Shown here piece by piece: positions 1-64,000 of a DNA stretch of 64,000 nt. Position 1 is the first letter of the stretch. Every line of letters begins with the position of its first letter. The notes beneath the pieces are model-generated. The model saw only the letters and a list, made by a program, of their open reading frames with translations. It made no database searches and was not told the origin of the DNA. This DNA comes from Candidatus Cloacimonadales bacterium (lineage in GTDB: Bacteria > Cloacimonadota > Cloacimonadia > Cloacimonadales > JAFGVF01). The position numbers and the translations under genes are program-made. The stretch covers positions 2,176,001 to 2,240,000 of the forward strand of contig OY762964.1 in the NCBI GenBank assembly GCA_963667035.1, read 5' to 3'.

Positions 1-296
1 TGGTAAAAACTGATTTGTCTGATTGAACAATCAAAGTTCTCAAGATGGGTCTTAAACTTCTCGAAGATACGTTTCGTATCTTTCATGCAAGTCTGAGTTT
101 CACATGAGATGTCTATCTTCTTTCCCGAATCTACAAGCTTCATATTCTCGTAAGCCAGGATTATCTTCTTCTGATCATTTGCCAGCATTGATAATATATG
201 AGAAATGCCGGGAGAGCTTTTACACTTATTGAATAAACTGAGATAGTATTTCTCCGTTTCCTTTTCCAATTCAATGACTCTATCATAAACATTCAT
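1..296 (-). CDS. Ferritin/rubrerythrin-like protein (partial, runs off the window start)
   Basis: Read manually: GGAGG RBS, ATG at 296, MNVYDRVIELEKETEKYYLSL...; open to the window edge; pattern resembles a rubrerythrin N-terminus; divergent from a ferritin-like gene. Confidence 0.55.
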   Translation of the reverse strand, partial: MNVYDRVIELEKETEKYYLSLFNKCKSSPGISHILSMLANDQKKIILAYENMKLVDSGKKIDISCETQTCMKDTKRIFEKFKTHLENFDCSIRQISFY

Positions 297-472
297 TCTA
301 CAATACCTCCAAATGTTATATATTTTACAGTATAAACTGAATACTTACAATCACTAATAATTTCTTGAAAAACTGTTTTCTTTAATGATAGCAAAATAAT
401 TGTTATTTATCCTTGCAGATATATGAAGAATGTTTAATATATAAATAACACTTAGATATCAAGGGGAACAAA

Positions 473-940
473 ATGACGAGGAAAGACATACTAGTATTAG
501 CCATGGGGAATGAGATTAAATCTTCAAACTTTTACCAGAAACTGGCTGATATATCCACCATGCAGGATATTAAATCAACTTTCGAGAGACTTGCACAATT
601 CGAACATAATCATCTTGAAAAGCTAAAAAAGATTTATCTCAAAGAATACCCCGAACTGACAGTTATGAATATCACTGAAAATGACCAATTCAATGGAAGA
701 GCAACCTTTCATGATTCAGCGGATGTTCTAAGGTATGGAATGAAAATAGAAGCTGATATGCAAAGAAGCTATCGCGAATTAGCTGAAAATTATAAAGGGC
801 AGGAAGAAGAGAAGATTTTTCTTGAATTAGCTAAAGAGGAAAATTATCATGAAGAAGTACTTGAAGGTGAGCTACAAAAACTTCAAGGTGCCTATACTTG
901 GTTTGATCTATCCGAGCTAAATGGAAAGATGGATGATTAA
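473..940 (+). CDS. Ferritin-like/rubrerythrin family di-iron protein
   Basis: Duplicated helix-pair motifs AMGNEIKS..FY..LA / LAQFEHNH and GMKIE..Y..LA / LAKEENYH. Confidence 0.8.
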   Translation: MTRKDILVLAMGNEIKSSNFYQKLADISTMQDIKSTFERLAQFEHNHLEKLKKIYLKEYPELTVMNITENDQFNGRATFHDSADVLRYGMKIEADMQRSYRELAENYKGQEEEKIFLELAKEENYHEEVLEGELQKLQGAYTWFDLSELNGKMDD

Positions 941-1331
941 AGGGACTCTGCATCACATTGAGATTTATGTAAATGATTTAAAAGCCACTAAATCATTCTG
1001 GTCTTGGTTTCTAACCAGGCTTCAATACAAGCTTTATCAGGATTGGGAAACCGGTTTCAGTTTTATCTTAGGAGACACATACATCGTCTTTGTTCAAACT
1101 GAAGAGAAGTACAGAGATAATCAATATCACAGATGCTATCCCGGACTGAATCATATTGCCTTTCATGTTCCGGAGAGAAAAGATATTGATGAGCTGACAA
1201 ACGAAATTCGTGAAAAGGGCATGACAATACTTTATGAGGACAAACATCCTCATGCCGGTGGCAAAACCTATTATGCTCTCTACTTTGAGGATCCTAATCG
1301 GATTAAAGTTGAATTAGTCGCATCCCAATAG
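933..1331 (+). CDS. VOC/glyoxalase family protein
   Basis: LHHIEIYV, GLNHIAF and FEDPNRIKVELV motifs; ATG 933 overlaps the end of the upstream gene. Confidence 0.85.
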   Translation: MIKGTLHHIEIYVNDLKATKSFWSWFLTRLQYKLYQDWETGFSFILGDTYIVFVQTEEKYRDNQYHRCYPGLNHIAFHVPERKDIDELTNEIREKGMTILYEDKHPHAGGKTYYALYFEDPNRIKVELVASQ

Positions 1332-1352
1332 AGACTAAAAAGAATATCTAAT

Positions 1353-1392
1353 TAACTGTAAGTGCTTCTGTTATCACTTACAGTTATTTTTG
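1353..1392 (+). terminator. Intrinsic terminator
   Basis: TAACTGTAAGTG...CACTTACAGTTA stem followed by a T-run. Confidence 0.65.
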
Positions 1393-1452
1393 TTTTGACA
1401 GATTTCCAGAATAAAAAATTTTGGGTCAAAGAATAATATTACGGAGGATATA

Positions 1453-2202
1453 ATGGAAATTTTCGAAACTCATGCTCACCTTGATTTACCGGATTTCGAA
1501 GATGATAGAGAAGAGATTATAGAGGGCTGCCTTGAGTCGGGAATTACACGAATTATAAATATAGGTTTTAATAGAGAAACATCAGAGAACTCAATAAAAT
1601 TAGCTGAGAAGTACTCATTTATTTATGCTACCGTTGGATTCCATCCCCATGAAGCATCTGATTATGATGCTGAAGCAATTAAAGAATTAGCACGGAACGA
1701 AAGAGTAGTTGCTATTGGTGAAATCGGACTGGATTATTTTAGAAATATATCTCCCAGACACATCCAGAGAAAGGCCTTTGAAGAACAGATCCTTCTGGCC
1801 CAAGAATATGATTTACCAATTCTTATTCATAACCGTGACTCTCATGAAGACTGTATGGAAATCTTAAAGGAAACTAAAGCAAAGAACGTTTTGTTCCATT
1901 GTTTCAGTGGTGATGTGATTTTTGCCGAAGAAGTTTTAAACCAAGGCTGGAAAATGGCTTTTGGTGGTAACATCACGTTTAAAAAGAGTAATCTTGGTGA
2001 TGTAATCAGAATGGTTCCAAACGATGCATTCATGGTAGAGACAGACTCTCCTTATCTTGCCCCTGTTCCCCACCGTGGTGAACGTAATGATCCTACATAC
2101 TTACCTTACATAGTACAAAAAATAGCCGAGATTAGAGGACAGTCACCTAAGCAGATTGCAGAAATGACTTATCTAAACGCAAACAAATTCTTTAGATTAT
2201 AA
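1453..2202 (+). CDS. tatD: TatD family hydrolase/DNase
   Basis: ETHAHL, GFHPH, AIGEIGLDY, FHCFSG, ETDSPYLAP. Confidence 0.95.
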   Translation: MEIFETHAHLDLPDFEDDREEIIEGCLESGITRIINIGFNRETSENSIKLAEKYSFIYATVGFHPHEASDYDAEAIKELARNERVVAIGEIGLDYFRNISPRHIQRKAFEEQILLAQEYDLPILIHNRDSHEDCMEILKETKAKNVLFHCFSGDVIFAEEVLNQGWKMAFGGNITFKKSNLGDVIRMVPNDAFMVETDSPYLAPVPHRGERNDPTYLPYIVQKIAEIRGQSPKQIAEMTYLNANKFFRL

Positions 2203-2226
2203 TTTTCTATGTGGTAATATAAAAAA

Positions 2227-2258
2227 GAAGGAAGTCGGTACATGTACCGACTTCCTTC
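2227..2258. repeat. 32-bp perfect palindrome (IS target, probable terminator), copy 1
   Basis: GAAGGAAGTCGGTACA|TGTACCGACTTCCTTC. Confidence 0.95.
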
Positions 2259-2259
2259 C

Positions 2260-3232
2260 CAGACTGTTGACAAAGCTATGAGTAAGATTTCATGGCTTTG
2301 TCTTTTTTTAGCTTAAAATAAGAATATCAATCATTGACAAAAACCCCCTTAGATTATACTTAAACCATCATAATTAGAGGTGGTTATGCTTAAAAAAGTT
2401 TCTGACACACAGTCCCAAATGGAGTTTGTAATAATAGATGATTTAGTACCGGTAGATCACATACTAAGGAAAATCGATAGCGTAATTGATTTTTCATTCA
2501 TTTTAGATAGAACAGCGCATTTGTATTGTTCTACTACCGGTCGTCCTCCAATTCATCCTATTACTCTTTTCAAAATGCTTTTTATTGGCTATCTATTCGG
2601 TATTCGCTCGGAAAGACAATTGGTCAAAGAGATAGAGGTCAATGTGGCTTATCGTTGGTTCTTAGGCTTTGGACTAACTGATAAAGTACCTCATCACTCA
2701 GTCTTCAGTCAAAATCGTAGAAGGCGATTTAATGATAGCAGCGTATTCGAAGAGATTTTTATAGATATAGTGAAGTTAGGCATTAAACATGGATTAGTTG
2801 ATGGAAAGATACTTTATAGCGACTCAACCCATCTAAAGGCAAATGCTAATAAAGGTAAATTCGAGGATATTGAAGTTGAGGTATCCTCCAAGAGTTACTT
2901 GGAAGATCTTAACACAAGCGTTGATGAAGATCGGAAGGCTCATGGTAAGAAACCTTTACCTCCTAAGGATAACAATCTTAAAGGAGGAGCATCACCTAAA
3001 GTAAAAAATATCAAGTCTAGCACAACAGATCCCGATAGTGGCTTTATGACCCGTGAAGGTAAATTAGGGAAATTAATAGCAAAATTTATCATCAATTACA
3101 TGATTTTCAACTCCAATTTACACGAAAATAGAGCTAAATCTCGCATGTTTAGGTTTGGGCTCAGTTAAAATGAAGAAAAATGACTTTCAACAATATATCC
3201 ATGTAAATTAGAATGTTTTTGTCAACAATCTG
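2260..3232 (+). mobile_element. IS1182-family element, internally deleted copy
   Basis: IRL CAGACTGTTGACAAA at 2260; IRR TTTGTCAACAATCTG ending at 3232; near-identical to the adjacent copy except for a 690-bp deletion. Confidence 0.9.
2380..3168 (+). pseudogene. IS1182 transposase with an in-frame 230-aa internal deletion
   Basis: Matches the 492-aa copy up to SGFMTR, then jumps to GKLGKLIAK; lacks the DSGY and ETIERSF catalytic region. Confidence 0.85.
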
Positions 3233-3233
3233 A

Positions 3234-3265
3234 GAAGGAAGTCGGTACATGTACTGACTTCCTTC
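3234..3265. repeat. 32-bp palindrome, copy 2 (one mismatch)
   Basis: GAAGGAAGTCGGTACATGTACTGACTTCCTTC between the two IS copies. Confidence 0.95.
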
Positions 3266-4927
3266 AGACTGTTGACAAAGCTATGAGTAAGATTTCATAG
3301 CTTTGTCTTTTTTTAGCTTAAAATAAGAATATCAATCATTGACAAAAACCCCCTTAGATTATACTTAAACCATCATAATTAGAGGTGGTTATGCTTAAAA
3401 AAGTTTCTGACACACAGTCCCAAATGGAGTTTGTAATAATAGATGATTTAGTACCGGTAGATCACATACTAAGGAAAATCGATAGCGTAATAGATTTTTC
3501 ATTCATTTTAGATAGAACAGCGCATTTGTATTGTTCTACTACCGGTCGTCCTCCAATTCATCCTATTACTCTTTTCAAAATGCTTTTTATTGGCTATCTA
3601 TTCGGTATTCGCTCGGAAAGACAATTGGTCAAAGAGATTGAGGTCAATGTGGCTTATCGTTGGTTCTTAGGCTTTGGACTAACTGATAAAGTACCTCATC
3701 ACTCAGTCTTCAGTCAAAATCGTAGAAGGCGATTTAATGATAGCAGCGTATTCGAAGAGATTTTTATAGATATAGTGAAGTTAGGCATTAAACATGGATT
3801 AGTTGATGGGAAGATACTTTATAGCGACTCAACCCATCTAAAGGCAAATGCTAATAAAGGTAAATTCGAGGATATTGAAGTTGAGGTATCCTCCAAGAGT
3901 TACTTGGAAGATCTTAACACAAGCGTTGATGAAGATCGGAAGGCTCATGGTAAGAAACCTTTACCTCCTAAGGATAACAATCTTAAAGGAGGAGCATCAC
4001 CTAAAGTAAAAAATATCAAGTCTAGCACAACAGATCCCGATAGTGGTTTTATGACCCGTGATAGAAAGCCTCAAGGCTTCTTCTACTTAGATCATAGGAC
4101 AGTCGACCATAAAACGAACTATATAACCGATGTTCACATTACTCCCGGCAATGTAAATGATAGCACCTGCTATATTGACAGGTTACAGTTCCAACAAAAG
4201 GTTTATGGTTTTAATGTTCAGGCAGTAGGGCTTGATTCAGGATATGATACAATTAACATTTGTAAGCAACTGGTAGATATGAATATTATGGGAGTCCTTG
4301 GCTACAAAAGACAGGGAGGTAAGAAAGGTCTATTTAAAAAGAACAAATTTACATATAATTCCCGGAAGGATGTTTACATTTGTCCATGTAATAAAGAGTT
4401 AAATTATAGAACAACGAGCCGTGATGGCTATAAAGAATACAAGTCGAATCCTAGTGAATGCAAGAATTGTCCAATGCTAAGTAAATGTACAGAAAGTAAG
4501 TCTTCTCAAAAAGTAATCACTCGTCATGTCTGGGAAGAGAGCAAAGAGATAATCCACAAGAATAGGTTAACATTATGTGGGAAAGAGATATACAAGAGGA
4601 GAAAAGAAACCATTGAGAGAAGCTTTGCCAATGCAAAGCAACTTCATGGCTACCGATATGCAAAATATCGAGGAATAGAGCGAGTTCGAGAACAAGCTTA
4701 TCTAACAGCTATCGTGCAAAATATCAAGAAACTCGTAAAATACCTTTTCAAAGGTAAATTAGGGAAATTAATAGCAAAATTTATCATCAATTACATGATT
4801 TTCAACTCCAATTTACACGAAAATAGAGCTAAATCTCGCATGTTTAGGTTTGGGCTCAGTTAAAATGAAGAAAAATGACTTTCAACAATATATCCATGTA
4901 AATTAGAATGTTTTTGTCAACAGTCTG
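3265..4927 (+). mobile_element. IS1182-family element, full-length
   Basis: Perfect 15-bp IRs CAGACTGTTGACAAA / TTTGTCAACAGTCTG. Confidence 0.93.
3385..4863 (+). CDS. IS1182-family DDE transposase
   Basis: GRPPIHP, GIRSER, DSTHLKANA, DSGY, YICP..C..CP..C and YKRRKETIERSF motifs. Confidence 0.93.
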   Translation: MVMLKKVSDTQSQMEFVIIDDLVPVDHILRKIDSVIDFSFILDRTAHLYCSTTGRPPIHPITLFKMLFIGYLFGIRSERQLVKEIEVNVAYRWFLGFGLTDKVPHHSVFSQNRRRRFNDSSVFEEIFIDIVKLGIKHGLVDGKILYSDSTHLKANANKGKFEDIEVEVSSKSYLEDLNTSVDEDRKAHGKKPLPPKDNNLKGGASPKVKNIKSSTTDPDSGFMTRDRKPQGFFYLDHRTVDHKTNYITDVHITPGNVNDSTCYIDRLQFQQKVYGFNVQAVGLDSGYDTINICKQLVDMNIMGVLGYKRQGGKKGLFKKNKFTYNSRKDVYICPCNKELNYRTTSRDGYKEYKSNPSECKNCPMLSKCTESKSSQKVITRHVWEESKEIIHKNRLTLCGKEIYKRRKETIERSFANAKQLHGYRYAKYRGIERVREQAYLTAIVQNIKKLVKYLFKGKLGKLIAKFIINYMIFNSNLHENRAKSRMFRFGLS

Positions 4928-4958
4928 AAGGAAGTCGGTACATGTACCGACTTCCTTC
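4927..4958. repeat. 32-bp perfect palindrome, copy 3
   Basis: Identical to copy 1. Confidence 0.95.
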
Positions 4959-4977
4959 CATATATGACCAAAGCTGG

Positions 4978-7900
4978 TTATTTCATTAGTAACATCTTGT
5001 TTACTTGTTTATCTTTACCATTCTCAAATTTGCAATAATAAATCCCTGAAGCTTGTCTCTTACCATTTGAATCAAGACCGTTCCAGACGACACTGTGAAC
5101 GCCTATAGACATCTGAGTATCAACTATCCTGTTAACAAGCTGTCCTCTAACATTATAGATTGAGACTTCAGTCTTGCTATCAGGATTCTTAACTTGGAAT
5201 AGTATTGTTGTTTCTGGATTGAAAGGATTAGGATAGTTTTTAAGCTTCTGACTTACAACTGCAATTGTTTCACTTTCAGCATCTTGAGGTTCAATAACCC
5301 CAAACCAAACAAGAGCATCTGACATCATTTGGATTCTTGTATCACTATCTGTTATCTGAGATAAATCAAAACTCATATAATATCCCTTATAAATCTGATT
5401 ATCAATCCATGTAGCACAAACTCCATGATACAGATAAGCCTGACCATTAACAGGTCCGTCTTCGAACATAAAGCTATTAATAGAACCTATCTCGGGATTT
5501 TGTACTTCATCTGCGTACCAATTAGGACAGGCATCATTTCGGAAGATACAATCGGGCGAGTTTGCATAAACATTAACCTCTTCGCCAGTAACTCCTACAG
5601 GTGAGCCGTTTACAGCAACGATAGTACCGTCATTGTATCCGAGTCCTTCAGGTCCAGCTAATCCGTTGCTTCCTCCACCTATTGTTGTTCCTACATAGTT
5701 TGTACGGAAGTAAGCATTGAAAAGTTTCTTCATCGGTTCATCATTAGAATAACCCGATTGGGTGTAAGCCCAGTTATCGGAAGAGAAGAACACATTCTTT
5801 GGATTGGCATTATCACCGTTATCCATGAAGTTCATTAAAGCAATACTGAATGAATCGGAATAATCGGTATGTGAAGAAGAATTTGAATAACAAACAACTG
5901 CATCATATTGCAACGGTATCTCATAATCAGAATGCTCCTGCCAATTGAAGATATCGTAGTTCACATTTAATGTATCCAATACATTCTGATATATATCGAA
6001 CTCAATCTGTTGATAATCCTGATTAGCAGAGTACATAAGGAGTACATTACTATCCGCAAATGGAAGAATTCCAAAACTATATACTTCGGTAGGAGCATTC
6101 TCAGGAAGCACTGAAGAGTTATTCATTGAGTCAGTTGCTTGAAAATAGTATTCAAAAGTTATCCCTGTACTAAGATTTTCAATATTGAAAGTATATTCAT
6201 TACCTTCTCGAGAATCATAATCCATTGATTCCCATCCGGAACCAGTATTGTACATGAGTGTTACGCTATCCATCTCTGACATATCGGTTACAGAGGCTGT
6301 GATAACAGGTGATGTTGAGAAAGTATTTCCAATCTCTTCATGGGATATGAACGGTCCGTTAACATCTGCACCGGGATAGAAGCTTATAGCCAGATTGTTG
6401 TGTAACATATTCCCTTCAGGAGTTACTCCAACCCATGTGCTTCCCTGAACAAGTTCTCTAAGATAGCATAAGCCCATTTCTGCGGTACTATTCTGTATAG
6501 CTACAGTTGAACTCTGTCCATAATCATGAGGTGCGTTTGTTCCTGTTTGTCCTGTAGCTGCATTCAAATACTGCATAAGGATTTCACCTGATTCGTACAA
6601 CACAACTTCAAAGTTAAGATATTGCTGTAAATCCTGTCCGGAATGGAATCTGAAGTCATGCCATTGAATAACGCAATATCTGTCAGGTTCAGAGCCAAAT
6701 GTTTGGTAGAAGATATCACCAATGCTCTGATCAGCTTCAAGGTCGTCCCAATATACCGCTATTAAACCCGGCATCTGTGTATATCCCGGTATCGGATACA
6801 TCCAATTAAAGACATTACCGTCACCCCCCCAACCATTGGAAGGATAATCGTTCTGCCAACTATTATCACAAAGAAGAATCTCACCGTTAGTATCAACATA
6901 GAATTCGGAGAACTGCTCACCATAGAATGGGAAGTCAAATCCTAATGATATGGACTCTGAGAAGTTATCATCGCCATTAAAGGCATCAACTCCTTCCATT
7001 ATTGCACTACTACCGGTTTGACTTATATCTATCCAGTTAAAATCAGGACCATTGGGATCTTCATTATCAATCCATTGATAACCGAAAGTATCCGGTCCAC
7101 CTGTACTAAAGTGCTCGTATACTTCTATCGAATCGCTTATCACATTGTTATCACTATTATCATCTACTAAATCAGTACTGAATGTAATGGTGTAACTACC
7201 AACAGCATTAGGTGTCCAAGAAGTAGCGAATTGATACTCAACGGTAACCATAGAGTCAATAACATCGGAGTATGTCTCTGTCTGATCATAAACAGTGGTA
7301 CTCTGCTCATCAGTAATAAGACATTGTAGATTTATATTTCCGGTAGTTGCTACATTTCCCGCATTCATGAATGTAAAAGTCAGGAATACGGTATCATTTA
7401 AATATGTTGGGAATCCTGGCTCAAGCATAGCAAGCAGAGCTATGTCATTAACAGGTGGTGGAATTACAGTTACATTCATTGTATCAAGGTATGATTCCAC
7501 ATTGTCTGTTAGCTCAAAGACCAATTCCTCTGTTCCTGCCCAATCAGAAGAGACAAGTTCAACCATATAATCCGATATGTTAACGGTAATATTTGTATTT
7601 CCTGTAACTCCAAGCGTCCATGTATCAGGTGTGGCATTCACTATATAGTTAGAGAAATCAAGGTTCACTGTTTCATTAACATCCATTTCCATAGTTTCCG
7701 GTATTGCTATCTCGGGAATCAGGTTGATGCTATTACCAACTTTGATATCATCGAGTAAAATAGCATAGTTCTCGCATTCCCAATAGAAGCCTATATAGAT
7801 TGTCTGATTAGCATAACTACTAAGGTCTATAGTTGTTTCTTGGTAACTTGATGTGATTGAATCAGTTTGAAATATGTCCGTATTGAAAGAGTTTATGGAA

Positions 7901-8241
7901 TTGTTCGTTGTTGAAACGTACACTTCCAAATTCTCTGTACTGTACCATGATCTTGCATTAAAGCTCAGGGTGTCACCTGCAGCAATCTGCACAGCAGGGG
8001 TAATCAACCAATCACTATTGTCATTTGGTAGATAGTTATCAATAAAAACAGACCAACTGCCAGAATTTGCATAGCTGGCATTTTCGTAAACTCTCCACTG
8101 ACTACCATCTTCATCATCATCGTAAATAGTCCATCCGTTAGGGACGGAACCGTTCTCAAAACCTTCATCAATTTGCCACTCCGCATTTAAGTTTAGAGTG
8201 AAAGCAATTATCAGAACAAGAAAAAGCATGATGTTTTTCAT
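4978..8241 (-). CDS. Large secreted/surface protein: N-terminal cleaved-adhesin-like domain, Ig-like domains, C-terminal FlgD/T9SS-like sorting domain
   Basis: Signal peptide; EGFE..P.GW, DWLITP, LDDIKV; C-terminal NYPNPFNPETTI...IYNVRGQLV...WNG...SGIYY...KMLLMK. Confidence 0.8.
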   Translation of the reverse strand: MKNIMLFLVLIIAFTLNLNAEWQIDEGFENGSVPNGWTIYDDDEDGSQWRVYENASYANSGSWSVFIDNYLPNDNSDWLITPAVQIAAGDTLSFNARSWYSTENLEVYVSTTNNSINSFNTDIFQTDSITSSYQETTIDLSSYANQTIYIGFYWECENYAILLDDIKVGNSINLIPEIAIPETMEMDVNETVNLDFSNYIVNATPDTWTLGVTGNTNITVNISDYMVELVSSDWAGTEELVFELTDNVESYLDTMNVTVIPPPVNDIALLAMLEPGFPTYLNDTVFLTFTFMNAGNVATTGNINLQCLITDEQSTTVYDQTETYSDVIDSMVTVEYQFATSWTPNAVGSYTITFSTDLVDDNSDNNVISDSIEVYEHFSTGGPDTFGYQWIDNEDPNGPDFNWIDISQTGSSAIMEGVDAFNGDDNFSESISLGFDFPFYGEQFSEFYVDTNGEILLCDNSWQNDYPSNGWGGDGNVFNWMYPIPGYTQMPGLIAVYWDDLEADQSIGDIFYQTFGSEPDRYCVIQWHDFRFHSGQDLQQYLNFEVVLYESGEILMQYLNAATGQTGTNAPHDYGQSSTVAIQNSTAEMGLCYLRELVQGSTWVGVTPEGNMLHNNLAISFYPGADVNGPFISHEEIGNTFSTSPVITASVTDMSEMDSVTLMYNTGSGWESMDYDSREGNEYTFNIENLSTGITFEYYFQATDSMNNSSVLPENAPTEVYSFGILPFADSNVLLMYSANQDYQQIEFDIYQNVLDTLNVNYDIFNWQEHSDYEIPLQYDAVVCYSNSSSHTDYSDSFSIALMNFMDNGDNANPKNVFFSSDNWAYTQSGYSNDEPMKKLFNAYFRTNYVGTTIGGGSNGLAGPEGLGYNDGTIVAVNGSPVGVTGEEVNVYANSPDCIFRNDACPNWYADEVQNPEIGSINSFMFEDGPVNGQAYLYHGVCATWIDNQIYKGYYMSFDLSQITDSDTRIQMMSDALVWFGVIEPQDAESETIAVVSQKLKNYPNPFNPETTILFQVKNPDSKTEVSIYNVRGQLVNRIVDTQMSIGVHSVVWNGLDSNGKRQASGIYYCKFENGKDKQVNKMLLMK

Positions 8242-8260
8242 GATAAAAAACCTCCCATAA

Positions 8261-9622
8261 TTATTTGTAGATTAACCGCGGATTCTTTATTTGTACGTGC
8301 CACTCACATTCTCCACGAACCTTGCCTCCGAAAGTTACATTCTCACCCCAGTAGATAGTTAACAATCCCGAGCTTTTATTTATGTACGAACTATCTATTA
8401 CTTCAAGATCCATGTTATAGTTTGTTCCGAGACAAATCATAGCTATTTGAGCACCATCTTCTCCACCGGAATCAATAGCCTTTTGTATTATGTCTTCATT
8501 CTCGGACTTGTAGTTTTTGATTTTGTTATCTTTAATTGTTAGGATTGTGTTCTCAATCTTTTCTCCGAAAGCATACCCCAACTTACTTTTAATGTTACCC
8601 TTAATTGATCCGGGCTTAGGTATAATCAGAATCTCTCCTCCGGGGAAGTTGATTGTGGGACTTTGTAAAGGGTCATCATTAAATGAACCGAATTCTCCGA
8701 TGACTTTTTCTATTTCAAGACTTAGAGTTTCACCCTCTGATTCTATCTCTAAAAATCTTGCTTCCTCAATTTTATAGCATATCTCTTTTGTTGTGTTGTA
8801 GAGTCTGGAGTAATCGATATCAAGTGCTTTCCAGAAATTAATCTCTGATACTACATTATGTTCGGAAAGTGTATCTTGAATCAATCCCGGCATAATCGCC
8901 ACTTTAATCTTCTTCTCCTGAAGTATACTTCTACTCACTCCGTAAGCCCTATTCCTGATTTCTATCTTCTTCTTATCATCCAATCTGACATATCGTGCTT
9001 CACCATTCAGATTTAAGTAGAAATTCTGCTTCTTTAGATTGCGATTAAAGCTGTCATAGTGATGTTTAAAAGCAGATAGCGAATAAACTTCGTTTCTCTC
9101 TTTAATTAATTCGATGTCCTGATAATCGAGTGTAACAACAATCCTTCTTCTTCCTGCTTCCTGAAGTAGTTTTTCAACAAACGGAAGATTAAACTTACCG
9201 GTTACTACCATCAATTTCTGCCCAGGTTTGATTTTGAGGCTTTCATCCAACAGCTTAGCTGCAATTCTGTTCAAATTAATGTCGTAGTTGTTCTCAAGAA
9301 TGGATTGGACAATCTCTCGATTGTTTAAACAAAGATTCTCGGTATTCACTCCCATTGAAAAATCTAGAATGTAGTTCTTTGCTTTTACATTATAATAGAC
9401 CTCTTTACTTCCGGGAGTATCTTTTACTATATCAATAAGGTCTTCATCGTAAAGACACTTAAGATTATAGTGCATTTTCTGCTTGGTAATCCCGAAAATA
9501 TCAGCCAACTGCTGACAAGTGGCAGGATTATGAAATAACTCATTTATAATCTCAAACTTGAGAGAAGACCCAAGCTCTCTGATCTGGGAATGTTTATTAA
9601 CAATAAAGATATTATTCAGCAT
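8261..9622 (-). CDS. ArsR-like winged-HTH regulator fused to an M29 aminopeptidase-like domain
   Basis: N-terminal PATCQQLADIFGITKQKMHYNLKCL HTH; C-terminal AKLLDESLKIKPGQKL, NFPGGEI, GTN and WGEN typical of the thermophilic metalloprotease M29 fold. Confidence 0.7.
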   Translation of the reverse strand: MLNNIFIVNKHSQIRELGSSLKFEIINELFHNPATCQQLADIFGITKQKMHYNLKCLYDEDLIDIVKDTPGSKEVYYNVKAKNYILDFSMGVNTENLCLNNREIVQSILENNYDINLNRIAAKLLDESLKIKPGQKLMVVTGKFNLPFVEKLLQEAGRRRIVVTLDYQDIELIKERNEVYSLSAFKHHYDSFNRNLKKQNFYLNLNGEARYVRLDDKKKIEIRNRAYGVSRSILQEKKIKVAIMPGLIQDTLSEHNVVSEINFWKALDIDYSRLYNTTKEICYKIEEARFLEIESEGETLSLEIEKVIGEFGSFNDDPLQSPTINFPGGEILIIPKPGSIKGNIKSKLGYAFGEKIENTILTIKDNKIKNYKSENEDIIQKAIDSGGEDGAQIAMICLGTNYNMDLEVIDSSYINKSSGLLTIYWGENVTFGGKVRGECEWHVQIKNPRLIYK

Positions 9623-9989
9623 TCTTTCTCCTATATGCTCAGTCTATTAATTTATGACTATTATCTTTCATTTCTCAACACTCTTTAAATCACTTATGAT
9701 TCTATCGAATTTGCTATATTTCAATATTTATCATCATTATCAACACAAACAGATATTCATTCTACTGGATACTTGGTCAAGATTTTTTTTACCATTTCTT
9801 ATTTTCTGGCATCTCTTCTGCTGTTTAATCCTTGTGTTTTTAATCCAAAACTTATCCCTAACGCTTGCTTTTCGGGCATATCTAATGCTTTTGTGCATTA
9901 TAGTGGAATTGTAATATTAATTTGTATCAGATATTGTTTGTATTTATCTCTCTCTGGATATTATGAACATGCTATGCCCTCTTACAATC

Positions 9990-10084
9990 CTCGGGACTCA
10001 CACGGGACTCTCTCGGGAATCACTCGGGGCTTTGCCCAAGAGATTTCCGAGATTTTCTCGAACAATTTCCGAAAGACCCCCGAG
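9990..10084. repeat. Degenerate 11-bp-periodic repeat with two oppositely oriented arms
   Basis: CTCGGGACTCA CACGGGACTCT CTCGGGAATCA CTCGGGGCTTT, then reverse-oriented units (TTCCGAGATTT, TTCCGAAAGAC, CCCCGAG). Confidence 0.7.
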
Positions 10085-10247
10085 TATTTTGAGGGAATAC
10101 AAAGTGAGAACACTCTCTAGTGTTGATTTAAGAGGATAATATAAATTGTTTCTTTGGAAGTTATGATTATAATGAGAACATTAATGCATAGACGGGACAT
10201 CCGGCCTTGAAAGATTCAACTACGTATGTTGGGCTTGATCTAAGATT

Positions 10248-11660
10248 CTAGTCCGATTGTGTCAGCATCTCGTATATTTTTTCAAATATGTAGCCGCAAT
10301 GGATACGATTAGTGAGATCTACTTTCTCTACGTCTATTTCCAGAACAGGTCCTTTATGAAAACCATAGTGCAGGACATCGTTGTGATAGGTCTTATACCA
10401 TTCATTAAGGTTACGTATATCGGCTAAACTCCAACCGCCTTCAGTCTCCATTTCACGTCCACGTTGTTGAATTCTATTCCATGCAAGCTTAGGATTACCT
10501 TGGAGTATAATCATAAGGTCAGCCGAAGGAAGTTTGCTATTAACTTGCTTGAATTCAGTAATAAGTTGGTTTAGCTCGTCCGCAGTGAGTATCCCGTCTT
10601 TCTCAAACTGATAGCAGAACACCAATAGATCTTCTGCTAACGACCTGTCCTTTATATAACCGGCATCTCCACTCTTCCCTTTTAAACGTTGTTCACTTCT
10701 CATCCTAAGAAAATGTCTCTGCAACTCAAAACAATACTTTTTCTTGTTACCTAGAAACTTCTCAAGTAAGGGATTCTCTTCAGGAGCTTCGTAAAGCCCC
10801 TTTAGTTTTAATGTCCTTTCCATAATAGCAGTTAAAGTTGATTTTCCTAGCCCTACATTACCTGCGACCGTAATCAGCTTTGGATTAGAATAGAGGTATT
10901 CCTCAAGTTTTCTTTCACTATCAATGGCTTTCAATGTAGCTTTTGTTTGAGGAAGCCTGACCCATTCTCCCATTCCGGGTGAACTAACTCTAAGTTCAAG
11001 ACTCTTTATCTTTTCAGCAATCCTTATAATAGTCTCTTTAAGGAATACTTCCCTATTAAGGTCATTCCTCTTATTGGCATCAATAACCAAAACAGGACAT
11101 TCAACAAAACGATTAATGTACTCCTCATACAACTCATGGAGAAGTTTAAGATATTTAGGCTCAATCTGTTTCTCACTTTCACGACCACGTAACGAAATAC
11201 GCTCAAGTACGGTTTCTACATCCGATCTTAAGTATACAACTAAATCCGGAGGAGTAACTTTCTCGGTCATGAGATGAAAAGTTCTTGAATATGTTCTGAA
11301 TTCGGCTTCTGTCATATTACTGAGAATCTTCTGAGCTTTACCAAAGATGTGGTAATCTTCATGGAGTGTCCTATCTTCCAGAACTATCCCCTTACAGGCT
11401 TGCATCTTAATCTGTCTGTCCAACCTACCGTTAAAAAACTCTATTTGAGCCATGAAAGCATATTTTACAGGATCTTTATAGAATGCATCAAGGACAACCG
11501 GGTCAAACTCTTCTTGAAATGCAAAAACATCTTCGCTACAATCCTTCTCGGGATATACATCAAGTAAGAGCTGTTTTAAAGGTTCCGAACTGGCCGCCTT
11601 CACTAAAGTTGATTTGCCGACACCAATGTTTCCTACGATAGCAATTCTAATATTCTCCAT
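10248..11660 (-). CDS. Two-domain deoxynucleoside kinase
   Basis: Two P-loops (GNIGVGKS, GNVGLGKS), two DR[TS] motifs and two RGRExE lids. Confidence 0.88.
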   Translation of the reverse strand: MENIRIAIVGNIGVGKSTLVKAASSEPLKQLLLDVYPEKDCSEDVFAFQEEFDPVVLDAFYKDPVKYAFMAQIEFFNGRLDRQIKMQACKGIVLEDRTLHEDYHIFGKAQKILSNMTEAEFRTYSRTFHLMTEKVTPPDLVVYLRSDVETVLERISLRGRESEKQIEPKYLKLLHELYEEYINRFVECPVLVIDANKRNDLNREVFLKETIIRIAEKIKSLELRVSSPGMGEWVRLPQTKATLKAIDSERKLEEYLYSNPKLITVAGNVGLGKSTLTAIMERTLKLKGLYEAPEENPLLEKFLGNKKKYCFELQRHFLRMRSEQRLKGKSGDAGYIKDRSLAEDLLVFCYQFEKDGILTADELNQLITEFKQVNSKLPSADLMIILQGNPKLAWNRIQQRGREMETEGGWSLADIRNLNEWYKTYHNDVLHYGFHKGPVLEIDVEKVDLTNRIHCGYIFEKIYEMLTQSD

Positions 11661-11661
11661 T

Positions 11662-12468
11662 CTACTTTATACCTCTTTTTAAACCTATAACGTAAGGTAC
11701 TCTTGCTTGTCTCTTGTTGTCAAGACCCATATATTTACCAAACTCGTAACTACCTCCATGGTAGACAATCCTTTCTCTATTGTTAAACGAGACAAAAGCA
11801 TTAGGACCCTTCTCAACAAGCATAAGATCATTTAGCTCAAGATTAAACTTCTTCATCAAACCGGGGATTTCAGATAATTGATAAGGCGGTCGACATAGAA
11901 TGAAGATAAGATTTCCCTCTTTGTCTTTACCTACAGCTGAGAAACTGGCAACCATATCGCTGTAGCAATTCAATTGTTTACCATTCCTGATTAAACCAAT
12001 ACCTTGTAGCATACATAAGTATTCATGGTCTATTTTGGATATATCATTCTCTTCTGCAAACCTGAACTCTATCTTGTTCTCAGATTGACCGTTACCTATA
12101 AACATCATCATATTCATATCGGGATTAGGTATATTCTCTATTGAGAAATCCTTACCTCTCAAAACTCCCAAAGACGTAACATTGTCATCATCTACCATAG
12201 CAGCATTAATTATGCATATCATATCTTTCTGCCAATGCCAATAATCCGAATTCACCGGATGAGAAGCTTTAAAAACTCCAATATTGAAAGATTCGGGATT
12301 AAACTTGTAAACATCAACCTCGTCATTCTCGGAGAAAGATTGTTTAGCCATTCTCATTTTTGAGTAATGTGCTCCATGCTCAACTCTTGTCCATACAGGT
12401 TCTTCTGACTCTACTGCAAAAATCATGGTTGTAATTGTGATTAATATTATCAGAATTATTGTCTTCAT
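11662..12468 (-). CDS. Exported protein, phosphodiester glycosidase (NAGPA-like) family
   Basis: Signal peptide; IINA, SAVGKDKEGNLIFI, LMLVEKGP (degenerate LDGG motif), RVPYVIG. Confidence 0.55.
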   Translation of the reverse strand: MKTIILIILITITTMIFAVESEEPVWTRVEHGAHYSKMRMAKQSFSENDEVDVYKFNPESFNIGVFKASHPVNSDYWHWQKDMICIINAAMVDDDNVTSLGVLRGKDFSIENIPNPDMNMMMFIGNGQSENKIEFRFAEENDISKIDHEYLCMLQGIGLIRNGKQLNCYSDMVASFSAVGKDKEGNLIFILCRPPYQLSEIPGLMKKFNLELNDLMLVEKGPNAFVSFNNRERIVYHGGSYEFGKYMGLDNKRQARVPYVIGLKRGIK

Positions 12469-12826
12469 TTACCTACCCTTCAAGTTTTTTGCAAGGCTGA
12501 GAGATTGGTGGATACTTGTCAAATGGTTTATGGCAAAATGATTAACAGACAAACGCATTTCACCTTGTTTTTGATAAGATTTGAAAACCTATTAAAGTAA
12601 TACTTATACATGACTTCATAGTGAATAAGCTAACTGCTAACCATTTAAAATACAGTATAATTCTGATTAATCAAAGCTTTTAGATATTATTAACACTACA
12701 ACTAAATTTATTTAAACAAGTTTTCTTTATTTATGTTGCTTTATTATTGATTAATTACCTTTTTATTTGACATTATGTTTTTAATGTTAGTATTTTGTTT
12801 TTATCTTTATCAAAAAGGGGTATGAT

Positions 12827-15496
12827 ATGGCTAATATGGAATCAAATGATACTAATAATGCAAAGATAAATAATGATATTATTAGAATTTATGCTCATGA
12901 AGGGACAACTGTAAAAATAGAAAATGAGAATGAGGTAGGGAAATCAATTTTTACTGACATATATAAAAGAGCTCTTAGAGAAATAAACAATATCATTATC
13001 AATAATAAAGATGTTATCATGAAATCCAAGCACCGTGATATCTATTCAAATGAAACTAACTGCTATAATAATATAGTTGCGTTTGTCGGGGGACGAGGAT
13101 TTGGAAAGACATCCGCAATGCTGACTGTTGCCTCGATGCTAAAAGATGATAAGAAGTATGATAAACTTATTGAGTCCGGCTTTAATTATGGAGTAGATAC
13201 CAAAGATGAAATAAAATATAGATAATTCAATCACATAGGCATTATTGACCCGAGTCATTTTTCACGTAGTAGCAATATTATTGAAGTTTTTGTCTCCAAA
13301 CTTTTCTGTAGCTTTAAAGAAAAAATCTCAAAGATTGATACAAATATTGATGATGATAAAATTAGAAAAACGACAAAGATGTTTGACGAAGTGTTAAAAA
13401 ATCTAAAATCAATAAATCATCTAGAGAAAAAAGACTTCCTTGATTCTGATAACATTGAATTGCTTGAAAGCTTTAGTACCAGCTTGAAATTAAGAGATAA
13501 CTTAATAAAATTAGTAGAATCATATCATGATTTGATTTTTAAAGTTTCGAGTAAAGATATTGAATCTAAATTCTCTTTATTAGTTATTGATGATCTTGAT
13601 TTGAATACTAAACATTCAAGTCAGCTATTAGATCAGATTCATAAATATCTGATTATTCCTAATGTTATTATTCTTCTTGCAGTAGACTTTTATTTACTTC
13701 TTGATACAGAAAGCATAAATCAATACTCCCAATTCTCAGGACTAGAGAATCTGAAGGAGCAAGTGCTCTCAAATGAGATTAAAGAATATTATAATGTTTC
13801 AAAGAAGATTGCCTCTCTAGTACTAAAGAAAATCGTCCCTGAAACTAATAGATTAGTGTTACCGTCAATGAGAACGGATTTTTATAAAAAGGAAATAGGT
13901 TATTTTAAACAAAATGGCAAGTTAGAGTACTTAGCACCTGACACAATAGATATGCTAGAATCAATTCTTTTGCGTAAGTTAGATGTAAAAATTAAACTAT
14001 CATTGGATCATAGCTATTTCCTGCTTCCAAGAAATATTCGAGAGTTACATCAAATGATTGAACTATTAATATCACTTGATGATCCATTTTCAAGCAACGA
14101 TGCATTAGAAAAGAATGTTTCTATTTTCCTAGAAGTTGTCGTCTATGGTTGGTTACAGGATGAGCTCCCTGATGAATATGTAGCTTTGTATAAAAGACTA
14201 CTTAACAGTAACACTAACTATCTAAATAAGCAGGTTATAGAAGAAATAAAAGAACTGAAGATAATCTTTCTAGAAAAAGATACAAGCTTACAAAAGGATA
14301 ATGAAGGATTAAAAAAAGAAATCAAGTTAATTTTCAATAGCTTGAATAATCCGAGAAATATTTCATTTGGTGATGTAATGTTTGTACTTGGGAAAGTAAA
14401 AAACATATCTGGAATATGTGAGACTTTGTGGAAATCTATTAGATTACTCTATTCTCTAAGAATGAAAGTAGCAGAGACCAACCATGACTTTAAGAGTTTG
14501 CAATCAATTATCAATGGACAATTTACTAATCATAATATCCAATTAATGCCAAGAAGTAATAAGTTGAAATTAAGAAGAGATTACTTACAAATTGATAATT
14601 ACAAAGAAATACTTCAGGATGTAGCAGAAGATAACAAATTAGACTATTTATTGCAAAACTTTATAATCTATAGGGGTAAACAAGAAGAAGATTATCGCAC
14701 TGATGATGAGATTTTTTATAAACGATACGTACCTAATCAATATTCAAATGCAACATTCTATATTTTAGCTTTTTTATATTATCAATATGATTATGAATAC
14801 TTTCAGAAGCTAGATAGTAAGCTAAATCACAAACAAAAAGATATGAGTATTCCACCAATTCAGTTACATGACATTGATAAAGTTGATGCAGCCTTAAAAG
14901 AAGCAAAGAATAAGGTGGAAAAATCTAAAGGCCTAACAGACGCTCAGTATATAAAGCAATTTCTTAGTATATTTATAAATAACATGATTAGTCATGGATA
15001 TATAAAGGAAGATTACAATTTTATTGAAAGTGAAGAGAAATTCATTTTAAATATGTTATCAAAGCTTTTTATAGAAAAGGACGATAAACTTCAACTACTA
15101 TCAGAATACATGTCAATCTCATATAAGTTTCAGACAAATATCGGGCAAGATTTAATTGATTTTTCATCATCATTTAAGCCAAAACCTGATATTGGTGAAA
15201 AAACTATAGCGACATTGATAGAGTACCTTGTAAAATTGAAAAATTATCAGCCAAGAGAAGATACCTTAAGTATTGTTTCTCTCTACCAAAGATTAACAGC
15301 TACTAAGTTCAAGGATGTAAATCTAGAAACAGACTACATCTATAATTTCTTGAATTCATTAAGAAGGTACTTAATTGATGCTATATATGATAGTACTAAC
15401 TCTTATATTTATAGAGGTGAAGTTGTTTCATTAATTTCTGATTATATTTTTACTATTATCATGTTCTTCGACATCAATGTTGAGAAGAGTAGTTAG
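12827..15496 (+). pseudogene. rdrA: RADAR-like P-loop ATPase interrupted by one in-frame TAA (13223-13225)
   Basis: ORFs 12827 and 13379 share a frame; read-through gives Walker A GGRGFGKTS, IIDPSHF..NIIEVFV and Walker B LVIDDLDLN in ~889 codons; directly upstream of a large adenosine deaminase. Confidence 0.8.
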
Positions 15497-15499
15497 ATT

Positions 15500-18019
15500 A
15501 TGTTGCAAATCATATTGAATAGTGTGTCAGAATGGTTAAAAGGAATGTTTGATTCTTCAAACCAAACAACTACTATCAATGTAAAAATCCCTGCAAACTA
15601 TACTTTAGAGGTTTTTAAGAAAAAGTCCCAGTATTTCAATAGCTCTGAAAAAGATGATAAAGTTTCCATAGATATGTTTATTGAAGCTCTAAAAAAAGAA
15701 GCAAACAATACACTGCTGATTCGAAATGATGGAGTTGAAATCAAGATTTATGAAATCATAAATTGGACCAGATATTCATTAGAGATGGGAGAAGATATTT
15801 TCACTACAGCCCATTTAGCAAATCAGGATCTAAAGTGTCATAGAACAAGAGATTGGTTTCTATGGTCTGCAATGCTAGGATCAGATGATACAAGACTTAA
15901 AAGAATTCTATCAAAAGGAATGGCTGAAAACCATTGCCATTTAGGTGCTGCAGGTCCATGCTTTGAATTGAACTGGATTACTTTGATGAATAGACTTGAT
16001 AGTCACAATCAGATCTCCAAACAAAGAAAGAAGTTAGGGCTTCCAGAAGACTATACTGAAGAAGAGTTAAAAGAGTTGTTAAATTTAGCATCTTTATTAA
16101 GACTATATCTATATCAAGAAATCACCGACAAGAATTTAAAAGATGATACAGCTCTAGTTTCTAATTGCCTTCAGATGATTTTGAAAAATGCTTATGTAAT
16201 GAAAAGTGAAATACAGAGTATGATTACAACTTATTCCAGTCTTTATAGCCCGGAGCTTAAAGTAGCAGATGTACAAGGTCGCTTTGATTATGCAATGCCA
16301 AAGAAATACAGTAAATGGCAAGAAGAACCTTACTTTGTACTGGGTGGTGAAAGATACCTGATGTATCATTGTTTCAAGCGAATATATGAGACTAAGGAAT
16401 CAGATAGATTTTTGAGGTATTTTTTAGCATATCTGGGGATAAAGCATAGGGTAAGAAATCTGTTCGTACAACAACATGGAATGAGTGGATTTCAAAATTT
16501 TGCTGATCATCAAGGTAGAAAAGCTGTATTTCTTAACAATGATTTAGTGAAAAGATTGCATTACAGAGTCCCAATTATTGCATACGGAAATGATAATTCT
16601 ATTAAGAGCTTTGAGGCTAGAGAACCTTTTAGCAAAAAACCAATATCTATGGTTCTTGATAGCTATCATAAGATAACGCAAAGGAATCAAAGCTACACTG
16701 ACCGCTTCATAAAAGGTGAGGACATGGAGTTCATCCCAGGACTCCATTTTGTCATGGCATTTAAGAAGAAGGCATATAAGCTTCACAAAAGCGATATGGT
16801 AGAACGTCTTAGATGTAGACATGCAGATAAAAGGTTGGAAGTTAAGAAAGAAGCTAAATCTCTAGAGAATTACTTCTCCGGATATAAAATATACAAACGC
16901 TACCCGATAACAGGAATTGATGCTTTAAGTGCTGAGCTTGAATGTGAGCCTGAAGTTTTTGCCCAAGCTTATCGATACCTGAGAGGCGAGTGCAATAAAT
17001 ACCATAAGACACTTCTAGATACTGAAGATAATGGGCATAGATTCAGGGCTACTTTTCATGTTGGAGAAATGTTTCTTGATATAGTTAACGGTTTACGAAC
17101 CATTTTCGAAGCAGTAAAATTCCTAAGACTAAAACGAGGAGACAGAATTGGGCATGGTATGGTGCTAGGTGTAAATCCCGAAGATTTTTACAAATCAAAA
17201 CCTTATATCTACTTAAGGCAACAGGATTATCTTGATAATATTGTTTGGGCACTACATATGATAAACACTTATAGTTTGAATGTTCATCATGCATTACAAG
17301 GGAAGTTAAAGACTGAATATCATAAGTACTACTATGAGCTCTATTTCGAAAAGTATAAAGATAATGGAAGTAATCTGCTAAATAAAGTAGTTGAACATGA
17401 AACCTACTACTGGGCTTATAAATTACGAGCGGACAATCCCAAGCACTACTTAGATATTGATAAAAAAAATACCAAGCCAAGACCATTGTGTGCGTGGGAT
17501 AGATACGACTTTTGCCATAAGAGAGTTGAGGATGGACTCACTAAAATCCCCAAAACAGTGTTAAAACTAATCCAGAAATATCATTATGATCCACAGACAA
17601 AGAGAAAAGGACGTAAAGTTATAAGAATACCCATTGATAATGAATATATTAACTTAGCCACCCTAATTCAGAGAGAGATGCGAATAATGATTGCTGAGCG
17701 AGGTATTGGCATTGAGTGTAATCCAACTTCTAATCTAAGAATAGGACCATTTGATAGATATGACGATCACCCAATATTCAATATGTTTGCAATTGACGAA
17801 AAGTTTAAAAATGACTTTGATAAGAACTTGTTTGTATCTATCAATACAGATGATCCGTCTGTATTCAATACATGTCTAGAGAACGAATATGCTGTTCTTC
17901 TAGCCACCCTACAAAATCAGAAAGATGAGCACGGTAATCGTAAATACACCGATACTGAGATATACGAGTGGTTAGATCGTGTAAGAGAAATGGGATTAAA
18001 TCAAAGCTTTCTAAATTAA
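15500..18019 (+). CDS. rdrB: RADAR-like large adenosine deaminase
   Basis: ENHCHLG, GIDA..AE, TFHVGE, RIGHG, IECNPTSN, SINTDD; 839 aa; 3-bp gap after the ATPase. Confidence 0.85.
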   Translation: MLQIILNSVSEWLKGMFDSSNQTTTINVKIPANYTLEVFKKKSQYFNSSEKDDKVSIDMFIEALKKEANNTLLIRNDGVEIKIYEIINWTRYSLEMGEDIFTTAHLANQDLKCHRTRDWFLWSAMLGSDDTRLKRILSKGMAENHCHLGAAGPCFELNWITLMNRLDSHNQISKQRKKLGLPEDYTEEELKELLNLASLLRLYLYQEITDKNLKDDTALVSNCLQMILKNAYVMKSEIQSMITTYSSLYSPELKVADVQGRFDYAMPKKYSKWQEEPYFVLGGERYLMYHCFKRIYETKESDRFLRYFLAYLGIKHRVRNLFVQQHGMSGFQNFADHQGRKAVFLNNDLVKRLHYRVPIIAYGNDNSIKSFEAREPFSKKPISMVLDSYHKITQRNQSYTDRFIKGEDMEFIPGLHFVMAFKKKAYKLHKSDMVERLRCRHADKRLEVKKEAKSLENYFSGYKIYKRYPITGIDALSAELECEPEVFAQAYRYLRGECNKYHKTLLDTEDNGHRFRATFHVGEMFLDIVNGLRTIFEAVKFLRLKRGDRIGHGMVLGVNPEDFYKSKPYIYLRQQDYLDNIVWALHMINTYSLNVHHALQGKLKTEYHKYYYELYFEKYKDNGSNLLNKVVEHETYYWAYKLRADNPKHYLDIDKKNTKPRPLCAWDRYDFCHKRVEDGLTKIPKTVLKLIQKYHYDPQTKRKGRKVIRIPIDNEYINLATLIQREMRIMIAERGIGIECNPTSNLRIGPFDRYDDHPIFNMFAIDEKFKNDFDKNLFVSINTDDPSVFNTCLENEYAVLLATLQNQKDEHGNRKYTDTEIYEWLDRVREMGLNQSFLN

Positions 18020-18021
18020 AC

Positions 18022-18537
18022 CTATTGCTTTAGCTCAGGACTTGGATATTCATAACCCAGAGATTCAAGACTATTAGTCTTTACATAAGTATCAGGACGC
18101 ATCCACTCTGTAGTTCTACCAAGAGCCGGAACTCCTATATAACCTCTTACATCCAGATTACCCTTATCGTTATAACTCATTTTACATTTATAAGTCTTAC
18201 CATTCTTAGGGTCATAAATAGTTCCGCTCTTCCAAGTATCCTTCTTAAACAGAAAGTCCTTCATTATCTTAAGTCCTAGTACAGGATTACTTCTTAAGTT
18301 TTCTTGGGGATTGAATTTATCCATTTTAATAGTTCCCGGTATACCCTCTTTGGCATCAATGTACAAAGGTTCTTTTAACGCAACAATAGAAGCTTCATAC
18401 AAACCGTTTACCGATTTGATTTCAACGACTGAGGATGCATCCTCCGTTACCCAGTAACCAAGAATATCATCAGATGAAATAGCAGTCAAGAGCACTGTGA
18501 TAGCACATACAAGAATTAATAAGATAGTTTTAATCAT
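18022..18537 (-). CDS. DUF2147 family exported protein
   Basis: G.W.T, D..NP....R..P.LG, GTIYDPKNGKTY, VRGYIG..ALGRT..W; GGAGG RBS before ATG 18537. Confidence 0.85.
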   Translation of the reverse strand: MIKTILLILVCAITVLLTAISSDDILGYWVTEDASSVVEIKSVNGLYEASIVALKEPLYIDAKEGIPGTIKMDKFNPQENLRSNPVLGLKIMKDFLFKKDTWKSGTIYDPKNGKTYKCKMSYNDKGNLDVRGYIGVPALGRTTEWMRPDTYVKTNSLESLGYEYPSPELKQ

Positions 18538-18773
18538 AAATACCTCCAAATGATTCGAGTTCATTTTCACTATAACTCTGTTCGTTTGACAAGTAATTTA
18601 TTAAGCACTTTAATATAGGTTATTGCGAAATTTGATTGTAACCTTTAAAACATAGCTTCATTATTACATCAAAGATGTAAGCAGATGCAGTCAAACTTTG
18701 AAAATTTTTATTGACATTTGGAATTTTACAAAGTTTGTGAAAAGGTAAAAATAATGTCATTTATGGAGTGTAT

Positions 18774-20105
18774 ATGAAACGAATCGTCGTCCTATTATTA
18801 TTCGGGTTGTTGTTAATCGGTTTAAAGGCTGAGGGCTATCAATTGGAAGAACTGATTGAGACAGGAATGCAGAATGCCTCGTCAATCATCAGAAGCGAGA
18901 TAAGCCGTGATAATGCCTATTCAAGCCATACATCTAGCTGGTTATCATTCTTGCCTGATGTAAATGCATCTTACGGAAGAGTACGTAGTCTTTCCTATTC
19001 AGATAATAATGCTAACAATAATAACGGGAGTAAGTACTTTACATGGGATGATGAGAACAAAGACTACACGACTTCAGAAAGTAGTAGTTATGGAATTAGT
19101 AAATCCATCTCATTAAATGAAGGTGATTACTTTCATTTTAGGAACACTCTTATTGATAAAAAAGTAGCTGATATCAATATGGATATTGCTAAGAAAGACT
19201 TGGCATATACTATTATTGAATTTTATCTCAATATCCTACAGGCGCAAAAAACGTTGGAAATTCAAGAAGAGAACCTAGCTCTTCAAGAAAGAGTCTTAGC
19301 TGAAATCGCAATTCAAGTACAACAAGGAAGAAAGACTACAATTGACCTTAATCAAGCCGATATAGATAAGATTGATAGTGAAATTCAAATCGAAAACTTG
19401 ACCAACTCACTAAAGAACATGAGAGCGAACCTGTTTAACATGTTACGTATTAATGATAACGGTTCAGAGTTTTCAGATGTAGCAATAGCTATTGAACCTA
19501 CAGAGAGCTTACCTTCATATGAAGAGATTGTTCCAGACAGTAAGAATAATCCATTTAGTTTCAGAATTGACTACTTGAATTTAAAGAGTATGAAAATTAA
19601 TGAATGGCAATACAAACTAAATTTCCTCCCGACAATCACCTTATCTGCAAGCCAGAAACACTCATCTGTTACGGATGAACCTCTAAAGTATGATACAAAG
19701 CAGCAAAGCTATTCATTAGGAATCAGTGCCTCATATTCTCTATGGAACTTTTTCAATCAGCGTGAAAATTACAGACGCTATAAAAACAGTATGAGACTCA
19801 CTGAACTAAGCATAGAAGACAATATTAGCGATTACAAGTCACAATACAATCAGTTAATGAGAAATCTGGAATACTTACACAAAGCTAAAGATTTGTATGA
19901 GCGTAAAGTACAACAAAGCAATGAGAACTTATCTGTTGCTAATGAAAAATATACTCTAGGTTTGATAGATTTAATTGAACTTGATCGTTCAAGAATATCC
20001 AACCTACAAGCAAGAATATCTCAAAATGAGAATTTCTACAGTATTTTAAAATCACAAGAACAATTAAATAAACTGCTTTCACTCCCAATAATGGGTCGCT
20101 GGTAG
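18774..20105 (+). CDS. TolC family outer-membrane efflux protein
   Basis: Signal peptide, duplicated FLP motifs, coiled coils, KYTLGLIDLIEL. Confidence 0.85.
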   Translation: MKRIVVLLLFGLLLIGLKAEGYQLEELIETGMQNASSIIRSEISRDNAYSSHTSSWLSFLPDVNASYGRVRSLSYSDNNANNNNGSKYFTWDDENKDYTTSESSSYGISKSISLNEGDYFHFRNTLIDKKVADINMDIAKKDLAYTIIEFYLNILQAQKTLEIQEENLALQERVLAEIAIQVQQGRKTTIDLNQADIDKIDSEIQIENLTNSLKNMRANLFNMLRINDNGSEFSDVAIAIEPTESLPSYEEIVPDSKNNPFSFRIDYLNLKSMKINEWQYKLNFLPTITLSASQKHSSVTDEPLKYDTKQQSYSLGISASYSLWNFFNQRENYRRYKNSMRLTELSIEDNISDYKSQYNQLMRNLEYLHKAKDLYERKVQQSNENLSVANEKYTLGLIDLIELDRSRISNLQARISQNENFYSILKSQEQLNKLLSLPIMGRW

Positions 20106-20133
20106 GATATAGAAGAGAAGAAGAGAGGATTAG

Positions 20134-21237
20134 ATGAAAAAACTTATACCTGTATTGTTAATGTTCCTATTTGTAACAGCTTGTAAGGTTGGAATCAAGA
20201 AAGGTACAGACTCCGGCAATGAGAGCATTCCTACACACACTGTTAAGAGGGGCGAAATCAATACTAAACTGGACGTTACCGGAGAGGTACAACCTAAAAG
20301 TACGATTAAGGTTAAATCCAGAGTAGCCGGTAAAATAATAAAGTTTTATGTAGATGAGAATGATTATGTTAACGAAGGTGATGTAATTGCCGATATAGAG
20401 CCGGATTATAATCAAGCCGAGTCAATTTCAAGAACAAGAAGTAGCCTAAGATTAGCTGAGATAAATCTGGCAAAAGCTGAAAAGGATTTTAACGACTACA
20501 AAGAACTATATAAGAAGAACTACATTTCTCTTAATGAGCTTACAAACGCCTCAGACCACTTTGAATCAGTTCAAATTAATTATGAGCAAGCACTTGAACA
20601 ATATGAACTCGTGAAAGACCTAGATTCAAAAGATTCAGTATCAAAGCTTTATGCTAGCTCATCCGGAACAGTAATCTCACGCCTTGTTCAGGAAGGTGAA
20701 ATGGTAACTTCAAGTAATGCAAGTTTTGGTGAAGGAACAGTAATTCTTCACTTAGCCGATTTAACAAAGATGGTAGTAGAATCTGAAGTTAATGAAGTGG
20801 ACATTACTAAATACCATAAGAATCAAGTAGCTTCCGTACTAGTTGATGCTTTCCCTTATGAGAAGTTTACAGGAAAAGTAAGTAAAATAGCTGCTTCTGC
20901 TACTGATAATAGCGGAACTAAAGTCTTCCCTATTCAGATACATCTTGAGGGTAACATTTCTAAGCTAAAACCCGGTATGACAGCTAATGTAAGCATAGAA
21001 GGTGAATCCAGAGAAAACATACTTTTAATCCCAATAAGAGCGATATTCACCGATGAGAAAGGACAAGATGTCGTATATTTAATGAAAGACGGAAAACCTG
21101 AAAAGGCAGTACCAATAAAAACAGGAATCAATGATTTTCAGCAAGTGGAAATAATAGAAGGATTAAACGAAAATGATATAATCACTCTTACTGAACCGGC
21201 GTCTTTGGCACCGAAATCAGAAGAGTACGAATTCTAA
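20134..21237 (+). CDS. Efflux periplasmic adaptor (MFP) lipoprotein
   Basis: Lipobox VTAC, VKSRVAGKI, VNEVDI, LKPGMTANV, VEIIEGL. Confidence 0.9.
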   Translation: MKKLIPVLLMFLFVTACKVGIKKGTDSGNESIPTHTVKRGEINTKLDVTGEVQPKSTIKVKSRVAGKIIKFYVDENDYVNEGDVIADIEPDYNQAESISRTRSSLRLAEINLAKAEKDFNDYKELYKKNYISLNELTNASDHFESVQINYEQALEQYELVKDLDSKDSVSKLYASSSGTVISRLVQEGEMVTSSNASFGEGTVILHLADLTKMVVESEVNEVDITKYHKNQVASVLVDAFPYEKFTGKVSKIAASATDNSGTKVFPIQIHLEGNISKLKPGMTANVSIEGESRENILLIPIRAIFTDEKGQDVVYLMKDGKPEKAVPIKTGINDFQQVEIIEGLNENDIITLTEPASLAPKSEEYEF

Positions 21238-21253
21238 AAAAAGGAGACAACTG

Positions 21254-22264
21254 ATGATTGAAGTCAGTAATGTAGTTAAAGACTACGGTGCATTAAGGGC
21301 AGTAGACCGCATTAGTTTCTCTGTTAATGAGGGAGAAATTGTCGGTTTTCTCGGACCTAACGGAGCAGGTAAATCAACTACTCTGAAAATGCTCACTGAT
21401 TATCTGACCCCGACCGCAGGTAAGATTGAGATTAATGGTTTGGATATGTCTAAGGATTCTCTCAAAATCAGAGAATGGATTGGTTACTTACCGGAACATA
21501 ATCCTCTTTATGAAGATTTAACAGCTTTTGATTATCTGAGGTTTGTAGCTAACATACGTAACCTCAGTGACAAAGATTTCAATTCAAGAATTGAGCAAGT
21601 CATTGAAGAATGTGGCATCAAGAATGTAATTACTCAAAAGATCGGTACTTTATCCAAAGGATATCGTCAACGTGTAGGGCTTGCTCAAGCAATTTTACAT
21701 GACCCAAAAGTCATAATTCTAGACGAGCCTACAACCGGACTTGATCCCAATCAGATTCTTGAAATCAGAGAAGTTATCAGAAGACTTGGAGAGAAAAAGA
21801 CAGTTATTCTTTCCAGTCATATTATGCAGGAAGTTCAAGCAGTATGTGATAGAATCATTATCATCAACAAAGGCAAAATCATTGCCGATGATAAAAAAGA
21901 AGTACTTCAATCACAGTTAGCAGGTAAAACTGTTTTAAGTCTTGAGATCATTGCCGATGACCCTAAGTTTTATGATTTCCGCATGATTGACCCAACGATC
22001 AGCATATTTAATGAAAGTAAAATAAAAGCTAATATCTGGGAAGTTGTACTGGAGTATAGCAACAAAATCGATTTAAGAGAGAAGATTTCCAGATTTATCA
22101 ACGAGAAGGGCTGGCTCATACTCAGTATGCAGAAACAGGAACGTTCTCTTGAGAAAATATTCCATGAGCTTACTATGGATGGAAAGAGTGTTCCTCAGCC
22201 AACAGATACAACTCAATATATCCCTAAATCAGAACCTCAATCTGCGGAGGAAGAAAATGAATAA
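21254..22264 (+). CDS. ABC transporter ATP-binding protein (GldA-like)
   Basis: GPNGAGKST, LSKGYRQRVGLAQA, ILDEPTTGLDP, SSH. Confidence 0.92.
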   Translation: MIEVSNVVKDYGALRAVDRISFSVNEGEIVGFLGPNGAGKSTTLKMLTDYLTPTAGKIEINGLDMSKDSLKIREWIGYLPEHNPLYEDLTAFDYLRFVANIRNLSDKDFNSRIEQVIEECGIKNVITQKIGTLSKGYRQRVGLAQAILHDPKVIILDEPTTGLDPNQILEIREVIRRLGEKKTVILSSHIMQEVQAVCDRIIIINKGKIIADDKKEVLQSQLAGKTVLSLEIIADDPKFYDFRMIDPTISIFNESKIKANIWEVVLEYSNKIDLREKISRFINEKGWLILSMQKQERSLEKIFHELTMDGKSVPQPTDTTQYIPKSEPQSAEEENE

Positions 22265-22970
22265 TATAAAGTCAATAATCAAAAAAGAGCTTAATAGTTA
22301 TTTAGTCTCTCCCGCTACATATATTGTATTTGTAATATTTCTATTGATAACTGGTTGGTTTTTTAACAGCACAGTATTTGTTATCGGTAGAGCAGAAATG
22401 AGAAGTCTTTTTAGTACTCTACCTATGATATTCCTTTTCTTCATCCCTGCTATAACAATGGGTATGATTGCAAAAGAAAAGAACTCCGGAACAATTGAGA
22501 TTCTTGCCACTTTACCTTTACAAGACAGCCAGATTATCTTAGGTAAATTCATTGCGGCAATAATACTTATTGGAGCGACACTGCTATTTACACTTGTTCA
22601 CTTATTCACAATAATGCATTTTGGGCAGAACATTGATTTTGGTGCAATCATATGGGGATATATCGGACTATTCCTTGTAGCGTCAACTTATTGTGCTATA
22701 GGTATCTTTGGTTCTTCATTGCATAGTAATCAGATTGTTGCTTTCATTATAAGTTTCGTACTTGTATTCTTTTTCTTTATCATTGAAATGATATTGATAG
22801 TATTCCCCGGACCATTAGCCCAGTTCTTCCAATATCTTAGCATCAATTACCACTTTAGTAATCTTCAAAGAGGTGTTGTTGATACTCGTGATATTATCTA
22901 CTTTGGCTCAATGATAGTGTTGTTCCTGAGAGGTGCAACTCTCTCGCTTGAATCTAGGAAATGGGACTAG
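22257..22970 (+). CDS. ABC-2 permease (GldF-like)
   Basis: About 6 TM helices; PAITM..IAKEK.SGTIE.L.T.P; GVVDTRDIIYF. Confidence 0.88.
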   Translation: MNNIKSIIKKELNSYLVSPATYIVFVIFLLITGWFFNSTVFVIGRAEMRSLFSTLPMIFLFFIPAITMGMIAKEKNSGTIEILATLPLQDSQIILGKFIAAIILIGATLLFTLVHLFTIMHFGQNIDFGAIIWGYIGLFLVASTYCAIGIFGSSLHSNQIVAFIISFVLVFFFFIIEMILIVFPGPLAQFFQYLSINYHFSNLQRGVVDTRDIIYFGSMIVLFLRGATLSLESRKWD

Positions 22971-22980
22971 GAGGTCAACA

Positions 22981-24588
22981 ATGAATAGAAAGAATGCTAT
23001 AATTAACTTTGTTGTAATCCTTGCAATATTGATTGTACTTAACCTAGTATCACTAAACATATTCCACAGATTTGATTTCTCAAAAGAGAAAATATATACT
23101 CTCTCAAAATCAAGTAAGGAGATAGTCGGTGGTTTGGAAGATAACCTTATTGTCAAAGCTTACTTCACAAAAAACCTTCCTAATCAATATGCCGATCTTG
23201 GAAGATACGTAAGAGATCTTCTCTCAGATTACCAAACCTATTCACACGGGCACTTAAAATTTGACTTCATAAGTCCTAATGATGAAGAGATGTTAAAGAA
23301 TGAAGCCCGTATGAACAAGATACAGCCGGCTCAAATCCAGATGCTTGAAAATGACAAAATGGAAGTTCGAGAAGTTTACATGGGACTCTATTTTGAATAC
23401 CAAGGTAATAATGAGAGTATTCCATTAATCCAAGTAAAAGATGGATTAGAAAATGATATCACCGGCATCATTAAAAGACTATCAAGAGCCCAAATGGATA
23501 GAGTTGCTCTATATACAGACCCTGATGCTGAGCAGACTGACCATCAATCAATCAGATACTTGCTAGGTAAAAACTATGATATCAGCATTACAGATCTGAA
23601 CACTCCTATCGAAGATAATGTTAAAACCCTAGTAATTGCAGGAGTATCAGATTCTCTTGCCATTGAACAACTATATAATATTGACCAGTTTGTAATGAAA
23701 GGTGGAAACCTTTTAGTATTCCAAGACAGAGTTTCAATGGATGTACAACAAGGAAAAGCGGAAGAGATTCATAGTAATTTCTTTGACCTGCTAGAGCATT
23801 GGAAGATTCATATTGCTCCAACTCTAGTTGTAGATGAGAATTGCGGTCAAATTTCTGTTAGTCAGAGACAAGGTCCATTCATCACTCAAGTACCTGTAAG
23901 ATATCCTTTGATACCTATAGTCAATACTCTAAGTAAAGAAAACCCGATTGTTAAGAAACTTGAGAATCTGATTCTTCTTGGAGCTTCCGAGATTGATGTA
24001 GAGATGGATTCAACATCTGCCGTTAACTTTACTCCATTATTCACATCTTCTAACCGTTCAGGTTCAATGTCAGGACCTAATTATGGTATAACCTTCAAGA
24101 GATTCCAAGGTCAAAATCTAAATGCAATGCTAAACAAACCGTTCAGAATACTTTCAGGCATTTTTGAAGGAGAATTTACCAGTTACTTCACTTATAATAA
24201 TGACATTCAAAGAGATGGCTTTATTCCTAAGAGCACTAATAACAAGATTATTATTGTTGCAGATCAAGATTTTGTTAATGACAAGAGTGCCGGTAAACAA
24301 CCGAATAACTTGAACTTTGTTCTTAACTCAACGGACTACCTTAACGGTGATATGTCATCACTTGAGATTCGTTCCAGAACTCTAACACTGAGTGAATTAG
24401 ATGTAAGAAAGTATTTACTTCAAAATGGAGCTAATCCCGCAGATATAGATACAATAGAGAAGAGAACAAAAGTAACGTCAAAAGCCCTTAATATTGTTCT
24501 TCCGAGCCTTCTCTTAATAGTATTCGGATTTATCTACGTACTCTTAAAACGTAAAGAAAGTGATAAGATCAGGAGGATTTATGAATAA
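22981..24588 (+). CDS. GldG-like ABC transporter auxiliary protein
   Basis: RFDFSKEKIYTLS, IDQFVMKGGNLLV, IIVADQDF, NLNFVLNSTDYL, C-terminal TM; GGAGG RBS. Confidence 0.85.
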   Translation: MNRKNAIINFVVILAILIVLNLVSLNIFHRFDFSKEKIYTLSKSSKEIVGGLEDNLIVKAYFTKNLPNQYADLGRYVRDLLSDYQTYSHGHLKFDFISPNDEEMLKNEARMNKIQPAQIQMLENDKMEVREVYMGLYFEYQGNNESIPLIQVKDGLENDITGIIKRLSRAQMDRVALYTDPDAEQTDHQSIRYLLGKNYDISITDLNTPIEDNVKTLVIAGVSDSLAIEQLYNIDQFVMKGGNLLVFQDRVSMDVQQGKAEEIHSNFFDLLEHWKIHIAPTLVVDENCGQISVSQRQGPFITQVPVRYPLIPIVNTLSKENPIVKKLENLILLGASEIDVEMDSTSAVNFTPLFTSSNRSGSMSGPNYGITFKRFQGQNLNAMLNKPFRILSGIFEGEFTSYFTYNNDIQRDGFIPKSTNNKIIIVADQDFVNDKSAGKQPNNLNFVLNSTDYLNGDMSSLEIRSRTLTLSELDVRKYLLQNGANPADIDTIEKRTKVTSKALNIVLPSLLLIVFGFIYVLLKRKESDKIRRIYE

Positions 24589-25525
24589 GAAGAATCTACT
24601 CCTCATAGCGGGACTTATAATACTTCTTGTAGTCTTTTTCTTTGCAAAAAAGAAGGAACATATTGAAACCGAATTCGATTTCTTGAATATAGACTCTTTA
24701 TCTGTTAAGACAATAAATCTTACAACAGCAGAGGATACATTAGTAATATCTAAGCTGGATAATGAGTGGTGGATTACTGAACCTATAAAAGCAGAAATCG
24801 ATAAAAAGAGAATCAATACTTTCTTTGCTGATGTTGTTGATATTAAGGTTCCCATAAATCCTATGTCTGAGAATCCAAACTCACATTCTAATTATCATGT
24901 TGCTGATAATCAAGGATATGATGTTAAATTAATTAATAATTCGGGTAAGATTATTGCTGATTTTAAAGTTGGAGAAGGCTCTAACTACTCGTACAGCTAT
25001 ATAAGAAAAACTGGTGCTAACAAAGTATATCAAGTGAAAAAGAATATATTCCAGACTTGCAAACCTACTCTTAGTATGTGGCGTTCAGGAATGATTTATG
25101 ATTTTTCTAAAGAGGACATCACAAGAATCTCTGTGAGTAGACAGGATACTTCATTTGAAATGATAAGAAGTGAAATCGAGAATGGAGAGCAATGGACTTA
25201 CAAAGACGCAACGGAAGAGTTCGTTGTTGACAGACTGAATAAAGCATTGCTCAAATTCAGTAACTTAAACCTTGGATTACGTTCTCGTGTTTATTATGAT
25301 AATAAATGGGATGAACTTAAGAAGTATTTCGAGGAACCACTTGCAACTGTCGTTTTCTACTTAAGAGATGGTACTCAAAAGACAATCTACTTTGCCAAGA
25401 ATGAGGAAGATAATCAGTTTATGATAAAGAAAGGTAGTTACACTGATACTATTTATCAAGCAACATCTGATACATTTGGCAGAATCTCATTTTCGAAAGA
25501 GCAGTTTAAAGAGAAAGATAGATAG
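24581..25525 (+). CDS. DUF4340-like protein
   Basis: N-terminal TM, W.I.EP, YIRK...VY; usual position after GldG-like genes. Confidence 0.7.
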   Translation: MNKKNLLLIAGLIILLVVFFFAKKKEHIETEFDFLNIDSLSVKTINLTTAEDTLVISKLDNEWWITEPIKAEIDKKRINTFFADVVDIKVPINPMSENPNSHSNYHVADNQGYDVKLINNSGKIIADFKVGEGSNYSYSYIRKTGANKVYQVKKNIFQTCKPTLSMWRSGMIYDFSKEDITRISVSRQDTSFEMIRSEIENGEQWTYKDATEEFVVDRLNKALLKFSNLNLGLRSRVYYDNKWDELKKYFEEPLATVVFYLRDGTQKTIYFAKNEEDNQFMIKKGSYTDTIYQATSDTFGRISFSKEQFKEKDR

Positions 25526-25542
25526 GTAAGAAAAGTTATAGT

Positions 25543-25576
25543 AAAAAGGCTGGCACAACAATGTCAGCCTTTTTTT
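25543..25576. terminator. Bidirectional terminator
   Basis: AAAAAGGCTGGCA...TGTCAGCCTTTTTT between convergent operons. Confidence 0.8.
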
Positions 25577-26939
25577 ATTTTGTAGAATCTTTTAAAACTT
25601 GTATAAAAATTGCCAATTGAGGTAAAGCCTGCCATTTCCAGAATTGAATTCCATCAACAACATGCTCAAATTGTTCATAATTAACATTACTTGATATTTC
25701 GTGTACAGAATATGGTAAATCAATCAGCATTCTTGGTAAAATGATAGACATATCAGAGAATAGATTCGTTCCATCTAAGCCCAAAGGCGTACAATTAACA
25801 ACAAGGTCATATTTAAATGATAAATCTCCCTCTTTAAGAGAATACCGCTTGCACATCTCGCTCTGCTTTTCTTTGTCTCTACACATGATATGTACTTCTC
25901 CAAAAATAGATGCCTCAACGGTTGCCAATTCTGCCATTGCTCCACTACCATATATCAGTATTGTTTCAATGCCTTTCTTATCGAGTATAAACAAAGCTTT
26001 CTTCAAGGCAAACTGATCAGTATTAGAAGTTATAATTTTGTCTCTTTCAAAGTAAACAATATTGACAGGATTATCAGTTCTCGCTTTTTCTCTTACCTCA
26101 TTTTTATATGGCATTGTTACAGATATTCCATATACTTTATTATCCGATTTAAAAAGGTTCAACCAGCTCCAAAAATCCTCAAAATTATCAGTCGAGAATG
26201 GCAAATAAACTGCATCGAAGTTATTTTTTAAGAAGTATTCATTGTAGTAATGAAGTCCAATCGAATTCACTACTTGTTCTCCCCCTAACAATCCACCGAT
26301 AGCAGTGTTCTTTGTTAACCTGGTAAGATTAAATTGTTCAACCTCGGCAAAAGTCAACTGTTCGGGAACAACGCAATCCGTATCATTTGCAATATATGTT
26401 GCTCTGGCATTAATATGCTTATATAGAATCCTTGAGAGCTTCCCAAGCTTTCCTAATCCTGCAAACAGAATCTGCTTAGGACATGTTTTAAAGTTTTTTT
26501 CAAGCCATGTAAGCTTAGAATAGCTATCAATAGGAACACATAGTTTAAGATATCTACAATCAAGTTTAGAACCTACATTTAGAAATCCTAAGATAATATC
26601 CTCGTCAAACTTAGTGAAATTATGATATGAGAGGATTACATTTAAACCTTTAACAGCCGGCTGTTCTACAATAAAAAGGTTATACTCTAAATCAATAAGA
26701 CAGTCATGTTTAATTGCAAAAGGCTTTATGATATCAAGTTTTTCTTTAATCGATAGCTTGGATTGTCCTCCCTCACTTTCATGCCTGATAGTAAGTATGG
26801 TTCTGGAATCAAGTTTTACCTTGAAGAGAAACTCCTCAATCTCTGAGTGAGGCATATAATCCAATCGTATTTCATGAAAGCACTCGACACATAAATCTCT
26901 AGTAAGAGGAGTGTTTCCTTTCGTAGATACAACTAACAT
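25575..26939 (-). CDS. Bifunctional type I 3-dehydroquinate dehydratase / shikimate dehydrogenase (AroD-AroE)
   Basis: EIRLD, ILTIR..EGG and SYHNF (AroD); SVTMPYK, NTD, YGSGAMA and VNCTPLG (AroE). Confidence 0.85.
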   Translation of the reverse strand: MLVVSTKGNTPLTRDLCVECFHEIRLDYMPHSEIEEFLFKVKLDSRTILTIRHESEGGQSKLSIKEKLDIIKPFAIKHDCLIDLEYNLFIVEQPAVKGLNVILSYHNFTKFDEDIILGFLNVGSKLDCRYLKLCVPIDSYSKLTWLEKNFKTCPKQILFAGLGKLGKLSRILYKHINARATYIANDTDCVVPEQLTFAEVEQFNLTRLTKNTAIGGLLGGEQVVNSIGLHYYNEYFLKNNFDAVYLPFSTDNFEDFWSWLNLFKSDNKVYGISVTMPYKNEVREKARTDNPVNIVYFERDKIITSNTDQFALKKALFILDKKGIETILIYGSGAMAELATVEASIFGEVHIMCRDKEKQSEMCKRYSLKEGDLSFKYDLVVNCTPLGLDGTNLFSDMSIILPRMLIDLPYSVHEISSNVNYEQFEHVVDGIQFWKWQALPQLAIFIQVLKDSTK

Positions 26940-28240
26940 TGTTTCTTACCTTCTTCAATAATCAAATTCCATAATTGATTAATTACATCACCTGAGACAC
27001 CTAATAGTTTAGCTTTTTCTTTTAGATTAGTCAGTAGCTCTTGTTCCCTCTCGGGAATTGTAATATCAATACTATTCTTTTTCTTAAAATCAATAACATT
27101 TTTAACAATATTGAGTCTTTTTTTGATAAGTATCAGCAAATCCTCATCTATCTTATCCAAACTCTCTCTGTAATCACTAAGTGATTGTTCTTCGTTATCT
27201 ACCAATTTTTGATAAGCCGCAGCATCTGCTATAGCCAGCTTAGCCATTGATAATATCACAGGTATGATTCTGGGCACTAGGCATATATCATGCCTACCAT
27301 TAATACTAATCATCTTTTCTTCACCTGCAATATCTATTGTTATCTGTTGTTTACTGATTGAAGGAACAGGTTTAACAGCCACACGAAAGATTATATCTTC
27401 ACCGTTTGAAATACCGGCTTGAATACCGCCTGCATTGTTGGAATTGAATCCATCCGAACTCATCCCGTCATTTGCATCAATACCTTTTAAAGCTGAAAGA
27501 GAGAATCCTCCTCCAAACTCAATACCTTTCACCGCTCCAATTGACATAACAGCCTTAGCAATATTTGCATCTAGCTTTTCAAACACCGGGTCTCCCCAAC
27601 CTTTTTTAGCGTTCTTTATCGTTATTTGGACAACTCCTCCAACACTGTCCCCCTCAGACTTAACAGACTCAAGATAACTCTCAAGCTCTTTCAGTGTTGA
27701 TGGATCAGGCCAATAGTAAGGATTCTCTTTAGCAAAGAATATATCTTGATATTTAGGGACTTTTTGCCCAATCACAAGAGTCTGAACATCAAATTCGATA
27801 TCACCAAGCAGTGAGTTCAAGGTCTCCCCTGCAATCACTCTGGAAATTGTCTCACGTCCCGAGATTCGACCTCCGCCTCTCCAATCAAAGATTTTAAACT
27901 TACTATATACGGCAAAATCTCCGTGTCCGGGTCGAAAAATCTCTTTTATATCTTCATAAGCCTTACTATCTGCATCTTTGTTCCAAACTACCAAGCATAT
28001 CGGCATTCCGGTTGTCGTTCCGTCCAATACACCTGATAGTATCTCAACTTTGTCCTCTTCCATTCTTGATGTAGAGCTAGCCAATCTTGATGCTTTTCGC
28101 TTTGCTAATGCGTCTTCTATCTCTTTAATAGGGAATTCAACTCCAGGTTTAACATCTTCTATAACAACCCCGACGGCTTTTCCATGACTCTCACCGAAGC
28201 ACGTAAATCCATAGAGGGCAGAAAGGTGATTACCTCTCAC
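26933..28240 (-). CDS. aroC: Chorismate synthase with a C-terminal AroQ-type chorismate mutase domain
   Basis: GESHG, RPGHGD, GGGRISGRET, GRHD; tail LSDYRESLDKIDEDLLILIKKR...PEREQE. Confidence 0.92.
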   Translation of the reverse strand: MRGNHLSALYGFTCFGESHGKAVGVVIEDVKPGVEFPIKEIEDALAKRKASRLASSTSRMEEDKVEILSGVLDGTTTGMPICLVVWNKDADSKAYEDIKEIFRPGHGDFAVYSKFKIFDWRGGGRISGRETISRVIAGETLNSLLGDIEFDVQTLVIGQKVPKYQDIFFAKENPYYWPDPSTLKELESYLESVKSEGDSVGGVVQITIKNAKKGWGDPVFEKLDANIAKAVMSIGAVKGIEFGGGFSLSALKGIDANDGMSSDGFNSNNAGGIQAGISNGEDIIFRVAVKPVPSISKQQITIDIAGEEKMISINGRHDICLVPRIIPVILSMAKLAIADAAAYQKLVDNEEQSLSDYRESLDKIDEDLLILIKKRLNIVKNVIDFKKKNSIDITIPEREQELLTNLKEKAKLLGVSGDVINQLWNLIIEEGKKQC

Positions 28241-28249
28241 ATCTACTCC

Positions 28250-29167
28250 TTATAATTGTTTAAAATTTTTATATAAATTGGTCACTAATTCTTCATTAAT
28301 ATCTTTCGGATTAATTATTAAGTCAAACTCTTGTCTACGATACCATGTTTGTTGTCTTTTAGCATATCTTCGAGTATTCTGTTTTGCCTGCTCAATACAA
28401 TCTTCAAATTCTGCATGCTCGTAAAAGTATGGCATGAACTCTTTATACCCTACAGCAGTAAGACCATAATCGTCTTTGGTATAACCCATCTTAAGTAAAG
28501 AATCAATCTCATCTAAAAGACCTGCCTCAATCATAACATCGAACCTATTCTCTATTCTCTTATAGATTAACTCTCTCTCGTCCGTAAGAAGTATTTTAAA
28601 TGGCTTATACTCTTCTTTAACTTTCTGCTCTTTCCAATGAACAGATATCGGCTTGCCTGTATAATAATAAATCTCAAGGGATCTTAAGATTCTTTGCTTA
28701 TCCTGCTTATATATATTTTCTCCCGCATCAGGATCAACTTCCATCAACTTAGCGTGCATAGCATCAAGTCCTATAGTCTCAGCCTCTTTCTCGAGTTTCA
28801 CTCTTAATTCAAGTGGTATATCAGGAGATTTAAATATACCTTCAATCAAGGATTTAATATAGAATCCTGTTCCTCCTGCAATTATTGGTAACTTACCCTC
28901 TTCCTTTAACTGCTTGATTATCAAACCTGCATCTTTGCTGAAATCACCGGCATTATATCTCACGTCGGGATTCACAATATCGATAAGGTGATGCCGAATA
29001 GACTCCATCTCTTCTTGTGTAGGTTTAGCAGTACCAATATCCATGAAACGATAAATCTGCCTTGAATCTGCCGATATAATATCTGTCTCCATTTTGTGAG
29101 CAAACATCAATGCCAACCGACTCTTACCGGAGGCCGTTGAACCTTCTATTGTAACAATCGGAATCAT
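28250..29167 (-). CDS. miaA: tRNA dimethylallyltransferase
   Basis: GSTASGKS, ISADSRQIY, DIGTAKP, GGTGFY, YAKRQ.TW. Confidence 0.97.
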   Translation of the reverse strand: MIPIVTIEGSTASGKSRLALMFAHKMETDIISADSRQIYRFMDIGTAKPTQEEMESIRHHLIDIVNPDVRYNAGDFSKDAGLIIKQLKEEGKLPIIAGGTGFYIKSLIEGIFKSPDIPLELRVKLEKEAETIGLDAMHAKLMEVDPDAGENIYKQDKQRILRSLEIYYYTGKPISVHWKEQKVKEEYKPFKILLTDERELIYKRIENRFDVMIEAGLLDEIDSLLKMGYTKDDYGLTAVGYKEFMPYFYEHAEFEDCIEQAKQNTRRYAKRQQTWYRRQEFDLIINPKDINEELVTNLYKNFKQL

Positions 29168-30999
29168 TCTATTCTCTTAAATCTTTTTTCCAGTTCGTTA
29201 AGAGTCATCTTGATTATCAATGGTCTTCCATGGGGACAGAAATATGGGACACTACAAGCAAACAAGTCATTAATTAAAGCCAGCATCTCTTTTCTCGTTA
29301 GCTTTCTGTTCGCTTTTATTGCAGCTTTACAAGCCATTGTTTTTGCTAAACTATCCCTGATATCCTCAGTTTCTTCAAATTCATCCTGTAAGCTCTTCAT
29401 AATGTCTAGGAAGAATTCTTCACTATTCAAGTCATTCAACTCCGGAGGGACTTCATCAATTACTACAGAGTTTCCGCTAAAAGTCTTAATCGAGAAACCG
29501 ACTTGATTGAATATCTCAATGTTTTTCTCAAGTAAATCGGTAAGAACCGAATTGAGGTAAGGAGGAATATTCACAACAAGCGGAAACACCAGTTTCTGAC
29601 GTACCGGTGGTGCTCCATGGATTCTTTGCACCATCTTCTCATAGATAATTCGTTCATGAGCTGCATGCTGATCAATTGCCATCAGACCGTCTTCCGATTG
29701 GATAAAGATATAAGTATCGTGCAACTGCCATGGATTAACAAGTTCTTCTTCTTTAGGTAGCAGTTGAGAAGGGAACATAGGTTCTCTTGTTTCCTGCTCT
29801 TCAACTAATGGAGTTCTTATTTCTCTCGTAAACACATCAGGTTGGAACACTTCTTCCAAATCGGTTTTATATTCAGAATAGCGTGGTTTTACAGGTTTAA
29901 TGAATATCTTCTGCTCGTAATTTGTCAGAGGTTTGCTCTGAGTCAAATCTGCAGTTTTCATCTCAGCAGTATGGAATTTCTCCTTTTCATACTCCATCAA
30001 AGCGTTTGTTACACAGCTTTTCACGAAACTATGAACAAAATGGGAATCTCTGAATCTTACTTCATGTTTAGCAGGATGTACATTTACATCAATCATCTCA
30101 GGGTCAATATTAAGGAAGATGATATAAGGAGGAAGCTGACCTTTCTGGTAAATCCCGCTTTTCTTTATGAATGGGTCGTAAGCTGACTTTATAGCATGCA
30201 AAATAATCTTATCTTTCATGTATCTACCGTTAACAAATATGTAACGATGGTCATAGATATTGTGCTCCGTATTCTCTAATCCCGATACATATCCGTTTAA
30301 CTTGATAATCTTGTTAGACATGCTTAACGAAATCAGGTCATTATCAAAGAATTTATTACCAAACACAGCCCTCATTCTTTGTTCATTATCATCCGTTGCG
30401 GGATAGTTCAATCGTTCTTTACCGTTTGAATTGAACCTGAAACTTATCTCAGGATAGACAATTGATTGATAATGCAAGTAGCTCAAGATATGCTTAAATT
30501 CTACCTGATCGGATTTAAGGAACTTCCTTCTTGCAGGAACATTACTAAACAATCTTCTTACGGAAATATCAGTACCTTGATTCCCTCCGATTTTTGAAAC
30601 ATCTTTCAGTGTACCGCCATAGAACTCAATTCGAGTCGCAACATCAGACTTCTCGTCTTTTGTAATCATAACCAAATGGCTTATAGAACTAATACTGGGT
30701 AAAGCTTCCCCTCTAAATCCAAGAGTTCCTATTTTAATGATGTCTTCAACATTTCTGATCTTGGAAGTGGCATGTCTTTCGAAACTCAATAGTGCATCTG
30801 TTTCATTCATACCCTGTCCGTTGTCAATAACCTGTATTAAATCCTTACCACCTCTTTCAATGTTCACGGTAATAGACATTGCTCCGGCATCTATTGCATT
30901 TTCAACCAGTTCTTTAACAACAGATGCAGGACGGTCTATAACCTCTCCGGCAGCAATTCTATTAGCGACTTCTTCAGCCAACACTTTTATTCTGTTCAT
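29164..30999 (-). CDS. mutL: DNA mismatch repair endonuclease MutL
   Basis: IAAGEVI, GFRGEAL, DVNVHPAK, DQHAAHER, CPHGRP; TGA stop overlaps the miaA ATG. Confidence 0.98.
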   Translation of the reverse strand: MNRIKVLAEEVANRIAAGEVIDRPASVVKELVENAIDAGAMSITVNIERGGKDLIQVIDNGQGMNETDALLSFERHATSKIRNVEDIIKIGTLGFRGEALPSISSISHLVMITKDEKSDVATRIEFYGGTLKDVSKIGGNQGTDISVRRLFSNVPARRKFLKSDQVEFKHILSYLHYQSIVYPEISFRFNSNGKERLNYPATDDNEQRMRAVFGNKFFDNDLISLSMSNKIIKLNGYVSGLENTEHNIYDHRYIFVNGRYMKDKIILHAIKSAYDPFIKKSGIYQKGQLPPYIIFLNIDPEMIDVNVHPAKHEVRFRDSHFVHSFVKSCVTNALMEYEKEKFHTAEMKTADLTQSKPLTNYEQKIFIKPVKPRYSEYKTDLEEVFQPDVFTREIRTPLVEEQETREPMFPSQLLPKEEELVNPWQLHDTYIFIQSEDGLMAIDQHAAHERIIYEKMVQRIHGAPPVRQKLVFPLVVNIPPYLNSVLTDLLEKNIEIFNQVGFSIKTFSGNSVVIDEVPPELNDLNSEEFFLDIMKSLQDEFEETEDIRDSLAKTMACKAAIKANRKLTRKEMLALINDLFACSVPYFCPHGRPLIIKMTLNELEKRFKRIE

Positions 31000-31162
31000 T
31001 TATGATGATTTCCTTAATATATAATCGTCCTCTAATAGTAGTTAAAGCTGTTGTTCTTATGTCAAGAAAACAATCACTTTTTTCGATTGAGCTATTATAT
31101 GAAGAATCCATCCTATTCTATATCTGCCAAATCAATTAAAATTCTCATATCTTTTGAGAAGT

Positions 31163-31203
31163 CCGTTCGACTTCATTCGACAAGCTCATTTCGCTCGGGT
31201 GAC
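31163..31203 (-). repeat. REP-like intergenic element (degenerate, nested)
   Basis: Minus strand reads GTCACCCGAGCGAAATGAGCTTGTCGAATGAAGTCGAACGG. Confidence 0.45.
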
Positions 31204-31252
31204 GATGATAGTTTATCTTATGTCATTCACTCGTAGTGACAAGAAATCACAA

Positions 31253-31708
31253 TCAACCTTTATACTTAATTTGCAATCCTTTTAAGAAGCGTCTTAGAAT
31301 TTGGTCATTACACAGTCTAAAATGCTTATGGTCAATGCGCCTAAAGAAGGCACTTAACTCGTGTTTGCTAATTGAGAAGTCTGCGAGTTTAAGAATCTCG
31401 ATTATATCTTCTGCTTGAAGATTCAACGCTATCTTCAACTTCCTTAAGACAATGTTATTATTGATTAAGTATTCTGAAGAGACTTTCTTATCACTTGGTC
31501 CTCTTCTCTCAACAATGAAACCATCTAGGAACTCAACCATAAGGGTATCACTAATCTCTTTGAAATCAGGGTCTTCATCTTTTTTTAACCAAGAACATAC
31601 TTGCTCTCTTGTAACAACTCTCCCCGCATGTTGGAAAATCTTCATTATTTTATCGTCATTTAAAGCAAAAGTGTATCTTACTCTTCTTAATATATCGTTA
31701 TTCTTCAT
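31253..31708 (-). CDS. DUF1456 (YehS) family protein
   Basis: NNDILRRVRY, FLDGFIVERRG, NNIVLRKLKIAL, ELSAFFR, C.DQ.LR.FL.GL. Confidence 0.92.
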   Translation of the reverse strand: MKNNDILRRVRYTFALNDDKIMKIFQHAGRVVTREQVCSWLKKDEDPDFKEISDTLMVEFLDGFIVERRGPSDKKVSSEYLINNNIVLRKLKIALNLQAEDIIEILKLADFSISKHELSAFFRRIDHKHFRLCNDQILRRFLKGLQIKYKG

Positions 31709-31898
31709 TTATTATCTCCTTCACTCTTCCTACTTGCCCATCCGCTAGCATAACTTTTATCCCATGAGGATGAGTAGCTGAATTAGTGAGTATCCTCTTT
31801 ACGCTTCCTTCAGTTAGTTTACCTGTTCGTTGGTCTTGTTTAAGTACTATTCTAACTCTTAATCCTAGTTTAATATCTATTCTCTTTGTTCCGTCCAA
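31698..31898 (-). CDS. YwbE family protein
   Basis: IVLKQDQRTGKLTEG.V..ILT.S..HPHGIKV.L.DGQVGRV. Confidence 0.92.
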   Translation of the reverse strand: MDGTKRIDIKLGLRVRIVLKQDQRTGKLTEGSVKRILTNSATHPHGIKVMLADGQVGRVKEIINEE

Positions 31899-31957
31899 AT
31901 TATATCCTTGTTATTTATGATTAATGTAAGATATTATAACCTCGCATTTCAGTATAG

Positions 31958-31999
31958 AAAAAAAAGCATCAGCACATATAAAAATTGTGTTGATGCTTT
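31958..31999 (-). terminator. Terminator hairpin downstream of the vWA remnant
   Basis: A-run + AAAGCATCAGCACA...TGTGTTGATGCTTT. Confidence 0.65.
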
Positions 32000-32016
32000 A
32001 AATTATTCCGGATTAT

Positions 32017-32540
32017 CTAGTTATCTTGAAGTAGCTCTGCTTTCTCTACTAGTTGCATAACTTCGGCTCTATATCCGAACTTATCTTCTCCTATATGATT
32101 TCTTCGCTAGATTCTTTACAAGTTCCCAATCAGCGTTCCATTTAAACTCATTGTATTGACGCATGAAATCCATAAGCTGCAACAACTGCAGAGAAACGGA
32201 AGTTATCACTTGTTCTCTTCAATGTTTGCACAACATCCGGAACTGCTCTTTCGATAAGTTTACTCTTAGTCCCTTTAGGTTCTTTATATCTGAGTTTAAC
32301 AAAGAGGAGTTCATCGATATGAGAATCGGAAACCTTCCGTGGTTCAGGCTTAGGTTTATTTTGATACCTGCTTGGGTCCTTTTCGAATTAAACCAGAATC
32401 TCTTACATCAAGATCTAATTCAACTGATCGTTTGTTTAGAGTAGCATTCTGAGTACTGTTCCCTCCTGTATTAACTCTAAGCTTCTCAATTGTCTCGGCT
32501 GCATAACTAATCTTAATTACTTTAATATTATATACTCCCA
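32017..32540 (-). pseudogene. Internally deleted remnant of a vWA (YfbK-like) gene
   Basis: 32017-~32380 is homologous to the 3' end of 56370-58688; ~32400-32540 is homologous to ~53704-53838. Confidence 0.85.
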
Positions 32541-32657
32541 ATATTTTCATGTATCAATCTTTATTTTGATTTTGAGTTATATTGTACATTTTACTATTGA
32601 ATAAATGGGAGTATTTCCAAAAGGTCACAAAATGTTGTGCCTCTACGATAAGCATAT

Positions 32658-32812
32658 CGTCCTGTATAAAGTAGACACACTAAAACTAAAGGAGAATAAC
32701 TGTTTTTAAAATTAAGTAAGAAAACAGCATTTAGTTTGGTGAAATATTTGAACGGAAAATAGTTAAAGAAATAGAAGATGGAGTCCTACTCATATACTAA
32801 ACAAGAGCTATT
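32658..32812 (+). mobile_element. IS3-family left-end remnant
   Basis: CGTCCTGTATAAAGTAGACAC matches the end at 52121, followed by decayed orfA sequence (AGTTAAAGAAATAGAAGATGGAGT). Confidence 0.75.
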
Positions 32813-33020
32813 AGTAATCCTATAGTGAAGTTATCTACATCTCGTGCATAAGTTAAATAATATAGATATTTCTGTTAAACAACTGTCAGTTTCCAGTTAA
32901 GAGATTCTTAATATCAATACAGAAAAACAGTTAAATAGGAGAGAGTATATCAGTAAAAAAAGCTGTCAAAAGTGTTGACAATTTAGCCTCTACTTCAAAT
33001 CTCCGTGAAAGGAGAAAAGA

Positions 33021-33329
33021 ATGACAGTTTGCGGAGTTGTTTGTGAATCAGAGTGTTCAGCATTTGGAGATTCATGCAAAGGATGCAGGCAATTGGACGG
33101 AAGAGTTAGTTGGGTCCCTGATATTGGGGAAACAACTTGTCCTATCTTTACATATGTTAAAGAAAGCAACTATACATCATGCGGAGTATGCTCTAAGAAG
33201 CCATGTGATATATGGTTAATTGAAACAAAAAAAACTTCTGTGACCGAGCAAGAGTTCTTTAAAGATATTAATAGCAGATTAAATAATCTTCGCAAATCGA
33301 ACTCATGTATTCTTACGAAAAACACTTGA
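33021..33329 (+). CDS. Small Cys-rich protein (DUF3795-like)
   Basis: CG..C...C, CKGC, CPI, CG.C...PC; AAGGAG RBS. Confidence 0.75.
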   Translation: MTVCGVVCESECSAFGDSCKGCRQLDGRVSWVPDIGETTCPIFTYVKESNYTSCGVCSKKPCDIWLIETKKTSVTEQEFFKDINSRLNNLRKSNSCILTKNT

Positions 33330-33473
33330 TAGAAGATAAATTTATTTGGATAGTTAATTCAAAGTCATATTTCTTAATAATAACGATAAATATTGTTTGA
33401 CACTGTTAAAATGGAATATTTATTGCAATAAATTTTCAAGATATCTTATAATAACCGTTATGATGAGGTTTAG

Positions 33474-34664
33474 ATGATAGTTTTAATAATTGCAACAGCC
33501 GTATTGGTGTTGTACTGGGTGTATGAATATATCCGCCATCAAATGAATGTCAGAAACATCCCGATTCGTATTCATGTAAATGGAACGAGAGGGAAATCGA
33601 GTGTAACCAGACTAATAACTGCCGGATTAAGAAATGGTGGGATACCAACTGTGGCTAAGATTACAGGAACACTTCCACGTTTCATTATGAGAGGTGGTGA
33701 AGAGGCTGCTATTATTCGTTTGGCAGGAGCAAATATACTTGAGCAGAAATATATGTTCCGTTATGCTGCCGACATGAAACCACAAGCATTTGTTATTGAA
33801 TGTATGGCTGTTAATCCTGTTTACCAATGGATAACAGAGAAACATTTTGTTAAGGCAACTCATTCAGTTATCACCAACAGCAGGCTTGACCATACTGATT
33901 TAATGGGACCTACCGTTGAATCTGTAACTCAATGCTTATGTAACACAATTCCAAAGAACGGTGAATGTTTTACAGCCGAAGAGAAGATGTTCCCAATAAT
34001 GAAACATGTAGCTGATAAACGTTCCTGTAAAATTCACAAGGTTCGTCCTTATGATGTGACTCCTGAAGAAATGATGAAGTTCTCATACATTGAGCATGAA
34101 GAGAACGTCCAACTTGCCTTGGAAGTTTGTCTTAAACTTGGTGTAAAAAGACAAGATGCTCTTGAAGGTATGTGGAAATCACATCCTGATCCTGGGGCTT
34201 TGACCAAGTATACTGTTAAAGATAATGGTAAGGAAATTACTTTTTACAATGTGTTTGCTGCCAATGACCCCGATTCTTCCAATTTCATCTGGGATTTAAT
34301 ATCAAAGAAACTGTCTAAGGATACTCATAAATTCTTGATTATCAATAGTAGATCCGATAGGTATTATCGTTCTCAACAGCTAATCGAAGCAATGGGACAT
34401 CAGAATTATGATTACATGATTCTTACAGGTGAAATTCCTGAGAAAGTTGAATCTTTTGCTCTCCATCACGGAATTAAAAGAGATAAACTTGTTACAATGG
34501 GCGAAGTGCTACCCGAAAAAATATATCAAGAAATATACAAAAGAACCGATAAAGAAGCCCATGTCATCGGTGTAGGCAATATCGCCGGTGAAAGAAAATA
34601 CGGTGCGACTATTGTTGCTCATTTTAAACATAAATCAAGACAAAATAATAAGGAAAATAAATAG
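33474..34664 (+). CDS. pgsB: Poly-gamma-glutamate synthase PgsB/CapB
   Basis: RIHVNGTRGKSSVTRL, ECMAVNP, DHTDLMG, HPDPGA, FAANDP. Confidence 0.95.
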   Translation: MIVLIIATAVLVLYWVYEYIRHQMNVRNIPIRIHVNGTRGKSSVTRLITAGLRNGGIPTVAKITGTLPRFIMRGGEEAAIIRLAGANILEQKYMFRYAADMKPQAFVIECMAVNPVYQWITEKHFVKATHSVITNSRLDHTDLMGPTVESVTQCLCNTIPKNGECFTAEEKMFPIMKHVADKRSCKIHKVRPYDVTPEEMMKFSYIEHEENVQLALEVCLKLGVKRQDALEGMWKSHPDPGALTKYTVKDNGKEITFYNVFAANDPDSSNFIWDLISKKLSKDTHKFLIINSRSDRYYRSQQLIEAMGHQNYDYMILTGEIPEKVESFALHHGIKRDKLVTMGEVLPEKIYQEIYKRTDKEAHVIGVGNIAGERKYGATIVAHFKHKSRQNNKENK

Positions 34665-34673
34665 GAGGAATCA

Positions 34674-35129
34674 GTGGTTGAAGCCGCAGTTGGTATTGGC
34701 GTCATAATCAGTTTAATATTTGCAGAGCTTCTCGGTGCTTCAGCAGGTGGTATTGTTGTGCCGGGTTATATTGCAATGTATTTAGACAAACCGATGCAAA
34801 TTATCGGTACTTTACTTGTCAGCCTCGTGACATGGGGATTAATACGATTAATTTCCCAAGTAACATTATTATTCGGAAGACGTAGAATGGTTTTAGCTAT
34901 TCTCTTAGGTTTTATTGTTGGTTGGGCATCAAGGCACCTAGTCTTTCATAACATGTCCATTTATGACCTGGAAATGCAATCAATCGGTTACATTGTTCCT
35001 GGTCTTATAGCTAACTGGATGGAAAGACAAGGTGTTGTAAAAACAATTTCAACCATGATTATTGCTGCTGTATTTGTCAGACTTTTAATCATGCTGATTT
35101 CAGGTGGAGAGGTGGTGTTTAATGTATAG
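34674..35129 (+). CDS. pgsC: Poly-gamma-glutamate biosynthesis protein PgsC/CapC
   Basis: GGIVVPGYIA, LFGRRR, IGYIVPGLIANW..RQG. Confidence 0.95.
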   Translation: MVEAAVGIGVIISLIFAELLGASAGGIVVPGYIAMYLDKPMQIIGTLLVSLVTWGLIRLISQVTLLFGRRRMVLAILLGFIVGWASRHLVFHNMSIYDLEMQSIGYIVPGLIANWMERQGVVKTISTMIIAAVFVRLLIMLISGGEVVFNV

Positions 35130-36255
35130 ACCTTCATTAAGATCAAATTGGAGCTTAGCTATCCTTGCAATACTAAGTCTCGTCCTTTTCTATTTTGCCC
35201 AAACAAGTAAGAAAACAATTAAGACAAATCATTACAATTTGAAACTTAAAGCTGCAAATGAAATGCAAACAATGATGAGCGTAGTTAAAACAGCTTACGA
35301 AAGTGAAGATTTAAACTACAATGTGCTTGATGACCCTCATAAAACAGGTTTGATCGGTAGAAAAGTAACTACTATCACAACAAGTAGAGGTCTTCTTTAT
35401 GATAAACAAACAGCTATTAATCCTAACTTTGCCGCTGTATATGTAGAACAGCTTAAACAAGCAAAAGTGAAGAAAGATGATTATATTGCTGTAGGTATTA
35501 CCGGCTCAACCCCTGCGGCTAACCTTGCACTTTATGCAGCCTTAAAAGTGATTGAAGCTAAACCGATAATCATCACCGCAAACGGTTCTGCCATGTATGG
35601 AGCAAACAGAGAAAACTTTACTTGGCTCGATATTGAAAGAGTACTTAATGAGAAAGGTCTCATCAATTTCAAGAGCATTTATGCTTCTTTCGGTGGTAAT
35701 GATGATAGAGGCAAGGGCTTATCGGATGTTGGATTGGAAAATCTTGCCAACTCGATTACAAGAAACAACGTTAAGTTGATACACGGTAAGAGTTTAAGAG
35801 AGAATATTGAACTTAGAGAGAAAGCTTATTCAAACAGTTTACCTGAAGGTACACGTTATAAAGCTTTTGTTAATATAGGATCCGGTTTAGCTAATGTTGG
35901 TAGTGCTATTAATGCTAAACTTGTTAATAACGGTGTAAACAGAAAACTTGCTGAGAAAGAATTCAGTAATCCCGGAGTAATGTTCAGCTTTGCCAAAAAA
36001 GGTGTACCTGTGATACATACTTTCAGAGTTAGACCATTGGCTGAGAAATACGGAATGCCTGTTGCCGTTAGTAAATCAGAGAAACCTTTTGAGATGCAAA
36101 CTCCCGGAGAAGGAGAAATATTTAGCTCAGTTATAAATAATCCTACTGTAATAGCTATCTGTTTCATAGTTCTCTTAATAGCTATTGCTGCTGTTGTTGT
36201 CTTCGACAGACATGACAGAAAGTTTGCTAAGAACATCGTTGCTCACGAAGACTAA
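35122..36255 (+). CDS. Poly-gamma-glutamate system protein (PgsW-like)
   Basis: TGLIG...T.ITTS.G....K.T..NPNFAA, SAMYGAN, GG.DD.G, FVNIG, GVPVIH; follows pgsBC. Confidence 0.8.
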   Translation: MYRPSLRSNWSLAILAILSLVLFYFAQTSKKTIKTNHYNLKLKAANEMQTMMSVVKTAYESEDLNYNVLDDPHKTGLIGRKVTTITTSRGLLYDKQTAINPNFAAVYVEQLKQAKVKKDDYIAVGITGSTPAANLALYAALKVIEAKPIIITANGSAMYGANRENFTWLDIERVLNEKGLINFKSIYASFGGNDDRGKGLSDVGLENLANSITRNNVKLIHGKSLRENIELREKAYSNSLPEGTRYKAFVNIGSGLANVGSAINAKLVNNGVNRKLAEKEFSNPGVMFSFAKKGVPVIHTFRVRPLAEKYGMPVAVSKSEKPFEMQTPGEGEIFSSVINNPTVIAICFIVLLIAIAAVVVFDRHDRKFAKNIVAHED

Positions 36256-36264
36256 GAAGGAATT

Positions 36265-37086
36265 ATGAAAAGATTAGTTATTATTTGTCTTATCTTAGTA
36301 ACATTATTACCTATACTGGCTCTTGATAAGGTAATTTACAGAACAAAGGATTTCAGTAATCATGGAACTCGCAGATTAGTTAATACAAATGATAGAAAGG
36401 TATTCTACTATCGCTCTGTAAGAGGAGACGATTTAGTCATGCTTAAGCCTGTTGCAGGAGAATATACGTTAAAATCTATTTCAAAAGCTCAAGATTTATC
36501 CTTAGATTTTGATTTGATAATTGATGGGAATATTACTTCTGTCCATATTACTCAAATGGGCTTTAATAATGAGTATGTATTCTTTAACGAATACAAACTT
36601 AACATACCCAAAGGAGTTGAAGAAGTTAGAATAAGAACTCTTAACAGAAATGCTTATTTCCGCTTTTTCAAGAAAGCTGTGTTACATCTTTCCGAAGAGC
36701 CAATAGCTATAACTCCTGAGAAATACCTTAGAAAACAGATTGTTAGAAGCTCAAAATCAGAGAGTGAATATTTTGTAGCCGATGAAGGTAATGAGATTGA
36801 ATTTACTGTAGACGGTAGATTTGAGGTATACTTCTATGCCAGAGCCACTATCGTAGAGAATATTAAGCCTACCTTTGACATTTATCTCAATGATGAGCTT
36901 ATAAAAGCAGTTAACATCGATCTTAAGAAATCCGGGAAATATACCTGTGACGGATATGAATGCTTAAGTATAGGAAAGAAAATCGAGTTAGAAACCAATG
37001 AAGGCAATAATACTTTCAAGATTGTTCCACAGAATGCAAATCCAATCTTTGTTCGTATTATGAAAATAAGAAAGAGAGTTAACTAA
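36265..37086 (+). CDS. Hypothetical exported beta-rich protein
   Basis: Signal peptide; tightly coupled within the pgs operon. Confidence 0.6.
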   Translation: MKRLVIICLILVTLLPILALDKVIYRTKDFSNHGTRRLVNTNDRKVFYYRSVRGDDLVMLKPVAGEYTLKSISKAQDLSLDFDLIIDGNITSVHITQMGFNNEYVFFNEYKLNIPKGVEEVRIRTLNRNAYFRFFKKAVLHLSEEPIAITPEKYLRKQIVRSSKSESEYFVADEGNEIEFTVDGRFEVYFYARATIVENIKPTFDIYLNDELIKAVNIDLKKSGKYTCDGYECLSIGKKIELETNEGNNTFKIVPQNANPIFVRIMKIRKRVN

Positions 37087-38138
37087 TGCGTATTTTTTTA
37101 TTAGTCTGTTTATCGTTCCTATTGTTACCTCTTTTCTCTGTACCTGTCACAATTGACTATTCTTTGGAAACAGAGTATAGTGATAATATCTGGCATCTTT
37201 CAGACTATGATAGAGATAGAGCAGAAGCGGGAAGTGAAATCCTTCCATTTGTTGATACTATTGATGATTTCGTCATAAAATCAGATGTGAAAGCTGAATT
37301 GATTTATAAGTTGAGTAAGAAAGTTTCGATTGATCCTTTTGTAAAACTTGGCTATGATCACTATACATCAAACACTGATAAATCTAAAAGCAGTATCCTT
37401 ACTGGAGTTCAAGTTAACTATAAACCATTTAGTTTCAATCTTGAATATGGTTATTATCCGGATACATACGTAAGAGATTATAAGGACAATGACAATAGCC
37501 TCTACAGTGGTACAGGTCATTATGAAAAGTTTGAATATGATAAGAATCTTTACAAGGTAAGATTGGGTTGGAGACCGATGATTAAACATCGTTTCTTCAT
37601 AGAATCAAAACTTGAAGATTATTGTTATAACGAATATTTCACAGAATATGATGGGACTTCTTACTCATATGAGCTAGGTTGGAGAGGTTCTTTCCCAGGA
37701 TTGTATCTTGATTTCTCATACACATTCAAAGAATTTACTACTGATGATGACATCGAATCACTTTATACAGATGAAGTTAATTGGGACATAATTCCATCTG
37801 ACTCATCTTATGAAAGCGATACATTCGATTTAGGCTTAACTTTAAAAAAGGTTGATACTGACTGGGATAATGTTAAGTATAGATTTACTTTTGATTTTGC
37901 ATTCGATAAGCGTTATTATCAGGGTGGAGATGAGTACCATAATAAAAGAGAAGATACTAAGTCAACAGTATCTCCTTCTGTTATCTTCTATTTAGGAGAT
38001 AGTGTAGATATTCATCTTGACTATTCTTATTGTAATCGTACGGTTGAATCTCCATATAACTCAGTGCCTAGATACAAAGAGTATTCAGAGAATACTGTTT
38101 CAATAGGCTTTGGTTATAAGTTTGACTTATTAGATTAA
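37086..38138 (+). CDS. Putative outer-membrane beta-barrel protein
   Basis: Signal peptide, Tyr/Asp-rich amphipathic strands, C-terminal SIGFGYKF; TAATG overlap with the previous gene. Confidence 0.7.
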   Translation: MRIFLLVCLSFLLLPLFSVPVTIDYSLETEYSDNIWHLSDYDRDRAEAGSEILPFVDTIDDFVIKSDVKAELIYKLSKKVSIDPFVKLGYDHYTSNTDKSKSSILTGVQVNYKPFSFNLEYGYYPDTYVRDYKDNDNSLYSGTGHYEKFEYDKNLYKVRLGWRPMIKHRFFIESKLEDYCYNEYFTEYDGTSYSYELGWRGSFPGLYLDFSYTFKEFTTDDDIESLYTDEVNWDIIPSDSSYESDTFDLGLTLKKVDTDWDNVKYRFTFDFAFDKRYYQGGDEYHNKREDTKSTVSPSVIFYLGDSVDIHLDYSYCNRTVESPYNSVPRYKEYSENTVSIGFGYKFDLLD

Positions 38139-38150
38139 GGAGTGTCAATC

Positions 38151-38426
38151 ATGATGCAAAAGGAATCTCGTAGAGAAAAAATAGTTGAATTTCTGCAAAT
38201 GACAGAGAATCCGACTGTTGAATTACGTAAGTATTCCAAACCGGTACTAGTATGGCAAGTGTCAGAAGGTACTGTTCAATATTCTATCTGGGAAGCAGAT
38301 ATTCTTGAAAGATTTGGTTTGGAAAACGTAGATGGATGGGATTTCGAAGAAGATGCCCTTTTCTGCCCTGACTGGGTAGTCGAGGATGAAGACTGGTATG
38401 ACGACGATGACGACGATGACTTTTAG
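38151..38426 (+). CDS. Small acidic hypothetical protein
   Basis: AAGGAG RBS; Asp-rich tail. Confidence 0.6.
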   Translation: MMQKESRREKIVEFLQMTENPTVELRKYSKPVLVWQVSEGTVQYSIWEADILERFGLENVDGWDFEEDALFCPDWVVEDEDWYDDDDDDDF

Positions 38427-38453
38427 TCATAAAATTAAGGGTGATTAGTTTTT

Positions 38454-38480
38454 GAGCCGGAAATATCCGGCTTTTTCTTT
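38454..38480 (+). terminator. Intrinsic terminator
   Basis: GAGCCGGA AATA TCCGGCTT followed by a T-run. Confidence 0.7.
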
Positions 38481-38490
38481 AGGAGTTATT

Positions 38491-39504
38491 ATGCAAAGAA
38501 TTAAAATTATTGGTGGTGGTAGCTGGGGATTGGCACTTGCAAATCTTCTCGCTGTGAATGGTCATGAAGTTTCCGTGTGGGAATTTGATCAACAAAGAGC
38601 TGAAGAACTGATTAGTACACACTCTAACTCTGTCTTTCTTCCCGGTATCAGATTACATGATTCAATTATGTTTAGTAACTCTCTAAAAGAAGTAGTCCAA
38701 GGTGAATTTGATATATTATTGTTTGCTGTTCCTTCTCAAGTTGTTCGTACGGTAGCTAAAAAGGTTGGAACTCTACTTAGCCCTACTTCAGGATTGAAAG
38801 CAATTGTTAATGTTGCTAAAGGAGTAGAAAAAAAGACTCTCAAACGCATGTCTGAAGTTCTGTCGGATTCTCTATCGAAAGAATTCTCTGATATGATTAT
38901 GACCCTTTCAGGTCCAAGCCATGCTGAGGAAGTTGCAAAAGAAGTATCCACTGCTGTTGTAATAGCAGGTTCAACCAGAGCAAATCAAACTCTGATACAA
39001 AAAACCTTCAGTAATGATTATTTTAGGGTTTATCGATCTAATGACCTCATTGGTGTAGAACTTGGCGGTTCCGTGAAAAATATCATTGCCATAGCTGCTG
39101 GTATAACTGTAGGCTTAGGACTTGGTGACAATACCATGGGAGCTCTTTTAACGAGAGGAGTAGCAGAAGTTAAAAGACTTGGAATAGTTATGGGTGCAAA
39201 TCCCGAGACATTTCTCGGACTATCGGGAATTGGTGATCTTATTACAACCTCTATGAGTAAACATAGTAGAAATAGATATGTTGGTTTCGAGATAGGAAAG
39301 GGTAAAACACTTACGGAAGTTTTGTCATCAATGCAGATGGTTGCTGAAGGTGTTGATTCTACTGTTTCCGTACACGAATTGAGTAATAAATATGAAGTGG
39401 AAATGCCAATTACAGGTCAAGTGTATGAAGTGTTGTTTAATGAAAAAGACCCTAAAGACGCAATTAGATCTTTAATGACAAGGTCTTTGAAAGAGGAAGA
39501 CTAG
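38491..39504 (+). CDS. gpsA: NAD(P)H-dependent glycerol-3-phosphate dehydrogenase
   Basis: GGGSWG, SGPSHAEEV, KNIIAIAAG, GIGDLITT, SRNR. Confidence 0.97.
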   Translation: MQRIKIIGGGSWGLALANLLAVNGHEVSVWEFDQQRAEELISTHSNSVFLPGIRLHDSIMFSNSLKEVVQGEFDILLFAVPSQVVRTVAKKVGTLLSPTSGLKAIVNVAKGVEKKTLKRMSEVLSDSLSKEFSDMIMTLSGPSHAEEVAKEVSTAVVIAGSTRANQTLIQKTFSNDYFRVYRSNDLIGVELGGSVKNIIAIAAGITVGLGLGDNTMGALLTRGVAEVKRLGIVMGANPETFLGLSGIGDLITTSMSKHSRNRYVGFEIGKGKTLTEVLSSMQMVAEGVDSTVSVHELSNKYEVEMPITGQVYEVLFNEKDPKDAIRSLMTRSLKEED

Positions 39505-39507
39505 AAG

Positions 39508-40629
39508 CTAAGCTCCTAGTCCTCTAAAGTCTATATATGCTTTGTTTTTACTGTTTGTTACATCAGGAGTAACTTGTATTAATCTGTTATAAATCTTTTC
39601 AATCATTTCCTTATTATTATCTTCGGATGTATAATAAACAAACTGCTTTGCACTGTCATGTTTTATTGCTAAACTGACAATGTTCTCTCGAGGCTCAAAT
39701 AACAGAACCGAGAAAGAGTAAGTAAATATTATCTCTCTCATCACCTTTCCAAAGGCTTCTATTTCTCTATTAGAGTCACAGCAAGAATCTATGGACTCAG
39801 CTTCACTTATGTATTTCAGATAGTTATTCTTATCTTCTTTTAAATCACTATATCTAACAAAAAGCTTCTTTTTACCTATCTCAGGTGTTACTTGAACAAG
39901 GATTGTCTCCACTATACTTGGATTACCATTGTTACTAACTATAACATCTTCATACTCTATTCTCTCAAACTCCGATTGAATCACTTCGTATGAATTTTTA
40001 CCGAAGCTACTTGGGTCAATCGTTTTTATACCTAATCCTCTAAAGTCTAGAGTCTCACTTTTACACTCACTACAAGTTTTAGGAGTATAGCTGCTTAGTT
40101 TCATGTATACTTTAGCTACTTGATTATCTACATCCCTATCAAGAGCAAAGAAATCAAACGCTTTACCATCAGCTTTTCTTATAGCAATTCCGTATGGTTT
40201 CATCTCTTTCTCAATTAGCATAACTTCTGTGTTATCATTGAGTATAATCTCTTTAGATACCTTACCTACTCTTCTTATCTCTCTTAAGGATTCACATGTT
40301 GACCATATCTTACCATTCTTTACAATTGATTTTAACAAAGGTAATGCTTTACCCCTACTCCCTTTTAACTTTGTTTTCTTGTTTAACTCATCAATTGAGA
40401 ATATTAGAGTTTTGTCCTCACTCTTGTAGTTAACTATAACACTTACTTCTGTTATTATTTCTCTGGGATTATTAGGATTCCTTTTTGCGAAATGCCTGAT
40501 AGATTCATAGTCAGAGAGAATTGCTTCGACTTCATCACCGGACCCGGTAATAAAAGCTGGTGGAACTCAGCCTGATGCAAAAACATTTATTGTAAATAGA
40601 ACAGTTAAAACTAATATAACTACTTTCAT
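39508..40629 (-). CDS. Putative secreted selenoprotein, 373 aa, Sec at codon 21 (extends ORF 39508-40338)
   Basis: AAGGAG RBS; ATG overlaps the upstream TAA; MKVVILVLTVLFTINVFASG-TGA-VPPAFITGSG... stays in frame into the 276-aa ORF; SECIS-like hairpin follows the TGA. Confidence 0.72.
40530..40556 (-). promoter_or_regulatory. Putative bacterial SECIS element
   Basis: mRNA CUUUUAUUACCG-GGUC-CGGUGAUGAAG, ~11-bp stem, loop starts 22 nt after the UGA. Confidence 0.7.
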
Positions 40630-41609
40630 TAGATCTCCTTTTGAAACTTTCTGATATGAAATAGCACGAGTACCCTCTTCACAATTCTCTTAGCCAACTC
40701 TTTTAATTCAAAAATATTAGCTACAGCAATCGTGAAATACTTCATTTTGGGATCTAAAGGCCATGATAACTCTGGGAATTTATAGCCCTCAGCTCTACCC
40801 CATTTGATGAATGCTAATATTGATTCCAAATATATTAGTTTCCTTTTGGGAAACCTTTTCCAGTAACGGGGTCTTCCTGGACCAAGATGTGCTAAATATA
40901 TCTCATTATCACTATCAAATTTACCACTTGTTAAGGGTGGCACCTCTCTTGAAAATGTTAGCAATGAGTTTAATACCGATTCATCTAATTGAGAATAAGC
41001 AGTAAGAGAGTAATCATAGGCTACACCGGTGTTGTAATTAGGCAATACTTTCATCATCTGCTTATGCCATTTCTCTATAAACCAAAGATAGTCTGTATGT
41101 ATAGATAGATTACCTCCGGCTACCGTATTCTTTCTCTGTGGACTATCTAGTTCATTAACATCTCTCTTCCATTGCTTAAGAATAATCATTGGAATACCAC
41201 CATATTCATCTTCACGGGTATAGTATTTTGAGAATACCCAACCGTCTTCTTTAGGGGATTTGAAACGAGCTGATAATGAGGGATTATCTTGCTTAAAGAA
41301 GGGAGTAATATCTCCAGTAGCAATGCAATCTCCATCAAAGAGACTGATTATTTCAAATCCGCAATCCTTAGCAGTAAGAATAGCTTCTGCTTTACGTGTC
41401 GTAGGATTCCTTAGATTACTCATATCAGCATCAAAAGTTCTTACATCTTCAAACTGTGAAAACAACTCTTTCTCTTCCTCAGATAAACCTACACATAAAA
41501 CATGTATATTAGTCTTTACTTTATAATATTTTAGAGACAGAATTAGGATAAATGTCGGTATTATATATCCATTGTCGGTAATTGTTACGACAACTGCCGA
41601 ATTTTTCAT
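40629..41609 (-). CDS. Putative GT-A fold glycosyltransferase (GT8-like)
   Basis: VVTITDNGY...ILSL start, FDGDC DxD motif, DESVLN. Confidence 0.6.
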   Translation of the reverse strand: MKNSAVVVTITDNGYIIPTFILILSLKYYKVKTNIHVLCVGLSEEEKELFSQFEDVRTFDADMSNLRNPTTRKAEAILTAKDCGFEIISLFDGDCIATGDITPFFKQDNPSLSARFKSPKEDGWVFSKYYTREDEYGGIPMIILKQWKRDVNELDSPQRKNTVAGGNLSIHTDYLWFIEKWHKQMMKVLPNYNTGVAYDYSLTAYSQLDESVLNSLLTFSREVPPLTSGKFDSDNEIYLAHLGPGRPRYWKRFPKRKLIYLESILAFIKWGRAEGYKFPELSWPLDPKMKYFTIAVANIFELKELAKRIVKRVLVLFHIRKFQKEI

Positions 41610-41681
41610 CTGACAACCCCCTTATTAGGTGTTAAAATAATGTAAATGCATGAAAAGTTGGCAATAAATAATTTTATGAAT

Positions 41682-42686
41682 CTACTCAATATTGAGAATA
41701 TCAACAACCGGAAGTTCCGGTAAATACTCTCTAATAGTAGACGCTAAACCCTCACTATCTACATGATTACCATTAATTGCACTACTATTAACTGCTATAG
41801 CATTCATAAGGAACGGATATATTGTTTTAATATCCATCTCTTCTTGCATTAGTTTTACGTTAACAAGGTCAAGCTGGAGATTAAAAGGATGTTTGATTAT
41901 TATCTCTCCATGAAAATCCAGAAAATAACTACCAAGATTATGCCAATTCTTACCTGTAATTGCTCCCGGAATATAAATTCTATCTGGATAATACTCGTGA
42001 CATAGTTCTAAGAACCGTTTCTCATTCCCTAAAAGTGACATTAGATTAGTTGTAATCCATTCATCTTTATACAGAGAGATAAACTCTGTTTTATCAGAAA
42101 ATTCTTTAGTAACAGGTATACTTTTCAAAATCTGTAGTCTTCTGAGTTCTTTAACAATCATCTCTATACTACCATAGTTAGCTCCGGCAGCAATAATCAT
42201 AGCCTGGATACTATCATTAAGAAGTACTGCCTTTCTATCCAGGGAACCATCAATAATAATTGTTGAAGCTCCAAGAATCCTTAATCTCTCTATAATTTCC
42301 TTCTGATCTGTTACACTTGCAGGACCAACTATCTCTGCCTCTGTATCCATTATTGCTTTAACGATCCAAATATCCTTCCCCCCCGCTTTGTATCTAGTTC
42401 TTTCTAGAACTTCATAGCAGTGAGGATTTCTTTTTATCTCGTCAGCAAAAGTAGTAAAGATAGTATTCTTTGCAATTAATACCTTTGGCTTCTCGGTACC
42501 AAAAACCGTGTCTTTATCCTCTCCATCTCTGCCTGTCGTTGTCAGACCGAATCTATATACGGAGTAATGTTTAAGAATCCAGTTTACTAAAGAAGTCTTC
42601 CCTGCATTCTTAGAAAGACCGGTTATTGCTATAACCATTCTGTCGTTAGGGAAAAGAGCTTTTTTGATTTGATCGTAGATTGTCAT
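41682..42686 (-). CDS. Lysine-fermentation-associated P-loop protein (KamB-like)
   Basis: GLSKNAGKT, TTGRDGE..D...T.KP, IDGSLDR; adjacent to kamA. Confidence 0.7.
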   Translation of the reverse strand: MTIYDQIKKALFPNDRMVIAITGLSKNAGKTSLVNWILKHYSVYRFGLTTTGRDGEDKDTVFGTEKPKVLIAKNTIFTTFADEIKRNPHCYEVLERTRYKAGGKDIWIVKAIMDTEAEIVGPASVTDQKEIIERLRILGASTIIIDGSLDRKAVLLNDSIQAMIIAAGANYGSIEMIVKELRRLQILKSIPVTKEFSDKTEFISLYKDEWITTNLMSLLGNEKRFLELCHEYYPDRIYIPGAITGKNWHNLGSYFLDFHGEIIIKHPFNLQLDLVNVKLMQEEMDIKTIYPFLMNAIAVNSSAINGNHVDSEGLASTIREYLPELPVVDILNIE

Positions 42687-42722
42687 GAGAAAATATGCCC
42701 CCATGAAGGGGGCGTTAGGTAA

Positions 42723-43991
42723 TTATTTCTGTTTATTTTTAAAAGCTTGAATCTGCTTCTGTCTGTTATTGCGTTTAGAATCTTCAGGACCAAATGATAG
42801 TTTGTTTCCGTAAAGTAGATTCATAACTCCATCATCTGAACGTCTAACTTCTTCAACTAAACCTGAATAATCTTCTCTATTCTGTTCCTTATACTCAGGT
42901 TCCGTATAAGTTGTAATAAAACCTTCATAGTTTCGTAGAATAACTCTACCCGGCATTTGAGAGAGAATGTAATTAGGTTGAACCGGTATTTTACCACCGC
43001 CACCGGGAGCATCCACAACAAACGTAGGAACACAAAGTCCGGAAGTATGACCTCTTAATGACTCGATTATCTCTATACCCTTTGAAATAGGAGTTCTAAA
43101 ATGTGATATCCCCTCTGAGAGGTCACATTGATAGATATAATAAGGTCTCACACGATTCTTAACAAGCATGTGTACGAGTTTCTTCATAACTTCCACATGA
43201 TCATTTACACCTTTTAGAAGAACAGTTTGATTGCCTAATACAACACCTGCTTCAGCAAGTTTTCTTAATGCTTCTACTGCATCCTGAGTGATTTCATTAG
43301 GATGATTGAAATGTGTGTTAAACCAGATAGGAGGATATTTCTTAAGCATATTGCATAAACTATCTGTAATCCTCTGAGGAAGAACAACAGGAGTTCTAGA
43401 GCCAATTCTAATTATATCAACATGGTCAATTTTATAGAGTTGAGAAATAATCTCTTCTAATCTCTCTTCTCCTAGTGTTAATGGATCTCCACCACTAATA
43501 ATAACATCTCTGACTTCCTTATGTTGTCTGATGTATTCGATGCCCTTTTGAATCTCTTCCATTGGAACTGCCATATCTTTCTCTCCGGCTTTACGACGGC
43601 GAGTACAGTGGCGACAGTACATAGAACACTGATCAGTAACTAAAAGAAGTGTTCTATCAGGATAACGATGTGTGAGACCCTTTGCAGGAGAATCCACATC
43701 TTCATGAAGAGGGTCAGCCATATCATTTCTAGACAAAAAACTTTCCATTATCGCAGGTATTGCCTGCAATCTTACAGGATCTTTAGGGTCATCAGGCTTG
43801 ATAAGTGAAAGGTAATACGGTGTTATTGCCATTCTAAATGAAAAATCTTCATCAGCGAATAAAGCTTCTTCGTCTTCAGTTAGGACAATATACTTTTTCA
43901 ATTCTTCGACTGTTGAAATACGATTTCTCAATTGCCAATGCCAGTCATTCCACTCCTGTTCAGTTGCTATAGATTTTATATCTGTTACCAT
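42723..43991 (-). CDS. kamA: Lysine 2,3-aminomutase (radical SAM)
   Basis: WNDWHWQ, THRYPDR, CSMYCRHCTR, SGGDPL, DAPGGGGKIP. Confidence 0.97.
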   Translation of the reverse strand: MVTDIKSIATEQEWNDWHWQLRNRISTVEELKKYIVLTEDEEALFADEDFSFRMAITPYYLSLIKPDDPKDPVRLQAIPAIMESFLSRNDMADPLHEDVDSPAKGLTHRYPDRTLLLVTDQCSMYCRHCTRRRKAGEKDMAVPMEEIQKGIEYIRQHKEVRDVIISGGDPLTLGEERLEEIISQLYKIDHVDIIRIGSRTPVVLPQRITDSLCNMLKKYPPIWFNTHFNHPNEITQDAVEALRKLAEAGVVLGNQTVLLKGVNDHVEVMKKLVHMLVKNRVRPYYIYQCDLSEGISHFRTPISKGIEIIESLRGHTSGLCVPTFVVDAPGGGGKIPVQPNYILSQMPGRVILRNYEGFITTYTEPEYKEQNREDYSGLVEEVRRSDDGVMNLLYGNKLSFGPEDSKRNNRQKQIQAFKNKQK

Positions 43992-44012
43992 TTTAACCTC
44001 TTATATAAGATA

Positions 44013-44040
44013 GAAAAAGCTCAGTTCCCTGAGCTTTTTC
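44013..44040 (-). terminator. Hairpin/terminator between kdd and kamA
   Basis: AAAAAGCTCAG TTCC CTGAGCTTTTT. Confidence 0.6.
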
Positions 44041-44057
44041 AATTATGTTTATTATTG

Positions 44058-45122
44058 CTAGTCAGTATATCTTTCTTTAAAGAGCTTCATTAATGTTTCG
44101 TTTCTTCTAAGAAGATCAATAGATATCATTGCATGATTATGAGCATAACCGTTACCAAGAATCATATCTACGTCTGCACCGATACCTTCAGCACCAAGAG
44201 CAGCTTTAGTAAAGCTTGTTGCCATTGAGAAGAAATAAACAACACCTCTGTCTTTACAAGCCATGATAGAGCCCATCTCTGTGTTATCAACATTAACTAC
44301 GTTAACAACGAGGTCAGCCATCTTACCATTTGTAGCTTTGTGAACAATTTCCTCTACTTGTACAGCGTTTGTGGCATCTGCAATCTCAACAATATCACAA
44401 CCTGTATTGTAACAATCATCAACATGGTTTGCTGAGTGAACAAGTCCGATTACCTTTCCTGATACTCCAACTCTTTCTTTTGCAATTGCATTACAAAGAA
44501 CACCTGATTTTCCACCTGAACCGAGAATAACAACTGTATCACCCGGTTTTGCAAGTCTTTCAACTTGAGCAGGAGCTCCGGCAACATCAAGGATAGATAA
44601 TGCAAGATTTTCATCCATATCTTCAGGTAACTTTGCGTATATACCTGAACTAAACAGGATTGCTTGTCCCTCAATATCAACCTGATCTTTATTTAAATGA
44701 ACTTTCTTAACTGTCTTCACTTTAAGAGGTGTAAGGGATAAAGAAACAAGTGTAGCTATTGTATCACCGACTTTAACTTCTTCTTTCATCTCAAAGTTTG
44801 GTCCTATAGCTGCAACTTTACCGATAAGCATTCCGCCTGAACCGGTATCTTCGTTTTTATGTTTTCCTGTTCTTTCAGTGAGATCAATAACATGATTAGC
44901 AAAAGCTTGTTCAAGATCATTCTCATGTCCTTGAGCAATGAGTTTTTCTTTAATCTGATGGAAAGACGCAGAGTCTACATTAAGACGAATTACATCAATC
45001 AACATCTCGTTGTCCCAAATTTCACTCATGTCATTGTTAACTACTCTAGCAGGCTGTGGTAAAACACCTTGTGGCTCAACAACTCTATGTGTGCCGTAAC
45101 GATTTCCACATGTTCTCATCAA
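44058..45122 (-). CDS. kdd: L-erythro-3,5-diaminohexanoate dehydrogenase
   Basis: YGTHRV.EP.G.LPQ.A, TGSGGML.G, ATLVSLSLTPL, LDVAGAPAQ, FFSMATSF. Confidence 0.95.
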   Translation of the reverse strand: MMRTCGNRYGTHRVVEPQGVLPQPARVVNNDMSEIWDNEMLIDVIRLNVDSASFHQIKEKLIAQGHENDLEQAFANHVIDLTERTGKHKNEDTGSGGMLIGKVAAIGPNFEMKEEVKVGDTIATLVSLSLTPLKVKTVKKVHLNKDQVDIEGQAILFSSGIYAKLPEDMDENLALSILDVAGAPAQVERLAKPGDTVVILGSGGKSGVLCNAIAKERVGVSGKVIGLVHSANHVDDCYNTGCDIVEIADATNAVQVEEIVHKATNGKMADLVVNVVNVDNTEMGSIMACKDRGVVYFFSMATSFTKAALGAEGIGADVDMILGNGYAHNHAMISIDLLRRNETLMKLFKERYTD

Positions 45123-45427
45123 AAACCTCCGTATATAGTTTTATTTTGCGTATTTTACAAACAATTTTCAGCAACTTCAAACTCTGTCAATAGAAATCCC
45201 TACCAAGTTGTTTAAAGCTATATATCAATACTGATTCCAACTATGTTAAGAAATCAATATTTCATCAGATAAAGGTAGATTATCAAGTTTTCTGTACATA
45301 ATATATATATGGTCCACTTCTTTTTCTTTTTTCGACAACATATATCATAATGACAGTGAAAACACTAAAATTCATAATCTTATTGACAGGCTAACAGGTC
45401 GAATTTTCCCTACAATCAGAGGAAAAT

Positions 45428-47227
45428 ATGAAACAGGAAAACATCAGAAACTTTTGCATTATTGCCCATATTGATCATGGGAAATCTACTCTGGCAGATA
45501 GACTGCTAGAGGTCACAAATGTTATTGATAAACATAAGATGGTTGCCCAGATTCTTGATGATATGGAGCTTGAGCGTGAGAAAGGAATTACTATCAAATC
45601 CCATGCCATTAGACTGCCATATAACTACAAGGGTGAAGATTATGTGTTGAATCTAATTGATACACCAGGACACGTGGATTTTTCCTATGAAGTTTCACGT
45701 AGTCTTGCTTCATGTGAAGGTGCATTGCTACTTGTAGATGCTGCTCAAGGTATTGAAGCACAAACAATGAGTAATATGTATCTGGCAATGGAGAATGACC
45801 TGGAAATTATTCCGGTCGCCAATAAGATAGATTTACCTAAAGCAGATATAGAAGGTACTATTCATGACATCGTCGAAGTACTAGGTACTAATCCCGATGT
45901 TATTCAAAAAGTCAGTGGTAAGACCGGAGAGAATGTCGAGTTGCTTTTAGAAGCTATTGTTGAACATATCCTTGCACCCCAAGGTAAAGTTGATTCTCCT
46001 CCCAAAGCTCTGATATTTGATTCATATTTTGATAAATACAGAGGAGTTATAGTTCTTGTTAGAATTGTAGACGGTCAGCTTAAGAAAGGCGATGACATTA
46101 AACTTATGTCAAATGGAATAGAATATACAATCGAAGAGATTGGATATCTCGGTATCAAACAGGAGCCTACCAAAGGACTTACAACTGGTGAAGTAGGCTA
46201 CATCATAGCTAACATTAAAGAGATTGCCGATGCTCGTGTAGGAGATACAATAACCCTAGCAAAAGGCGGATGTACAGAGATTCTACCTGGATTCCAAGAG
46301 CCTAAGCCTATGGTTTATAGCGGTATCTTCCCTATTAACGGTGAAGATTACGAGGATCTGGTTGAAGCTATGGCTAAGCTTAAACTGAATGACGCTTCTC
46401 TTGTTTATGAAAAAGAAAGCTCCCTTGCTCTAGGTTATGGTTTTAGATGCGGATTCCTAGGAATGCTTCATCTTGAAATTATTAAAGAGCGTTTTCTAAG
46501 AGAGTATGATTTACCTATTATTGCCACTACTCCTAGCGTAAAGTTTATAATAAAAATGACAAACGGTGACGAAAAGATAGTGTATAACCCTGTAGATTTC
46601 CCTGATCCCGTGAATATTGATTATATAGAAGAGCCTATTATGGACACTGAAATTATTGTGCCGTCTGATTATATTGGCAATATCATGAAACTTGCCCAAG
46701 ATAGACGTGGTGTTCAAAAGGACATGCAATATATTGATGAGAAGCGTGTTGCAATTCATTATGAACTTCCACTTATTGAGATTATCTTCGACTTCTATGA
46801 CAAGTTGAAAACTGTCAGTCGTGGCTATGCTTCTTTGGACTATAGTTTCAAACGCTATCAGCGCTCAAGAGTGGTAAAAGTCGACATCCTAGTGAATAAC
46901 GAGAAGGTCGATGCCCTCTCATTCATCTGTCATGAAGACAAAGCTTACAGTTGGGGCAAAGCAATCACTACCACTCTATCTGAAGAAATTCCTAAGCATC
47001 TTTTTAAAGTTGCAATTCAAGCAGCCATAGGTGGTAAAATAGTTGCTCGTAGTACAGTTAATGCTATGCGTAAGGATGTGCTTGCCAAGTGTTATGGTGG
47101 AGACATTACTCGTAAGAGAAAGCTTCTTGAGAAGCAGAAGAAAGGTAAAAAACGTATGAAAGAGGTAGGCTCTGTATCAATCCCGCAAGAAGCCTTCCTT
47201 TCAGTACTGAAAGCTAATAGAGAGTAG
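45428..47227 (+). CDS. lepA: Translation elongation factor 4
   Basis: IRNFCIIAHIDHGKSTLADR, GFRCGFLG.LH, KCYGGDITRKRKLLEKQK. Confidence 0.98.
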   Translation: MKQENIRNFCIIAHIDHGKSTLADRLLEVTNVIDKHKMVAQILDDMELEREKGITIKSHAIRLPYNYKGEDYVLNLIDTPGHVDFSYEVSRSLASCEGALLLVDAAQGIEAQTMSNMYLAMENDLEIIPVANKIDLPKADIEGTIHDIVEVLGTNPDVIQKVSGKTGENVELLLEAIVEHILAPQGKVDSPPKALIFDSYFDKYRGVIVLVRIVDGQLKKGDDIKLMSNGIEYTIEEIGYLGIKQEPTKGLTTGEVGYIIANIKEIADARVGDTITLAKGGCTEILPGFQEPKPMVYSGIFPINGEDYEDLVEAMAKLKLNDASLVYEKESSLALGYGFRCGFLGMLHLEIIKERFLREYDLPIIATTPSVKFIIKMTNGDEKIVYNPVDFPDPVNIDYIEEPIMDTEIIVPSDYIGNIMKLAQDRRGVQKDMQYIDEKRVAIHYELPLIEIIFDFYDKLKTVSRGYASLDYSFKRYQRSRVVKVDILVNNEKVDALSFICHEDKAYSWGKAITTTLSEEIPKHLFKVAIQAAIGGKIVARSTVNAMRKDVLAKCYGGDITRKRKLLEKQKKGKKRMKEVGSVSIPQEAFLSVLKANRE

Positions 47228-47255
47228 TTTTATTGGGTATCACTTTGGTGGTACC

Positions 47256-48431
47256 CTATATTTGTTGGGTACCTTTTACAAATTCTACGAAAGAAGAAAG
47301 TGACATGAGTTTGTCTCTATGTGCAGTAGGAAAACTAGATATGTGGCTTTGAGGAACAACTAACTTTACATTAGCAGCTTGCATTTCAGTTAACTGATTA
47401 CTTGAAATTCCTTGCTGTAGGGTAAAAAGATGTTTGTTGGGGATTCGATCCGCTTCACTTATAATCTGACGCCATCTATCCTTACATGTTGTCTTCGCAC
47501 CTAAGAAGACAAGCTTGTCACTTCCAACAGCTTCTTGGAAATATGTGATAATATCAGGAAAGATGAAATCTGGCTTTTTATTGTCTTCAGTTCTACAATG
47601 CATTTCGTAGTTTAGACTATGCACATCAAATATTGATGCTAAATGATGCTCTAAGGATTTTCCTGCTCTTGATTTGCGTCGGTTTAGGATAGTGTTTGCT
47701 GTTCTTATCAGCCCATCAACACTTTGGAAGGGTTGTAATAAGAAATCATTGTATCTATCTTGTTCGAATGCTTTGAACACCTCATACTCTAGGTTCGTAA
47801 GTTCAAGTATTGCTTTATCAGGATTATTCCTAATTAGTCCATCATTCATTAATAATAATCTTTCTGCTATTCTTTTGGTTTCAATGGCAATATCTCTAGT
47901 AGATGGGAAATCTTCATCAATTGAACTGATGTAGTTGTTTATTTCGTTTTGGAGATTATCTTCAAAACTGGGTTTATCTATGGAAGGTATTAATCCATTC
48001 ACATTTGTTGGGGATATTCCAAACTCATAAATAAACTGCTCTATATCCTCATCTCTAGAAAGTACATAACCTAAATAAAAATCATCAGCAACTTTTATTA
48101 GTACTAATAAGTTACCAACATTTGATGAGGAAATATACGGGAAGCCTTTACCAAACCTTGTTAATCTATACTCATTTCTTGTACCTTTACCATAATAAAT
48201 AAACCGTCCACTAGTCTTAAAGTCATCTTGCCATTTTATCGTAACAAACTTATCTTTATTTTCTCCTTTAACGCCTTCTTCACTAAACATAAGAGACCAA
48301 GAACCTTTATGAATGTGAAAACCTGATTGATGCCCTCCCGTATCTCCAGTATCATTAGCAGTTATGTATTTACAATATGAAACCGGATATTCAGCACAAT
48401 CTCTTATAGCTTGTTGTAGAATATTATGCAT
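47256..48431 (-). CDS. Type II restriction endonuclease, EcoRII-like
   Basis: N-terminal effector domain ([18 protein letters not shown]) plus [29 protein letters not shown]. Confidence 0.92.
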
Positions 48432-49620
48432 TTGCTTCCTCCAAAGTTTTTAGGAGCTCTTTTGCAACCGCATTCATTAAAGGTACGACTACAGAATTTC
48501 CAAACTGCCTATAGGCTTGATTATCTGATACATCAATTCTAAATTCTTTTGGGAAACCTTGTAATCTTGCACATTCTCTTGGAGTTAATCGCCGAGGATT
48601 TTTATTCTCTTGAGGAATTAATATTTCTGCTCCATCTTTATAATATCTTGCACTCATAGTCCTACTAACACCTTCTAAATCTGCTAACCCATACCCAAAT
48701 CCATTACCTTTAGCCTTATGCTTCTTTGCATACATTTGAAGATAGTTCCAAAGTTTATCTGTTAATGTATACTTCTCTGCTACATTTGGTTCAAGAATAG
48801 TTTTTAACATATGCTTTGATTCAGGATTATCTGGGAACTTGAAGCTTTGATTATTAGGGAATAAATCATTTCTAAATCCAACTATTATAATTCTTTCTCT
48901 ATGTTGAGGAACATAGTATTTCCCATCAAGTATTTTATCAAAAACAGAATAGCCAAGTTCACCAAGAGTTCTAATGATTATTCTATAAGTCTTTCCTTTA
49001 TCATGGGACTTAAGATTCTTAACATTTTCTAACATAAATGCTTTAGGTTTTTTTGCTTTTAATATTCTTGCAATATCGAAGAAAAGTGTGCCTTGAGTCT
49101 CATCTAAGAACCCATGCTCTCTTCCGAGGCTGTTCTTCTTTGATACTCCGGCAATTGAGAATGGTTGACAAGGAAATCCTGCAAGTAGCAGATCATGATC
49201 TGGGATTTCATACTCATTGATTTCTTTTATGTCTCCAAATGGAACTTCACCAAAGTTTCGCTCATAGGTCTGCTTAGCAAATTTATCGTATTCTGAAGAA
49301 AAAACACATTTACCACCTTCAAGTTGATAAGCTAATCTAATTCCTCCTATTCCTGCGAAAAGATCAATGAATTTGAACTTTGGATTTTCGGGACTAGGGA
49401 ATGGTATATCCCACCTACACTTTATATTCTCATACCTTTCAATACTATCTCCATATTTTGCAAAGCATTCTAATGCAGAATCTCTGTAGTTTTTTGCATA
49501 ATCATCATCGATTGCCTGAAGATAGTGTGTCATATAAGCAAAGTCATTATTATGCTTTTTTAGTGGATTTATTCTTAATTTATCTCTTAACTCTGTATAG
49601 TTTAAATCGTAATGTTTCAA
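48424..49620 (-). CDS. dcm: DNA (cytosine-5) methyltransferase, Dcm/M.EcoRII-like
   Basis: [44 protein letters not shown]. Confidence 0.93.
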
Positions 49621-49708
49621 ATTAATCTCTCATTTTTTCTTACAAAATAACTATATACAGTTATAAGTCAATGAAAACAAGCAGTCAAAAATAATGAAAA
49701 ACAGCGAA

Positions 49709-49735
49709 GCCCCCTGCGAGAGGATTGCAGGGGGC
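49709..49735 (-). terminator. GC-rich hairpin after the sigma operon
   Basis: GCCCCCTGCGA...TTGCAGGGGGC. Confidence 0.6.
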
Positions 49736-49740
49736 ATTTA

Positions 49741-50970
49741 TTATTGGATATATGAAGAAGATTTATAGTTCAAGTAACCCATATTGGAGATTACATCGGT
49801 ATCATCCTTAAGTTCCTTCTCTTTTGAGTTATCTTCCACAGTGCCTTTATTGATTTTAAGCTTCATCTGAATAAGACCAAAGAGCTCTTTACCAACGATA
49901 ATCTCACCGTAGTTATCAATCACAGAGATCTTTTCGTGAAGAGTCTCGGCAGAGATAGCATCATCAATAATCATCTGACCTTTATTGAGGATATGATATG
50001 ATTCTTCGGAGAACTTTAACTCTGTCTCGGTAATGGTTCTCTCACCACTATTAATGAGAAGTTTACCGTCATAGGTTATCACCTTTATACTGTTATCGAC
50101 CAAAAGTATCAGAGTATCCAGTAAGTGCTTGGGAGAATAAATGACTTTAGCTCCTAAAATATCTGAAATTCCCTTTCTCAATGCTTCTACATCAACATCG
50201 TGTTCAAAGATAATGGTACCGGTAGAGTAAATCTTATCCCCGTTACGACGCATTAAGTCCACAGTATCAAAGATAGTGTTACCGGAGATTAACTCACAAT
50301 TGTCGGGAATAACTCTAACACTACCCATAACGTTACCGGCACTCTTCTTTTCAAATATCTCTTGATACTTCTCTCTAAAGATAGCAAGTCCCATCACTTT
50401 GATAGACTTAATCTTCCTATCGAATAGCTCGATATTAAAGTTTTTAATCATTTTAATAGTACCCATCACATCGACACTTGTTTCCTCTTCCAGTGAATTC
50501 AACCACTCCTGAGTTACTTCTTTAGTACCTTTCACGGTTTCTTTCTCGGGATTAAACTCTTGGAACATGCCGACATTCTTAACAACCTTAGATTTAACAA
50601 CACCCATTAAGTCTTTCGGGGATTCAACGATACCGACATTATAAAGACCTGCAATTTTATCTTCAACAAGCTCTTTAGTTACATCATCATGTATTCTAAC
50701 AATCCCGACAATGAGTGCTTTCAGAGGATTTGTTAGGCTCTCAAGATAGTTTCTATCTATTTCGATATCGCCCATCTCAATCTTATAGTCCTCACCAATC
50801 TCTTCAATCATACCGACATTGCTCATTGAGATTGTGCCTATAAGTCCTCTCTGTTTTTCCGAATATAGAACAACCCCGGCATTTGATATTCTTTTAATGT
50901 TCTCAATGGTTTGTTTATCAGCAAATCTTAGGTCTACAGCCCCAATATTCTTTAAGCTCTTAGGATTCAT
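49741..50970 (-). CDS. Hypothetical cytoplasmic protein with internal repeats
   Basis: Recurrent N[VIA]G and VMG motifs; AAGGAG RBS; directly downstream of the ECF sigma. Confidence 0.7.
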   Translation of the reverse strand: MNPKSLKNIGAVDLRFADKQTIENIKRISNAGVVLYSEKQRGLIGTISMSNVGMIEEIGEDYKIEMGDIEIDRNYLESLTNPLKALIVGIVRIHDDVTKELVEDKIAGLYNVGIVESPKDLMGVVKSKVVKNVGMFQEFNPEKETVKGTKEVTQEWLNSLEEETSVDVMGTIKMIKNFNIELFDRKIKSIKVMGLAIFREKYQEIFEKKSAGNVMGSVRVIPDNCELISGNTIFDTVDLMRRNGDKIYSTGTIIFEHDVDVEALRKGISDILGAKVIYSPKHLLDTLILLVDNSIKVITYDGKLLINSGERTITETELKFSEESYHILNKGQMIIDDAISAETLHEKISVIDNYGEIIVGKELFGLIQMKLKINKGTVEDNSKEKELKDDTDVISNMGYLNYKSSSYIQ

Positions 50971-50981
50971 GATTTACTCCT

Positions 50982-51449
50982 TTATCTTTCAATATTAGCC
51001 AAAATTCTGAGCTTCTTAATCGCTTCGCTCAGTTTCCATCGGACAGTTGACTTTGGCATATCAAACTCCCTGGCAATCTCGCTCGAATTTCTTCCGAGCC
51101 AGTATTTTTGTCTTATTAGTAGTTGTTCTTCATCGTTGAGGTGAGAGATCATGGTTTCAATTAGCCATTTCTTTTCGAATTGAGGATCAACTACAGGTTC
51201 ATACACTTCTACAAACGCTACAAGTTCACGTTCCCTTTTCTTATCGATAAGTAAGTTTTTAATCACTTGAAAAAGCCAGCTTCTGATTTGGGAAGGTTTC
51301 AATCTGACCAAAAGGAGTTGGTTGTTGATAATTTTGAGATAAGTATCCTGAACCATATCGTCTGCCAGGTCTCTATCTTTTGCAATAGAGCGAGCAAAGC
51401 TTTTTATCTGCTCATCATATCTCTCAATTATCATTTCCACTGTCTGCAT
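50982..51449 (-). CDS. ECF-type RNA polymerase sigma factor
   Basis: ADDMVQDTYLK, SWLFQVIKN..ID, EIA......STVRWKL..A.KKLR. Confidence 0.9.
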   Translation of the reverse strand: MQTVEMIIERYDEQIKSFARSIAKDRDLADDMVQDTYLKIINNQLLLVRLKPSQIRSWLFQVIKNLLIDKKRERELVAFVEVYEPVVDPQFEKKWLIETMISHLNDEEQLLIRQKYWLGRNSSEIAREFDMPKSTVRWKLSEAIKKLRILANIER

Positions 51450-52000
51450 TGTAACTCCTTTCATAAACTAAGACGGAATAGCGAGTAAAAGCGTTGGTAG
51501 TTTTTTTATTAATTTCTATTGATTTTTTCTTGGCAATGTATAAATCCTTAGTCATAGAGAGTACAATAAAAATGAATATGTAAGAACTCCAGTAGAGCTA
51601 GGCATGATAGTCTAAAAGTTAGACTCTTTAATTAATACTATATGTAAAGAGAGAGGCAGAGCTTTAATTCTGCTTCTAACTTTGTTTAAAAAAGTATATT
51701 CATTTTAATTTCAATTATTGCTCCACCTAACTACTTTTTTCGTACGAGTTTCTTTCTCATTTTTCTCTCATACCCTCAGGTTTAGCTCTTTAACAAAGGA
51801 TTTTGTGCCTCTAGAAAAGTGCTTTTATATATAGTATTTTCTTAATATCTAATACGGGATGTAATGCTTTAATAATAGGACTAACTTCCATTCTCAATCA
51901 TAATTGATTCATATTCGTAATTTGTCATAATTATCAATCTGCTTTGTTCTTTTTTCACTCCTTTAGTAATCCGTCCAACTACGGATTTATTTCAAGATTT

Positions 52001-52113
52001 TCTCTCATTTCTATCTCATTTCTCTCCCGTTGCTCGCAACGGGAGACCAACGGGAGACCAACGGGAGACCAACGGGAGAGCAACGGGAGAGCAACGGGAG
52101 ACTAACCCGAGAG
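52001..52113. repeat. 11-bp tandem repeat array with an inverted left arm
   Basis: 6x CAACGGGAGA[C/G] at 52037-52102 plus one degenerate unit; inverted TCTCCCGTTGC at 52023-52033 with degenerate units upstream. Confidence 0.9.
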
Positions 52114-52176
52114 AATACAACGTCCTAAATAAAGTAGACACATATATAACTGAGAGAAATTAAAGGTTTACAGAAA

Positions 52177-52644
52177 ATGAAACAGAAAACAGCATTATGT
52201 TATAGTGAAGTATTTAAACGTAAAGTAGTTAAAGAGATTGAGGATGGAGTTCTAACTATCTCCCAAGCAAGAACTATTTACAACATAGGTGGCTCCTCTA
52301 CTTTGAAACGTTGGATTAATGAATACGGAATAAATGATCGGATAGGAAGGACGGTACATGTTATGTCAAAAACAGAAGAGACAGAAAATATATTACTTAA
52401 AAGAGAAGTAAAAATGTTAAAGCAAGCCTTAGATGATGCCCAAGTAAAGGCAGTAGTTTATGAAGCTTTGATAGATATAGCCAAGGACAAATATGGTATT
52501 GACTTAAAAAAAAAGAGTGCATTAGAGCAGTCGATACTTCAAAGAATCAGAGAACAAGAGAGCGAACTCGAATCGGAGTCCAAGCGTCCTGCAAAGCACT
52601 CGGATGTAGCCGAAAAAGCTATTACAAAGAGAAGAAAGTCTTAG
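52177..52644 (+). CDS. IS3 transposase OrfA
   Basis: YSEVFKRKVV HTH; A9G slippery site at 52506-52515. Confidence 0.88.
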   Translation: MKQKTALCYSEVFKRKVVKEIEDGVLTISQARTIYNIGGSSTLKRWINEYGINDRIGRTVHVMSKTEETENILLKREVKMLKQALDDAQVKAVVYEALIDIAKDKYGIDLKKKSALEQSILQRIREQESELESESKRPAKHSDVAEKAITKRRKS

Positions 52645-53342
52645 AGCAAAAGATAGATTTTGAAGAAAAGGTAATCTCTAAAGTAATGGTTATACGTTCA
52701 GAAATACCGGAGACCGGAGGTCGTAAATTACAGGAGCATCTTCTTGACCCTGAATATGGAGTTCCAATCACAGTTGGACGCGATAAGCTTTTTGATATAC
52801 TCAGAGCTCATGGTTTGATGTTTAAACATAAGCCTCGTAAGGTATATACATCTGTCTCTGACCCGGATCATCAAGTATATCCAAATTTATTAGAGAATCT
52901 GACAGTAACTCGACCTAATCAGGTTTGGGTAACAGATATAACCTATTTGCAGTTAGTAAATGGCAAGCATTGCTATCTATCAATAATGACAGACTATTAC
53001 AGTCGTAAGATTGTTGGTTTTACAGTACAGAAAGACATGACGGCAGAAAGTACACTTGCAACCTTCAATAAAGCTTATAAGAGTATCAAGCCTGCACCCG
53101 GCTTGATACACCACTCTGATAAAGGTTCTCAATACACTTCAGGAATCTATACTAATCGATTGCAAGAGTGTGGAGTAGATATAAGCATGACCGGTCCTAA
53201 CAAATGCTACGACAATGCGATAGCCGAGAGAATCAATAGGACTCTAAAGTATGAGTTTTATTTGAGAGATAAATTCAGAGATATAGAACAAACTAGGAAA
53301 ATAGTCGCCAATGCAGTTTATCTTTACAACAGAACAAAGTAG
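52513..53342 (+). pseudogene. IS3 transposase OrfB (-1 frame), C-terminally truncated
   Basis: The -1 frame is open from the slippery site (CKALGCSRKSYYK); WVTDITY, HHSDKGSQY, DNAIAER; stops at YNRTK without the usual RPH.SL...P tail. Confidence 0.8.
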
Positions 53343-53467
53343 GTCCAGGAAGTTTAATCAATAGTAAATTGTATAATATAACTCAGAAACTAAATAAATC
53401 TTGACACATGGAAATATTAAGAGTAGATATTGATTCGCGTGCAAATCTTGGTACTAAGGAGGAATTT

Positions 53468-55455
53468 ATGAAGCGTCTCACATTACTATTATTAATTCTG
53501 ACTCTTTGCTTATTAACACTTAACTCTGAAGAGAATGAACAATCTGAAACTGTTGAATTAGGCTCAATATCTATTAATGTGGTAGACATTGAGAATAATC
53601 CCATAGCTTATGCTAATATTGTGCTGTTTAAAGATGGTAAAAGTTCTCAACTAGGTGGGCAAACAAATAAGAATGGAAATTGTAAGATTATTAATATACC
53701 ATTAGGAGTATATGATATCAAAGTAACTAAAATGAGTTATGCAGCCGAGACAATTGAGAATCTTAGAATTAATGCAGGTGAAAACAGTACTCAGAATGTC
53801 ACTCTAAACAAACAGTTGATTTAGACCTTGATGTAAGACTTATTGGTGAAGTTCCAAAAATTGATACCTACGTGACAAGCTCAAGTTCAAGAGTAATGGC
53901 TCTTGATCTTATACATGCTGAGGATGATTTTGAAAGAGATAGAAGTCCCAAAAAGCCACGAAAAAACAAACAGAAACATTTTAGAAGATATAGTCGCTAC
54001 GACAACTATGATCCTATCCCTCAAGCGGTAGAGTTTGAAGAAATTAATTCTAGTGAATTCACAACTCCTGAAAACGAAGCTTATTCTACATTCTCAATAG
54101 ATGTTGACACGGGTTCCTACTCTGCAGTTCGCAGAATGATTAACGATAGCTACTTACCCAGAGCAAACATGATTAGAATTGAGGAATTCATAAATTACTT
54201 TGATTATGACTATCCCCAACCAAAGGGAAGACACCCTTTCAGTATAAACACCGAAGTAGGTAGATGTCCTTGGGAAAAAGAACACTATCTTGTACATATA
54301 GGTCTAAAAGGGAAAGAGCTTGATTTGAACGAAACACCTCCAAGCAATCTTGTTTTCTTGGTTGATGTTTCAGGCTCAATGAGACAACCAAACAAACTTC
54401 CTTTAGTTAAACAATCTCTTAAACTGCTTACAAAACAACTTAGACCGGAAGATACTGTTTCCATAGTAGTTTATGCCAGCTCGGAAGGTGTGTCATTAGA
54501 ACCTACCAAAGGTAGTGAAAAACAAACTATTCTTGATGCTATCGATAACCTACAAGCCGGAGGTGGAACTGCCGGGCAAAGAGGTATCCGGTTAGCTTAT
54601 CAAATGGCTAAAGAAAACCTGCTTAAGAATGGAAACAATAGAATCATTCTCTGCTCTGACGGTGATTTTAATGTAGGTGTATCAAATACTGAAGATTTAA
54701 TCGACATGGTTAAGAAAGAGACAGAAAATAATATATTCCTAACTATACTTGGCTTCGGCATGGACAATCTTAAAGATAATAGACTCGAACCTATTGCAAA
54801 TAAATGCAACGGAACTTATGGCTATATTGACGGTATCATGGAAGCGAAAAAGGTATTTGTTACTCAACTGACAGGCTCTCTCTTCACCATTGCCAAGGAT
54901 GTTAAGATACAGGTAGAATTCAATCCTACTCATGTGGAAGCGTATAGATTAATCGGTTATGTTAATCGTAAACTTGCAGACAAGGATTTCAATAATGATA
55001 AAAAAGATGCTAGTGAATTAGGTGCCGGACATACTGTTACTGCAATTTATGAAGTTGTGCCTATCGGTGCTAAATCTGACTATAGGAGAGTTGATCCGAC
55101 CAGATATCAAAGCAATGATAAACCAAAAGCTTCAAAATCAAAGAAGTCACATAATGACGAATTGCTATTTGTTAAGCTTAGATACAAAGAGCCAAAAGAA
55201 ACAGAGAGTAAGCTAATCGAAAGAGCTGTACTTAATGATGTAAAACCTTTCAAGAAATGCAGTGATAACTTCCGTTTCTCAGCAGCTGTAACAGCGTATG
55301 GATTTATGCTTCAGGACAATGAGTTTAAAGGGACAACCGATTGGAAGCTTGTAAAGAATTTGGCTAAGAAATCATTAGGAGAAGATAAATACGGCTACAG
55401 AGCTGAATTTATGCAGTTAATTGAAAAAGCTGAATTACTCCAAGATAACCAATAG
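53468..55455 (+). pseudogene. vWA/YfbK-like exported protein, frameshifted near 53813
   Basis: Signal peptide + carboxypeptidase-regulatory-like domain ORF, followed by an STFSIDVDTGSY / DVSGSM / SDGDFNVG ORF in another frame. Confidence 0.8.
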
Positions 55456-55502
55456 ATATATTTTGATTTAGTAAAGATATTAGGTATTATTACTGTTCTT
55501 CA

Positions 55503-56198
55503 TTATAAGTCAGTAATAATACCTGTATCTATTTCCTTAATCTTAGCTTCATCGTTTATAAACACTTCTCCTTCTTCCACTACGATAATTGAAGACTCCT
55601 TTATTAGACCATATCCTTTGTCATTAACAGTTAAAGTATCATTACTTATTGAGACATGTGTTTCACCAACTATATAGTTATAGACATTAATCCCCATGAT
55701 GTTCTCAATATCAGTTGTTGTGATATTCAATCCGGGAGCAACAAAGACTGTGTGAGTCCCTAACTTTGCTGAAGAGAAGTATTTATCAAAGCTTAATGAA
55801 ACCCTGAACTCTTTTGAAAGGAGTCTACCTTCAGTTTCTTTGTTGTTTATATGTACAACCCTATCAATAATTTTAATCTTATCATCTTTATCAATGTAAC
55901 CGTAGGAATATCCATTCATTATCAGTTCATTATCTAAAAGATATAAACGATCGTTATTAAAAGTCATAACATATAGGTTCTTACTGATTGGGTTCCCATC
56001 TGTATCAATAGACTTCCATTCTCTTTGACCTGAACCGGTATAATACTTTACTATCGGTTGGATATATACTTGGTGACCTCCAATGTGATAGATATAACCC
56101 TTCTTTTTATTATTCGCTAAAAGATTGTTGGGGAAGAGATTAATTATAAGAATGGCAACCAAGAGTCTTAAGATTAAGTATATAATATGTCTATTCAT
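55503..56198 (-). CDS. Hypothetical exported protein with two repeated beta domains
   Basis: GGAGG RBS, hydrophobic N-terminus, repeated L..N...YG.I.....I.....V.IN motif. Confidence 0.6.
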   Translation of the reverse strand: MNRHIIYLILRLLVAILIINLFPNNLLANNKKKGYIYHIGGHQVYIQPIVKYYTGSGQREWKSIDTDGNPISKNLYVMTFNNDRLYLLDNELIMNGYSYGYIDKDDKIKIIDRVVHINNKETEGRLLSKEFRVSLSFDKYFSSAKLGTHTVFVAPGLNITTTDIENIMGINVYNYIVGETHVSISNDTLTVNDKGYGLIKESSIIVVEEGEVFINDEAKIKEIDTGIITDL

Positions 56199-56369
56199 AA
56201 GTTATTACCTCCAATATCCTATGAGATATAAAACAATAAACTCTTTTGAATTAGTCAATAATTTTCCGAGGTGTACAACATCATTCATAAACTAAATAAA
56301 TCTTGACTTATGAAAACATTAAGTATAAAAATTGAATTAAGTGTAAATCTTGGTATTAAGGAGGATAAT

Positions 56370-58688
56370 ATGAAGCGTTTTACATTACTATTATTAATCC
56401 TGACTTGCTTTTTAACACTTAACTCTGTAAATGAGATTAAGTACGGGAAACTCAAAGTTAGAGTTAAATCAGACACAGAATCAATATCTAAAGCAAAAGT
56501 GATGTTGTATGAAAATAATAAACCTACCAAAATCAAAGGAACTACAAATGCAGAGGGTGTTTGTACATTTAAGAAGGTTCCGGTAGGTCAATATGATGTT
56601 AGGGTCTCAAAAAAAGGTTATATTGATATATCTGAAAACAATTATGTCATTATTGATAAGGAGACTGATTTCTCCATTGAAATTTACGAAGCAAGTAAAC
56701 TTGGTTCAATATCCTTCAATGTGGCAGACACAAATAATAATCCCGGAGCTTATGCTATTGTTGTCTTTTATAAAGATGGAGTAAATACTCATATGGGCAT
56801 GCAAGCCAATGAAAATGGGATATGCAATTTTATCAATATTCCTGTTGGAGTATATGATGTTAAAGTGACTAAATTAGGCCATGCACCAGTGACAATTGAA
56901 AAGCTTAGCATTAATGCAGGAGAAAATAATCCACAAAACATAACAATTGTTAAAGCAACGAATGTTGTTAGTGCTCCGGAAGTGAGTGCAGAAAAATCTG
57001 ACCTTGAAATTGAGGAGATTGATTGCATACAATCAACGGCATTGGATAACTATGATTTTACTAATAATTACGGTAATCCTATTTCCGGTAGTGTTCGTGT
57101 GCGTGGTGGTCGTACAGGCGAGGTTGTATATTCTGTTGATGGTATATCAGCTCCGGAACCTGTTGACTGTGGAACACCGCCAAATGTAAGAAAGCGACAG
57201 CAGATAAGCCCTATGGATATGCCAAGATTTACCCGGCCTGCCATTGACCCAATCCCTCAAGCTGTTGAGTTCGAAAAGATCAGCTCTAACGAATTCATAA
57301 CTCCTGAAGAAGAAGCATACTCCACTTTCTCCATTGATGTTGATACAGGTTCTTATACTGCAATTCGTAAGATGATTAATGATAACTATCTACCTCGTAA
57401 AGATATGATTAGAATCGAAGAGTTCATTAACTATTTCGACTATGATTATGTTGTTCCTAAAGGCAGCGAACCTTTCTCAATCAACACTGAAGTAGGTCGA
57501 TGTCCATGGGAAGATGAACACTATCTTGTTCATATAGGTCTAAAAGGGAAAGAGCTTGATTTGAATGATACACCTCCAAGTAACCTTGTATTCTTAGTCG
57601 ATGTTTCAGGCTCAATGAGACAACCAAACAAACTTCCTTTGGTTAAACAATCTCTTAAACTGCTTACTAAACAACTTAGATCGGAAGATACTGTCTCGAT
57701 AGCAGTGTATGCAAGCTCGGAAGGTGTAGCACTAGAGCCTACCAAAGGTAGTGAAAAACAAACTATTCTTGATGCTATCGATAACCTACAAGCCGGAGGA
57801 GGAACTGCCGGGCAAAGAGGTATCCGGTTAGCTTATAAAATAGCTAAAGAAAACCTACTTAAGAATGGAAACAATAGAATCATTCTCTGCTCTGACGGTG
57901 ATTTTAATGTAGGTGTATCGAATACTGAAGATTTAATCGACATGGTTAAGAAAGAGACAGAAAACAATATATTCTTAACTATACTCGGCTTTGGTATGGA
58001 CAATCTTAAAGATAATAGACTTGAATCCATTGCAAATAAATGCAATGGAACTTATGGATACATTGATGGAATCATGGAAGCGAAGAAGATATTTGTTACT
58101 CAACTGACAGGATCCCTCTTCACAATTGCCAAAGATGTTAAGATACAGGTAGAATTCAATCCTACTCATGTGGAAGCGTATAGATTAATCGGTTATGTTA
58201 ATCGTAAGCTTGCTGCGGAAGACTTCAATAATGACAAAAAAGATGCCGGTGAACTTGGTGCAGGGCATACGGTAACTGCTCTCTATGAGATTGTACCTGC
58301 AGACTCTAAATCTAACTATCGTAAAGTTGACCCAAGCAGATATCAAAGTAAACCTAAACCTGAACCACGGAAGGTTTCCGATTCTCATATCGATGAACTC
58401 CTCTTTGTTAAACTCAGATATAAAGAACCTAAAGGGACTAAGAGTAAACTTATCGAAAGAGCAGTTCCGGATGTTGTGCAAGCATTGAAGAGAACAAGTG
58501 ATAACTTCCGTTTCTCTGCAGCTGTTACAGCTTATGGTTTCATGCTTCAGGACAATGAGTTTAAAGGGACAACCGATTGGGAACTGGTAAAGAATCTGGC
58601 TAAGAAATCATTAGGAGAAGATAAATACGGTTACAGAGCTGAATTTATGCAGTTAATTGAGAAAGCAGAGCTACTTCAAAATAACTAG
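56370..58688 (+). CDS. vWA/YfbK-like exported protein with two carboxypeptidase-regulatory-like domains
   Basis: AAGGAGG RBS, signal peptide, VPVG.YDV repeats, VRGGR plug-like motif, MIDAS DVSGS. Confidence 0.9.
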   Translation: MKRFTLLLLILTCFLTLNSVNEIKYGKLKVRVKSDTESISKAKVMLYENNKPTKIKGTTNAEGVCTFKKVPVGQYDVRVSKKGYIDISENNYVIIDKETDFSIEIYEASKLGSISFNVADTNNNPGAYAIVVFYKDGVNTHMGMQANENGICNFINIPVGVYDVKVTKLGHAPVTIEKLSINAGENNPQNITIVKATNVVSAPEVSAEKSDLEIEEIDCIQSTALDNYDFTNNYGNPISGSVRVRGGRTGEVVYSVDGISAPEPVDCGTPPNVRKRQQISPMDMPRFTRPAIDPIPQAVEFEKISSNEFITPEEEAYSTFSIDVDTGSYTAIRKMINDNYLPRKDMIRIEEFINYFDYDYVVPKGSEPFSINTEVGRCPWEDEHYLVHIGLKGKELDLNDTPPSNLVFLVDVSGSMRQPNKLPLVKQSLKLLTKQLRSEDTVSIAVYASSEGVALEPTKGSEKQTILDAIDNLQAGGGTAGQRGIRLAYKIAKENLLKNGNNRIILCSDGDFNVGVSNTEDLIDMVKKETENNIFLTILGFGMDNLKDNRLESIANKCNGTYGYIDGIMEAKKIFVTQLTGSLFTIAKDVKIQVEFNPTHVEAYRLIGYVNRKLAAEDFNNDKKDAGELGAGHTVTALYEIVPADSKSNYRKVDPSRYQSKPKPEPRKVSDSHIDELLFVKLRYKEPKGTKSKLIERAVPDVVQALKRTSDNFRFSAAVTAYGFMLQDNEFKGTTDWELVKNLAKKSLGEDKYGYRAEFMQLIEKAELLQNN

Positions 58689-58779
58689 ATAAGTTAGAAT
58701 AAATCATGACCACTCGTATAACGGGTAGATTATTGTTTCGCTATAAATAGCTCAATCGGCTGAATCCATTAATTTGATA

Positions 58780-58813
58780 AATTAGGGGGTATAGCATGCC
58801 ATACCCCCTAATT
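58780..58813. terminator. Terminator hairpin between convergent genes
   Basis: AATTAGGGGGTAT...ATACCCCCTAATT. Confidence 0.7.
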
Positions 58814-58826
58814 CAATTATAATCGT

Positions 58827-60266
58827 TTACGCTTTTACATTAACAACAATATCTTTGAAACGGGCAGGAGCAACACCATGTGACAGATGCATTGACTGTC
58901 CGGGTTCTCCTTTACCACAATTGAAAGTACCGAAATGTAACCATTCTTCAGGACCACAAACTCTATCGCAAGCATTCCAGAACTCAGGAGTAATACCAAA
59001 ATAGGTAGGTTCTTTAACAATACCGACAATCTCACCATCTACAATCTTATAACCAATCTCAGTTGTGAACTGGAAGTTGTTACGATTATCATCAATGGAC
59101 CATGTTTTTGTATAATCAATGTAATAACCTTTCTCGGTTTCTTTGATAAGTTGATCTAAACTACCATGTCCTGGAGCTAAGCAGAAGTTAGTCATTCTAA
59201 CCAATGGAAAATCATTAGCAAATGAAGCCATCATGTTTGAACTGGCTTGAACTCCAAGCTGAGGAGCTATCTCTCTGGAAGTTTGTTGATCCATAAGTAT
59301 ACCGTTCTTGATAATATCTACTTTTCTTCCGGGTATACCTTCATCATCTACGAGGTGGAATCCCATTCCACGAGGGTCTTTGCTATCCGAATAGATATTA
59401 ACAATATCAGAACCATACTTGAAGTTTCCTAACATTTTAGGTTTAATGAAGGTCTTACCTGCATAAGAAATTTCCATACCAAAAATTCTATCAGCTTCAG
59501 TTGCGTGTCCAACGGATTCATGCAATTGAAGAGCCAAGTGTCCTCCACCGATGATTATATCGGCTTTTTCCTCTTCGATACGTGGAGCATCAAGAAGGTC
59601 TATTGATTCTTTAATAATCTTCTCGGTATTCTTTTCAAACTGATAGCCTTTTACCACTTCAAACCCACCTCTACGACCATTCATGTGTCCGGGATAGGTT
59701 CTGGTTTGCATACTCTTACCGTCACTGGCAAACACCATCATCATAGGATTTGTATCATAAACAAGCGTATCAGTAAATGTTCCCTCTGTGTTCGCATAAA
59801 TCTTGTATTGACGATAGAAACTACCTGAGACATAGGAATTAACTATCTTTTCATGACCAACAAGCATACCGGAAATTTTCTTAAAATAACCTGTAAACTC
59901 TTCATCACTCATCATGAAAGGATCAATCTCAGGTGTGAAATAGTAACTGCCTACTGTAGGCTCTATCTTCTCAAATTTAACAGGGAACTTTCTGAATTTA
60001 CTACCATGTTTTGCATTATTAATAGCTATTTTAATAAGACTATCAATCTTAGTAGGATCAATAATATCAGTTCCGGCAAACCCCCAGCAACCATCTACAA
60101 GAACTCTAATTCCAAGAGCTGTTGCGTCTAGATTAGCACTGTAAGCTTTAAGTTTACCACGCTGGAAGAATATACCTTTAGTGTCGGTCGAAGTAAATCT
60201 AACATCAGCAAAACTCACTTCGGGAATATCCAATTTACGGATAATATCAAATACTAGTTTCTTCAT
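58827..60266 (-). CDS. tldD: TldD family metalloprotease
   Basis: GIRVLVDGCWGFA, HESVGHATEADR, DDEG, RMTN, CGKGEPGQ. Confidence 0.92.
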   Translation of the reverse strand: MKKLVFDIIRKLDIPEVSFADVRFTSTDTKGIFFQRGKLKAYSANLDATALGIRVLVDGCWGFAGTDIIDPTKIDSLIKIAINNAKHGSKFRKFPVKFEKIEPTVGSYYFTPEIDPFMMSDEEFTGYFKKISGMLVGHEKIVNSYVSGSFYRQYKIYANTEGTFTDTLVYDTNPMMMVFASDGKSMQTRTYPGHMNGRRGGFEVVKGYQFEKNTEKIIKESIDLLDAPRIEEEKADIIIGGGHLALQLHESVGHATEADRIFGMEISYAGKTFIKPKMLGNFKYGSDIVNIYSDSKDPRGMGFHLVDDEGIPGRKVDIIKNGILMDQQTSREIAPQLGVQASSNMMASFANDFPLVRMTNFCLAPGHGSLDQLIKETEKGYYIDYTKTWSIDDNRNNFQFTTEIGYKIVDGEIVGIVKEPTYFGITPEFWNACDRVCGPEEWLHFGTFNCGKGEPGQSMHLSHGVAPARFKDIVVNVKA

Positions 60267-60275
60267 TTTTCCTCC

Positions 60276-61604
60276 CTATATTGTGTGAGTTGATGATGAG
60301 ATCTGGAACCTAGACACCTTGATATGAGGTGTGCGACTGGAGTTAATCCCAAATGTACCGTAATTGTTCGACCAAGGAACAGTGTAAGATTTGTTCTCAA
60401 TCTCTGTTATATATTTAAGTACATTGGAAATCATCTCAGTAAAGCGAAGATTATTAATTACTTTGGTAATCTTACCATCTTCTATGAGGAATGTTCCATC
60501 TCTTGTGAGTCCCGTAAGAGAGGTCTCTCTTGAGTTTATGAAGTTCATATAATGGAGACTTGAAATGTAGATACCTTTCTTAACTCCTTTAATCATCTCG
60601 TTAAGCTCTTTATCTCCAGGTTCCATTACCAAGCATCTGCCTTGATTACCATTCTTAGGTAAACCTGTTTTGTGGTGATAGTAGTTAGAGCACATCCAAT
60701 TAGCAAACTTACCGTTCTTGATAAGTTCAAGATTATTAGCCGGATGTCCTCCATAATAGCTCTTATGGATAAGATACGGATGATTAGGTTGATCGGAGAC
60801 ATTAACTGATTCCGGGAATAGTTGTTCATTCTCCTGACCTAAAAAGAAACTGGATTGCGAGTCATAAGATTGAGCTGACATTGAGCTCTGGAAGTAAAAC
60901 AGGAATTCTCCTATACAGCGTGGGGCAAGAATCACTTCATAATAACCGGGATCAACATCTACTACCGGTAGCTTAGCTGAAATGATTTTCTTTTCAAGAC
61001 GCTCAATAAATCCTTCGACATCGAAATGTTCAACACTCTCACTTCCGAATGATTCCAATACCGTAACTTGAGTATCATGTTTCACAGCTTTCAATTCAAG
61101 CATAATTGGTGAACCGAAGTCCTCTTTGTCCACTCCATTACTATTTTGAGTGTTGTAGTATACAGCATTACAAATAAATGTACCGTATATACCAAAACCA
61201 TGTTTCTCTGCCATATCGGCAATTTTAGTGAGAATGCTTATCTTCTTCTCAAGAGAAAGAAGTTCAATGTTGTTGGGAACATTCTTAGGTTCAACAATCT
61301 CGGCATTGTCCTCTAAATCCACGAAATCCGGATCTTCAGGTAACTCTTTTACTTTCTGAGCGGCATTTTCAATTCCCGCTCTAATTCTTTCAGCTGTAGG
61401 TTCGGAGACTCCAAATGAATATGACTTCTTACCATCATAAACAGAGACACCTACACCGACTGATTGTTTCGATATATTGTAGTTTACCTGACTGTTATAG
61501 AATCTAAGGAAGTCAGTCTGCCATTCCTGATAATCAATTGATATCTTCAACTGGGGGAAATCCTTTAAGATGTTCTTGATTGAACTCTTCATTTGAGGAT
61601 TCAT
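60276..61604 (-). CDS. TldE/PmbA family protein
   Basis: RF.NSQ, PG.YEVIL.P, TGLTRDGTFLIEDG, NNLRF; no HExxH; paired with tldD. Confidence 0.85.
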   Translation of the reverse strand: MNPQMKSSIKNILKDFPQLKISIDYQEWQTDFLRFYNSQVNYNISKQSVGVGVSVYDGKKSYSFGVSEPTAERIRAGIENAAQKVKELPEDPDFVDLEDNAEIVEPKNVPNNIELLSLEKKISILTKIADMAEKHGFGIYGTFICNAVYYNTQNSNGVDKEDFGSPIMLELKAVKHDTQVTVLESFGSESVEHFDVEGFIERLEKKIISAKLPVVDVDPGYYEVILAPRCIGEFLFYFQSSMSAQSYDSQSSFFLGQENEQLFPESVNVSDQPNHPYLIHKSYYGGHPANNLELIKNGKFANWMCSNYYHHKTGLPKNGNQGRCLVMEPGDKELNEMIKGVKKGIYISSLHYMNFINSRETSLTGLTRDGTFLIEDGKITKVINNLRFTEMISNVLKYITEIENKSYTVPWSNNYGTFGINSSRTPHIKVSRFQISSSTHTI

Positions 61605-61914
61605 GTTGCCTCCTTGTATTGTAAATTTATGCAATATATCTATTATGGAGAACATTTGGCAATAGTTTTTTTAGTTTATCCTGTTCAAAGTATCCTCAGG
61701 GTATACTAAATGTGAGTCGGAGTTCAAGTTATACTTACTGAAAAAGTGAAAGGTATCACTAGTCATTATAGTTTACTTCATTAGTTTATTTTAAAAATGC
61801 CTTTTTATCTTTGAAGCAGAATAAATAAAAACATTGACAGTAAAGAAATTGGACTAAATAATATGTCTGGTATCTGTGAATTTATTAACATTTTTTAGCT
61901 AAAGAGAGTAAGTA

Positions 61915-63768
61915 ATGAGAACAAAGCTATTGTTTATTTCAGTATTCTTTCTATTATTATGTTCTTTACTTACAGGAGAAGTTATCAGGGTCGGTATTTA
62001 TGATAATCCGCCTAAAATAGCTTTGAGTAAAGACGGAACTCCTATAGGGGTTTGGGTCGAAATTACAAACTATATAGCTCTTCAAGAGAATTGGGATGTT
62101 GAATACGTCTACGATACATTTTATAATCATCTGAACAACCTTAAATCAGGGAAAATAGATATACTGGTTGATACGGGTATCACTGAAGAGAGGAAGAATG
62201 AATACGCTTTCTCCGAACATGTTCTTGTGAGTTGGTTCCAATTATACAGTAAAAAGAGTACACTCATTAAGTCTCTCTATGATTTGGAAGGACTAAGAGT
62301 TGCCGGTATGCAAGGTAGCTTAAATCTGGAGAGTAAAGACGGGCTAAAGGAGCTCGTTAATAAACTTGAGATTAATTGTGACATTATAGAGTATGAAACA
62401 TACTTGGAGACATTCCAAGCTTTGGAACGAGATAGTGTTGATGCTGTAATTACAAACAAAGACTACGGTAATTACGTTGCAGAGAAAATGAACTTTATTG
62501 TTGCTCCTATCCATTTGAAGCCGTATAAACTTGCCTACTCAATGTATTTAGATTCTCCTAAGACTGCCAGAATACTACCTATACTCAACAGCAGAATAAC
62601 TAAAATCAAGAAATACGATAACTCTATTCTCTATACATCCATCAAGAATCATCTGGGTGCAAAAGACAGATATAAGGTTATGCTCAGGTGGGTCTTTGCT
62701 CTCACTGCCTCAATAGCAATAATAGTTCTAGTCTCTATTTTAATCAGCTATCTTCTCAAACGGAAGATTGCCCTAAAGACTAAAGAGCTAAACACTCAGT
62801 TCGAGAAAATGGTACACAGTGAAATTAGGCTTAAAGAGATTGCCAATCAATGGCAGACTACTTTTGATTCGATATCTGATTCAATTTGCTTATTAGATAG
62901 AGACTCAAAGATTGTTCAATACAACAAAGCTACTTTGAAAATGCTTGAACTAGAAGGTGATGAGATAATCAACATTAAGTGCTATCAGGCTTTTCATGGA
63001 AGATCATCTAAATTCCCTGCTTGCCCTGCAGAGAAACTAAAAGTAACTTTACAAAAGGAAAGCATGATATTTCATGCGAACGATAAATGGCTGGAAGTTA
63101 CGGTTAATCCTGTTCTGAATGAAGATAGTCATCTTACCGGAATTGTTCATGTTGTAAGAGATATTACGCATCAGAAACAAATTGAAGGTGATTTAAAAGA
63201 GAAGACAAACTTCCTCAATACTATAATTGAAACCGCCAGTGTCAGTATGTGGATTTCTGACTCCGAAGGCACACTTATCTCAATGAATCCTGCTTGCAGA
63301 TCGTTCTTCGGCACTACCGAGGATGAAGTGGTTGGGAAGTATAACTTATATAAAGATAATATAGTGCGTGATAATGACCTCATAAAGAACATTGATCAAG
63401 TTTTTAAAAATGGACATAAAACTGAATTCATTATTGACTACAACTTTAAAGAAGTTGCCCATGTATCACCTGTCAATGGTACCCATAAGATAGTTAAAAC
63501 AATTATCACGCCCGTTGTAAATAGTGAGGATAAAGTTGATAATGCGATTGTCCAAGCTATTGATCTAACCGAAATTAAGAAAGCAGAAAGAGAATTGGAA
63601 GAGCATTCCAATATGCTTGAAGATACCGTAAAGGCAAGAACAAGAGAACTGGAAGAAAAGAACGAAGAATTAGAACGTTTTAATAAGCTTTTTATCGGCA
63701 GAGAGTTCAGAATAAAAGAGTTAAGGGAAAGAATAGAGTATCTGGAAGATAAACTTAAGAACCAATAA
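61915..63768 (+). CDS. Sensor protein: periplasmic binding domain, TM, two PAS domains, coiled-coil tail
   Basis: VRVG.YDNPP, LKSGKID, TFDSISD, CP, VRDIT, IDLTE.K.AE; ends ...FIGREFRIKELR. Confidence 0.85.
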   Translation: MRTKLLFISVFFLLLCSLLTGEVIRVGIYDNPPKIALSKDGTPIGVWVEITNYIALQENWDVEYVYDTFYNHLNNLKSGKIDILVDTGITEERKNEYAFSEHVLVSWFQLYSKKSTLIKSLYDLEGLRVAGMQGSLNLESKDGLKELVNKLEINCDIIEYETYLETFQALERDSVDAVITNKDYGNYVAEKMNFIVAPIHLKPYKLAYSMYLDSPKTARILPILNSRITKIKKYDNSILYTSIKNHLGAKDRYKVMLRWVFALTASIAIIVLVSILISYLLKRKIALKTKELNTQFEKMVHSEIRLKEIANQWQTTFDSISDSICLLDRDSKIVQYNKATLKMLELEGDEIINIKCYQAFHGRSSKFPACPAEKLKVTLQKESMIFHANDKWLEVTVNPVLNEDSHLTGIVHVVRDITHQKQIEGDLKEKTNFLNTIIETASVSMWISDSEGTLISMNPACRSFFGTTEDEVVGKYNLYKDNIVRDNDLIKNIDQVFKNGHKTEFIIDYNFKEVAHVSPVNGTHKIVKTIITPVVNSEDKVDNAIVQAIDLTEIKKAERELEEHSNMLEDTVKARTRELEEKNEELERFNKLFIGREFRIKELRERIEYLEDKLKNQ

Positions 63769-64000
63769 CCCATCTAAATAGTAATGAGATTATTTTCTAT
63801 GTAATTTAATGTTGCTCCCTACAATACAATTGTGCCCTAGCATTAGTATATCATTTAAACTATGATTTCATGAAATATCATATGTTACCTATTATACTCA
63901 TCCCATATATTTTGTAGTATAAAACTGTAAATCATTAATTGATGTATTCATTGTAAAAGCTACAAATTCTCTTTTACCTTTCGCTTCAATCTCCTGATTC

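Follow-up and report, generated by a model that had tools for sequence, protein, structure and literature searches.

Does the UGA found early in a long frame on the minus strand of this stretch of DNA end its translation, or is it read as selenocysteine (Sec, U)? Selenoproteins are systematically missed by annotation, and in the window, the whole stretch of 64,000 nucleotides that was analysed, the open reading frames listed under translation table 11 include only a 276-aa form of the product that begins at TTG (39508..40338). An earlier note on this DNA had proposed that this frame extends upstream, across one TGA, to an ATG preceded by a ribosome-binding site, that it encodes an exported selenoprotein of a family the note did not recognise, and that a SECIS-like hairpin follows the TGA. 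Direct reading bears out the layout. The whole gene occupies 39508..40629 on the minus strand, as do all features described below unless stated otherwise. Its ATG (40629-40627) lies 5 nt from the ribosome-binding site AAGGAG (40640-40635), and the A of the ATG doubles as the final base of the upstream stop TAA (40631-40629). The resulting TAATG overlap with the stop of a GT8-like glycosyltransferase gene suggests translational coupling. A signal peptide and the residues SG lead to the single internal TGA, codon 21 (40567-40569), after which the frame stays open to a TAG stop at 39510-39508; with TGA read as U the product has 373 residues including U21. The Cys motifs that had been remarked upon, TCES, CSEC and SCC, are found in this 373-aa translation.

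The stretch is known from a single assembly, which leaves room for a TGA created by sequencing or assembly error. The earlier note had named a sense codon in the reads as grounds for rejection. In three runs that contain the stretch, Logan contigs span 39400-40800 with 0 differences and keep the TGA; all three runs come from a single sample, probably the one that was assembled, and are not independent of the assembly. No RNA run is listed among the public runs containing the stretch. The same TGA is found again in four genes from two further genomes, and we regard an error as extremely unlikely.

Those four genes, together with the window gene, make up the family considered here: three tandem genes of a sister genome (G001_A, G001_B and G001_C) and one gene of a second (G002), so that three genomes of one Cloacimonadales genus are represented. 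They share 23-53% identity with the domain of the window protein. All five bear a signal peptide, and in all five the aligned position is TGA; none has the Trp, Arg or Gly that the earlier note had said would speak against Sec. Protein similarity among the members starts at the first codon after the TGA, with [VAMG]PP[SA]F, and the homologues align across the TGA. In four of the five the start overlaps the preceding stop, as TAATG in the window gene, ATGA in G001_B and G002 and GTGA in G001_C, and the listed TTG start of G001_A can overlap the upstream TGA. RBS-like purine runs, read by eye, precede the starts. The G002 gene lacks about 65 residues of the domain.

Translation table 11 gives a genuine stop at the UGA, and public gene calls for family members are all N-truncated (276, 162, 181, 170, 166 and 96 aa). 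On such a reading the gene would be decayed or truncated, or a tiny upstream frame resembling a signal peptide would stand before a separately initiated 276-aa TTG protein. A real stop would leave only signal-peptide products of 20-29 aa, followed by conserved sequence without a nearby start. In the window gene the next in-frame start past the TGA is the TTG at codon 98, whereas similarity begins directly after the TGA with no start codon near. If the codon were a stop, one would not expect it to be TGA in five of five diverged paralogues, with no TAA or TAG among them, nor to be followed at a fixed distance by a covarying hairpin; the real TGA stops of the G001 tandem genes have no such hairpin context. 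Termination at codon 21 is therefore very unlikely.

Decoding of UGA by SelB with the help of a SECIS element inside the open reading frame is the standard bacterial mechanism. The SECIS loop of E. coli fdhF contains GGUC. The hairpin of the window gene (40530..40555) has a 5' arm at 40555-40545, a GGUC loop at 40544-40541 and a 3' arm at 40540-40530; its 11 bp are closed by the tetraloop, which starts 22 nt after the UGA, loop and spacing being those that had been claimed for it. In an ungapped alignment numbered from the U of UGA, the 4-nt loop occupies nt 26-29 in five of five family genes, with a spacing of 22 nt throughout. The loops are GGUC in three genes and GUUU and AGUU in the others. 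Stems of 5-11 bp are present in four, and the G002 stem has one C-A mismatch. According to the legend of Fig. 2 in PMC13188914, the bSECIS model has a loop of 3-9 nt, a stem of 4-16 bp, a G at loop position 1 or 2 and a spacing of 16-37 nt. The window hairpin agrees with that description in loop size, stem, loop G and spacing, and the family genes agree with it in loop size, loop G and spacing and, in four of five, in stem length.

Conservation of the hairpin, which had been called for as a check, is seen in its position in all five genes and in compensatory changes. Across the family, pairing in a 9-bp helix amounts to 86.7% and does not exceed 62.2% once one arm is slid, and four of its nine pairs have changed on both sides, a number reached in 10 of 500 shuffles by a control that ignores kinship among the five sequences. 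The stem sits within the conserved peptide FITGSG, so part of its sequence conservation could be protein-driven. Between the window gene and G001_B, dS is 0.48 over the 22 codons just after the UGA and 1.62 in the rest of the domain, a small sample. Stability varies among the members. The apical hairpin alone has an energy of -10.9 kcal/mol in the window gene, -9.6 and -8.4 in two others, -5.3 in G001_A and -3.8 in G002; the bSECIS energy criterion is a minimum free energy of -7.5 kcal/mol or lower, so that three of the five genes lie below it and two above. Folds of 60 nt reach -17.1 kcal/mol in G001_A and -5.5 in G002, where the apical hairpin is absent from the minimum-energy fold, and the 60-nt folds of the family are not unusually stable (z-scores -0.65 to -2.0). 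Rfam, queried with 40450-40640 under an E limit of 10, returned only two chance matches, MIR444 and HOTTIP_4.

How often such an arrangement arises in the source genome was gauged by a scan of its 3.1 Mb for in-frame TGAs preceded by 12 or more open codons that include a start and followed by 60 or more. At 149 of these a perfect hairpin of at least 6 bp lies 12-35 nt downstream; the first two loop positions contain G in 40 of the 149, and the loop is a GGTC tetraloop in only 3. The three are the window gene and two candidate selenoprotein genes related to Omp28. The coincidence of TGA and GGUC hairpin in the window gene is more than chance. Other TGA-hairpin sites of the scan, C1:434053 for example, resemble an upstream stop and a terminator-like hairpin before a downstream Met start.

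Sequence data would also allow the UGA to be recoded as something other than Sec, by a near-cognate tRNA (Trp, Cys or Arg) or through a local reassignment. Against this, the sole tRNA with a UCA anticodon in the source genome is tRNA-Sec, and tRNA-Trp has CCA. The codon has not been globally reassigned, as had been argued, for TGA terminates 289 of the 2061 open reading frames of at least 150 aa. The hairpin loop and its spacing are those of a SelB-type SECIS, as in the two other selenoprotein genes of the genome. The machinery, whose absence would have weighed against the proposal, is present in the form of selA, selB, selD (with its own in-frame TGA) and tRNA-Sec(tca). The selB is full-length, covering 2-577 of 581 model positions, and in the sister genomes G001, G002 and G003 selA and tRNA-Sec score above cut-offs. 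Insertion of another residue is highly unlikely, and comparison of the five genes shows the UGA to be recoded across the family, as far as sequence can speak to decoding.

The pairing of Sec-containing with Cys-containing homologues is the usual validation of selenoprotein families. Here searches among 1.84 billion representatives, by word index and in 232 genomes of the phylum turned up no homologue with Cys at the Sec position; as the family is very small, this lowers the support for Sec without refuting it. The Haft preprint (10.1101/2022.07.06.499078) asks for at least ten examples per family, and here there are five, from three genomes of one genus. Pfam and NCBIfam release 20 gave only sub-threshold chance matches (E 0.004 or worse, well under cut-offs), and none of the 119 prokaryotic selenoprotein families in Table 1 of PMC13188914 was matched through a Pfam or NCBIfam model. 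Metagenome scans, run with an alignment and with P0004, yielded no confirmed relative. P0004 and P0007 are JGI/IMG proteins of 166 aa whose start aligns to residue 38 of the window protein. A scan of genome contigs matched only the G001 record. Three weak matches within the phylum (E 4.4e-4 to 8.1e-4) proved to be unrelated proteins that are similar only through their signal peptides. The family thus stays unrecognised in Pfam, NCBIfam and the catalogued selenoprotein families, and is small and so far known from one genus of anaerobic bacteria. Given the conserved TGA, the hairpin and the Sec machinery, it is very probable that the product is an exported selenoprotein and that its family had not been described before, much as the earlier note had read it.

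Where the selenocysteine would end up depends on how the signal peptide is processed. Codons 1-20 encode MKVVILVLTVLFTINVFASG, of which the part after the initiator, KVVILVLTVLFTINVFASG (40570..40626), contains a putative signal peptidase I site, VFA|SG. Endings in FAQ, FAS and FAE are common among the signal-like N-termini of the source genome, and unrelated Cloacimonadota proteins have VFA|Q endings. The residues before U are ASG, GAG, GSN, FAQ and HSC across the family, and a fitting signal peptidase I site, of the form F[AG] or FSA, can be read in each of the five sequences. We infer that after such cleavage Sec would be residue 2-6 of the mature proteins, whose N-termini would read S-G-U for the window protein and, for its four paralogues, A-G-U, S-N-U, Q-U and, in G001_A, G-S-H-S-C-U.

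Sec could instead be the +1 residue of a lipoprotein signal, with Lgt diacylglycerylating the selenol and signal peptidase II cutting before Sec. The layout of signal peptide, Sec, some 15-20 disordered residues and globular domain resembles a tether, and VFASG-U and LFGAG-U resemble the lipoboxes IYAGG-C and LIAG-C of the phylum. The bacterial lipobox is [LVI][ASTVI][GAS]C. In the five genes the -1 residues are G, G, N, Q and C, so that Gly stands there in two and N, Q or C in three; the -3 residues are A, G, G, F and H, that is, A, G, G or H in four, and +1 is Sec, which departs from the lipobox. A crude survey of candidate lipobox Cys residues in the source genome found G, A or S at -1 in 105 of 162, N in 2 and Q in 0; at -3, L and I predominate, and these two also open the commonest triplets. 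We know of no Sec-lipidated protein, and a literature search for the phrase 'selenocysteine-containing lipoprotein' found no paper. Lipidation of the selenol is accordingly unlikely. Signal peptidase I, which fits all five sequences, is favoured because the -1 and -3 residues of the family differ from those of the genome's candidate lipoboxes.

Beyond the UGA the window protein would consist of a tail and two domains. The first region (40015..40566), delimited by alignment and an AlphaFold2 model, comprises a predicted disordered tail (VPPAFITGSGDEVE...) and a 'B-type' domain with Cys112 and a CxxC at 186-189. The model has a pLDDT of 76.5, with residues 1-35 below 50, and would place Sec on a disordered, Pro-rich N-terminal tail ahead of a beta-rich domain of about 170 aa. 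The Sec context is U-[VAMG]-P-[PS], with neither UxxC nor CxxU. The second region (39511..40014) is a 'C-type' domain, fused in frame, that aligns to the separate gene G001_C. At the compared junction the B-type domain ends in DFRGLG (40030-40047), and the C-type domain ends in DFRGLGA. The alignment shows the window gene to be a fusion of two domains that in the sister genome G001 are encoded by separate tandem genes, both of which carry a signal peptide, a UGA and a hairpin. The C-type domain of the window gene has no signal peptide, UGA or tetraloop hairpin, and the same comparison shows that this second copy has lost all three. The locus thus offers a natural experiment, in which a single fused gene is the counterpart of three tandem Sec genes in G001, the second UGA having disappeared along with its SECIS; as an internal control, the UGA-less second domain does not retain the tetraloop hairpin. 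A complex prediction for the G001_B domain against the G001_C domain, prompted by the fusion and run without controls, scored 0.00.

The modelled domain matched no solved fold, which does not imply a new one. Foldseek found no solved structure at E <=0.001, the best match being to polo-box domains at E 0.097; VIA-align scored every chain below Z 5, its best result being Z 4.5 across 58 residues, and a sequence-profile search of the PDB at E up to 1 gave 0 matches.

As with other bacterial SelB/bSECIS genes, of which E. coli fdhF is the prototype, the window gene has an in-frame UGA, a stem-loop 16-37 nt further on, a loop that starts with G(G/U), and selA, selB, selD and tRNA-Sec in its genome. 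Unlike fdhF, it encodes an unrelated protein in which Sec would stand at codon 21 after a signal peptide, outside any UxxC, CxxU or metal-cofactor context. Closer at hand are the two Omp28-related candidates of the source genome, T9SS-sorted genes with UG[YF]C that match NF045500 below its cut-off. NF045500 is the Omp28-related selenoprotein, listed as 'Hypothetical protein GOS_C' in Table 1 of PMC13188914. Like the window gene they have a signal peptide, Sec within about 15 residues and a GGUC loop, here 24 nt after the UGA; what sets them apart from the window family is the UG[YF]C motif, a large body of several domains and a C-terminal sorting domain for the T9SS. The window family did not match NF045500. 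SaoB, SaoX and SaoC, as presented in 10.1101/2022.07.06.499078, are selenoproteins that are exported or lipoproteins and lack a thioredoxin fold; their CC and CU motifs are read there as metal ligands. Export and the CU dipeptide of G001_A recall the SAO proteins, which, unlike the window family, are described there with Sec internal (in a substrate-binding pocket) or C-terminal, ABC substrate-binding folds and a nine-gene operon. The NCBIfam Sao models did not match the window family.

Comparison with two further systems bears on what a selenocysteine so close to a processed N-terminus might do. Metal hooks are formed at N-termini freed by leader cleavage, as in the ATCUN motif NH2-X-X-His and the Ni-hook of NiSOD. 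The family would resemble these in having a putative ligand residue 2-6 positions from the freed alpha-amine, given the predicted cleavage, with X-X-U in three of five genes and G-S-H-S-C-U in one; it would differ in that the ligand is Sec rather than His or Cys, so that the likeness is one of analogy. With lipoproteins it shares the signal peptide, chalcogen residue, predicted disordered tether and globular domain, and it differs in having Sec rather than Cys at +1 and in -1 and -3 residues that fit the lipobox in a minority of members only.

A working model can be set out from these observations. Translation would begin at the ATG at 40629, coupled to that of the upstream gene, and the UGA at codon 21 would be decoded by SelB-GTP with Sec-tRNA(Sec), recruited by the GGUC-tetraloop hairpin. 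The 20-residue signal peptide would direct the chain through the Sec translocon, and signal peptidase I would cut after VFA, leaving Sec as residue 3 of the mature window protein. A selenolate beside the free N-terminus could then serve as a soft-metal ligand or as a redox or covalent 'hook', with the domain supplying binding specificity. A function of this kind, in metal or redox chemistry within a reducing, anaerobic envelope, is possible, and we put it forward tentatively, with low confidence and by analogy. A bolder reading, and an improbable one, is that Sec is itself the processed N-terminal lipid anchor in place of the lipobox cysteine, which would make this the first selenoether-linked lipoprotein; in a milder form of it, the N-terminal X-X-Sec would be a metal hook, or Sec would form a diselenide crosslink able to persist in a reducing anaerobic envelope. 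Cys is absent altogether from G001_C, and G001_A has only the Cys adjoining Sec (CU); with no partner Cys in some members and no Cys-containing relatives in the searches made, the argument that Sec makes a better redox catalyst fits poorly. The family would add to the exported selenoproteins one that is probably not of thioredoxin type and has no assigned fold, with Sec on a flexible tail near the mature N-terminus, and it raises the question of what role a lone selenol plays outside the cytoplasm of a strict anaerobe.

The genes that border the selenoprotein gene are the same in all three genomes. A functional link to the upstream gene is unsupported: the selenoprotein was not found downstream of GT8-like homologues at 8 loci from other genera, so the pairing appears to be genus-specific. 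That upstream gene (40629..41609) encodes the GT8-like glycosyltransferase of 326 aa. At E <=0.1 the protein matched no Pfam family, PF01501 included; an Atlas search supplied a lead in its rank 15 cluster, of which 27% of members carry PF01501. Its AlphaFold2 model (pLDDT 87.1) resembles glycogenin (5.3e-9), WbbM (1.1e-8) and LgtC (1.5e-8) in Foldseek, and D92 and D94 of a DGD motif are invariant in 10 sequences. A predicted GT-A fold with a DxD motif is thus found, which agrees with a GT8-like assignment. On the other side lies gpsA (38452..39504, plus strand), a convergent gene identified by Pfam as glycerol-3-phosphate dehydrogenase, which forms the downstream border of the selenoprotein locus.

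The gene at 39508-40629 on the minus strand is very probably a genuine but mis-annotated selenoprotein gene that founds a small new family. The table-11 ORF list holds only a 276-aa ORF at this locus, with a TTG start at 40338. Re-reading of the minus strand bore out all coordinates and motifs of the earlier note: a ribosome binding site, AAGGAG (40640-40635), stands 5 nt before an ATG (40629-40627) whose A also ends the TAA of the upstream gene (TAATG), and codons 1-20 encode the peptide MKVVILVLTVLFTINVFASG. An in-frame TGA follows at 40569-40567, and the frame opened by its readthrough continues to a TAG at 39510-39508. The family and the N-terminal placement of selenocysteine (Sec, U) are new, while the type of recoding is already known.

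The earlier note had proposed a search for selA, selB, selD and tRNA-Sec, and the full set was found in the genome to which the window belongs (3.1 Mb, one contig, 35.6% G+C). The selA gene scores 526 bits and is adjoined by selB, which spans positions 2-577 of the 581 in its model; there is one tRNA-SeC(tca), and the sole tRNA-Trp has the anticodon cca. The selD gene (L001, G000:C1:2882088-2883140, plus strand; 379 bits) also encodes a selenoprotein, by an in-frame TGA of its own (...TTAAG-U-GAKLGPG); its hairpin lies nearer the UGA, at 17 nt, and has a G-rich loop. Both selA and tRNA-Sec exceed the cut-offs in all three other genomes of the genus. As the earlier note had claimed, TGA is not globally reassigned: among the 2061 ORFs that reach 150 aa, 289 stop at TGA, 1163 at TAA and 609 at TAG.

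The family is very small. A word-indexed protein search returned nothing beyond the gene's own 276-aa form, and when 1.84 billion representatives were searched in full with HMMER, five proteins reached E 0.001 or better, every one a gene call truncated at its N-terminus; a profile search added one more truncated call. In a six-frame search of 61 relatives, matches were confined to three genomes of one genus (the window genome, G001 and G002), and the fourth genome of the genus, which is 72% complete, gave none. Three further hits among 232 genomes of the phylum, with E near 5e-4, were rejected on inspection as unrelated, the similarity lying in their signal peptides. G001, the window genome's closest relative, carries three tandem paralogues (G001_A, G001_B and G001_C) flanked by the same genes, and G002 has one copy. 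The G002 gene is a short form (L018:1297-1728, minus strand; 143 aa with signal peptide) that lacks about 65 domain residues. N-truncated calls of this form (P0006, P0008-P0011) make up a cluster of five from several sources, one named Candidatus Zophobacter franzmannii, so the short form is not a one-off assembly artefact.

The earlier note had suggested examining the Sec site in homologues, and there each of the five family genes with a signal peptide, the window gene included, has a TGA directly after it. With TGA read as U, the window gene gives ...NVFASG-U-VPPAFITGSG, G001_B ...SLFGAG-U-APPSFITGSG (52% identity to the first window domain), G002 ...NLFAQ-U-APPSFITGSD (41%), G001_C ...SVFGSN-U-MPSSSIIGFG (35%) and G001_A ...SAGSHSC-U-GPPPKY (23%). 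The start codon overlaps the preceding gene's stop in four of the five genes, and the TTG listed for G001_A can do likewise. In G001 the stops preceding the family genes are themselves TGA, and TGA is therefore read in two ways within a few hundred bases, according to context.

The hairpin of the window gene was confirmed as the earlier note had described it: 11 nt after the UGA comes the arm UUUUAUUACCG, then a GGUC loop starting 22 nt after the UGA, then the arm CGGUGAUGAAG. The five family sequences align from the UGA onward without gaps, and the minimum-energy fold places a 4-nt loop (GGUC, GGUC, GUUU or AGUU) at nt 26-29 from the U of UGA in four of them. G002 has GGUC at the same position, and a C-A mismatch weakens its hairpin, which is absent from its minimum-energy fold. 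The peptide of G001_A at this point, KYVEFDNG, is unrelated to FITGSG; its loop position is nevertheless identical, and is informative for that reason. Over a 9-bp helix 86.7% of cells are paired, and shifting the 3' arm by 1-3 nt lowers this to 28.9-62.2%. Both sides have changed in four of the nine pairs (a number reached in 10 of 500 shuffles), and the covariation score is 0.367; shuffles give 0.247, and 16 of 500 attain the observed value. Conservation of the hairpin, which had been put forward as a check, is thus seen in both loop position and paired changes. When the window gene is compared with G001_B, a small sample, synonymous divergence is 0.48 over the 22 codons past the UGA, against 1.62 for the remainder of the domain and 2.85 for the signal peptide, as expected from an RNA element overlapping coding sequence.

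The bSECIS model, as given in a figure legend of a 2026 review (PMC13188914, Fig. 2), specifies a loop of 3-9 nt, a stem of 4-16 bp, a G within the first two loop positions, a spacing of 16-37 nt and a minimum free energy at or below -7.5 kcal/mol. By that legend, loop, stem and loop G are within range in all five genes, the G002 stem being counted with its C-A mismatch. Taken alone, the apical hairpin is within the energy limit in three genes (-10.9 kcal/mol in the window gene, -9.6 and -8.4) and outside it in G001_A (-5.3) and G002 (-3.8). Compared with shuffled sequences, whole 60-nt folds are unremarkable (z-scores -0.65 to -2.0).

As a genome-wide control, each TGA with open codons on both sides was scanned for a perfect hairpin, 6 bp or longer, lying 12-35 nt downstream. 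The scan passed 149 sites, 40 with a G in the first two loop positions and three with a GGTC tetraloop: the window gene (11 bp, 22 nt past the UGA) and two others, both outside the window, with the hairpin 24 nt past the UGA. These two are candidates for large exported selenoproteins, at L043:158-2023 (plus strand; TGA L043:257-259, G000:C1:1142356) and L044:62-2989 (minus strand; TGA L044:2885-2887, G000:C1:729586). The product of each opens with a signal peptide, continues with ...W-U-G-Y-C-P or ...T-U-G-F-C-P, carries a T9SS sorting domain at its C-terminus and matches NF045500, 'Omp28-related selenoprotein', over about 200 N-terminal residues (37 bits versus a cut-off of 200). The window hairpin therefore shares its loop and spacing with this organism's selenoprotein genes of a catalogued family, which resemble the window gene in signal peptide and GGUC loop. 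Comparison lends good support to recoding of the UGA, which would be carried out by SelB together with the SECIS element, and we consider this highly likely.

The window protein consists of two domains, residues 1-205 resembling G001_B and 206-373 resembling G001_C, and every domain ends in a conserved [ILM]D[FL]RG[LM]G. Where the two domains join, B has lost its stop and C its signal peptide and UGA; the hairpin's 5' arm has been replaced, and the region folds otherwise, with a 13-nt loop. The second UGA and its hairpin are both missing and so were lost together, as expected if the hairpin serves the UGA. The fusion suggests that the B and C domains may act together. In G001 the A, B and C Sec genes lie in tandem (L015:836-2717) with stop/start overlaps ATGA and GTGA; in the window genome the A copy is missing, and B and C are fused into a single-Sec gene.

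A Sec following a signal peptide could mark a lipoprotein, a reading that we regard as improbable because the residues before U (ASG, GAG, GSN, FAQ and HSC) fit a lipobox poorly. A crude survey of the window genome gave 620 signal-like N-termini, 162 of them with a Cys close to where the hydrophobic region ends; before that Cys stands G, A or S in 105, N in two and Q in none, and the commonest -3 to -1 triplets start with L or I. Common endings among signal-like N-termini are FAQ (13), FAE (9), FAS (5) and FAN (5). The poor lipobox fit, together with compatible sites in the family (VFA|SG, LFG|AG, VFG|SN, LFA|Q and FSA|G), favours cleavage by signal peptidase I, which would place Sec at mature position 3, 3, 3, 2 and 6, respectively.

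The earlier note did not recognise the family, and its members have no match among Pfam or NCBIfam families. It has no counterpart among the 119 families and subfamilies listed by PMC13188914 in its Table 1, and a PDB profile search found no match. AlphaFold2 with a 7-row alignment predicts a beta-rich fold with two helices (pLDDT 76.5, pTM 0.73), for which Foldseek found no match at E 0.001 or better and VIA-align a best score of Z 4.5; residues 1-35, comprising Sec and a PP-rich tail, fall below pLDDT 50. The Sec context is U-x-P-[PS], neither UxxC nor CxxU. B-type members have three further Cys (STCES and CxxC), G001_C has no cysteine, and G001_A has only the adjacent one, giving CU. In the envelope of this anaerobe a lone selenol would sit on a flexible tail beside the free N-terminus, where it could serve as a ligand for soft metals or as a hook of redox or covalent type. 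CU and CC motifs are read as metal ligands in a preprint by Haft (10.1101/2022.07.06.499078), and the CU dipeptide of G001_A, with a His at predicted mature position 3, may point loosely to metal binding.

No paper was found to link 'selenoprotein' with 'Cloacimonadota', and the matches listed for a lipoprotein containing selenocysteine, or for selenoproteins described as periplasmic, secreted, extracellular or exported, concerned animal selenoproteins. The words 'Cloacimon', 'lipoprotein' and 'secreted' are absent from the text of PMC13188914.

None of the neighbouring genes points to a function. The gpsA gene (38452-39504, plus strand) converges on the 3' end of the window gene. Beyond the adjacent upstream gene lie a KamB-like gene (41682-42704, minus strand; 340 aa), scoring 185.5 bits versus a cut-off of 210 for 'lysine 5,6-aminomutase reactivase subunit KamB', and, directly before it, kamA, a lysine 2,3-aminomutase gene with LAM_C and radical SAM domains (42723-43991, minus strand). 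The adjacent 326-aa gene (40629-41609, minus strand) has no Pfam match; its AlphaFold2 model (pLDDT 87.1) matches GT8 enzymes in Foldseek (glycogenin 5.3e-9, WbbM 1.1e-8, LgtC 1.5e-8). Homologues occur in 40 of the 232 genomes of the phylum, and at eight such loci in other genera no relative of the selenoprotein lies next downstream. There are hints that this GT8-like gene has a role in envelope polysaccharide synthesis rather than a link to the selenoprotein. In a sister genus (G004, L042:1498-3617) its homologue is flanked by two ORFs, of about 370 and about 390 aa; judged by eye from the translations, the first looks membrane-bound and the second like another glycosyltransferase.
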